A stretch of DNA of 64,000 nt from the human T2T-CHM13v2.0 reference genome, Homo sapiens: NCBI RefSeq assembly GCF_009914755.1, contig NC_060935.1; one strand, 5' to 3'. Below, one piece after another: positions 1 through 64,000 of this stretch (positions are counted from its first letter, which is position 1; the number at the start of each line of letters is the position of its first letter). Both the position numbers and the translations under genes were made by a program. The notes under the pieces are model-generated. The model did not search any database. It was not told where the DNA came from and was given only the letters and a program-made list of their open reading frames with translations.

Positions 1-532
1 GAGATTTAGATTAATTTTTAAAAATCTTAAAGATACATTTGACTTCTCTCATTTTTTTTAAATAAACCATTTATTTTTTAGAATCACTAGAATAACAATG
101 TTTGCTCTGATGCAAAAGCTCTGGACCCGTTTAAAGATCTATGTTTGAGATTGAAAACTGGCAGCCTTTGAGTGAATTTGACTCTTAGATCTGTTTTCTT
201 TGGCCTGCACAGTATTGGTCAAACAGAATATTTACAAACATTGGATAAGCATTTCACTCATAGCAACCACTGACTGTAATTGAGTAGTGTCTACACCTTA
301 CAGACAAGAAATATGGTCTCCAGTTTGCCACAGTTCCCACTAGTCTCTATTGTTTACCCAGCAGTGAGGCCAAATGTTGGTTGCCATGTCACTGTGCTTG
401 TGCTTTTGTTTTTCTTATACATGGATCTCTCATTCACTACAGTCTGCTATTTTATGATAACAGACCAAATTTAAAAGATAAAAATGTTAAAAACATCCAC
501 TTTATCACTTGTTAACATGGTTATTTTCTTAG

Positions 533-682
<150 letters not shown>

Positions 683-910
683 TAGTTCTGTTGGGATATT
701 GCTATTATTCTAATTATTTGACTCAATAGATTTAGTTTTATGTTCTAAACAAGAACTTACTGGATTCCACAACTCAGATATTCTGATACCAGCTATCCAC
801 TTAAACAAATGGTATGTGACCAGAAATCCTCTTATCTCTGATGTAGTTGGCTGTCTGCGTTGTTTTAAGAGATCTCACAGTCATAACCAGATTATCTCTT
901 TTATAGCTTG

Positions 911-1273
911 CTGCTGTGGTCTGAATGTTTGTGTCCTCCAAAATAAATATGTTGAAATCTTAACCCCAAGGTGATGGTGTTAAGAGGTGAGGCCTTTTGG
1001 GAGGTTATTAGGTCATGAGGGGTTTGCCCTCATAAATGGGATTAATGTCCTTTTGCAAGAGACCTCAGAGAGCTAGCTCTCTAGCCTCTTCCACCATATG
1101 AGGATGCTGTGAGAAGGCACTATCTATGCAGAATGAGCCCTCACCAGACAGAATCTGCCACCACCTTAATCTTGGACTTCCCAGCCTCCAGAACTATGAG
1201 AAATAAATTTTTGTTGTTTATATGCTCCCCAGTTTATGATATTTTGTTATAGTAGTCCAAACAGACTAAGACA
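911..1273 (+). mobile_element. MaLR solo LTR (MLT1A-like)
   Basis: tgctgtggtctgaatgtttgtgtcctcc start; cccagcctccagaactatgagaaataaattt and gactaagaca end. Confidence 0.75.
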
Positions 1274-1430
1274 CTTGGCCATGCCTAAAATTTCGTATTT
1301 AATGTATTGCCTGACCAGGGTGACACATTAATATATGGTAGGATCTAGTTTATTAGAGTAATTAATTTATTCAGTGTTTTGAAATAGACTGGAATTTGGA
1401 GGAGTACAGAGTCATATAAGCAAACAGCTG

Positions 1431-1803
1431 GTATTAGTCCATTCTCACACTACTATGAAGAAATACCTGAGACTGGGTAATTTATAAAGAAAAAAGGTTT
1501 AGATGACTCACAGTTCCACATGGCTGGGAAGGCCTCAGGAAACTTACAATCATGGTGGAAGGGGAAGCAAACACATCCTTCTTCACAGGATGGCAGGAAG
1601 AGAGAAGTGCTGAGCAAAGGGGGAAAGCTTCTTATAAGACCATCAGATCTCGTGAGAACTCACTCACTATCATGAGAATAGCATGGGGTAACCACCCCCA
1701 TGATTCAATTACCTCCCACTGTGTCCCTCCCATGACACGTGGAGATTATGGGAACTACAATTCAAATGAGATTTGAGGGGGAACACAGCCAATGTACATC
1801 ACA
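1431..1803 (-). mobile_element. MaLR solo LTR (THE1/MST-like)
   Basis: gtattagtccattctcacact...gagactgggtaatttataaag...ccatcagatctcgtgagaactcactcactatcatgagaa motifs. Confidence 0.85.
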
Positions 1804-2494
1804 GTTCCTGCCAGGAAGAAGCGTGAGATTGTTTGAAGGGACAGGAGCTCTACTCAGTGAGTTACAAAACAATACAAAGCAAAATGTATGATTAAAGTTC
1901 TAATGAAAAATATAGATGAGAAGAATTGTGTAATTTAGGAGGAGGTAGAGGGATCATAAATGGAGGAAATAAAACATCAGCTAAGCCCAAAAGAGTGGGT
2001 TGATTTTAAAGAGGTAAGTAATGAGGAAGTATTATAGAGGCAGGCAATATGTTAGGAGCAAATAAAAATAATGATTGTCATTCATTGGAGATTTATTGTG
2101 TGTTAGTCTCTCATGTATCATTTCATCCAACACAAACAGTTCTGTGAGTTCCCTTTTATATAGGTTACAAAACAAATTCAGAGTGTTAAGTACCTTGCCT
2201 AAGCAAGTGACAGAGCTAGGATTTGAACCTAGACTTGTCCTATTAATCTCTATGCTATACTTCTGTAAGAAGCTCCTGAATTGGAAAATTGGGCTGTGTT
2301 CAGGGGATATACCATTATATTAGTTTTACTGAGTATAGATTATTTGTGGTGTGGACTGTTAAGAACCACGCTTGGATAGACTGGTTTTGTAAAGTGCCTC
2401 AGTAATATAATGAAGATTTTGGATTCATTTGTATAGAAAGAGAGTTTTTCCCCCCCTCCTCAACCCTGTGATTACCTGGAAAGAAAAGAGAGGT

Positions 2495-2806
2495 TTTGTT
2501 TTTGTTTTTGTTTTTTGAGACAGGGTCTTGCTCTGTCACCCTGGCTGGAGTGCAGTGCCCTGGTCATGACTCACTGCAGCATCAACCTCCTGGGCCCAAG
2601 TGATCCTCCCACCTCAGCCTCCCAAGTAACTGAGACCACCAACATGCATCACCTTGCCTGGCTAATTTTTTTTGTAGAGATGTCTGTGGGAGGGGGGGGT
2701 CTCCCTATGTTGCCTAGGCTGGTCTTGAACTCCTGGGCTCAAGTGGTCCTCCTGCCTTGGCCTCCCAAAATGCTGGGATTACAGGCATGAGCCACGGCAT
2801 CTGGCT
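2495..2806 (-). mobile_element. Alu (AluJ-like)
   Basis: Antisense dimer with T-tail. Confidence 0.9.
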
Positions 2807-2829
2807 GAGAAAAGAGAGTTTTTATATAC

Positions 2830-2860
2830 GTGTGTGTGTTTGTGTGTGTGTGTGTGTGTG
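2830..2860. repeat. (TG)n microsatellite
   Basis: Direct reading. Confidence 0.9.
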
Positions 2861-3787
2861 AATATGTTTGTATATATATTTACACGTACACATAAACATC
2901 CACATGGACCTTAACCGGGGAATGAGATAATGAAAACAGTATTTCAGGGAATTATTCTAGCAAAGTGTGTCCAGGATTATTAGGATGAAGGAAGAGTTAA
3001 GAAGATCAGTTAGAGATTTTTTGCTGTAATCACTAACCAGAGAGGGTAAAAATAGGTGGTGGCAGAGGGAAAGAAAGAAAATGAGCCAAGATATCTTGCA
3101 AAGCAAACATTGACAGAGCGTAGTGAAAATTCAAATTTTGAGTCAGAATAACAGATAATTATGATGGAATGAATAGGGAAATCTGAAAAGCAAGGAAGAT
3201 TGGGAGGAAAGATGTTGAGTTCAATTTGGCATACGTTGAGTTTAATGTGTCTGTAGGTCATCCAGGTAGAGAGGGCCCAGGCAGTTGAAAAGGGGGCTGG
3301 AGAAAAAGATTACAGGAATGGTAAAGTATAGAAGAGTCTCTAACTCCTGGGCTCGAGTGATCCTTCCACCTCAGCCTCCCAAAGTGCCAGGATTACAGGC
3401 ATGAGCAACCACTCCTGGCTGGGACTAATCATTCTTTGAAGCCAATTACTCTGGATATGGTATAACCCATATATAGAAACTAGGCCAATTGCAAATTCAG
3501 ATGGAACCTCTTTAGATGTAGTTAGAAACTTGATTTGGAGCTTAGAACTAGTCACTTTAATAATTAATTATTTTATTGAGTCCAAAACCCTGTTAACAAA
3601 GGATTCTGCTTTTGAATTAGTGAAAGTTTAATTTCAGTTTTATCAGGTTAGAATTAAAGAATTTAACTTAGCGGCAATTTATCTGTGCTCATGAAAGATG
3701 TGTCTTATAAATTATATATACATGCTCAAATCAGAATGTAAAATCAATATTATAAGTGTCTTCTAGGCAATGTTAAAACATTTTCTT

Positions 3788-4595
<808 letters not shown>

Positions 4596-4774
4596 AAACA
4601 TTTTCTTAGCATTAGCTGAGAATTTCTTATGTTTTGCCTGTAGCACATATGTAAGAACATACATAAGAATTTAGCTATAGATTAATAAATTGCTTGCCTT
4701 TGTATAATCTGCATCTGCATTTATGGTTTAACATCTATACTCATGTAAAGTCTTTCCTATTTCTCTATTTTTAG

Positions 4775-4909
<135 letters not shown>

Positions 4910-5769
4910 TAATATGTGCTAATGTGTGATAATATAGATGGAATAGCATTTGGTAGTCTAGTTATCTCTTCCTGACTTTTTAGATCTCTTAATATGACTT
5001 TGGGAAACTAATTTAATTTTTCTCTCTAGCTTTTCTATCTTTAAACATAGAAGCAATAATTCAGACAAGTCTTCTCTTCCCCCCCAAAAACCAATTCAGT
5101 ATTACAAAGTACTTGAGAGGTTTTGGGTTCTTCATGCCAGTTCAGAGTTTAACTGGTTAGATTACGAAGCTTCAAACGAATCTTAACCAGGTGATTGTAA
5201 ATCTTTATGAATTTTTGTGTGTCTACCTATGTGTTTGTTTTGAAACTCTTACTTCATATAGTGATTTAGAAAGTGATTTATTTCTTCAGAAATTTTGTTT
5301 ATTGCAATATTTAATTTTATTATGTAGTGGTTGTAATAAATAACGTAGAAGAAGAGAACTAAATATATTGAAGACATTGTGGTAAGAGTTGGTGTTTCTA
5401 TAGTTTGAGAAAGAGTGAAAACTTATTAAATATTTTTTATTAACTCTGTTTATATTCTCAATGATAGTATTTGATCATTCAATCTATCCCTTTCATTTTA
5501 TTGGTCAGGAATCTGTGACTGGTAAGATGACTAGTTAAGTTCGTTTTTAAAAACTATTTTATGTGACTCGTTCTTTTGAAAAGCCTGTTTTATAAAATTT
5601 TATTAGCTCATATATTCAAATTAGTGGTTGCAGTACATTTTTCTATTAAGTGTTTGCCTTCTTGTATTAAGAACAGCCTCCAATTCTTATTTACAGAATT
5701 AAGCTGCTAGGCTTAGTATTTCCCCTACAAAATGGGGAGAAACTAAGTCCTTGTGAATGTTACCTCTAG

Positions 5770-5940
<171 letters not shown>

Positions 5941-5982
5941 TGATGTAAACTTTTAAATGTTTGATCTTGTTTAAGAAATTTA

Positions 5983-6292
<310 letters not shown>

Positions 6293-6559
6293 GACATTGA
6301 AACCAATTGTTTTGTTAGTCCCTCACAAAACGAAGTAGTATATATGTTGACATGAATATTTTTTATCTTACATCACACCCATCTTATGTACCTTTCATTT
6401 GATTGATTTTTTTCTGGAACCATATCAGCAAAAGAGAAATTGGCAAAATTAAACATAGATTTGCTCTTCCTGCCAGCTCTTTCCTTCATCTGCTATCTAG
6501 TGTTTTTATTTTTTAACTTCACCTCTCTCTGCCCCATAGACAACTTATTTATTTTTAAA

Positions 6560-6856
6560 TTTTTTATTTTTTTTTTGAGATAGGGTCTTGCTCTGTTGCC
6601 CAGGCTGGAGTGCAGTGGTGTGCTCTCAGCTCACTGCAACCTCTGCCTTCCAGTTCAAGCGATTCTTATGCCTCAGCGTCCTTCGTAGCTGGGTTTCAGG
6701 CACCTGCCACCACGCCTGGCTACTTTTTGTATTTTTAGTAGAGATGGAGTTTCACCATGTTGGCTAGGCTGGTCTCGAACTCCTGGCCTAAGAGATCTGC
6801 CTGCCTTGGCTTCCCAAAGTGCTGGGATTGCAGGCAGGAGCCACCATGCCTGGCCC
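6560..6856 (-). mobile_element. Alu (AluS-like)
   Basis: Antisense dimer. Confidence 0.9.
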
Positions 6857-7426
6857 AACTTTTTTATTTTTTAAACACTACTGCATAAATGGAGGATACT
6901 AGTTAATTTGGGTTAATTTGCTACTTCAGTTGTCTAACCTACAGTAAAGTGGCCAGTGGAGACTTAGACTCCACCTTCTTTAAAAAGTGGTCTACAAATT
7001 CTAAAGGATAGATCACAGTGAGATTGGAGTGAAAATGATACTTAAATGATACCTTAAAGAAACAAACACACAAAGGGGAAGGGCAGAATAATATGAACAG
7101 GCCTGATCAAATCACTTTGCTATTTAGAACCTCCTTAGATCCCTGTGGAGCCTCTGATTCCTTGGCTTGGCATGCTGGACTTACATAATTTGGCACCTAC
7201 CTACCTGCATGGCCTCATCTTTCTATATCTTTACACTACTGTCCAGGATCATTTTGTTTTTTTCTGAAGGTCGTCTTTCAGTGTTCATTTAGTGAAGTCT
7301 TTTGGTATGAACTCTTTCAATTTTTGTGTATCTGAAAATTTATTTTGTTCTCATTCTTTTTACTTTGTATTTTGTAAGTTTTTTTTTTTAAAGTAAAATT
7401 TAAATTGAAGTCTCAAAAAACAAAAA

Positions 7427-7955
7427 GCCCCTCTCTCGGCGCTGCCTACGGAGGTGGCAGCCATCTCCTCCTCAGCATCATGGCCACCCTCAGACCCCTT
7501 GTGAAGCCCAGGATCATCAAAAAGAGAACTAAGAAGTTCTTCCGGCACCAGACTGACTGATATGTCAAAATTAAGTGTAACTGGCAGAAACCCAGAGGTA
7601 TTGACAACAGGGTTCGTAGAAGGTTCAAGGACCAATCTTGATGCCCAACATTGGTTGTGGGAGCGACAAAAAAAACAAAGCACATGCTGCCTACTGACTT
7701 CTGGAAGTTCCTGGTCCACAACATCAAGGAGCTGGAAGTGCTGCTGATGTGCAACAGATCTTACTGTGCTGAGATGTTTCCTCCAAGAACTGCAAAGCCA
7801 TCGTGGAAAGAGCTGCCCAGCTGTCCATCGGAGTCACACCAACCCCAACGCCAGGCTGCGCAGTGAAGAAAATGAATAGACAGCTCATGTGCATGTTTTG
7901 TGTTTAAATAAAACTGTAAAAACTGCAAAGAAAAACCAAAAAACAACAACAAAAA
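7427..7955 (+). pseudogene. Processed pseudogene of ribosomal protein L32 (RPL32)
   Basis: Pyrimidine-rich 5' leader; ATG 7480 ([26 protein letters not shown]); premature TGA 7558-7560 and later frameshifts; ancestral end ...RSEENE* at 7877-7879; AATAAA 7907-7912; A-rich tail 7927-7955. Confidence 0.93.
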
Positions 7956-8368
7956 ATTATTTTGTGTTAGGCTTCCTTCGCTTTTTCAGACTGCTTTCAA
8001 TTTCCATTTTCACATATGGTATTATTAGTTTTTTTTTTTAGTTTTAGTCTTTCTGATGGATGTATCTCATTGCAGTTTCAAATTTACATTTTTCCTGATG
8101 ACTAAAGATGTTGAACATCATTTCGTACGTTTAAAGGCTATTTGGTTTTTTTGTGTGTGTGATGTACTAGTTCAAATCTTTTGCCTATTGGCTGTTAGAG
8201 TGTGTCTTTTTCTTATTGAATCATAGGAGTTCTTTATATATTCTAGATACAAGCCCTTTGTCAGTTACGTTTATTACCAATATCTTTTCATGCAAATATC
8301 TTTCTAATCTTTCTACTTCATGGCTTGCTCTTTCATTCTTTGGTATTTTTTGATAAATGAGGTTTTAA

Positions 8369-8663
<295 letters not shown>

Positions 8664-9059
8664 AGAGGTTTTAATTTTAACGTAGTCCATTTTAATAATC
8701 TCTTCCTTTGTAGTTAGTCCTTTCTGTACTTTCCCTATTTTGTGATCATGAAGACATTCCTTTATGTTATCTGTTAGAAATTTTATTTATCTTTCATATT
8801 TATATTCCCAATCCTCCTAGAACTGACTTTTCCGTGTGTAATACAAGGTAGGGGTCAGTTTTATTTTTGTATTGTCCTTTATCAAATATACTTGATCATT
8901 TTTGTTGGTCTTGTCTGGTCATTAAAAAATCCAATTGTTTCTTTAAACATGTATGATTATTTTATTTATAACCAGGTAGAGTATTTATAATAATATAGAT
9001 GTTAAGAAAGAATGTGGCCTTAGGTCTAGACTGCTTGTGTTCAAATCGCTCTCATAAAA

Positions 9060-9730
9060 TTATTTTTTATTGATAAATGTACATATTTTTGGTGTACATG
9101 TGATAATTTGATACATTCATTTGTATCAAATTTGATAATGTATAAAGATCAAATCAAGGTAATTGGGGTAGCCATCCCTTAAATATTTCTTTTATACTAG
9201 GAACATTTGAATTATTTTTTTCTAGTTATTTTTAAATACACAATAGATTATGGTTAACTATAATCACCCTACTGATCTGTCAAACACTAGATCTTATTTC
9301 TTCTACTCAATTGTATATTTATACCCATTAATCAACTTCTGTTCTTGCTCTCTCCGTGCTACCCTTCTGGCCTTTGGTAATCGCCAATCAATCTACTCTC
9401 TATCTTCATGAGACCAGCGTATTTTAGCTCCCACATATGAATGAAAACATATAATATTTGTCTTTCTGTGCTTGACTTATTTTACTTAACATAATGACCT
9501 CCAATTCCATCCATCTTGTGGCACTGACAGTATTTCATTCATTTTTGTGTGAATTATATTTCGTTGTGAATATACATTACATTTTCTTTATCCATTCATC
9601 ACTGATGTGCACTTAGGTTGATTCCATATTTTGGCTATTGTGAATAGTGTGTTAATAAACATGAGAGTGCAGTTATCTCTTTGATACATTGTTTTTTTTT
9701 CTTGTGGATATATACCCAGTAGTGGAATTA
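9060..9730 (-). mobile_element. Old L1 (L1MA-type) 3' end, antisense
   Basis: Typical L1MA 3' UTR/ORF2-end motifs (gttgattccatattttggctattgtgaatagtg; atatacccagtagtgg). Boundaries approximate. Confidence 0.75.
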
Positions 9731-10183
9731 ACTTATAGTTTATTTAATATAAATATAGCTACTCTTTTTCTTTTTTTTTGCTTCTAGTTGCATGGAGTAT
9801 CTTTTAGTCTACGTGTGTTTCTATAGATGAAGTGGGTGTTTTGTAGGCAGCCTATAGTTGGGTCATGTTTCTTTATACTCTGTGCCTTTTAATTGGAGAG
9901 TTAAGTCCATCTACATTCAGTGTTGTTATTGGTAGGTGAAGACTTACAGCTGCCATTTTGTTGCTTGTTTTCTGGTTGTTTTGTAACTCCTACGTTCCTT
10001 TCTTCTTGTCTTTCTTTGTGGTTAAGTGATTTTTCTCTGGTAGTATGTTTTAATTTTTTGCTTTTTATTTTTTAGTAAATATAGGTTTTTGCATTGTAGT
10101 TACCATGAGTCTTACATTTTATAGATATAACAGATTATTTTAAAGAGATGACGACTTACCTTAGGTCACAAAGAAAGGAATAG

Positions 10184-10612
<429 letters not shown>

Positions 10613-10804
10613 TAGCTATTATTATTGTTGTTAGATTTGTCTTTTAGTCTCATACTGGAGTTATCACACACCACAGTTACATTATTGGAGTATTCTAGGG
10701 TTGTCCATGTTTTTAATTTCACCAGTGATTTTTATACCTTCAAATGTTTTCCATTTGCACATTAGTGTTTCTTCTTCCTGATTGAAGAAGTCCCTTTACC
10801 ATTT

Positions 10805-11097
10805 CTTTTTTTTTTTTTGAGACGGAGTCTCGCTGTCGCCCAGGCTGGAGTGCAGTGGCGCAATCTCGGCTCACTGCAGGCTCCACCCCCTGGGGTTCAC
10901 GCCATTCTCCTGCCTCAGCCTCCCGAGTAGCTGGGACTACAGGCGCCCGCCACCTCGCCCGGCTAATTTTTTGTATTTTTAGTAGAGACGGGGTTTCACC
11001 GTGTTAGCCAGGATGGTCTCGATCTCCTGACCTCGTGGTCCGCCCGCCTCGGCCTCCCAAAGTGCTGGGATTACAGGCGTGAGCCACCGCGCCCGGC
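10805..11097 (-). mobile_element. Young AluY (AluYk-like)
   Basis: CpG-rich, uninterrupted T-tail; perfect TSD CCCTTTACCATTTCTT at 10792-10807 and 11098-11113. Confidence 0.9.
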
Positions 11098-14000
11098 CCC
11101 TTTACCATTTCTTATAAGATGGTTCTGGTGATCGTAAATTGTCTCGGCTTTTGTTTGTCTGGGAAAGGCTTTCTGTCTTCTTTATTTATGTTTTGGTGTA
11201 AGGCATATTTTAAGCATATATCTTCAATATTATCCATCCAGGACCGAAGTAAGTTCTGATGCAGGAAATGAGTGAGTTTCACAGCTTTCTGAGCCACTAC
11301 TTGACCCAGGAAGCCCAGCTGGCCCCTCCTCTGAGTCCCCCCTCTAAAACAGGACACCCCAACTGCTGTTGGGAACTGGGCGGCAGTCATTCTGGCTACT
11401 TCCTGCTGGTTAGGGGCGAAGAAGGGGCCCTGCAGTTGTGGTGTCCTCCAGAGGGGATCTTTTTAGGCCAGTCGGAGACCAACAGGTCAATCTGGGGGTC
11501 CTCGGTAGAAGCTGTGAGTTGAGCTCATTTGAGGTTCCATTTGTAATACCATTTGTAGCTTGATGGCCTTGATCTTGGAGGAAACAAATTTGACAAGGAG
11601 GTTAAAAATGCAAGGCCCAAAGGCAAGTAATAGTAGGATGGCTGTCACAGGGCCTAGAAAGGGGAGGAGCCCAGGTATCTATTGGTTAAACATATTCCAG
11701 GGTACTGAATGTTCAAGCTCCTTTTTCCTCTCTTAAATGTCTAACAATATCTGTAGAGGACAACAAATTGGTAATTTGTTCCCTATATTCATGTAGATAA
11801 TAGCCCCAGCTTTGGCTAATATGTTCCTCCCTAATAAGGGTGTGGGACTTTTGGGCATAACAAGAAAGGCATGTGAAAAGAGCAAAGTCTCCTAATTGCA
11901 ACCGAGCAGGCGAGAGTAATACCAGGTTACAGGCTGTCCTAAGATTCGTCGGATAGTAACAGACTTTGAGGACAGTCATCCGAGGCAGGAGATTGAAACT
12001 GTGAAGGCTGTGCCAGTGTCCAGGAGGAAGTCCACTTCCTGGCCCTCAGTGGTCAAACTTACCTGGGGCTCTGTGAGGGTGATGGCATGAGCTGGCACTT
12101 GCCCTGGCCACCCTCAGGCCTGTTGCTGAATCATCTGGTTGGGTGCTTCTGGCCCAGAGGGCCTTTGTCCTCTGGGGCAGTGCGCCTTCCAGTGATTGCC
12201 TTGGCATATTGGACATGGGTGAGGAGGCGGTTTGTTTCTGGTTGGACAATCTTTAAGTATCCTTGCAAACTGCACTGATAACAAGCCCTACTAGGCAATT
12301 GGCCTGCTCCTCTTTTGGTTCCCTCTGAGCCACCAGGGTCTACCTGTCTGAGAGCCAAGACTAAGGCTGCAGCCTTTTTCTTATCTTGCTTTTCCCTTTT
12401 GGCCTGTTCCTCTTGGTCCCTGTTACAGAACACCGAGGTTGCCAGGTTTAGTAATGCCTCCAAATTTTCTTCTGGGCCTAAGGCAAACTTTTGGAGTTTT
12501 CTCCTAATGTCAGCCACTGATTGGGTGATACATTTATCCTTTAGAATAAGTTGGCCTTCCAGGGAATCTGGAGTTAGGGAGGTGTGCTTTCTTAGGGCCT
12601 CCCTTAGCTTTTCTAGAAAAGCAGAGGGGTTTTCCTCTTTCTTACTGTGTAATTGTGGATAACATTGCGTAGTTCATAGGTTTTTCCTAGTCTTCCTCAA
12701 CCCTTCTAAAATGCAAATTAGCAAATGCCTGTGGCTCTAATCTCCATGATTTGAGTCAGTACCCTAATGAGGGTCTACAGTGGGTACTGCCTGTTGCCCT
12801 GTGGGGAATTTTTCCTTTTCCTCCAGGGTCATTCGATCATTTACCTGGCTGAGATACCATAAATGTCCAAATTGCTGGGCTGCCGCTAAAGCTGCCTCAT
12901 TTTCAATAGGACTTAAGGTCTGATCAAGGAGCAACATGATGTCCTTCCATGCTAGATCAGAGGACTGCCCTAACCCTTGTAAAACATCTGTATAGTTATA
13001 GGGATCATCCGAGAATTTCCCTAAATCTGCCTTTATTTGTTTTAAATCTGAGAGTGAGAAGGGGGCATGCAAGTAAATGGGCCCAAATTCTCATCCTACT
13101 GTTTGTGAGGGACATAGTTTGGGTGCCTGGCTTGCAGAGTTTATGTTCTCTTTCTGGGGTGCCTTTAACACTTCGGTGGCGCTGGATGAAGGAGAGTCAG
13201 TGGGGGAGGAGAGTGGGGCTGAGGGAAGAGGCCCTCAGTACGGAGGTAATTGTGGGCCTCTGTCATTTGGGCAAAGCTTGCAGGCTTGGTACAAGGCAGT
13301 ATTGTCACGAAGGGCAAAGAAAGCCTGTACATAAGGGACTTCACTCCATTTACCTTCCTGTTTACAGAAAAGACTAGTTGTAGAAGGGTGTTATAATTAA
13401 TACTTCCCTCAGGGGGCCAAGTTTCTCCATTTTGTAAGGAATACTGTGGCCAGGCAGTGGTACAGAAGAAAATTAGCCGCTTCTTTTTTAAGGTTTCAGG
13501 GTCAAATTTGTCCCAGTAATTCAGGATACATCTTAAGGGAGTGTCTGGTTTTCAAGGTGTGGTGCTCATCCGGAATTTTAAACAGAGGGATGTCTGCACC
13601 TCTGGTTAGTCCTGGGACTCGTCTTCCCTAAAGGCATCCCCTAAGGGTCAGGTCCAGTTGTATTCAAAGCTCATGGCCGCTTTTCCTGAGTCTTCCATCT
13701 ACCGGATTTAACCATGCTTACCAGCGGGATGGAAACGTCCCTTGCCCCTGCCATGTGCCTGTTGACCACTAAGTGGGGCACAAGGACTGTTGAATTTATT
13801 GTGGTTCTTCTGCCAATGCGTCTTACCTATTCCAGGGTGGCAAGGCCTGGGTCGGGGGCACCACTGATGCTTGCATGCTAAGGACCAATTTATGTGGTCC
13901 TGGCCATAAAACTGTCCTTCAAGGAGAAATCTCTGAATTAGTGACAGGAGGCGTATAGTAAGTTTAAAGGGGGTGGTGGATGTCCTCTAGGCCAGGGCCA

Positions 14001-14912
14001 AGAGAACAGCTGCTGTACTTTAGCCTCTGTCCCCACTTGCCATCAAAGGAGTAAGCCCCTCTCTCAAGGCGGTACCAGTATCCTGTGTCCCAACTGACTA
14101 TATTTTCTTCCCTCCAACACCAGTTATTGAATGGTCGAAACAACAATTCAATGGCTTTAAGACCTGTGCCTATGCACCACAGATTGTACTTGAGAGGCCC
14201 CAAGGAAGGGGAAAGTTTATCTGGGGAGCAATGGAGGAAATGCCCTAAGACTTCTACTATCCACATGAAAATTACCTGTCTTTAAATTGTCCTGATGTGG
14301 GGGACCATACGCTATGGTAGGGAACTGGCCCTTCAAAATGGCCATCAAATGGTGACACTTGCCTAAACCCTGGAGGGCACCATGAACAGGGATCTTCCAG
14401 GTGCCACTCCAAGAATTCAAGACTTCTAAATAGGGAGTCTTGATCCTGCCTAGTGGGAATAACCTTGCTTGCAAGATGAGGAAAGAAGTCTAGCCGGCAG
14501 ACATTAGCATCCAGGAGGCAGGAGTCAGAAGATGTGGCTGTCTCATACTCAGTAACCCATGCAGGGGGAGCCTCTGGTGGGACCATTGTCTCAACCAGGA
14601 TATCTGGGAGACTAAGACGTCCGCTGAGCACTCCCAGGTGTATTTTGGGACCACCACGGAAAGTGAAAGAGTTGGAACTGGTTCCAGGCCAACTAAAGCT
14701 CCCAACCCCGAAGGGTCGGGGGTTGTTAGAGAGCCCTTTTCCAGACAGCCTGACACCTGTGTCTTTAGTCTGGCGGCTGTGCTAATTGCCTTTAAGTGGC
14801 TGACAGGTGCCCAGTTTAGCCTCTGAATTCTAAGGAAGGACAGGACAGAATAGCAAGTGAAAGAGGTCCGATTGTATTCACCACGTGACGATCTAGATGC
14901 CTTTCCTGGACA

Positions 14913-14930
14913 CTCCTGGCAGGCTCGCCA
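14913..14930 (-). other. Retroviral primer-binding site complementary to tRNA-Arg
   Basis: Minus strand reads TGGCGAGCCTGCCAGGAG, 17/18 match to the complement of the tRNA-Arg(ACG) 3' end, 3 nt after the LTR-terminal CA (14935-14934). Confidence 0.8.
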
Positions 14931-14933
14931 AAA

Positions 14934-15089
14934 TGTAATGCCTAAGGTTCTTACCTAGCCATGCCAAAGAATTGGTGTGGTGGCTGACCGCGGTGAGTCA
15001 CGGACTGATAGAAAAAGCTATAGGCTTTATTGAGCAGAGTGAAAGTACAAAGCTTCCACGGCATGGAAGGGGTCCCGAATGGGTAGCCC
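14934..15089 (-). mobile_element. 5' LTR remnant (R-U5 only) of the ERV
   Basis: Contains GGGACCCCTTCCA..GTGGAAGCTTTG R-region motif and AATAAA (15031-15026), ends in CA before the PBS; no U3 upstream. Confidence 0.75.
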
Positions 15090-16769
15090 TTCTGTCTTCT
15101 TTATAGTTGAAGAAGCTTTGCTGGATTCTTGGATGGCAGGGTTTTGTTTTGTTTCCTTTCAGCACTTTGAAAATGTCTTTTTCCTTCCTAGCCTGTGTGG
15201 TTTTTCTTGAGAAGTTTTTTTTGCCAGACAAACTGGGGCACCTTTATATGTTATTCGTTTCTTTATTGTTTCTGCTTTTAAGATCCTTCCTTTGTCTTTG
15301 ACCTTTGAGAGTTTGATTATTTATTATATGCCTTGGGTGGTCTTACTACGGTTGAATCTGTTTGGTGTTCTGAGACCTTACTATTTCTGGATATTTATAT
15401 TTATCTCAAGTTTTGGAAAGTTTTCTGTTATTATTTCTTTGGATAAGCTTTCTACCACTTGTTCTTGCTCACTTTCTCTTGAACACCAGTAATTCTTAGA
15501 TTTGGTCTTTTGAGATAATTTTCTATTTCTTGTAGGTGATTTTCATTTCTTTCCATTTTTTTTTTCTCCTATGACTGGGTATTTTCAAATAGCCTATTTT
15601 TGAGCTCACTGATTCTTTCCTCTGCCTGATCCATTCTGTTATTGAGAGCCTCTAATGAATTTGTTAGTTTGGCAAATATGTTTCTCAATTTTAAGATTTC
15701 TGTTTGATTTTAAAAATTATTTAAAATATTTTTGTTAAATTTCTGTGATCAATTTCTGAATTGTTCTTCTAGGTTTCTTTGAGATCACTAAGTTTCCTTA
15801 AAACTGCTATTTTGAATTCTTTGAGAACTCACATATTGCCATCTTGTTAGAGTCAGTCAGTAGTTTATTGCTTTGTCTGTTTGGGTAGGTTTTGTTTCCC
15901 TGTTTGCTATGATTTCTTACGGATGTACATCTATGTCTTTGCATTGAGGGATTAGTTTTTCCAGTCTTCTCTGTCTGGCTTCTTTTGGTTTTTATGGGGT
16001 ATGTTTGTATAGAGATTCTTTGTAATTTTCTTGTTGATTTTCTTTCTTTTTCCAGGTAGGTCTCTGCCTCCTTTTTGGCCCTAAATGGCACCTTATGCTC
16101 AGGTTTGCCTTGACTCTAGTAAATAAGCCATCGGAGTGTAGCTCATTCCAAATTGGGGAGGTCCTAAATGGGATATTTCAGCAGTATGGGAATGCTTGCT
16201 AGCAGTTTGTGCCCAGGGGACCTGTGGAAAGAACCTTAGTATGGTGATGCTGAACAGCCACTCTGATTTGGTGTCTCCTTTGGCTTAGTTACAGAGCAGA
16301 GTTTCCAGGACTGAGGATGGTAGTCCTACCTCTCCCCTTTGTCTCTGGCTGTCCTTAGGGATATATTTGTCTTCAGGCACTCCCAGTGCTTCCTGTGGCT
16401 TGAGATAGGGACAGGTCTTCTGCCAGGGAGCCCAAGATGATAGGGAAGCTGCTTGTTTACTTTGATTTCACTTTTTCCAGTATAAAAACTGTGAGTTGGG
16501 AGAAATTTCCATGAACTTTGTGCTGGGCAGAATTGGGGGAGACATGTCTTGGATATGGAAGTCCAATTCTCTTACTGTCTGCTCTGAGTTTTTTCACTTG
16601 ACTGTGGCCCCAGGACCTGTCTCATCCTCATATTTGAATTCTGGGCTATTGCTAGTGATAATCTCAGTGCTGTATATTTGTTTTTGTTTTCTTTGATAGA
16701 GCGTGAAATTAGCTTGCTTCTTCAGGGCCATTTTGGAACTAGAAACCCTCTCAAAAATTTTTATTAATT

Positions 16770-18160
<1,391 letters not shown>

Positions 18161-19111
18161 CAGGGGGGCAGGGCCTAGTGTGAGGGGCAGCTGAGGGAGG
18201 ATAGATTGATATGTGCCAGCAACTTGTCTTATCTGGACTTCTTTTCTGGTACTTCTTGTTTCACCTGAATTATACTGGCCACTTGGACATTACCCTGCCT
18301 CTCCATAATCAAGATATGTGAATTGGGCTTATTTCCCAAGCGGTCATTTCTTAAGTGTAAAGACTGTCTTGGTCTTTGTAATCATTGCCTCAAAGCTTGT
18401 AACAACTCCAGATTCATTCCTTTTTTTTTTTTTTTGCATGAAGTTTTAGGTTATGGCTGTCCCTGAGTCTCATCCAATATACTTTCTTTCAGGGATTCCT
18501 TAAAATTTCTTGTCTGTTCATGGCATTCTTGTTTTTTTCTTTAGTTTTTTATAGCTTTAAAAAATACCTTTTCTGTTATTTCCTGAAGGGCTATAAATGT
18601 TGAAGTCAGTGTATATACCTAGTCTGCAGTTCAATCCATTCTTCTTGTTTATAATAAAAAGAATAAATTATTATAGAAAAGTGACAAATGCATAGTGATA
18701 AAATATTATAATGTTCTTATTTGCAGAGTGACTATTGGTTTATTTCTTCCACTTCTTCCCAAAATATTAAATTTTACTTATTTATTTTACTTATATAATA
18801 AGCATTTTATCCTGTAATTATAAACTGCATAATTGGGATTTCACTTTCTAAGATAACTTTCTGGGCCTGCTCTTCGGTGACCCTCATCTGGTCTTTATAG
18901 ACTCATGGTAAGTGTAACTATTCAACCATTTACTCACTGCTTTGAAGTGACTAGAAGGCTGACTGTGTAAAGAAATGCAGGCTGGGAAAAAGGTCTCTTC
19001 TCCGTGTTCCTGTCATTTGGGGCAGGGATAGTCATCTCCCTATAAGGAATAGAGCTAATGTGTTATTTCTTTTTTCAAGTTATTTTAGTTTCAATTTAAA
19101 AAATAAATTCT

Positions 19112-19281
19112 GCCAGGCATGGTAGCTCCTGCCTGTACTCCCAGCTACTTGGGAGGATGAGGTGGGGGGAATCACTTGAGCCCAGGAGTTGGAGGCTATA
19201 ATGAGCTATGATTGTGCCACTGCACTCCAGCCTGGGTTACAGAGCAAGATCTTGTCTCTAAATACATACATACATACATAA
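19112..19281 (+). mobile_element. Alu monomer (FRAM-like)
   Basis: Right-arm sequence with (TACA)n tail just upstream of the 19330 exon acceptor. Confidence 0.8.
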
Positions 19282-19304
19282 AAATTTTAAAAAATAAAAA
19301 TTAA

Positions 19305-19535
<231 letters not shown>

Positions 19536-19759
19536 TAATTAAGTTATATGTTCTAGCATATAATGTGATGATGATGATGATGATAATATAATGAGTAGAA
19601 TCAATGAAATAGGAAAAGATATAAGGCAAATGTTATATACGTTATATGTAAAAATATAAACATGTTTAATATATAACATATTAAAATTTATTACATATCG
19701 TTGTCTATACATTCATCTAGATTCTTTACTATGAAATATTTTAGACAAAAATGTGTAGA

Positions 19760-20531
<772 letters not shown>

Positions 20532-20679
20532 TGTATTATTCTTTATGTGCATTATTTGTTATTGTTGTATTGTTATTTTTATTTGTTTCTCCTTCAAATA
20601 TTTTCCATCTGTTCAATCTGCAGATGTGGAACTTGCAGGTATGGAGGGCCAGCTGTACATCTGTACACATACATATGTA

Positions 20680-20722
20680 CACATACACACACACACACAT
20701 ACACACACACACACACACACAC
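20680..20722. repeat. (CA)n microsatellite
   Basis: Direct reading. Confidence 0.9.
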
Positions 20723-21142
20723 AACTGGAAGTACCTAACCTGATCCCTAGCATATAGGTGATGCTTAATAAAATGTCTTTAATGATAGTAACTACATAAA
20801 CTGAGTCCTTACTAAAAATGCCAGACATGATAGTAAGCACTTGTAAGGATTGCATTGTTTTGTCTTTTTTAAAAATAAGATCTTCTTGATACTTGGTTAC
20901 CAAAGAATTCATAATTTAACCCTCTCAATGCATCTGAAATGTAGCTATTCTCATTTTTACATATGGAAAGAAACAACCTAGAATAGCCAAAGAATATTTT
21001 TAAAATAACAAAGTTGGAAGGACTTACACGACTTGATTTTAAGACTTTTACTATAATGCTATGGTAATCAAGGCAGTGTGTAGTAATGGCAAACAGACAT
21101 ACAGATCAGTAAGACAGAATACAATAAAGACCAGCAAGAGTA

Positions 21143-21907
<765 letters not shown>

Positions 21908-22197
21908 TAAAGGGTTTTAAATGACCATCCCCTGTGTTTTGTGGTGATATGAGAGAGAAAGAGAGTATGGCTAAAAATTGTCCTGGTACAATACTTCTGG
22001 CATGTTTGAAGTCCTGAGGGTAAAAGGAGTAGAATGATTAGTAATAATCTCATTTTATAATTCTCTTTTTACTGGTAGTCATCAACTGAACTCATCCGAT
22101 TACAACAGCCTTATATTTGAGAAAATATTGAAACCTGAAATATATGACAGCTTAAGACAGGGAAAAGAATAAACTCTTATGTTTATTGAAATGCTGA

Positions 22198-22347
<150 letters not shown>

Positions 22348-22697
22348 TGATTCCTCCTTTCAGTTCGGATACAATAGCTGCTGAGTTATTCATCTTTTAA
22401 AGTAATTATCAGTCAGAAACACATGAAACATGAAACTTTTTTCTGATACCCTAGCAGATATCAGTCTATCTTGTATGGTATATAGAATGCCTAATTTTCA
22501 ATTCAAGTGTAATGTTTCTTTTATGATGCCAGATATTCATACATTATCTTATTCAAGGGTAATTCCAATAAAATTTCTATAGTGACATTGTCATGTTAGT
22601 TAAGATGTGAAATGTACTGCTAGAGAAGTTTCTTAGGATAACATTTTTAAAATGACCTATTAATTCATACTAAAATAGAAATCATCCCTCTCTCTCT

Positions 22698-22699
<2 letters not shown>

Positions 22700-22738
<39 letters not shown>

Positions 22739-22995
22739 CCGGGTCTGGTTCTGTCACCCAGGTTGGAGTGCAGGTGGAGACCTCCTGGGCTCAAGTCATC
22801 CTCCCAAGCTCAGCCTCCCTAGTAGCTGGGATTATAGGCATGTGCCACCACACCCGGCTAATTTTTTGTCTTTTTAATAGAGATGGGGTTTCACCATGTT
22901 GGCCAGGCTGATCTTGAACTCCTGGCCTCAAATGATCCACTCGCCTTGGCCTCCTAAAGTGCAGGATTACAGGCGTGAGCCACCATGCCTGGCCT
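22700..22995 (-). mobile_element. Alu with 35-nt poly-T tail
   Basis: Antisense dimer preceded by (CT)n and T35 at 22701-22735. Confidence 0.9.
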
Positions 22996-23454
22996 GATGG
23001 CAGGTGATTCTTACTAAACTCTTAGATTAAAATGATAGTAGGCTTATTAATATAATCGTGTTTGAATTGGACTTTATTTCACAAATACTTCTGGCAGTCC
23101 TCAGATCATATATTATGTTCCCATTGGTTAGGTTTTTAGCTTACTTTGTTTAATCCATAATGTATCTCAAAGTACAGAATCTAAGTGCTATGTGTACCAA
23201 TGGTTTTATAAGCAAGGGAAATGAGAAGAGATGGGATGCAAAGGATGTTTTCTCCTACACAGAGAGAGGTCCACAGATTGGTGAGCTCTGTGCCCTCGAT
23301 TTGGAGTATCTCACTCCATCCATTTCTGCTGGCCATCCAGGAGTTAAACTCTCTACTGTGAGATATGTGAATGGGGAGGAGGCTGAACATGTACCTAAAG
23401 TTTTTTTTGTTTTTTTTTGTTTTTTTTTAATGTGGTTTCTTGGAGCAAAGCCAC

Positions 23455-23855
23455 TGTATGAGTTTACTAGGGCTGATATAACAAAATGCTGCAGACTGGA
23501 TGGCTTAAGCAACATAAATTTATTTTCTCAGAGTTCTGGAGGCTAGAAGTCTGAGATGAAGGTGGCAGCAGGTTTGGTTTTTTTTGAGGCTTCTCTCTTT
23601 GGCTTATAGATGACCTGCTGCCTTCTTGCTATACCCTCACATAGTCTTTCCTCTGTGCATGACCATATTTGTGTCTTGATGTCCTCCTCTTGTAAGTAAA
23701 TTAGTCAAATTGGATTAGGGCCCACCCATATCACCTTATTTTTCTTTAGTTACCACTTTAAAGGCCCTATCTCCAAATACAGTTGGATTCTGAGGTACTG
23801 GAGGTTAGGACTTTAACATATGAATTTTGAGGGGAACACAATTCCTCCTATAACA
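23455..23855 (-). mobile_element. MaLR solo LTR (MLT1B/C-like)
   Basis: tttattttctcagagttctggaggctagaagtctgagat; ctatctccaaatacagt..ctgaggtactgg; acatatgaattttgaggggaacacaatt. Confidence 0.8.
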
Positions 23856-24542
23856 CATCCATTTTATAGCCCCCATTTCATATCCTACATATGTTTTTTA
23901 TTGCTAATGCGCGTGTGTGGGGGTGTCATTTAGACACAGTAGGAAAAGATAGGCTCACTCATGGTGCTCATAGTACATCTTTGTGGGGACAGTAAATTAA
24001 GTTTCATTGATGGCTAGTTTTCAGCCTGTCCTAGTCATTTCTTCACCACTTGAACTGAAAGAGAAATGAGGGATCTGGAAGCAGGTTCTAAAGAGACTGT
24101 TCTACAACAACAAGGTGTTTTTAATATAGATGTTGGAAGTTGGGAAGGTGAAAGTGATGAGGAGCCAAAAGAGTTTGCTCTTCACCCTCTTTTCGTGAGT
24201 CCATCCATCAAGGACTCCTAGGGCTAGGAGTGGATCAGATGGTGTGGTGGAGGGGGATTATAAGTCGCAACAGCTGGAAAAGAGCATTGTTGGGGGACAT
24301 TTACCTTTTCTTTTTTTCTTTTTAGTTTTTGTGGGTACATAGGTGTATATGTTTATGGGGTATGTGAGATGTTTTGATACAGACATGGAATGTGAAATAT
24401 TCACATCATGGAGAATGGGGTATCCATCCCCTCAAGCATTTATCCTTTGTGTTATAAACAATCCAGTTACCTTCTTTTAGTTATTTAAAAATGTACAATT
24501 AAGTTATTATTGACTATAGTCACCCTGTTGTGCTATCAGATA

Positions 24543-25350
<808 letters not shown>

Positions 25351-28118
25351 GATCTTATTCTTTTTTATGGCGGATTAGTACTGCATTGTGTATATGTACC
25401 ACATTTTCTTTACCATTTATCTGTTGGTGGACACTTAGATTGCTTCCACATCTTAGCTATTGTGAACAATGCTGCAACAAACATAGGAGTGAAGATGTCT
25501 CTTTGATATACCCATTTCCTTTCTTTTGGGCATATACCCAGCAGTGGGATAGCTGGATTGTGTGGTAGCTCTATTTTTAGTTTTTTGAGGAACCTCCAAA
25601 CTGTTCTTCATAGTGGTTGTACAAATTTACATTCTCACCAACAGTGTACGAGGGCTCCCTTTTCTCCACATCCTCACCAGCATTCGTTATTGCCTGTCTT
25701 TTGGATGTAAGTCATTTTAACTGGGGGGAGATGATATCTTATTTGTACTTTTGATTTGCATTTATTTGACTATCCATGATGTTGAGTGCCTTTTCATATA
25801 TCTGCTTGCCATTTGTATGTCTTCTTTTGAGAAATGTCTGTTCAGATCTTTTGCCCATTTAAAAATCAGATTATTAGTTTTTCCTATAGAGTTGTTTGAG
25901 TTTCTTATGTATTTTGGTTATTAATCCTTTGTCAGGTGGGTAGTTTGCAAATATTTTCTCTCATTCTGTGGGTTGTCTCTTCACTTTGTTTCCTTTGCTG
26001 TGCAGAAGCTTTTTAACTTGATGTGATCCCATTTGTCCATGTTTGCTTTGGTTGCCTGTGCTTGTAGGGTATTGCTCAAAACATTTTTGCCCAGACCAAT
26101 GTCTTGGAGAGTTTCCCCAATGTTTTCTTTTAGTAGTTTCATAGTTTGAGGTCCTAGATTTAAGTCTTTATTCCATTTTGACTCGATTTTTGTATATGGT
26201 GAGAGATAGGGGTCTAGTTTTTTTCTTGTGCATATGGATATCCAGTTTTTTCCAGCACCATTTATTGAAGAGACTGTCTTTTACCCAGTGTATGTTCTTG
26301 TATGTTCTTAGCATCTTTGTCAAAAATGAGTTCACTGTAGGTGTGTAGATTTGTTTCTGGTCTATTAGTCGGGCATGATGGTGTGTGCCTGTAATCCCAG
26401 CTATTGGTCTATGTGTCTTGTTTTTATGCCAGTATCATGCTGTTTGGTTACTATAGCCCTATAGTATAATTTGAAATCAGGTAATGTGATTCCTTCAGTT
26501 TTGTTCTTTTTGCTTAAGATAGCTTTGGCTACTCTGGGTCTTTTGTGGTTCCATATAAATTTTAGCTTTTTTTTTTTTTTCTATTTCCGTGCAGAATGTC
26601 ATTGGTATTTAGATAGGGATTGCAATGAATCTGTAGATTGTTTTGAGTAGTATGGACATTTTAACAATATTGATTCTTCCAGTCTATGAACATGGAATAT
26701 CTTTCCATTTTTTGATGTCCTCTTCAGTTTCTTTCATCAGTGTTTTATAGTTTTCCCTATATAAATCCTTTACTTCTTTGGTTAATTCCTAGGTATTTAA
26801 TTTTATTTGTGGCTATTATAAATGGGATTACTATTTTGATTTCCTTTTCGGATTGTTCACTGTTGGCATATAGAAATGCTACTGATTTTTGTAAGTTGAT
26901 TTCGTGTTCTGCAACTTTACTGAATTTGCTTATCAATTCTAATAGGTTTTTTGTGTGGGGTCTTTAGGTTTTTCCAAATATAAGATTATATAATTTGTAA
27001 ACTAGGATAATTTGACTTCTTCCATTCCAATTTGGATGCCCTTTGTTTCTTTCTCTTGTCTTATTGCTCTAGCTGGGACTTCTAGTACTGTGTTGAATAA
27101 TAGAGATGAAAGTGGGCATCCTTGTGTTCCAGGTCTTAAAGGAAGTGCTTTCATATTCACTATTATACTAGCTGTGGGTCTGTCATATATGACTTTTATT
27201 ATGTTGAATTTGTCCCTTCTATACCCAGTTTTTGAGGGTTTTTATTAAGAAGAGATGTTGAATTTTGTCAGGTGCTTTTATCAGCATCAATTGAAATGAT
27301 CATATATGGTTTCTATCCTTCATTCTATTGATATGTATCATATTGATTGATTTGCATATGTTGAATCATCGGTGTATCGCAGAGGTAAATCCCACTTGGT
27401 TATGATGAAATGATCTTTCTAATTTATTGTTGAATTTGGTTTGCTAGTATTTTGTTGATGATTTTTGCATGAATATTCATCAGAGATATTGGCTTGTAGT
27501 TTTATTTTTTGATGTGTCTTTGTCTGATTTTGGAGTCAGGGTAATACTGGCCTTGTAGAATGGATTTGGAAGTATTCCCTTCCCTTCTATTTTTCAGAAT
27601 AGTTTGAGTAGGATTGGTATTAGTTCTTCTTTAAATGTTTGATAGAATTCAGCAATGAAGCCATCGGGTCTGGGGTTTTTTTTTTTTTTTTAACTGGGAG
27701 ACTTTTTATTATGGCTTTGATATCATTACTCATTATTGGTCTGTTCAAGCTTTGGGTTTCTTCCTGGTTCAATCTTGGTAGGTTGTTTGTGTCTAGGAAT
27801 TTATTTCTTCTAGATTTTCCAATTTATTGGTATATAGTTACTCATAGTAGCCACTAATGATCCATTGAATTTCTGCAGTATCAGTTGTAATGTCTCATTT
27901 TCATTTCTGATTTTATTTATTTGGATCTTCTCTCTTTTTTTCTTAGTCTGGATAAAGGTTTGTCCATTTTGTTTAACTTTTCAGAAAAAGCCCAGCTGTT
28001 TGTTTCATTGATCTTTTGTATTGTTTTCATTTTAATTTCATTTATTTCTGCTCTGATCTTTATTGTTTCTTTTCTTTTACTAATTTTGTATTTGGCTTGC
28101 TCTTGGTTTTCTTGTTAA

Positions 28119-28448
<330 letters not shown>

Positions 28449-30861
28449 TAGATTTTTTATGTGAAGTTTTTTCTCTTTTTTGATGTAGGCACTTATAACT
28501 ACAATATTTCCTCTTAGTACTGCTTTTGCTCTATCTCATAGGTTTTTGTATGTTGTGTTTCCATTATCATGTGTTTCAAGAAATTTTTCAACTTCCTTCT
28601 TAATTTTTTCATTGATCCTTCAGTCATTCAGAAGTACATTAAGACATTACCCTTTTCTTGGGTACCATCTATATGTTTCTACTGTACTAAAATTGGTCAT
28701 ATAAAAGTTGACATCTGTTTATAATTTAATTCATGTTTCTCACATTTTATCATACTGCTTTTTCCTTTAGTTTTAATTTCATTTAGTAGATAAGCTGTGG
28801 TATTTATTATTGAGGCATTCTTTTTAGTTATTTAATAATTGTTTAGAACTATGACTTCTCCTTTTTAAACTTGGTCTTAAATCTTAATTATTTCAAGTCA
28901 TTTCTTAAAAATTTCTAACAACTATATAATTTTTCTTGTTCCTTTTAAAACATTGGTCAAATTAGTCACATATCCTAATCAATATTCAATAAAAATCTTG
29001 GGTAAAATTCTCTTATTGCATTTCATTGTAGATACATTACTTAACCTCCCTCCCTCCTGTTTTTAAACATTTCCCATATGATAAAATGAAATGTTGGGCT
29101 AAATTCATTCTGTCTCGTAAAATTCAGCATTATCCATGCTCATAAATATGATTTTTTGACTCTTAATGACAGAAAAGATCAATATGTTGCCATTTTTGTC
29201 TAAAGTGGGGTTTTTAATAGAGGTCTGAGAAATCCTGAAGTTTCTGTGTTAGTGGGTTCTGGATAGGCTGTAGGAGAGAGAGAAGCCCCAGACTCTGCAG
29301 AAGCCAGCTTGTAATTTGGCAGATGGCTCTGAGGCAGAGGACAACAGAACCAGAGTTCTTAGAGACTTGCCACCTGGGCTGTAGGACTGTAGTGATAGGG
29401 TTGTTTAGTCCCTTGATATTCCTCTGTGTCCTCTCTTTTGCCAGTAATGGAGGTGGGTTCGCTTTTTAAAGCACCAAATTAACACCCAAAGTTCCTGCTC
29501 TTTGATTTATTTTGCAAGGTCATGTATACATATTCAGCACCAACCATGTGCCTGTACTGTGAGCCAGAATGAGATCTGGACCTTACTGTTAAAGAGTTAC
29601 ACAATTATACCGTAAAAGAACTAGAGATTTCTTTTTAAGATAGGATGCAATTAATGGCCAAAAATAATTAGGTTCTTAAAATACATGTCATAGGAGTTTG
29701 GGAATAGGAATTGAGGGATGGAAGAAGTTGCTAAGGATCAAATTATTGAGGAGCTATTCATAGGGATTTGGTAATAATACCTGATGTATATATACTACTT
29801 AGTAGAGTGAAAAGCTCTTATCACATTTAATACTTATTGCAGTTTTATAAAGCAGCAGTGTGCTTTGCTTATAAAACAATCGTCTATGTTAAAGATGAGG
29901 AAATTGATGTTTAGAGAAGTCAGGTGGCTTGACTGAGGTTAGATATATAGCTAGTAAGAGCAGAGCTAAGATTGCATTTTTTAAAAGTATTCATTCACTC
30001 ATCAACTCTTTAGACATTGGTTGAGGGTCTGTAAGTTGCAGCCACTTGCTGTCGTCTGAGGATATGAAGATTATAGCCCTGTCCTCACATCTTATTGTTT
30101 AATAGACCTAAACTCAAGTCTTTCTTTTAAGTCTATTCAGTTTGTTTTCTTCAGCTTCCTTGAGTTTCAAGATGGATGAAGAAGAATAGTTACAGGTTAA
30201 ATGAGCACATTGTTGAGTGATTGGCTTTAGGTGGGAAGACACATAAGCAGAGTTGTGAAGGTGAAAATAAAGACAGCATGTGTTATGAGGTGAAGATTTG
30301 GACAAAGGTGGTAAACAGTTTAGGTAATTAAGTGTGGCTTTACAGGCCTATAAATTTTGAGTTGTAAGAATCAGAAGAATACATATATATCATACATCTA
30401 TCATATAAATATATGCTGAAGCAAGACTTTTTGAAGTCTGTGTAGGTCCTTATGGTTAGAATGTGCTCACATTCTTGTGAAATACAAGATTGGTTAGGAG
30501 CTATTTATAGCAGGAGATAAGCACTGGATAGTATTAGAAAAGCCTGGATTCTAGTTTCAAACTACTTTTTACTAGCTGTGTGATTTTAAATAAATACATA
30601 AATAACCTTTTTGAGTTTCAGCTTTTATATCCGTGTGTAAAATTATCTGTGTGGGGCCTGAGCACAGTTGATTAAATGTTTGTCTAATGAATCAGTAAGT
30701 GAAATAGAGAAAATAATATTTGCCCAATGTACTTTTGCCAGTTACTGCAAGGATCAATACTTAACTAAGTACTCTATAATGGTACTGTCCAAAATTTTAG
30801 AAAATTGTTACTAATAACTAACTTTTTTGTGTGTAATTCCTGTTCTTTTTCCTTTTTTTGA

Positions 30862-31056
<195 letters not shown>

Positions 31057-32506
31057 TAATGGAATTTTAGAGGACTCAATCAAATACAGATGGAATGACA
31101 ATTTTCAAGCTGAATTGACAGCTGCCATTATATCAGCTTTTCTTTTTCAAGCAGTAATTCTCAATTGGGAGGTAATATTTTCCCGTTTCCTCATGGGAGG
31201 GGTCTTTGGAAATGTTGGGGAAGGTTGTCACAATGACCAGAGACCTTCACCAACTGGAGGTCCGGTCTGGGAATGCTAAATGTTCTGCAGTGCTCAGAAC
31301 AGTAATTCATGATTTGTCCCATCCAAATGCCTGTAGCATTCCCTGTTAAGAAATGCTGTGTGATAAAAATAAATAGTCAACATTAATAATAGAAAAATAA
31401 GTGACTTGGATTTTGAAACATATTTTGCAATTTACATCCGAATTAAATATAGCATGTATTTTTAAACCTAGCCAGCTCATTCAGGTTAGGTTCTCAAGAA
31501 ATATTTACTCCATCTATTTGTTCGTTTGGTTGTTCTTTCATTCAGCTTCCCGTATACTTACCATGTTCCAAGTTCTGTGATTAGTGGTAGAAATACAAAG
31601 GGGAGAAAACACAGTCACCGCCCTCAAGGAGTTTACAGTATTGTGGAGAGACAAATATGCAAATAAAATTCTTATTAATTCTAATCATTATACTGTATTA
31701 CATGGTATGTGTAAGGTACACTAAGAATATAGAAAAAAATCTTTCTGTTTGAAAGTTGTAAGGGAGAAACTTTAATACAGAGGAAGGTAAAAGTTATGAA
31801 GGAAACTGCATGGGGACAGAATTTAGATAGAGGTGAAAGAAAAAACTTTTGAGGAAGCAACATTTCTGTTGACACTTGTAAGCGTAAGTGTAAATGTAAG
31901 GAGGAGTTGTAAGACAACACCTTATATGTTTGAAGAACTGCATGTGGATTAGAAGGCTGGAATCTAAACTAGGAGTGTGGGCTAACAATGGCAGATGAGT
32001 CTTGACAGTATGCTCTGGTCCAATCATTTGCTAAGTTGCCATGCAACTTTTGTTTGTGAGCTCATGTTCCCTAAAATTTTGTTTATGGAATTTCTTTGAT
32101 GACTTGGAGTGTGGTTTTGTTGTACCATGTACCTGGGATCATTGTCAGCTCAAGTCTATTTTATTGGTTTAAAATGGCTTTATCAAGGTATAATTGACAC
32201 ACAATAAAATGCATATATTTGTACGGTACAACTGATGAGTTTTGATGTATGCATATCCTGTGAAACCATTGCCACAATTAAGATAGTGAACATATTCATC
32301 ACCCTCAAAGTCTCCTGCCACTTTATAACCTCTCTCCCTTTGACTGCTCCCCAGTGTGCCCAAGTAAACGCTGATCTGCTTCCTGTCACTGTAGATTGGT
32401 TTGCATTTTCTAGAGTTTTATATAAATGGAATCATACAATATATATTTATGTCTGGCTTCTTTCACTCAACATAATTATTTTGAGATTCATCTGTGTGTA
32501 TTAGCT

Positions 32507-32682
32507 GTTCATTTCCTTCTTACAGCTGAGTAGAATTCCATAGTATTCCATAATTCAATTATCCACTCACAGGTTGAAGGACATCTTGATTGTAGTTCAT
32601 TTTCTTCTAACAGCTGAGTAGAATTCCATAGCATTCCATAATTCGATTATCCACTCACAGGTTGAAGGGCATCTTGATTGTA
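32507..32682. repeat. Tandem duplication, 2 x 88 bp
   Basis: 32507-32594 and 32595-32682 differ at about 5 positions. Confidence 0.9.
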
Positions 32683-32870
32683 TCATTTTTTGGTGGTTAT
32701 GAATAAAGCTGCTGTAAACATTACTATACAGGTTTTTGTGTTAACATGTTTTCAATTCTTTGGTAAGTCTATGAGTAGGATTGTTGGGCCATATGCCAAG
32801 TGTATGTTTAACTTTATAAGAAACTGCCGAAGTGCCTTCCAAAGTGGCCATACAGATTTGCATTTCTAGG

Positions 32871-33473
32871 GGCTGGGTGCAGTGGCTCACATCTGTAATC
32901 CCAGCATTTTGGGAGGCCAAGGCAGTGGATCACTTGAGGTGAAGAGTTCGAGACCAGTCTGGCCAACATGGTGAAACCCTGTCTCTACTAAAAAGGAAAA
33001 GTTCAGGCCGGGCATGGTGGCTCATGCCTGTAATCCCAGCACTTTGGGAGGCCGAGGCGGGCGGATCACCTGAGGTCAGGAGTTTGAGATCAGGCTGACC
33101 AACATGGAGAAACCCTGTGTCTACTAAAAATACAAAATTAGCCAAGCATGGTGGTGCTTGCCTGTAATCCCAGCTACTCAGGAGGTTGAGGCAGGAGAAT
33201 TCCTTGAACCTGGGAGGTGGAGGTTGCTGTGAGCCGAGATTGTACCATTGCACTCCAGTCTGGGCAACAAGAGCGAAACTCTGTCTCCGAAAAAAAAAAA
33301 AAAATTCAAAAAATTAGCCTGGTGTGGTGGCGTGCACCTGTAGTCCCAGCTACTACTTGGGAGGCTGAGGCAGGAGAATTGCTTGAAGCTGGTAGGCAGA
33401 GGTTGTGGTGAGCCTAGATCGCACCACAGCACTCCAACCTAGGCGACTGAGCTAGACCCTCAAAAAAAAAAAA
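32871..33473 (+). mobile_element. Nested Alus: full Alu (33006-33304) inserted in the A-rich linker of an older Alu
   Basis: Left arm 32871-33005, complete dimer, then the right arm 33306-33473. Confidence 0.88.
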
Positions 33474-35195
33474 TTTTGCATTTCTGTCAGCAATGGATGT
33501 CAATTTCTGTTGTTCTACATTCTCACCATCATTTGGTATTGTCAGGGTCTTTTTTTAATTCTAGTAATGAAATAGGTATGTAGTGGTAGCTCACTGTGGT
33601 TTTAATTTGCATTTTCTAATGAAAAATGATTTTGAGCATCTTTTAAATATACATACTTGCCATCTGTATATTTTCTTTGATGAAGTGATTATTCAGATCT
33701 TTTGCCCACTTTAAAAAATTGAATTGTTTTCTTGATGTTGAGTTTTAAAGGTTCTTTGTATATTCTGGATACTAGTTCTTTTTCAGATATATACTTTGCA
33801 AAGATTTCCCTTTTTTACCGGTTGTATCTCGTTTTTTCATTCTCTTAATGTCTTTGAAGAGCAAAATTTCTTACTAATTTATCCTTTTATGTATTATGAT
33901 TTTGGTGTCATATCTAAAGAAGTCTGATTAACACAAAGTCATAAAAATTTTCTTTTATGTTTTCTTTTAGAAGTTAGTGTTAGCTTTTATATTGAGGTCT
34001 GTGATCATTTTGAGTTAATTTTTGTATATGATATGAAGTATGAGTCCAAGTTCTTTTTTTGCATATGGATATCCAGTTCTAGACTATTTGTTTAAAAGAC
34101 TATCCTTTCTCCACTGCCTTTGTGCCTTTTCAGATCAGTTCTTGATGTATGTGTGGGCTTAATTCTGAACTATTTTATCCATTGGTCTATTTGTATATTT
34201 TTGTATCAGCATCAAATAGGTGATTGAATACTATGGGTATATCTGAAGTTTTCCATAATTTCTGGTCCACATTTTTTTCTCATGCACCAAAATGCTTGGT
34301 GTGGGTGTAGGGTTATTTTAGAGATAACTTTGAATCTAGCATAAAGTAAGCACTCAGTAAATGACAGCTGTTAAATTACAACCTAGTAGTAGACTTAATG
34401 AATTCTATAAACCTTACAACTTCCTGCATATGTTTATTACTATGTCTTTAATGATTTGCAGTATCTGGTAGGAGGTAATGTGTGTGTTTGGTTATGTAAG
34501 TATGAGAAAATAGGATTTAAGGTTTTTATGTTTAGTGAGTAATTCTTCAAGTTGTAAGAAAATATATTAAAAATTCCAGTTAGCAAAATTGCGGAAAATA
34601 TGCAGGTTGCATGCAATCACAACAACTCCAAAACCAAGAGTACATTACTGGAACGTTCACAGAGATGCAGGAAAGATTAAGGAGAATTAGAAAACATGAA
34701 TGGAAAGGTCATTATTTTTTCATTAAATTTCAAAGCCGTACCAAATGCTTTGGCTTGAGGAAGGGTGAAGATAGAGGGGGCTAGAGCTATATTAATAGTT
34801 AGCCCTAAAACTGGAATGAAAATGAATTCTATAATCTAAATTAGGCCAAGAAAAGGCAATAACTGTAGGTAATCAAGGAGGGTGGTTCTGGGCCTTCTAT
34901 TCAGTTGAGCAGCTCTGCTTGAGAGCATACTACATATTCCTTTGGTATTGGATCTCCATTCCCAGTGTATTTTTGCCAATAAAAATTATGGAATCAGTGT
35001 TTAATATGAATAATTGTCCGTAGTGCCAAGTAACTGAGTTTCTTACATAGTTGAATATATGTCAAATTGTCACTGACCTTCAGATTTTGGCTCCTTGGCT
35101 GGTGAGTGGATTGATGGCAGGGTGTACAGAGTGTAATCCCCTAAGTTAAGTGCAAGCTGCAGTTTCAGTTTGAAGAAGATTGTGGATCTGGTTAG

Positions 35196-35504
<309 letters not shown>

Positions 35505-37013
35505 TGATATTTTTGGAGGAACCAGAACTAATATAAGTTTTTGTACTAGGGTTGTTGAACATATAAAAAGTATAAGACATAATCTCTGTCCCTCAGGGGG
35601 TGGAAAGTTATATAAGAAAATACTTAAGTATTTTCTTCAGTGGATCAAGGAAACAGGGCAGGGAAAGAGACATCTCAAGGATTTCCATGGTTAGTTGGCA
35701 AATGATTGTTATAGATAATAATAGCAACAAATATTTATTGTCTACTATGTGCCAGACACTGTTGTAGTTATTGAAGTAATGGTGAACAATACAAAGGAAC
35801 TTCATTCGAATGGTGGTAGTCAGGAGGGAGGGTGATAAATAATTGATAAGAAAATAGATATATAAAGTAAATAGAGTAGAGTGGTGCTATAGATAAGAAA
35901 GTCATTAGGCTTCTCTGAGGTGGTGATGTTTGAGCAGAGACCTGAGTGATGAGAATGAGTCATATTAAGATCTTGGAAGAACGTGCCAGCAGAGGGAGCA
36001 GTGCACGTAAAGGCCATTATGTAGCATTGAGAATGGTCAGTGTGGCTTGAGTAGAATCCCTAAGGAAGTGGCGACAGATTGGTCTGAAAGGTAAGCAGGG
36101 ACCCAGTCAGATCATGTAGGGCCTAATAAGGATTTTAGATTTCGATTTTTATTTGTTCATTTTTCCCCTTTTTTCACTACAAAATCTCAGCATATAGATT
36201 TTATTTTAAATAGCCATTGTTGGGATTCAGGGTGGGGAATGATGTGATCTGATTCACATTTAAAAACAGTATCACTCTACCTGTTGGGTGGGTGATAGAC
36301 TGGGAGGTGGAAAAGAGCATAGCATTTCAGATGGGGTATGAATTAGGTGGGAAGAGAACATACTCCATCTAACAATATAAGGTTGGATGAAGTTCCTGAT
36401 ATAATTATATCCTGATGCCAAGGATACTAAATTAGAATTGTACAAGAGCAGACGTAGAATATCTGCACAGATTTCCTGGGCTCCTAGAGTTCCTGATGTA
36501 GGCCTGTAACTACCAGTGATATTGGACATCTCCATTCTTGTTTTGCTTCCACCTTTTCATATTAGAGGCTTTCATCACCATTTAAGAAGAGCTTACATTA
36601 ACATTCTATGTATTCCCTTTAAGCAATATTTATATATATATCCTGGTTCTTGAAAAAAATCAGCATCAGTAATACCATACTTTGTTGGGAAGATAGAGTG
36701 AAAGCCAAGCCAAGATCTTGTTTGCCTTGACTGTTTTTGCCTCCAGATTTCTGGTGTTGTGGAAAGCCCATTTTCCTTCATAGGGCAAGAGTGGAAGCAG
36801 GGAAATCAGTTAGGGGGCTATCGCTATAGTTCAGGAGAGAGTTGTTTATGGCTTGGACTGGAGTGGAGATGATGGGGATAATGAGAAGTGGTGAGATTTG
36901 GGTGTATTTAGAAGAGAGAAAGATGATAGGATTTGCTGATAGATGTGGCTATGAGGTGTTAGAAAAAGAGGGTAATCAAGGATGACAGATTTCTGGCCTG
37001 GGGAATTCGGTGA

Positions 37014-37318
<305 letters not shown>

Positions 37319-37319
37319 C

Positions 37320-37745
37320 GCACCACGTTTTCTTTATCCGGTCTTCTGTTGATGGGCATTTAGGTTGATTCCATGTTTTTGCTGTGTGAATAGTGCTGCG
37401 ATGAACATGTGTGCATGTGTCTTTATAGTTTGAATATAGTGTGAATATAGTATGAATATAGTGTGATATATATTCCTTTCTGTTTTGAGTTCTTTGAGAA
37501 ATCGCCAAACTGCTTTCCACAATGGTTGAACTACTTTACACTCCCACCAGCAGTGTATGAATGTTCTTTTCTCCACAACCTCCCCAGCATCTGTTGTTTT
37601 TTGACTTTTTAATAATAGCCATTCTGACTGATGTGAGATGGCATTTCATTGTGGTTTTGATTTGCATTTCTCTAATGATTCCTGATGTTGAGCATTTTTT
37701 CATATGCTTGTTGTCCATGTGTATGTCTTCTTTTGAAAAGCATTT
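37320..37745 (-). mobile_element. L1 ORF2 3' fragment, antisense
   Basis: Minus-strand ORFs give L1 ORF2 C-terminal peptides ([32 protein letters not shown]; [24 protein letters not shown]). Confidence 0.85.
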
Positions 37746-38099
37746 CTTCTCTGTGAGGATTAAAATGTGTAAGGTACTTAGTGTAGTGTCTCGACATCAC
37801 AGACACTGCATAAATACGTGATTTTTATTGTTTTCATTGGAAATTTCCTCTTTTGTTGAATTGAAATCTTTCTTCCTGGAGCTAATTCCAATTAATCTTA
37901 GTTCTTACCTCTGAGGACCCCATAGAACAGGCTTTACGAAACACAGACTTTCAAATATTAATGAAATTATTATATAAGCTAAATACTCACTGCTCTTTCA
38001 GTCTTTTCTGACATTTTTTATCTTAATCCCCTCTATCTTCTTACTAGTGGTTATGGTGGTTCCCAAACCTGTCTGCCCTTGAGAATTGTCTGAGGAGAC

Positions 38100-38740
<641 letters not shown>

Positions 38741-38931
38741 GAGAACCTTTTATTAAGTACATATTCTTGAACTTATAGGTCTGGAATGGGGCTCAAGCAC
38801 ATACATTTTTAAAAAGCATCCCATTTGATTCAGGTATATGCAGTTTAGAACCTGCAGCTCTAACCTGTTGATAGATAAATCATTGGTGTTAGGAACAAGA
38901 GGCTGTGATTTGCTAAGCTGGTCCTGTAAAG

Positions 38932-39140
38932 CAGTTTCTCAACTTCTGTACTCTTGACATTTTGGGCCAGATAATTATTTTGTTGAGGCAAGCTTTTCTG
39001 TGTGCACTGTGAGATGTTTAGTAGCATCCTGAGCCTTCACTTACTAGATGCCAGTAGCACCTCCCTGTTCCACACTCTCAAGCTGTGACAAGCAAAACTT
39101 ATTCAGAGGTTGCCAAATGACCCTTGGCAGAGAACCACTG
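38932..39140. mobile_element. MER20-like hAT DNA transposon
   Basis: cagtttctcaac...gacattttgggccagataatt...gatgccagtagcacc...gagaaccactg, with terminal inverted repeats. Confidence 0.75.
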
Positions 39141-39341
39141 CCATAAAGGATGGAGAATTCATAGTTCTAATAGTTGGAGAATAGTTCAAAATATCTCTCA
39201 ATGTACTTCCTTCTCTTACTATTCTCTTGCATAGGTACTACAAGTGACCAATCACAAAATTTGTGGCTGGTACTTTAAAATCAAGTATATTTCAGTTTTT
39301 CTAATTTTCTGTTACATAGTAGATTGCACGTGGTCCTGTAA

Positions 39342-39660
<319 letters not shown>

Positions 39661-39957
39661 TCAATACTGCTAGTCTTTTAAAACCTTCTTGTTCATAGCG
39701 TTAATAGTCATAACAACCTGATACATGCTCCAGTAGCAGGGAAAGAATCCTCCATTTAGGTATTCCATTGCGTGCTCATTTTAGTATTCTGTTACTGATA
39801 TTTATCCTTCTTTGTATATACCAACCTTCCTCCACCCCCCTCTCCAAACCATACAGACACTAGTCTAGAGGAAGAATATGCTCAAGAATACCAGCACCCA
39901 GTGGACACATGAGCTGTTATATGTCTAACTAGGTTCCTACTCAACTCTGTCTTGCAG

Positions 39958-40084
39958 TGAGAGCTTACAAGAAAATTGTAGAATTGAGACACCTCCTGGA
40001 AATTGCCGAGAGCAACTATAAACACTTGGGAGGCATAACAGAAGAAGATTTAAAGCAGAAGAAAGAACAGCTTGAGTCTGAAAA
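39958..40084 (+). CDS. ANKRD42: ANKRD42 coding exon, start of coiled coil ((M)RAYKKIVELRHLLEIAESNYKHLGGITEEDLKQKKEQLESE(K))
   Basis: cttgcAG acceptor, GTaatg donor at 40085; 127 nt; phase 1-2 links the flanking exons in frame. Confidence 0.9.
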
Positions 40085-40576
40085 GTAATGTCCTTAAAAC
40101 TTTAATGATTTGTTTTTAAATACCTCTCTAAATGCCATGTGAGGGTTTGTTGATCAGCAACTTTTACTTTCATCTTGCCAAAGGGTGTTAGGTTCCATCC
40201 TGTTTTTCTCCTAAGCCCTTAGATGACAAAGGAGTTAAAATTTTTAAATAATTGTGATAAAATACACATAAAATTTACCATCTTAACCATTTTTTAAGTA
40301 TACGGTTCAGTAGTGTTAAGTACATTCCCATCGTTGTGCAACCAATCTCCAGAACTCTCATCTTGCAAAACTGACATTCTAACATAGTCTCTGAACATTT
40401 TCATCAGGCTACACTGCCCATTCATAAATCTGAGACTAGGTCTTGTGTTCACTGATTATAGTACCCAACAGAGAATGCTCTTGCATCTAGAGGCAGTGAG
40501 CAAGTGCATGGTTGTCTCTGCCTTTCACTTCCTGTACCCTAAATTGGCTCTCTGGACAATGGGTACCTCTCTAATA

Positions 40577-40916
40577 GCAGTTGGCTCTCTATATCTGTGG
40601 GCTCCACATCATGGATGCAACCAAACTTGGATAGATAATAATCAGGAAAAAGAAATAGGATGGTTGTGTCTGTGTTGAACATTTGTAGACTTTTTTCCTT
40701 TGTTATTATTCCATAAATAATATGCTACAACAACTTATTGTATACTACTACAATAAGTAATCTAGAGATGATTCAAATTATACAGGAGAATGCATATAGA
40801 TTATATGCAGATACGTATGTACTATACCATTTTAATGTAAGGGACTTAGCATCCGTGGGTTTTGGTGTCTGGAGCTTCCTGGAACCAGTTCCTCTTTGAT
40901 ACTGAGAGACTACTGT
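40577..40916. mobile_element. Tigger/MER2-like DNA transposon remnant
   Basis: cagttggctctctatatctgtggg start; ttatatgcag..tactataccatttt..taagggactt..catcc; gatactgagagactactgta end. Related fragments at ~20590-20656 and ~21290-21492. Confidence 0.65.
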
Positions 40917-41689
40917 AGTTAATAGCTGCTGGGATAGAGGATGCCTCGAGCTTCTTTCATCCTACTGTCTCTCTGCTTGTCTGTCTATCTGCTTTCCAGA
41001 ATGGACAGGGAGCAGAGAGAGACAGGAGAGGGAACTTTGGATTTAATCAAACATGGGTCCAGAAAGAGAACCACACATGGATTCCCTTCTTTGTCCTCTG
41101 CTTTTCCTGCCTTTTCCTTTGGTCGTGTCTTGTTCCGTCACACTCTTAGAACTGCCTGTTTCCCTTTCCTCCACCTGTTTCCAAATCTAGTTCTGAAAGA
41201 GGTCTGCTAACTGTATTCAGAGTAACATCTAAATCTTTGATAAGGATTAATGTGGTTAAGCTGACATTTGGCTCTAGTTTAAAAGAAAGAAAATAAAAAA
41301 TAATATAAGGATTAATGTGTCATTCTTCCATGGATGGATACTTGGGAATTTAAACAGATGGCAAAACATTAGGCCAAAATACTCTTTTTTCTGTTTTTTT
41401 CCCTGCTACCCTATTAACTGAAACTACCTCTTGATGTGATTTTAGACACTAGGAAGCTGTGGCAGACTGATTTTTTTGTTTTTGTTTTAAATCAGGAGCT
41501 TTCTTGGTATCTCACAAATCATATCATATAGGTGGCTGTCCACTGCCTCTATACTGTTTGAAGTGTTTTGAGATGTAGATTTTTTTTTTTTTAGTGTTAG
41601 CCTTGGTCTAAGAGCCTAGCTGAAAGTTCTTAGATTCCTTGTAGTCTAGAAAAGTACCTCATGGTGGAAAAATTATTTCCTACTAATGA

Positions 41690-41828
41690 CTTTTTTTTTT
41701 GTATTTTTAGTAGAGATAGGGTTACACCGTGTTGGCCAGGCTGGCCTCAAATTCCTGGCCTCAAGTGATCCACCTGCCTCCGCCTCCCAAAGTGCTGGGG
41801 TTACAGACGTGAGCCACCGCGCCTGGCC
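41690..41828 (-). mobile_element. Alu left-arm fragment
   Basis: Antisense left monomer. Confidence 0.8.
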
Positions 41829-42402
41829 TCCCTTTTATTCTTTAAATGATTCTATCACATTGGCTTCTGTTTTTCTTGTACTTCATCAGGCATCCTTCTA
41901 CTTTAGGGCCTTTGCACTTGTTCCTTTTGTCTGGAATGCTTTTCCTCTAATGTCTACAGGGTTATCTCTCTTATTTCCTTCAGGGCTTGGCTTAGAAGCC
42001 CCCTTCTCAATAAAGCCTTCCCTAGCCACTGTGTATGAAATGTTAAGCCCCTCTTCCACAACATTTTATACTACTCTTTCCTGCTTTATTTTTGTTTTCT
42101 CCTTTAGCACTTATTACCTTCCAACATACCATATATTTTACTTATTTATTTTCCTTGTTGTCTGCATATCTCTATTACTAAAGTAAGGTCCAGGAAGGCA
42201 GATTTTGGGCCTTTTGTTCACCACTGTATCCCCAATACCTAGGTCAGTGCTCATTCTTAGTAGACCCTTAATACATATTTGTTGAATAAATGATTTCTTT
42301 GTTTTATTTGCCTTAAATACAATGTATGAATGCTTTCCACTACTAAAAGTAATTATTAGTTGACATTGATGATTGATTTTTAAAAAATTTTGTTTTTGAT
42401 AG

Positions 42403-42547
42403 GACCATCAAAGAACTGCAGGGCCAGCTGGAGTATGAACGACTACGTAGAGAAAAATTAGAATGTCAGCTTGATGAATATCGAGCAGAAGTTGATCAAC
42501 TCAGGGAAACACTGGAAAAAATTCAAGTCCCAAACTTTGTGGCTATG
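42403..42547 (+). CDS. ANKRD42: ANKRD42 coding exon, coiled coil (TIKELQGQLEYERLRREKLECQLDEYRAEVDQLRETLEKIQVPNFVAM)
   Basis: ttgatAG acceptor at 42401-42402, GTtggt donor at 42548; 145 nt; heptad-like E/K/L-rich peptide. The frame also stays open past the donor to TGA at 42662-42664. Confidence 0.9.
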
Positions 42548-42594
42548 GTTGGTGTCCTTTTTAATACATTTATTTTTCTCAAGAAGTATATACA

Positions 42595-42754
42595 AGAGTG
42601 GCCAAGAGTACAAGCTTTGGGCTGGGGCTCTTTGGACTTGAATCCTGGCTATAGTCTTTTTTGATTTGGGCTACTCATTTAACCTTTTTGTGCCTCAACT
42701 ATAAACTGGAGATGATAACTTATACTTTCTAGAGCTGATGACAGGATTAAAGGA

Positions 42755-42755
<1 letters not shown>
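42595..42755 (+). mobile_element. MIR remnant directly after the ANKRD42 42403-42547 exon
   Basis: gtggccaagagtacaagctttgg...ttgaatcctggct...tttaacctttttgtgcctca..tataaactggagatgataa resembles the MIR consensus. Confidence 0.6.

Positions 42756-42756
<1 letters not shown>

Positions 42757-42788
<32 letters not shown>
42757..42788. repeat. (AC)n microsatellite
   Basis: Direct reading. Confidence 0.9.
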
Positions 42789-42791
<3 letters not shown>

Positions 42792-43659
42792 ATATGTAAC
42801 TATAACTTTCTAGATACATACACACATCTGTCTATCTATCTTCAAACAGCAGCCTAGTTCATAAGTATTATTGTTAACATTGTACCATAGAAGGAGAAAA
42901 TGTTTTCATAAGTAATCAATCAGAATTCTAAGACAGCTAGAGGATATGTATATTTTAATATTCTAAATAACCAAAATAAAGTGCTTTGAATGGAATCCAT
43001 ATTTTCTTTCCATGGGGAAGTTTCTTCATCAATCATCATGGATGAATTAATTCTGTTTGAGGCTTGTGTCACCTCAAATCTGATCTATTAATATTATAGA
43101 ATCTTCCTGGCTTCTTTTTATTTTGCACAAACTAGTCATTGGTCTCTTTAATAACCACTTTAAAAATATTAAAATAATAAAACATGTTTGTTGTATAGTG
43201 TTAAAAACAAGATAGATGTTCCTTCTGACACTAAGTTCCACTCTCCAGAGGAAGCTATTGTTAACAATTTAGTACATACCATATTAGACAAAATTCTATT
43301 TATCTGCAAACATGTATGTGTATTTCTATGCATATGCAAATATAACCACTTCCTCAGTTTCTCTGGGTTTTGGTGTCTCACCAGTGGTTGATTTTCCAAG
43401 AAATATAATTAACTATAATAATTAATCTATTCTCTTCATTTTGCAACCCTCTTCTTGTACGATCTTTAGCACATGGGGAAAATTTAGTATCAGAGAGGCC
43501 AGCTGTACAGTCATGTGTTGGTTAGAGGGCTAGAGGACACAGCACCATTTATAACTCACTGCTTCCAATCAAATCTGTTACCCCTCCACCTTGTGGCAGG
43601 GACTCTGTGACTCCCAGTCTCCTCAAAAGTAGAAAGGTAAGTTGTAAGTTGTTGTTCTT

Positions 43660-43890
43660 CGTTTTTTCTTTTTTTGGACAGGGTCTTGCTCTTGTCACCC
43701 ATACTTCAATGCAGTGGTGCCATCATAGGGCACTGTAGCCTCGAACTCCCTAGGTTCAAGTGATCCTCTTGCCTCAGCCTCCCAAGTAGCTGGGACTGTA
43801 GGCATGCACCAACACACCTGGCCAATTAGTTTTTTTGTTTGTTTGTTTGTTTGTTTTGTAAGGACGGGATCTTGCTTTGTTGCCAAGGCT
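43660..43890 (-). mobile_element. Partial AluJ
   Basis: Antisense right arm plus part of the left arm. Confidence 0.8.
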
Positions 43891-46289
43891 AAGTTGTTGT
43901 TCTTCAGCTGCCTAGGTGGGACAATCTTTTGGGGTGGTCACGCAAGCTGCACATTTTCTTTTGAGCCATTCCAAACTGTCTACTTTAGGAATGTTTCTGT
44001 CTTTTAGCTATTTAGAAATTCTCTTTGCTTACTCAGAAGCATCTGTTCTCAGGTTGGATCTGGTTTCATACTTCACAGTTTTGCTTCCCTAAAACTTCAC
44101 TCTACCAACAATGTGTAGGCTTTCAGGAGAGCTATCTCAAGGTCCCTGTGCTCAGAGTTCATTTTTTTTTGCATTCTTGCTTTAGGTTATACCTAATTTT
44201 TGTAAATAAGCAAATGTCACTGAGCTTTCATGGCAGCTGCAACTCTGGCACTGCTTATTTTCACTTGCAAAAGCTTGAATCTCAATTTCCTCATCTTTAA
44301 AATGAGGAATAATAATACCTACCTCATGGAATTGTATTGATGTTAAATGGAATATTGTGTAGAAATCCTGAATTTGGTTTCTAGCACGCAGAGGTATTCA
44401 CTATATAGTAGTAGTCATTGTATTATTTACTCCCTTTCTTTTTTTCCATTTTCTATATTACAGATGAATTGACATGGTCAGTGGATAAATAAATGTGTAG
44501 AGCCACATGCAGCTAAGGATAGGAAGAATTTATTTGGGAGTCTAATTATATGTAATGTATAAGTAAAATGAACTTTTCGTTCAGGATTATAAATACGGAA
44601 TCCTCAAGAAGCTCTGACTAAGTCTTTCTCCTGCCACCTTCTGGTCAGGACCTATGATTGCATACTACTGTACCTTAAGATCCTCGGCCCCCAACATAAT
44701 CTGCAATAGTATAATTTTTACTGAGAAAAAAAATTATTCGAATAGTTTCCTAGGATAGTTTGACATATATAAAGCACTTAAATGGTTTTTTGATAACAGC
44801 TGTTTTTATAGCACTTTCTCAGATATTATCTCATTTTAGTCTGCATCAACCCTATGAGGAGGTAGAATGATATATATATTTTTGATCCCATGTTATAAAT
44901 GAGAGGGCAGAGGCTCAGAGAAGTTGAGAGTCTTGTTAGAGCATACAGCTAGTGTAAGGCAGGAGCAAACTCAGAATCTCTGTCTCCACATTATATTTTT
45001 CTAATACTTCTGTGGAAATGACTATCAAATCCATACTTAAGTACTGTGTCCCCACTAGGGATCCCCACCTGTATTTCCCACTGCTCGTCAACTGGACATT
45101 TCCACCCGAAATTCCTGGTGGTGCTTGAATTAAAAAAAAATGTCCAGAACCAAGCTCAATATCAAGACCAGATTCTCTCCCCTATCTCTGCATTTAAATT
45201 AATGGCATCACTATTTTCTCAACTACCCAGTCTTGGACTCTTAATGATTAGCCATGTTTTCTCCTTTAGATCATACAAAAAGCGAGTCCATCCTGTAGGT
45301 AGGAACATGTTCTCTACTTTCACTGCTTCCCTAGTTTAGGTTTCTATATCTTTCTATCTGAACTACTGTGATAGAATTTTGGTATTTACTCCTTCCCTAT
45401 CCAAATCCATTTGACTCACAGTGGTCAGCTTGATTTTCTTGTCACTCCTTGGATTGAAAATCTTCCTTACCTGAATAAGTACTGATTCTTCAGTTTGACA
45501 TTCAGCCTTAACCTACCTCACCAACTTTATTTTTGTCTGTTCTCCTATATATATATTAATAGCTTATTTTTTCTTAAGCTACCCTATGCTTTCCCATCAT
45601 TAAGCCTTTGTTCAATTTGTCCATATACCTTGAAAACTGCCTGTTGACTCTGTAAAATCCCCTAGGAGCCATCTCATTTATCACCCCTTTCCTAGTCTCC
45701 CTGGTCACACGTGATCTCTCCTTCTATCAAGCACCTTGTACTGGTCTGAGGGCTTCTCGTCATCTGTATCACAGCATGATTGGGCACTTACTTTACCCGC
45801 AGTACTGAAAATCTAAGTTTTATAAGATCACTTAACTTATGTTAATAACATCATCTTAGTCATCATTAACAACAGGTTTTGAGTATGTTGGGCTTAGTGT
45901 TAAGACTTTATATTCAGCAGATACCATCTTCATTTTATAAATGAAGAAATCAACTCTCAGATAAAATAAACAATTTATAAAGTTACAAAGCTTGTTAGAT
46001 GGCTAGCCATGATTTCAACCTGTCTAGCCCCAAGTCTATGCTTTTAACACCACTTGTTACTGCTATTATAAACCCCTCACATTCCCTCTTTCTGTGCTTT
46101 TAAGAACATTTATTTTGAAAATTTTTCTTTGAAAACTTTTGATGATAGCTTTTTAATTTTAGTGAATTAATTTAGTAAATTAATTTTAGGGTTAATTTAC
46201 TTATGAAAACTTAAAAATTGGTAAGAATTTTGTTAAAATGTTACACTATAAGTTCAAACATATATTTCAAGATATGTCTTAAATTGGAA

Positions 46290-47280
46290 GTTGAGATGAT
46301 AAAATATAACGTAGGATATCTTCATGACCTTGGGGTAGGAAAAAAATGTGTAGACTGGACTTCATTAAAATAAGACTTCAGTTCATCAAAGATTATATGA
46401 ACAGACTTGAAAAGGCAAGCCAAAGTGTAGAAAAACATATTTCCTTTCTTTCTCTCTGCTTTTCTTTCTTCTCTCCTATCTGAAAAAGAAGTTGTATCTA
46501 GAATATATAAATCAACGTGAAAAAGACAGTCCAGTAAAAAAACTGGGCAAGACTTGCATAGGCATTTCACAAAAGAAGATATCCAAGTGGCCAATAAACA
46601 TGAAATTGTGCTCAAAATCACTGGTTATCAGAAATGTAAATTAAAACCCAAACAAGATACCAATATATACCCATCAGAATGGCAAAAATTGAAACAGACG
46701 TTACCAAATGCTGGTGAGGATGTGGAACAACTGGAGATTTTATACACCAGTGGTGGCAGTGTAAATTGGCTACCACTTTGGAAAATTAATTCCTAGTGGA
46801 ATTAGTACATGTTTCTTTGTGTACACAGATGGACACCAAAAATATATAATGTTCTTGTCAGCATTATTACATATATCTCTCAAACTAGAATCATCTAAAA
46901 ATTCCCTCAACAGTAAGAATCAATACATTTTGCTATATTCATACAATGGAATATTATATAGCAATGAAAATGTGTGAATTGCTACTCTACACATCACCAC
47001 GAATGAATTTCACAAACACTATGCTGACTAAAAGGAAACAATATGAAAGAACACATACCGTGTGATTACATGTAGTCCACAAATCAGTAAGATAAATCAA
47101 GTCAGTAGTGCCTAGGAAGGGGCAAATGGAGGCTTCTGGGATACTGGTAATGTCTAATCTCTTTATCTCAGTCATGGTCACAGGGGTGTGTTCACTTTGT
47201 AAAAATTCATCAAGCTGTACCTTTTTTTTTCTTTGTGCTCTTTGGTATATATATTGTACTTAAAACATTAAATTTAAACT
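46290..47280 (+). mobile_element. Ancient L1 (L1ME-type) 3' fragment
   Basis: Degenerate ORF2 peptide HFTKEDIQVANKH...NAGEDVEQLE...GGSVNWLPLWK and catacaatggaatattatatagcaatgaaaa motif. Confidence 0.75.
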
Positions 47281-48439
47281 AATATTTTAAGTATAATATA
47301 TATTTAGATATATACTTAATACATATACTTAAATATAATGTAATAGCTTTGGCAGAGCTGTCTGTCCACAGAGAGAGTTATGTAGCACTGAACTCATAGC
47401 TTCTGTCTCCAGAACCAGTATTATTCAGGAAGTCCTTGATCTACAGCTTTGGGCCATGTTTGCTAATCAAGAGTGACTGACCGGGAACCGGTAATATTCC
47501 ATGGTTACCTTCCATGTTTCACTTAACCTTATTTTCTACCTACAAAGGTCTGGAACAAGGTTGAACTTTGATGTGGTCTCTGCTGGGCTTCTCTCTGACC
47601 TATGACATCCTAGCTTATGTACCTAGAGTGGCCCATGGAGCAATATGAGGACTTCAGTGAGTTTATCCATGTTCAACTCTTAGCTTGGGGAAGTTCTAAA
47701 AGTTTGTGATTTCCCTTTCTTTCTCTTTGTTTATACCCTACTTTTTTGGGGGAGAAGGGTTAGTTTTGACACTGTTAAGAAGAGTCTGTACTGGTAAGCA
47801 AGAAGGTGGAATTCTCTTATAGTTTCATATGCTGTCTAGAATTTCTCAGAGTGCATAGGCTTTTTGAAAAATAAGAATTCCATATATCCCAGCAGTAATT
47901 TGTAGATCCATAAACTCTTTCAACAGTTTTATATGTAGAATTTTAATCTGTTCGACAAACCTGTTCTTTCAGGGCAAAAAAATACATACATTTTCCCCAC
48001 AAGGATTTTTGTCTAATTTTGTTGTAGTAATAGACTGCATTTACATTTAGAATTGCTTTTGGTGCCTAAGCATTATGATTCATGTATTTAGTATCTTAAT
48101 ATACAGTTCTATTGAGTTTAGGAGAAAACATGTATTGGGGAGAAATATATTTCTTGGCTATGATGTAAGATAAAGAAACGAGTAATCTTGGTGAAAAATG
48201 TTCTCCAAATGCAGAAACTTTTAGAATTGGGAGATTTGGAACCTTCAGTGAACACTTATGGAAGGCCTGTTGAATGCCAAGCACATATTTTCTTTTGAAG
48301 TTGTATTTTAAGACTTGGTTTGATAGAACAAGTTACATATTTGGTGTTAGGAGGGACTTTGGAAAATTTGGAATCCTCTTCTAATACATAAAAGGTAAAG
48401 AAAAATAAGTATTGCTGTCTTTGGAAGTCTTTAATTAAT

Positions 48440-50083
<1,644 letters not shown>

Positions 50084-50297
50084 TTAAGGTGCCTCCTAGT
50101 GATATGATTCAGCACAATATAATGCACTGTTACTTCACATTTGGGAATTTATTCACATAAAATCCTAAAAGAAATTTAATCAGAGTTGAAAATACTAGCA
50201 TGGTTAATTTTTTTTTCTTTTGAACAGGCAATGTAGAAAGACGAAAATGTGTGCTAGCATGAAAATTGTATTTGACCCTCTTTTCCTTTGCTTATAG

Positions 50298-50387
50298 GAA
50301 GACAGCGCTTCTTGTGAGTCAAACAAAGAGAAGAGGCGAGTAAAAAAAAAGGTTTCTTCTGGAGGGGTGTTTGTGAGAAGGTACTAA
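50298..50387 (+). CDS. ANKRD42: ANKRD42 terminal coding exon (EDSASCESNKEKRRVKKKVSSGGVFVRRY*)
   Basis: Pyrimidine tract + cttatAG acceptor; phase 0 matches the donor at 42548; TAA at 50385-50387; ATTAAA at 50430 and 50523 downstream. Confidence 0.82.
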   Translation, partial: EDSASCESNKEKRRVKKKVSSGGVFVRRY

Positions 50388-50931
50388 TCAGTGAAATAAC
50401 TAAATTGACCTGCTAGATTTTTCTCTTTCATTAAAAAAATTGATATAAATGTGAGTCTATACAAACTATCTCAGAATTACTCTGATATGCTTCTGTTCCA
50501 ATTCTGATGGCAGAAATGTTATATTAAAGAGATTTAGAGATTTTTTAAATGACACGGACTCAGTTGTGCACCTTCTCCCGATATTCTTCTTATATATCTC
50601 TACACAGGCAAGTCAAGAGATTTATGAGTAATTAATTTTACAAGTATTCACATAAGCTTTAAAATATTAGCTGGTATAGTAATCAAAAGAAATCTAGTTC
50701 TAGATATTAAAAATTATTAAAAATTCAATTATGGTTCCACAATAGAATTATATTTCTTTCACTTTCTAGAGAGTACCTTTCACTTCTAGTGTGGATATGT
50801 TTAAAAAAATTTTTTTTCAAATGGCGTAACTGCAAGCTTTTTAAGAATATAGAGAAGAGGCAGATTGGACAGGATAAGAAACACTTGGCTTTATTTTTTC
50901 CTCTTTTTCTCCTTGATCTTAAAGATTAGTA

Positions 50932-51919
50932 GTGCTTGGCCAACTAAAAAACAACTATGGCTTTTCAGTTCAGTTCTGACTTCAATTCCCTCTTTTTTCC
51001 TACCCCCCTCTCTTTTCTCTTCTTTTCCCTCCATGAGCTAGCAAAGATTTATAACTCTTGGGTCCAGCTGTGTAGCTCTTGTCTCCCCCTGAAGATCTGT
51101 CACTGGTTTTGGGCTTCCCTGGCAGCAGCCATCTCACCATTCCATAGACTGCCCACCCTTTGGACCCTTGCATGTACTTCATGTGGACGCTAAAGTCATT
51201 TTGACATGGTATCATCAGAACTAGTTTGCTGTGACAAGAGTGCATTTGATTGCTGAAACCAGTTCAGCAGGTTAAGGGTCTGTAAACAAGTGTTAAAAAA
51301 TGAACTTTGGCTTCCAAGGTTAATCCCAGCTCTGCATTGTTGTGTAATCCTAGGCACAACTACTTAATCTCTTTATATAAAATATACCTACCTCATATGG
51401 CTGTCATTGGGAGAATTAAGAGGTAGTAGAGGACTTGGAACAGATCTTATACAAAGTGCCCAATAAATGTTGACAACTGTTATTACTATAGATTGAAAGC
51501 CACAGAAGAACTAAAAATAGTGAATATAAGGGTTATTAAAAGGATAGGTGAGTCATTTTTTAACACTTGCTTACAGACCCTTAGCCAGCTGAACTGGTTT
51601 CAGCAATCAAATGCACTCTTGTCAGGGCAAACTAGTTCTGATACTAGGTCAAAATGGCTTTAGTGTCCATGTGAGATAGATGCAAGGGTCCAGAGGGTGG
51701 GAAGTCTGGGGTATGGTGAGAGGGCTCCTGCCAGGGAAGCCCAAAACCAGCGACAGATCTTCAGGGGGAGACAGGAGCCACAGAGCTGGCTCCAAGAGAG
51801 TCATAATTCTTTGCTAGCTGGAGGGAAAAGAAGAGAAAATAGAGGCAAGTAGGAAAAAAGAGGGAATTGAAGTCAGAACTGAACTGAAAGCCATAGTTGT
51901 TTTTTGGTCAGCAAAGCAC
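50932..51919. repeat. Long inverted repeat: arms 50932-51303 and 51553-51919, ~250-bp loop
   Basis: Hand alignment of the left-arm reverse complement to the right arm: ~37 substitutions and 4 small indels over ~365 bp. Confidence 0.95.
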
Positions 51920-52089
51920 ATTTATTGGGCACTTTGTGTGAGATTTGTGCCAAGCCCTTAACTATCTCTTAATTCTCACAAGAGCCATATAAAGTAGGTA
52001 TATTTTATAGAGAAAGTAGTTGTGCCGAGGATTATATAATGCTGATCTGGGATTCCAACCTTGGCAGCAAAAGTCTGCATTCTCTTAAC
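51296..52089. repeat. Second inverted pair (MIR-derived): 51296-51470 and 51918-52089
   Basis: acaaagtgcccaataaatgt vs acatttattgggcactttgt; aaaatatacctac vs gtaggtatatttt; ggcacaactactt vs aagtagttgtgcc; roughly 80% by eye. Confidence 0.88.
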
Positions 52090-52287
52090 CATTACTGGGA
52101 TTTCAAAACCATTTATCTCCCCTTCTGGGACTACAGACAGCCTTACTTTTCCCCTCTAACTTGATGCTAAAGTTAATCCCAACCCTGGAAATAGTTTGTT
52201 GTACTTGCTCCAGTTTTCTCTAATTTCTTCCTGTACCAGTGAGGTAGAAAACACCAGAATAGTGTTGTAATAAAAGCATACACACCC

Positions 52288-52728
52288 TGTGGCAGAGGTT
52301 CCCTGGTTGTCCTCCAAAATCCATTCTCCCTTCTTCTGTAGTGGGAAGGATTTATGTGGTCTGTGGCCGCGCAGGATAAGAACTAACTTCCCAGCTTGCC
52401 TTTGCAGCCAAGAGACCAAGTTGTGTTCAGAAGGATGTGAGCAAAAATGTTACGTAAAACCTTAGGGTCATGGCTATAATGCCACCTCTTGCTCTTTTCT
52501 TCTTCTGGAATGTGGATGTGGTGGTGAGTCAGCCACTGGACCTTGTGAATGAGGGCAACACCAGGATGGCAGAGCAGTAAAATAAGGAGCAAGGGCCCTG
52601 ACACCATGGAGCTGACATATTAGCCCTAGAATGCTTACATTGGACTGTAAGAGAGAAATAAACCTAATCTTATTTAAGCCACTGCTATTCTGGATCTTGT
52701 TACAGCAGCTAAATTAAAATTATAATAC
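52288..52728 (+). mobile_element. Old MaLR LTR (MLT1 family)
   Basis: tgtggcag start; gagagaaataaacc..ttatttaagccactg...ttgttacagcagc...aataca end. Confidence 0.6.
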
Positions 52729-54112
52729 AATTCCCAAATTGTGTATATTTATTCATAAATCATATACCTATATTATTGACACATTTAGGTTAATGAAACA
52801 AAAAAAAAAGGTTATTAAAGAGATTTAAGTTATTTTGTTCCTATGACTTAGTAGATTGTCCATCTCATGAGAAAGAGTACTCAGGTTGAACCCTACTAGT
52901 ATATTGAGTGACAGCATGAGAGGGTGAGATTTGGAGTTAAAGACTTGAGTCCCTGTGACTTACTTGCTGGGGGACTGTGGACAAGTTACTTCACTTGGCT
53001 AAACTTGTTTCTTCAGCTGTAAAATGAGGATACCATCTACCTAAGAGGAGAGCTGTGAAAATAGGTGAGCACATATATGTTATTTAGCATATTTGCCCTC
53101 ATATAGTCAATGATAGCTATTTTTTTTCAAAATAGCAATCAGTAGTTTCAGTGATAATGACTACAGCCTTTCCCACTGCCCTTTTTTTAAATATTAAAAA
53201 ATACTTAAAAAATAAACAAGTGTTACATATCCAAATTCTTCAAGTTTGACAACATTATAAGCTTTTAATTGTTTTTCCAATAGGTGAGGGTTTTTCCTGA
53301 CTCTTGCCAAGTCCTTACATACTCTTGCCTGGCCTATTTTGTCACCAAAGCAGTATGGATAGGCAGGTTAGGATCTACACTGTGGCTATAAACATGGTGA
53401 AAGTAGCTAATCCTTGTGGAGGCTTCTTACCACTCATAGAAAATGCCTAAAAGGTGTATTACGCTCACTCAGTATGAATGCAGTATTTTCAGCATACCCA
53501 TAATTAAATATTTAAAATATTAAAAAGTTTGGATTAAGGTCAACTGAGATTTATGAGTATCATTTATTCCACAGGCGTTTAACAAGTACCTCACATGTGT
53601 CTAGAGGCCTTCTGAGAACTTGTAGTTTAGTGTAGGAAAAAGATACGTATAATTGCTGTTTCATAGTGAAGTGCAAGTGCTGGAATAGAGGTATAGTTTT
53701 AAGGCATATAGAAACACAATCCTCTCATCCTTATTTCATATATTTCCATCACTGAAACAAAAATTTACCTGAACCCCAGAACCACCATCAAAATGAAGTT
53801 TCATGGAAAGGATATAGGATCTAAAAGTAATGGGGACAGGGTATGGTATGCATATTTCTATTCTTCTGTTATTGGATACAAAGCACTTTGTTTGCTAAAC
53901 CCCTACAATGAGAAAGAACGCAGATCTATTTAATATTTAGTGGCTGTATAACCTGGGAATAAGTATATTTATTTGTTGGGGCTTGAGAAGGTCCAATAAA
54001 TGGCATACCTCCTTTCCATTCTGGGTTGTGAATATAACTAAGATGAAGAATGAATAAACTAATATAGAGGCCTAAAAAACACCTTTATTTGCTGATAAAA
54101 CTATTGGAGAAG

Positions 54113-54280
54113 TTTTTTTTTAGGAGACAGGGTCTCATGTGTTGCCAGGCTGGAGTGCAGTGACTATTTATAGGTATGATCATGGTACACTTTAGCCTTG
54201 ATGAACTCCTTGGCTCAAGCAATCCTGCTGCCGCAGCCTCCCAAGCAGCTAGGACTATAGATGTGTGCCACTGTGCTCAG
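54113..54280 (-). mobile_element. Alu monomer (FRAM/FAM-like)
   Basis: Degenerate antisense monomer. Confidence 0.7.
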
Positions 54281-55546
54281 CAAGAGAATATGGGTTTCAT
54301 CTTAAGGCCAGTAAGCTTCTTATCACTGAACTCTAGAACTGGACAGATTTACCCTGTCTCAAGCATTGCTCTACTGGGCCAGGCCTCATCCTGCAGAGGC
54401 AGAGCCTGATCCCATAGAAGCAGAACAGAATGAATGTCTCTTCAGATGGGCTGGTCCCAAACAGGAGTGGGGAGGAAGTGGGCTAATTGCACCTTGTTTC
54501 TCCTTCCAGATTTACAATTGGGCAAGTCACTTTACCTAGGGCAGAGTGGATAAGGGGATGAAGAGTGACGACAGTGTTATGCTACTGGAGCTTCCTTCAC
54601 ATGGAGGAAAGATGCATTCCCTCTTAATATTTTAGAATATTTTAAATCTTAACAAACCAATAATTTACTTGTTTATGTCACTCTCCTTAAGATTGTCAAT
54701 TCAATGAGAATGAAACCATGTTCATCTCTGTGCACACAGGGACTAGCATGCTGTTTGGCATATAGCAGGCAGTCATATTGGTTAACTGAACAAATGCAGT
54801 ATACTTTGTTACAGTGGACTTTAATATATATGGTAACTTATTAATTGACTCAGTGAAAATTAATCTATAATATACTAAGAACTCTCTTAGGCAATAGAGA
54901 TAAAAATGAATCAGAATGTAACAGGATAATGTCAAGGTTTTTCTTTTGAAAACAAACCAGCAGTTAGATTTTTGAGGAAAATATAGTTGGAAAGCCTGAC
55001 TCTCACTCACTGGACCATATGGACCAATCTCTTGACTGCTCTATACTGCAGATTCCCTGTTTATAGCTAAACAAATGACAAGGCTATTTTGAATAATGAT
55101 TGTCAAACTTTTATAGCTATTACCAAGGCATTATGAACTCAAAATGTTTACTTTCTGGTCTTGTCTTCTTGATCTGGGTAAGACTGAAGAACTAAGATGA
55201 AAAGGATATTTTAAAATTTCTTTGAAATTACATATGATTTACTAATAGATATTACTTTGTAAGAAAAAATATATCTAATAACAAAACAAAATACGAATTT
55301 AAATTTTCCTATGAGTTTCTTGAGAGTAGGTACTAGATATCAATGTTTGCTGAATTGAAGTCATTAAGAAAAGCTTTGTTTTATGTAATAAATTTAAGAT
55401 GGGTTAACTTAAACTACATTAAGAAGCAGGGATAAACTGGTTTTTGAGTATCAAATATTTAAAAAATACATGTAATAATCAGAGCTCAATATTTAGCAAC
55501 TCTACAGATTTCATATTAAGTGTTGTAATTTGCACTAAAGCACACA

Positions 55547-55892
<346 letters not shown>

Positions 55893-56363
55893 TGAAAACC
55901 CACACAACTTTGTTGTAATAATCTTTCATTTTATAGAAAAATGTAATTATGCAATGGTTATCAGGAAAGTTAATTCAGTAATAAATATGTAGGCTAGGGA
56001 ATGGTTTACAAATATTCAACCAATACCCACAAAATCCTGTATGATTTACACAACTGTTCAAGCAAACATAAGAAAACTCTGGTTCAATTTCTATTAACTA
56101 TCAAAAGGACAAAATGCTCTTCTATCTCAAACCAGGTCTGAGTGACAGCTTTTCAATATAATAAAGACACACACCTGCACTCACACACACACAATAAAGA
56201 CACAGTATCTCTTCTCATTCTAAAACACTTCCTCTTTTAGTCCGTATACACTTCGAATAATCTTGTGTAGTAAATTTTTGCTGCAACTGACAATGTTCAA
56301 AGTAAATCTCTCCCGGTTTGGTGTTCTAAGAAGCCAACAGCCACAGCAGGATGAGCATTAATA

Positions 56364-56419
56364 CTACTTCCAGAATCTATAAAATCCCAATGCTATTGCC
56401 AGGCAAGTAAACACCGAAG
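56364..56419 (-). CDS. CCDC90B: CCDC90B terminal coding exon ((A)SVFTCLAIALGFYRFWK*), C-terminal transmembrane anchor
   Basis: Minus-strand ttttcacAG acceptor; phase 1 matches the previous exon; TAG at 56366-56364; hydrophobic helix typical of CCDC90B/MCUR1. Confidence 0.93.
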
Positions 56420-58928
56420 CTGTGAAAAGAAGAAACTGTGTTATAGGTCTTGTATTTGTAATTATTTTGCAGAGATAAAGAGAATAATGTTATCTTTAAG
56501 TGAAGAGCAAAAAACAGGAAATCCAACCAATTTTCTATCCTATGTTTTTTATTCCCTAGACAATTAAGTATGAAAGACATTCTTAAGGGCAGCCTTAATG
56601 CCTAATTCTTCTTAAAAGCACCTGTATATTAAAATGTAAATTATGTCATTTAGAAACCTATAACCTGTATTTAAAATCATTAACGCTAGCATTATTGACT
56701 ACTTTAAATAATTATAAGCTCTAATTTCAGATCTCATGATAAATGAAATCTTTCTTATATTAAAAAATTACGTAGTTAGGCTAGTAAAATATACATATAT
56801 CTGTGAGAAGAGAATTTTAATTGCCTTTTCAGTACATTTTTAAATAATTTCTCATAATTCTTAATAAAATTTTAATAAAAACTCTTTAAACTCAATGAGG
56901 TAGAAGAAAAGGCAGAAAAAGCATTAGGTTTTTAAAATAGTTAATATACTACCTGTACTTTAGCTTACATCATTTTGGATAAAAAAAAATTCAGTTTTCC
57001 CAGCTTTTAGAAGGTAAGTCTGAGTGAGGCCTTTAGGGACTCCCTAGTCTCCAGTTTGTTTAAAACACCGATGAATGAATTTTTAAAAACAGACAAGTGA
57101 GAGATGAATGGAAAACTTTTATGAATAAAGACACAAGAAATTAGCCTTTCAAAGTAAAGTTATTCATAATGTATAAACCCATTTGTACACCACCCCATTT
57201 GATCCTACTACTTACTGAAACTTGGTTAATGATAAGATCATTTTCTCAGTTTTAAGAAATGGGATTAGGCATCTCTAAGAAATATAGAGAAGTAATAACA
57301 CTAAGAGTTTCTTGTCTTACAGCCACTGGGCAATTATATATTCTCCCATTTGATCCTGCTACTATTTGCTGTGTGTCAAGTACTATGCTACTATGCTGAG
57401 CAATTACACACACTACTTTATTTAACCATGAGATTGGTGGTATTATCCCCATTGTACAGATGAGGTAATACACCCAGTTACATCGCTAGCAAACAGTGGA
57501 GCCGGGATTTAAGACTAAGTGTACTTGACTCCAAAGCCATTTTTTTTCTCTTAATAAAAAAACACACACACAAAATTTGTGATCCTTATTATATACTGTG
57601 ACACTTGAAAGACTCAATCTGTCATTTATTTGAGTCACATAGTGCTATCTAAGTGGTTACATCCTCTGCTGATTCAACAGCTGATAAATTAAGTTTTAGA
57701 TAACCAAATGAACACTTATTGTGAGGTGAAGTATACTCTACTTCAGTAGAGTATACAATCGTTACTGCATTTAAGTTTCTCTCTCATGTCTTGCTGCTGT
57801 TATTTCAGCTTTTATTTCTCATGGCTGTTGTTGCAGTAACAACAACAATTGGAGCCATCTCCAATTTCTTTTAAGTTTGCTGTTTATCCTCTATACCCTG
57901 TCTAGGGAGACATTCTACATATATGTAAAATGCTTAGGTGAGCATATGCCTGGTACATTTTAAGCACTCTGTAAACATTAGCTTTCATTATTTATCTGCC
58001 ACGAACAAAATCTGCCACATTATCTACATAGATTAAATGGAAATTGCCATTATTCCTTGGTGGCAGTGTTCTGGGTCAAAAGGTGGCGTCTGACCCACGA
58101 TGAACCATTCAGACTCCTTTCTGAGGATTTTAAAAATTGGAACTAAGGAAAGAGGGCAATCTCTCCTGATTAGTGAAAGTGGAATGATAAGAGTCTAGGT
58201 GGTAATGTTTCCAACCTATGGAGAAAGCTGGTATGAGAAATTGAGGCACACAGTCACAGATTTAAAGAGTAAGTTCTGATTCCAATTATGCTTGTAGGTA
58301 GGCTATTTTACTTGTGCCCCGTCCACGGTTCAGCTGATGGCTGGGGGCTCCATCTTCAACCCTGCTGGCACCTCAACATCAGTAGTGACTGCCCAGAAAA
58401 TGACTAAGAGTATAAATCGGCAGTTTTCTTTTAGACAGCAATTTGTTAATATCAAAAATCTTAAATGTGCATATCTTTTTGACCCCAAATTTTAAATGTA
58501 CATAGCAAGTTGTTATATAGAAATACTAGCACAGGGCCACAAAGATATGTGTGTGTGTATGTGTATTTACTCAAACGTTAACACATATATATGGCTGTTC
58601 AATACAGTATTGTCCTTAATAATAAAAAACTGAAGGGAGAATGCCTGTTAATAAAGGACTGGATACATAAATTATGGCATTTTCATATAGGGAATACTGT
58701 GCTTTCTAATAAAAAGATGTCTGTGTGGAAAGAAATAGGACATTTGGTTAAACTTTAAAAAGTTGTAGACTATAAAAAATACGTGATCTAATTATTTTTA
58801 AGAAGTATATAAGATGTTTATATACAGAAGAAAAAGCCTAGAAAATGTTTACTACTAATAGTAAATACACACGGGGAGGGGCTTTCACTTTTACGGCTTT
58901 TGAATTCTATGAATAATTTATAATGAAA

Positions 58929-59558
58929 TTCTGGGTTGAAAATTCTTTTCTTTAAGAATGTTGAATATTGGCCCCCACTCTCTTCTGGCTTTGTAGAGTT
59001 TCTGCTGAGAGATCTGCTGTTAGTCTGACGGGCTTCCCTTTGAGGGTAACCCGACCTTTTTCTCTGGCTGCCCTTAACATTTTTTCCTTCATTTCAACTT
59101 TGGTGAATCTGACAATTATGGAGTTGCTCTTCTCGAGGAGTATCTTTGTTGGAACCAACCCAAATGGCCAACAATGATAGACTGGATTAAGAAAATGTGG
59201 CACATATACACCATGGAATACTATGCAGCCATAAAAAATGATGAGTTCATGTCCTTTGTAGGGACATGGATGAAATTGGAAATCATCATTCTCAGTAAAC
59301 TATCACAAGAACAAAAAACCAAACACTGCATATTCTCACTCATAGGTGGGAACTGAACAATGAGAACACATGGACACAGGAAGGGGAACATCACGCTCTG
59401 GGGACTGTTGTGGGGTGGGGGGAGGGGGGAGGGATAGCATTGGGAGATATACCTAATGCTAAATGACGAGTTACTGGGTGCAGCGCACCAGCATGGCACA
59501 TGTATACATATGTAACTAACCTGCACATTGTGCACATGACCCTAAAACTTATAAAAAA
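58929..59558 (+). mobile_element. 5'-inverted, truncated L1PA insertion
   Basis: 58929-~59149 is antisense ORF1 (RFTKVEMKEKMLRAAREKGRVTLKGKP); ~59150-59558 is the sense ORF2 end/3' UTR with G-rich tract and A-tail; TSD AATTTATAATGAAA at 58915-58928 and 59559-59572. Confidence 0.9.
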
Positions 59559-60317
59559 AATTTATAATGAAAATACATTACTTTTTATAAAAGGAAAGAA
59601 AAAAGACAAGTAATAGTTGACTAGGGCATTCTTCCTAAATCACTGGGGCCCTGTAATTGGGTCAGGTCAGATGGTACTTGAGGAGCTCAGTATGTGACAA
59701 ATAATCTAATTGTGGGATAGTTTCTATGCTGAATCAGTTGATTCAAGGTAAGGTCATCTGTCCCTCCTCCAGGTTTTTAATGGGCTTATATCTAATTTAT
59801 TGATCTTTTTTCTCTAACCTCATTCAAATCTTTATGGAAGAACATAAGCAATAAAAAGAAAATTTTCATTTTTTTTTCCACTGTGGAGTACCACAGTTTA
59901 TCCTTCTATCATTTTCTGCTTGTGTTTATATATTTCTTTTATATCCACATGCTTTTTCTATTAGTCAGCTGCAGAGTTGCCTGCTAAACTTAGATTCTGA
60001 AGGGTAACACATCTGTGAGGATGACAGAAGCTTAACATTTAGAACTGTCCAATACTACACCCTATATGTTCCTTCCTTTGGCTGCGTCTAATTTGTAATC
60101 TGCTATAATAAAAATTATAAGTATTAAAAATAAAACCCAAGACTCCAAAAAATATATCCTGAGACTGGAACCTTCTTTAAGCACTACAGGGGACCAAGCA
60201 ATAAAGGAGCCTTGTTATCTAGCTCCTCCTTTTTTTCCTGTGCCTGCTCAGTTACCTTGATAGGTAGAACTAACAGGAAAATTACATGACAGCAATTTCT
60301 TTCTCTGACAGTCTTAC

Positions 60318-60432
60318 CTGCAAGATAACGAATTGTCTCAAGTTTGTTAGATTCCATCAGTGTTTTTAAGGAAGCAATTTCAGCGTCAATTTTATTACTG
60401 GTCTCTGAAATAATACTTTTGGTTTGAGTATC
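60318..60432 (-). CDS. CCDC90B: CCDC90B penultimate coding exon ([38 protein letters not shown])
   Basis: Minus-strand ccacAG acceptor (60434-60433) and GTaaga donor (60317); 115 nt; peptide matches the CCDC90/MCUR1-family coiled-coil C-terminus. Confidence 0.93.
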
Positions 60433-60589
60433 CTGTGGTAAACCAGAATAAGAGAACTTAATTTTGTCCCTATGTATTAAATGGACAAAAGCATTTACAT
60501 TATAAACCCTCACTTATGGGCTAATTGTGATATAAAAGTCTTAGTTGGGGAAACATTAAAAGCATAGTGGTGTAAAAAAATTTGAAGTG

Positions 60590-64000
<3,411 letters not shown>

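What the first reader, a model, noticed from the sequence alone, without database searches (positions are those of the whole stretch)
50932..51919. ~370-bp near-perfect inverted repeat of apparently unique sequence between the convergent 3' ends of ANKRD42 and CCDC90B
Seen: 50932-51303 is the reverse complement of 51553-51919 at ~88-90% (hand count ~37 substitutions, 4 indels). It includes perfect runs of 37 nt (GCTGAACTGGTTTCAGCAATCAAATGCACTCTTGTCA) and ~40 nt (GTAGGAAAAAAGAGGGAATTGAAGTCAGAACTGAACTGAAA). I do not recognise the arms as Alu, L1 or a known MER. It starts ~545 nt after the ANKRD42 stop. Established: long intramolecular dsRNA is a substrate for ADAR, Dicer (hairpin endo-siRNA), Staufen, PKR and MDA5, and most human examples are inverted Alus. 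Inference: an extended ANKRD42 3' UTR or CCDC90B read-through would fold a ~365-bp non-Alu hairpin that could yield endo-siRNAs or control retention and stability of either transcript. Caveat: transitions compatible with G-U pairing are ~13 on + versus ~9 on -, so there is no clear strand bias.
Basis: partly seen in the sequence, partly recalled or inferred. Interest (0 to 1): 0.85.

Follow-up and report, generated by a model that had tools for sequence, protein, structure and literature searches.

The report
Small inversion flanked by inverted duplications
The 370-base inverted repeat is real and is not a recognisable transposon, but it looks like the scar of one small primate-age DNA rearrangement inside an ANKRD42 intron, and nothing shows that the RNA hairpin it could form has a function.

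Summary
50932-51303 is the reverse complement of 51553-51919: 328 of 374 aligned columns are identical, with 37 substitutions and 4 indels. In the whole T2T genome each arm matches only itself and the other arm.

A MIR-like SINE at 51304-51470 is repeated in reverse at 51918-52074, with 19 mismatches in 155 sites. Both copies descend from one old SINE insertion: they share 28 derived substitutions and 51 deleted columns.

The layout is A, B, spacer, rcA, rcB. [quoted passage not shown] This matches the staggered-break model and the four-point template switch type 3-1-4-2. Both pairs are equally diverged (Fisher p = 0.54), and K2P of 0.11 puts the event roughly 25-55 Myr ago.

The structure lies in the annotated ANKRD42 intron 50381-54509, not in any exon. 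Either strand would fold into a very stable hairpin (-640 and -626 kcal/mol). The substitutions show no bias towards keeping pairs, no Rfam family matches, and I found nothing in print. It is most likely a neutral by-product and at most an ADAR substrate. Outgroup genomes, Dfam and RNA data were not available.

The parts
50932..51303 (+). Left arm A (segment P in its original orientation). It is sequence found nowhere else in the genome except in the other arm. It contains a ~55-nt polypyrimidine tract at about 50980-51033.
   Evidence: 328 of 374 columns identical to the right arm; only the two arms match in the genome.
51304..51470 (+). B: body of a MIR-like tRNA-derived SINE in + orientation. 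In the favoured model it is the inverted copy of segment S. It ends at the motif AATAAATGT.
   Evidence: 19 mismatches in 155 sites versus 51918-52074. (its 24-mer finds 27 genomic sites against 2 for the reversed control). (it aligns to the consensus of 20 genomic family copies).
51471..51552 (+). T: 82-nt single-copy spacer. Its first ~15-20 nt continue the SINE tail. In the favoured model it is the ancestral spacer Q, now inverted.
   Evidence: no second copy in the window; no similarity to the flanks or arm starts above shuffles; the tail aligns to the family consensus.
51553..51919 (-). Right arm A' (reverse-complement copy of P).
51918..52089 (-). B*: the same SINE in - orientation (segment S), cut at AATAAATGT where it abuts A'. 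Similarity to B is high for 51918-52074 and weak, with indels, for 52075-52089.
   Evidence: apart from B itself, the only genomic match to B: 80%, E = 3.6e-33. (28 shared derived substitutions, 51 shared deleted columns)..
51303..51304 (.). Junction J1. A/A' homology ends at 51303 and high-identity B/B* homology starts at 51304. Upstream of it there is only a short imperfect similarity between the end of A and the sequence beside B*.
   Evidence: the upstream similarity is reached by 64 of 2000 shuffles.
51918..51919 (.). Junction J2. The end of A' and the start of B* overlap by 2 nt (AC), a microhomology. No other bases lie between them.
   Evidence: I5 ends at 51919, I4 starts at 51918; sequence.
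50381..54509 (+). Context: the annotated ANKRD42 intron that contains the whole structure. The donor is GT at 50381 and the acceptor is CAG before 54510. The alternative terminal exon ends at 50552, 380 nt before the left arm.
   Evidence: The hub's gene table; splice sites read.
51462..51467 (+). AATAAA hexamer from the SINE, lying between the arms on the + strand. Its twin on the - strand (51926 down to 51921) lies upstream of both arms for a - strand transcript.
   Evidence: Read from the sequence. Use as a poly(A) signal was not tested.

Best explanation
The repeat is the footprint of one local rearrangement of ordinary intronic DNA, not a transposon and not a selected RNA element.

Origin (inferred). 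The ancestral sequence read: left flank, A, an 82-nt spacer, a MIR-like SINE in minus orientation, right flank. A single event inverted the block A-spacer-SINE and left an extra copy of each of its ends in place. That gives A | SINE(+) spacer(inverted) rcA | SINE(-), which is the present 50932-52089. Two mechanisms would produce it. One is a replication template switch that copied 616 nt (51304-51919) from the opposite strand and returned. The other is two pairs of staggered breaks, filled in and rejoined.

Shown. The long A/rcA inverted repeat is a by-product of this event, and so is the interlocked SINE/SINE pair. Both pairs have since decayed at the same rate, about 10-12% (roughly 25-55 Myr at 1.0-2.2e-9 per site per year), with no bias towards keeping base pairs.

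Consequence (inferred). The structure sits in an ANKRD42 intron, so it is transcribed only as pre-mRNA or read-through RNA. There it would fold into a ~365-bp imperfect duplex. The expected fate of such nuclear dsRNA in human cells is promiscuous A-to-I editing by ADAR and decay with the intron, as for inverted Alu pairs. No selected function is indicated.
For: (1) Topology. There are two crossed inverted pairs, A 50932-51303 with 51553-51919 and B 51304-51470 with 51918-52074. This is P rcS rcQ rcP S, the product expected from an ancestral P Q S.
(2) Junctions. The homology blocks abut without filler. A/A' ends at 51303 and B/B* starts at 51304. A' ends at 51919 and B* starts at 51918, a 2-nt overlap.
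(3) Boundaries. Six flank comparisons found no homology beyond the blocks. Shuffles reached the observed score in 245, 144, 152, 170, 54 and 224 of 300 trials.
(4) Same age. A has 37 mismatches in 365 sites and B has 19 in 155 (Fisher p = 0.54). K2P is 0.110 and 0.134.
(5) One SINE insertion. Against a consensus of 20 genomic family copies, B and B* share 28 derived substitutions and 51 deleted columns. Unique changes number 6 (B) and 15 (B*), with 5 sites where all three differ. Genome-wide, B matches only itself and B*.
(6) A is not a detectable repeat family. Whole-arm searches return 2 of 2 candidates, both local. The 37-mer gives 2 hits against 0 for the control. The two 24-mers give 3 against 0 and 5 against 1. 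The 4 extra sites score at most 11.2 bits with the arm model, against 364 and 354 bits for the arms. The same probe design on the SINE gives 27 against 2.
(7) Known mechanisms give this topology. Inverted duplications of non-repetitive sequence occur at both breakpoints of Drosophila inversions, with median size 321 bp (PMC1885836, passages read). [quoted passage not shown]
(8) Neutral decay. Transitions to transversions are 22:15, and G-U-compatible changes are 13 versus 9.
(9) Intronic position (hub table) and a strong predicted fold on both strands.
Against: No outgroup genome could be consulted, so the ancestral order (A-spacer-SINE(-)) is inferred only from parsimony.

A permuted-copy origin gives the same present-day sequence. 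The internal discriminator, which copy carries the true SINE head, was inconclusive. The end of A resembles the family head weakly (shuffles reach it in 182 of 3000 trials, and in 106 of 3000 for the A' tail). The sequence beside B* does no better under the same anchored test (799 of 3000), although it has the better ungapped match by eye.

Published four-point template-switch events are tens of bases long, so this one would be much longer.

The repeat-family tests are blind to small or very old families. The genome BLAST-type search also failed to find other MIR copies, and neither model finds any diverged copy in the 64-kb window. Dfam/RepeatMasker was not available.

Neutrality is argued from two copies only. 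Editing, small RNAs and expression were not examined, so a function is not excluded.
Confidence: 0.6

Rival explanations
1. Multi-step permuted copy. The left side (A followed by a plus-orientation SINE and its tail) is ancestral. The 539-bp segment 50932-51470 was circularised or tandemly duplicated, joining the SINE's AATAAATGT to the start of A. It was then opened near 51303/51304 and inserted in reverse orientation 82 bp downstream, or copied there by two successive template switches.
For: The right-hand block read on the minus strand is B then A, a circular permutation of the left-hand A then B. The last ~17-28 nt of A look weakly like a SINE head in register with B (shuffles reach it in 182 of 3000 and 106 of 3000 trials). 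That would make A-B an intact old junction. B carries the SINE tail and B* does not.
Against: It needs three new junctions (51552|51553, 51918/51919, ~52074-52093) and at least two steps, where one event with two junctions suffices. The drop of B/B* identity from 88% to about 60% exactly at the A/A' boundary has no special reason if the copy had terminal redundancy. The head-likeness tests are marginal.
Confidence: 0.22
2. The arms are the long terminal inverted repeats of an old DNA transposon, or two copies of an unrecognised ancient repeat. The hairpin would then be a transposon relic like many MER elements.
For: Many human non-autonomous DNA transposons are palindromic (recalled knowledge, not from a call). 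My genome searches are insensitive to families at about 70% identity, since the MIR control also found no other copies. One of the four extra 24-mer sites extends weakly (L010, 11.2 bits over model 17-142).
Against: Only the two arms match genome-wide. Three probes give 0, 1 and 3 extra near-matches against 0, 0 and 1 in the controls, while a SINE probe gives 25 extra against 2. There is no target-site duplication: the 8 nt outside the arms are GATTAGTA and ATTTATTG. The right arm abuts, to the base, a duplicate of the SINE that follows the left arm, which a transposon insertion does not explain. The arms differ by only 10%, far less than is usual for ancient families (recalled knowledge). In the hub's list of the 20 longest stretches that NCBI masked as repeats (all 303 nt or more), none lies between 49190 and 55538.
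Confidence: 0.05
3. The A/A' duplex is used: as a source of endo-siRNAs or a young miRNA, or as an ADAR/Staufen/PKR/MDA5-binding dsRNA that tunes ANKRD42 isoform choice or CCDC90B read-through. It would be maintained by selection, whatever its origin.
For: The predicted stem is very stable on both strands (-640.1 and -626.0 kcal/mol). It lies in a transcribed intron (hub table). Template-switch-born hairpins in introns have given rise to primate miRNAs (PMC10710096, abstract read).
Against: There is no Rfam family over the arms. No pairing-preserving bias appears in the 37 substitutions. The stem is no better conserved than the non-stem SINE pair. It is in no annotated exon. AATAAA hexamers lie between the arms on the + strand and ahead of both arms on the - strand, which could stop read-through RNAs before the hairpin is complete. 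No paper links the locus to dsRNA, editing or small RNAs (2, 4 and 6 papers listed, none relevant by title or abstract start; I read the matching passages of one, PMC9504269, and it concerns a circRNA).
Confidence: 0.07

Closest known systems
Inversions flanked by inverted duplications of both breakpoint regions (staggered-break model; Ranz et al. 2007, PMC1885836, passages read)
   Same: The topology is P rcS rcQ rcP S, built from ancestrally non-repetitive sequence duplicated in inverted orientation at both ends. The duplication sizes (372 and ~170 nt) lie within their range (46 bp to 1.9 kb, median 321 bp). The identity of ~88% happens to equal their mean.
   Different: Their inversions are chromosomal, kilobases to megabases long, in Drosophila. 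Here the whole inverted block is 616 nt in a human intron, and the single-copy inverted part is only 82 nt. Almost the whole product is therefore inverted repeat. The ancestral state is not shown here.
Four-point template-switch mutation, type 3-1-4-2 (Loytynoja and Goldman 2017, PMC5453318, passages read; miRNA births by such events, PMC10710096, abstract read)
   Same: [quoted passage not shown] It makes a perfect hairpin in one step from unstructured sequence. The setting is intronic. The return junction shows microhomology.
   Different: Published events have copied fragments of tens of bases, and type 3-1-4-2 was 1% of them. Here the copied fragment would be 616 nt. No ancestral/derived pair of genomes was compared here.
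Inverted Alu pairs as intramolecular dsRNA and ADAR substrates (established knowledge, recalled; not from a call)
   Same: About 300-bp imperfect intramolecular duplexes in introns or UTRs, with arms a few hundred bases apart and roughly 85-90% paired. They are the typical substrates for promiscuous A-to-I editing.
   Different: Alu pairs arise from two independent SINE insertions and exist in many thousands. Here the main arms are single-copy sequence duplicated in place. The SINE present (MIR-like) forms the second, crossed pair and is one insertion duplicated.
Microinversions flanked by inverted repeats between human and chimpanzee (Potapova et al. 2022, PMC8755829, abstract read)
   Same: A small inverted segment bracketed by inverted repeats. 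Replication-based or MMBIR mechanisms are discussed there.
   Different: Those inversions are 17-33 nt, and their flanking repeats pre-exist and are thought to cause the inversion. Here the repeats are proposed to be produced by the event.

Membership tests
Inversion with inverted duplications / four-point template switch 3-1-4-2 | Two inverted-repeat pairs in crossed order: P ... rcP interleaved with rcS ... S | tested here: met
   A 50932-51303 / 51553-51919 and B 51304-51470 / 51918-52074.
Inversion with inverted duplications / four-point template switch 3-1-4-2 | Only two novel junctions, with homology blocks abutting directly (with or without microhomology) | tested here: met
   The blocks meet at 51303|51304 and at 51918-51919 (2-nt overlap). 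No homology lies beyond the blocks.
Inversion with inverted duplications / four-point template switch 3-1-4-2 | Both duplicated pairs are of the same age | tested here: met
   37 mismatches in 365 sites against 19 in 155, Fisher p = 0.54.
Inversion with inverted duplications / four-point template switch 3-1-4-2 | The central single-copy segment is inverted relative to the ancestral or outgroup sequence | not testable with these tools
   No non-human vertebrate genome is held. G000 'has no relatives here'.
DNA transposon or MITE with long terminal inverted repeats | Multiple dispersed copies in the genome | tested here: not met
   Only the two arms match. The probes give 0, 1 and 3 extra hits against 0, 0 and 1 in controls, and none extends. 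Sensitivity is limited: see the control.
DNA transposon or MITE with long terminal inverted repeats | Target-site duplication immediately outside the two arms | tested here: not met
   The flanks are GATTAGTA and ATTTATTG. The flank comparisons do not exceed shuffles.
Inverted pair of independent SINE insertions (Alu-type dsRNA) | Each arm is a separate insertion of an interspersed SINE | tested here: not met
   Arm A is single-copy. The SINE pair B/B* shares 28 derived substitutions and 51 deleted columns, so it is one insertion duplicated.
Known miRNA or other structured RNA family | Match to a curated covariance model at its gathering score | tested here: not met
   Rfam 15 over 49500-53500 at E up to 1 gives only mir-210 at 52663-52734, 23.9 bits against a gathering score of 50, outside the repeat.
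Endo-siRNA / hairpin-RNA locus | Small RNAs of 21-23 nt mapping to both arms, and a transcript covering both arms | not testable with these tools
   No expression data are held. The annotation places both arms in one intron (hub table). No relevant paper was found.
ADAR substrate (long intramolecular dsRNA) | A duplex of more than ~100 bp in a transcribed region | tested here: met
   The predicted stem runs the length of the arms on both strands and the position is intronic. Editing itself was not testable.

The most novel reading that the evidence does not exclude
A single replication template switch, more than ten times longer than those catalogued so far, created a ~370-bp perfect RNA hairpin from unique sequence inside a transcribed primate intron. 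That hairpin is now processed in ANKRD42 pre-mRNA, either hyper-edited by ADAR or diced into small RNAs. If so, this locus would be a non-transposon route to long endogenous dsRNA and a possible young regulatory RNA.
Probability: 0.08. Interest if true: 0.55.

Novelty: new member of a known kind. Interest (0 to 1): 0.3.

Why it matters
Nearly all long intramolecular dsRNA in human transcripts is attributed to inverted Alu pairs. This locus shows another source. A small local rearrangement can turn single-copy intronic DNA into a ~370-bp hairpin in one step, with a second interlocked repeat as the signature of the event.

If primate alignments confirm the ancestral order, it would be a clear and unusually large example of the inversion-with-inverted-duplications (template-switch) class in the human lineage. 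It would also be a datable one. It bears on how new hairpins arise, on annotation of non-Alu ADAR or MDA5 substrates, and on local instability, since recombination between the arms can flip the spacer.

As a functional element it has no support at present, so its weight is modest.

Tried and rejected
(1) The whole-genome similarity search as a repeat test proved blind to old families. The SINE segment B, which belongs to a dispersed family, also returned only itself and B*. The negative for A alone was therefore not accepted.

(2) Sequence-only models of both pairs (R1, R2) found only their own two copies in the 64-kb window at E up to 1. A pattern given as a reference is not accepted either.

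(3) Probes. The 37-mer with up to 3 mismatches found only the arms. The 4 extra sites from the two A 24-mers were fetched and scored. They showed the seed plus low-complexity extension only (best 11.2 bits), so I rejected them as copies.

(4) I looked for homology outside the four blocks: left flank versus B*, spacer versus the starts of A, the 3' part of A versus the right flank, and flank versus flank in both orientations. All were at shuffle level.

(5) I tried to decide which SINE copy has the true 5' head, which would separate the two origin models. The result was inconclusive.

(6) Simple fold-back duplication, inversion of a tandem copy, and recombination between the arms were worked through on paper. 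I rejected them because none yields the crossed order A B T rcA rcB.

(8) Papers. The ANKRD42 hits are on circANKRD42, non-AUG starts and the like, unrelated to this repeat.

(9) Protein, structure and complex tools were not used, because nothing here is coding.

Full report
**1. The observation**

The repeat finder tiles it with five collinear inverted segments of 23-160 nt at 86-94% (I1, I2, I3, I5, I8). A global alignment of 50932-51303 with the reverse complement of 51553-51919 has 374 columns: 328 identical, 37 substitutions (22 transitions, 15 transversions) and 4 indels covering 9 columns. The G-U-compatible mismatches are 13 for a + strand RNA and 9 for a - strand RNA (substitution table).

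The match is far beyond chance. The other arm is found at E = 1.6e-126 in a search of the whole 3.1-Gb assembly. The 988-nt stretch folds at -640.1 kcal/mol (+ strand) and -626.0 kcal/mol (- strand). Shuffles give -281 and -272, so the z-scores are -42.5 and -52.0, with 0 of 20 shuffles as stable in each case.

**2.

The repeat finder also reports three inverted segments (I4, I6, I7) that pair 51340-51470, inside the 'loop', with 51918-52039, just beyond the right arm. BLAST and pairwise alignment join them into one match of 51292-51470 with 52089-51918 at 80% over 184 columns. The high-identity part is 51304-51470 against 52074-51918: 155 aligned sites, 19 mismatches and 5 indels.

On the + strand the order is therefore:
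- A (50932-51303)
- B (51304-51470)
- T, an 82-nt single-copy spacer (51471-51552)
- rcA (51553-51919)
- rcB* (51918-52074, perhaps to 52089)

The two pairs are crossed, not nested, so this is not a simple fold-back palindrome. The blocks abut exactly. A/A' homology stops at 51303, where B/B* homology begins. A' ends at 51919 and B* begins at 51918, sharing 2 nt. Six comparisons looking for homology outside these blocks all stayed at the level of shuffled sequence: shuffles reached the observed score in 245, 144, 152, 170, 54 and 224 of 300 trials.

**3. What the pieces are**

B is a member of a dispersed family. A 24-mer from its core finds 27 sites in the genome with up to 3 mismatches, against 2 for the reversed control. 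I fetched 20 of the 25 non-local sites, taking the first 20 in list order, and aligned them. Their consensus has the layout I recall for the mammalian MIR SINE, including a tRNA-type B-box-like motif. The name is from recall; family membership is from the calls.

Against that consensus, B and B* share 28 derived substitutions and 51 deleted columns. B has 6 unique changes, B* has 15, and 5 sites differ in all three, over 132 comparable sites. One caveat applies: the 20 copies were chosen by likeness to B's 24-mer, which favours B within those 24 nt. The result stands regardless. B and B* are two copies of one old insertion, duplicated after about 70% of its history had passed: 10.5 to 13 changes per lineage after the split, against 28 before it. 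Genome-wide, B matches only itself and B*.

Arm A behaves as single-copy sequence.
- Either arm as query returns only the two arms (2 of 2 candidates).
- That search alone is not a fair test, because it also missed every other copy of the SINE family. I therefore used short probes with up to 3 mismatches.
- A 37-mer gave 2 hits against 0 for the control. Two 24-mers gave 3 against 0 and 5 against 1.
- I fetched the 4 extra sites. They score 11.2, 10.3, 6.5 and 3.8 bits with a sequence model of the arms, against 364 and 354 bits for the arms themselves. That is the seed plus a low-complexity extension.

A family of more than roughly a hundred copies at about 75% identity covering those probe sites would probably have shown. 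A small or older family would not. There is no target-site duplication outside the arms (GATTAGTA against ATTTATTG). In the hub's list of the 20 longest stretches that NCBI masked as repeats (all 303 nt or more), none lies between 49190 and 55538. Dfam/RepeatMasker was not available, so 'not a known transposon' is likely but not proven.

**4. How it arose**

Call the ancestral order P Q S. The present order is then P rcS rcQ rcP S, with P = A, S = the SINE in minus orientation and Q = the reverse complement of T. This is exactly what one event gives: the block P-Q-S is inverted while a copy of P stays at the left and a copy of S stays at the right.

Two published mechanisms yield this topology.
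- Two pairs of staggered breaks are filled in and rejoined. Ranz et al. proposed this for Drosophila inversions: 17 of 29 carry inverted duplications of non-repetitive sequence, six of them at both breakpoints, with a median size of 321 bp (PMC1885836, passages read).

Under the switch reading, synthesis reached the end of A (51303). It then jumped to the opposite strand beside the SINE head and copied 616 nt backwards (now 51304-51919). It returned at the SINE's AATAAATGT with a 2-nt microhomology. At the first jump there is a short imperfect similarity between the end of A and the sequence beside B* (reached by 64 of 2000 shuffles), the kind of homeology such switches use.

The two pairs have the same divergence: 37 mismatches in 365 sites against 19 in 155, Fisher p = 0.54. 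This fits one event. K2P distances of 0.110 and 0.134 put it about 25-55 Myr ago at 1.0-2.2e-9 substitutions per site per year (the rates are recalled values). That places it within anthropoid primates, if the arms have not been homogenised by gene conversion.

The main rival is a permuted copy. The segment 50932-51470 was circularised or tandemly duplicated, opened near 51303/51304, and inserted backwards 82 bp downstream. It gives the same sequence but needs three new junctions and at least two steps. I tried to separate the models by asking which SINE copy keeps the true 5' head. The end of A resembles the family head weakly (shuffles reach it in 182 of 3000 and 106 of 3000 trials). The sequence beside B* did not do better in the same anchored test (799 of 3000), although by eye it has the better ungapped match. 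This is inconclusive, and outgroup genomes would settle it at once. None is held here.

**5. What it does**

The hub's gene table puts the structure inside the ANKRD42 span. An alternative exon 50298-50380 has a GT donor, and the next annotated exon, 54510-58735, has a good acceptor. Both arms therefore lie in one intron. The alternative terminal exon ends at 50552, 380 nt upstream, and the CCDC90B 3' end at 53534 is 1.4 kb away. No annotated mature RNA contains either arm.

As pre-mRNA or read-through RNA, the arms would form a ~365-bp duplex at about 88% pairing. By established knowledge of ADAR this is an ordinary editing substrate, like the many inverted Alu pairs. That step is inference. 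AATAAA hexamers from the SINE copies lie between the arms on the + strand (51462-51467) and ahead of both arms on the - strand (51926 down to 51921). If used, they would end read-through RNAs before the hairpin is complete. This was not tested.

Nothing points to selection on the stem. The ratio of transitions to transversions is 22:15. G-U-compatible changes split 13 to 9. The stem pair has diverged as much as the SINE pair, which cannot belong to the same helix. Rfam finds no family on the arms. Searches for ANKRD42 with 'inverted repeat' (2 papers), with 'RNA editing' (4 papers), and for at least two of CCDC90B, ANKRD42 and dsRNA (6 papers) returned nothing on this locus. I read passages of one of these papers, which concerns a circRNA from other exons. 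Supplementary tables of editing catalogues were not searched and could still list sites here.

**6. Verdict**

The best reading is a neutral scar of one small inversion-with-duplications event in the primate lineage (confidence about 0.6). A multi-step permuted copy is the main rival (about 0.2). A transposon origin (about 0.05) and a selected RNA function (about 0.07) are unlikely.

It is a new member of a known kind. It is of modest interest, mainly as a large and datable example of how a long hairpin can be made from unique DNA in one step.

Noticed in passing
window 52663-52734 (+): Weak Rfam match to mir-210 (23.9 bits against a gathering score of 50, E = 0.023), just right of the RefSeq 'silencer' 52360-52654 and outside the repeat. 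Most likely chance.
   Followed up: no
window 50980-51033 (+) and its mirror 51819-51870: Each arm carries a ~55-nt polypyrimidine (left) or polypurine (right) tract. Such tracts can form triplex DNA. This tract also caused the low-complexity extensions seen when scoring unrelated loci with the arm model.
   Followed up: no
window 50585-50858: An AT-rich stretch with weak self-complementarity (61% over 284 columns, E = 1e-8 in the self-BLAST), between the alternative ANKRD42 terminal exon and the left arm. Probably compositional.
   Followed up: no
window 51918-52074 versus 51304-51470: After the duplication B* accumulated more unique substitutions than B (15 against 6). Part of this comes from choosing the outgroup copies by likeness to B. 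The rest is unexplained and not significant.
   Followed up: partly
window 54510-58735 (+) versus 53534-56419 (-): By the hub's table, the last exon of a long ANKRD42 isoform overlaps the CCDC90B 3' exon on the opposite strand for about 1.9 kb. This natural sense-antisense pair could form intermolecular dsRNA whatever the inverted repeat does.
   Followed up: no
window 52158-52235 (+): A weak (64%, E = 1.4) similarity to part of the SINE segment B in + orientation, just right of B*. It may be another old SINE fragment or noise.
   Followed up: no
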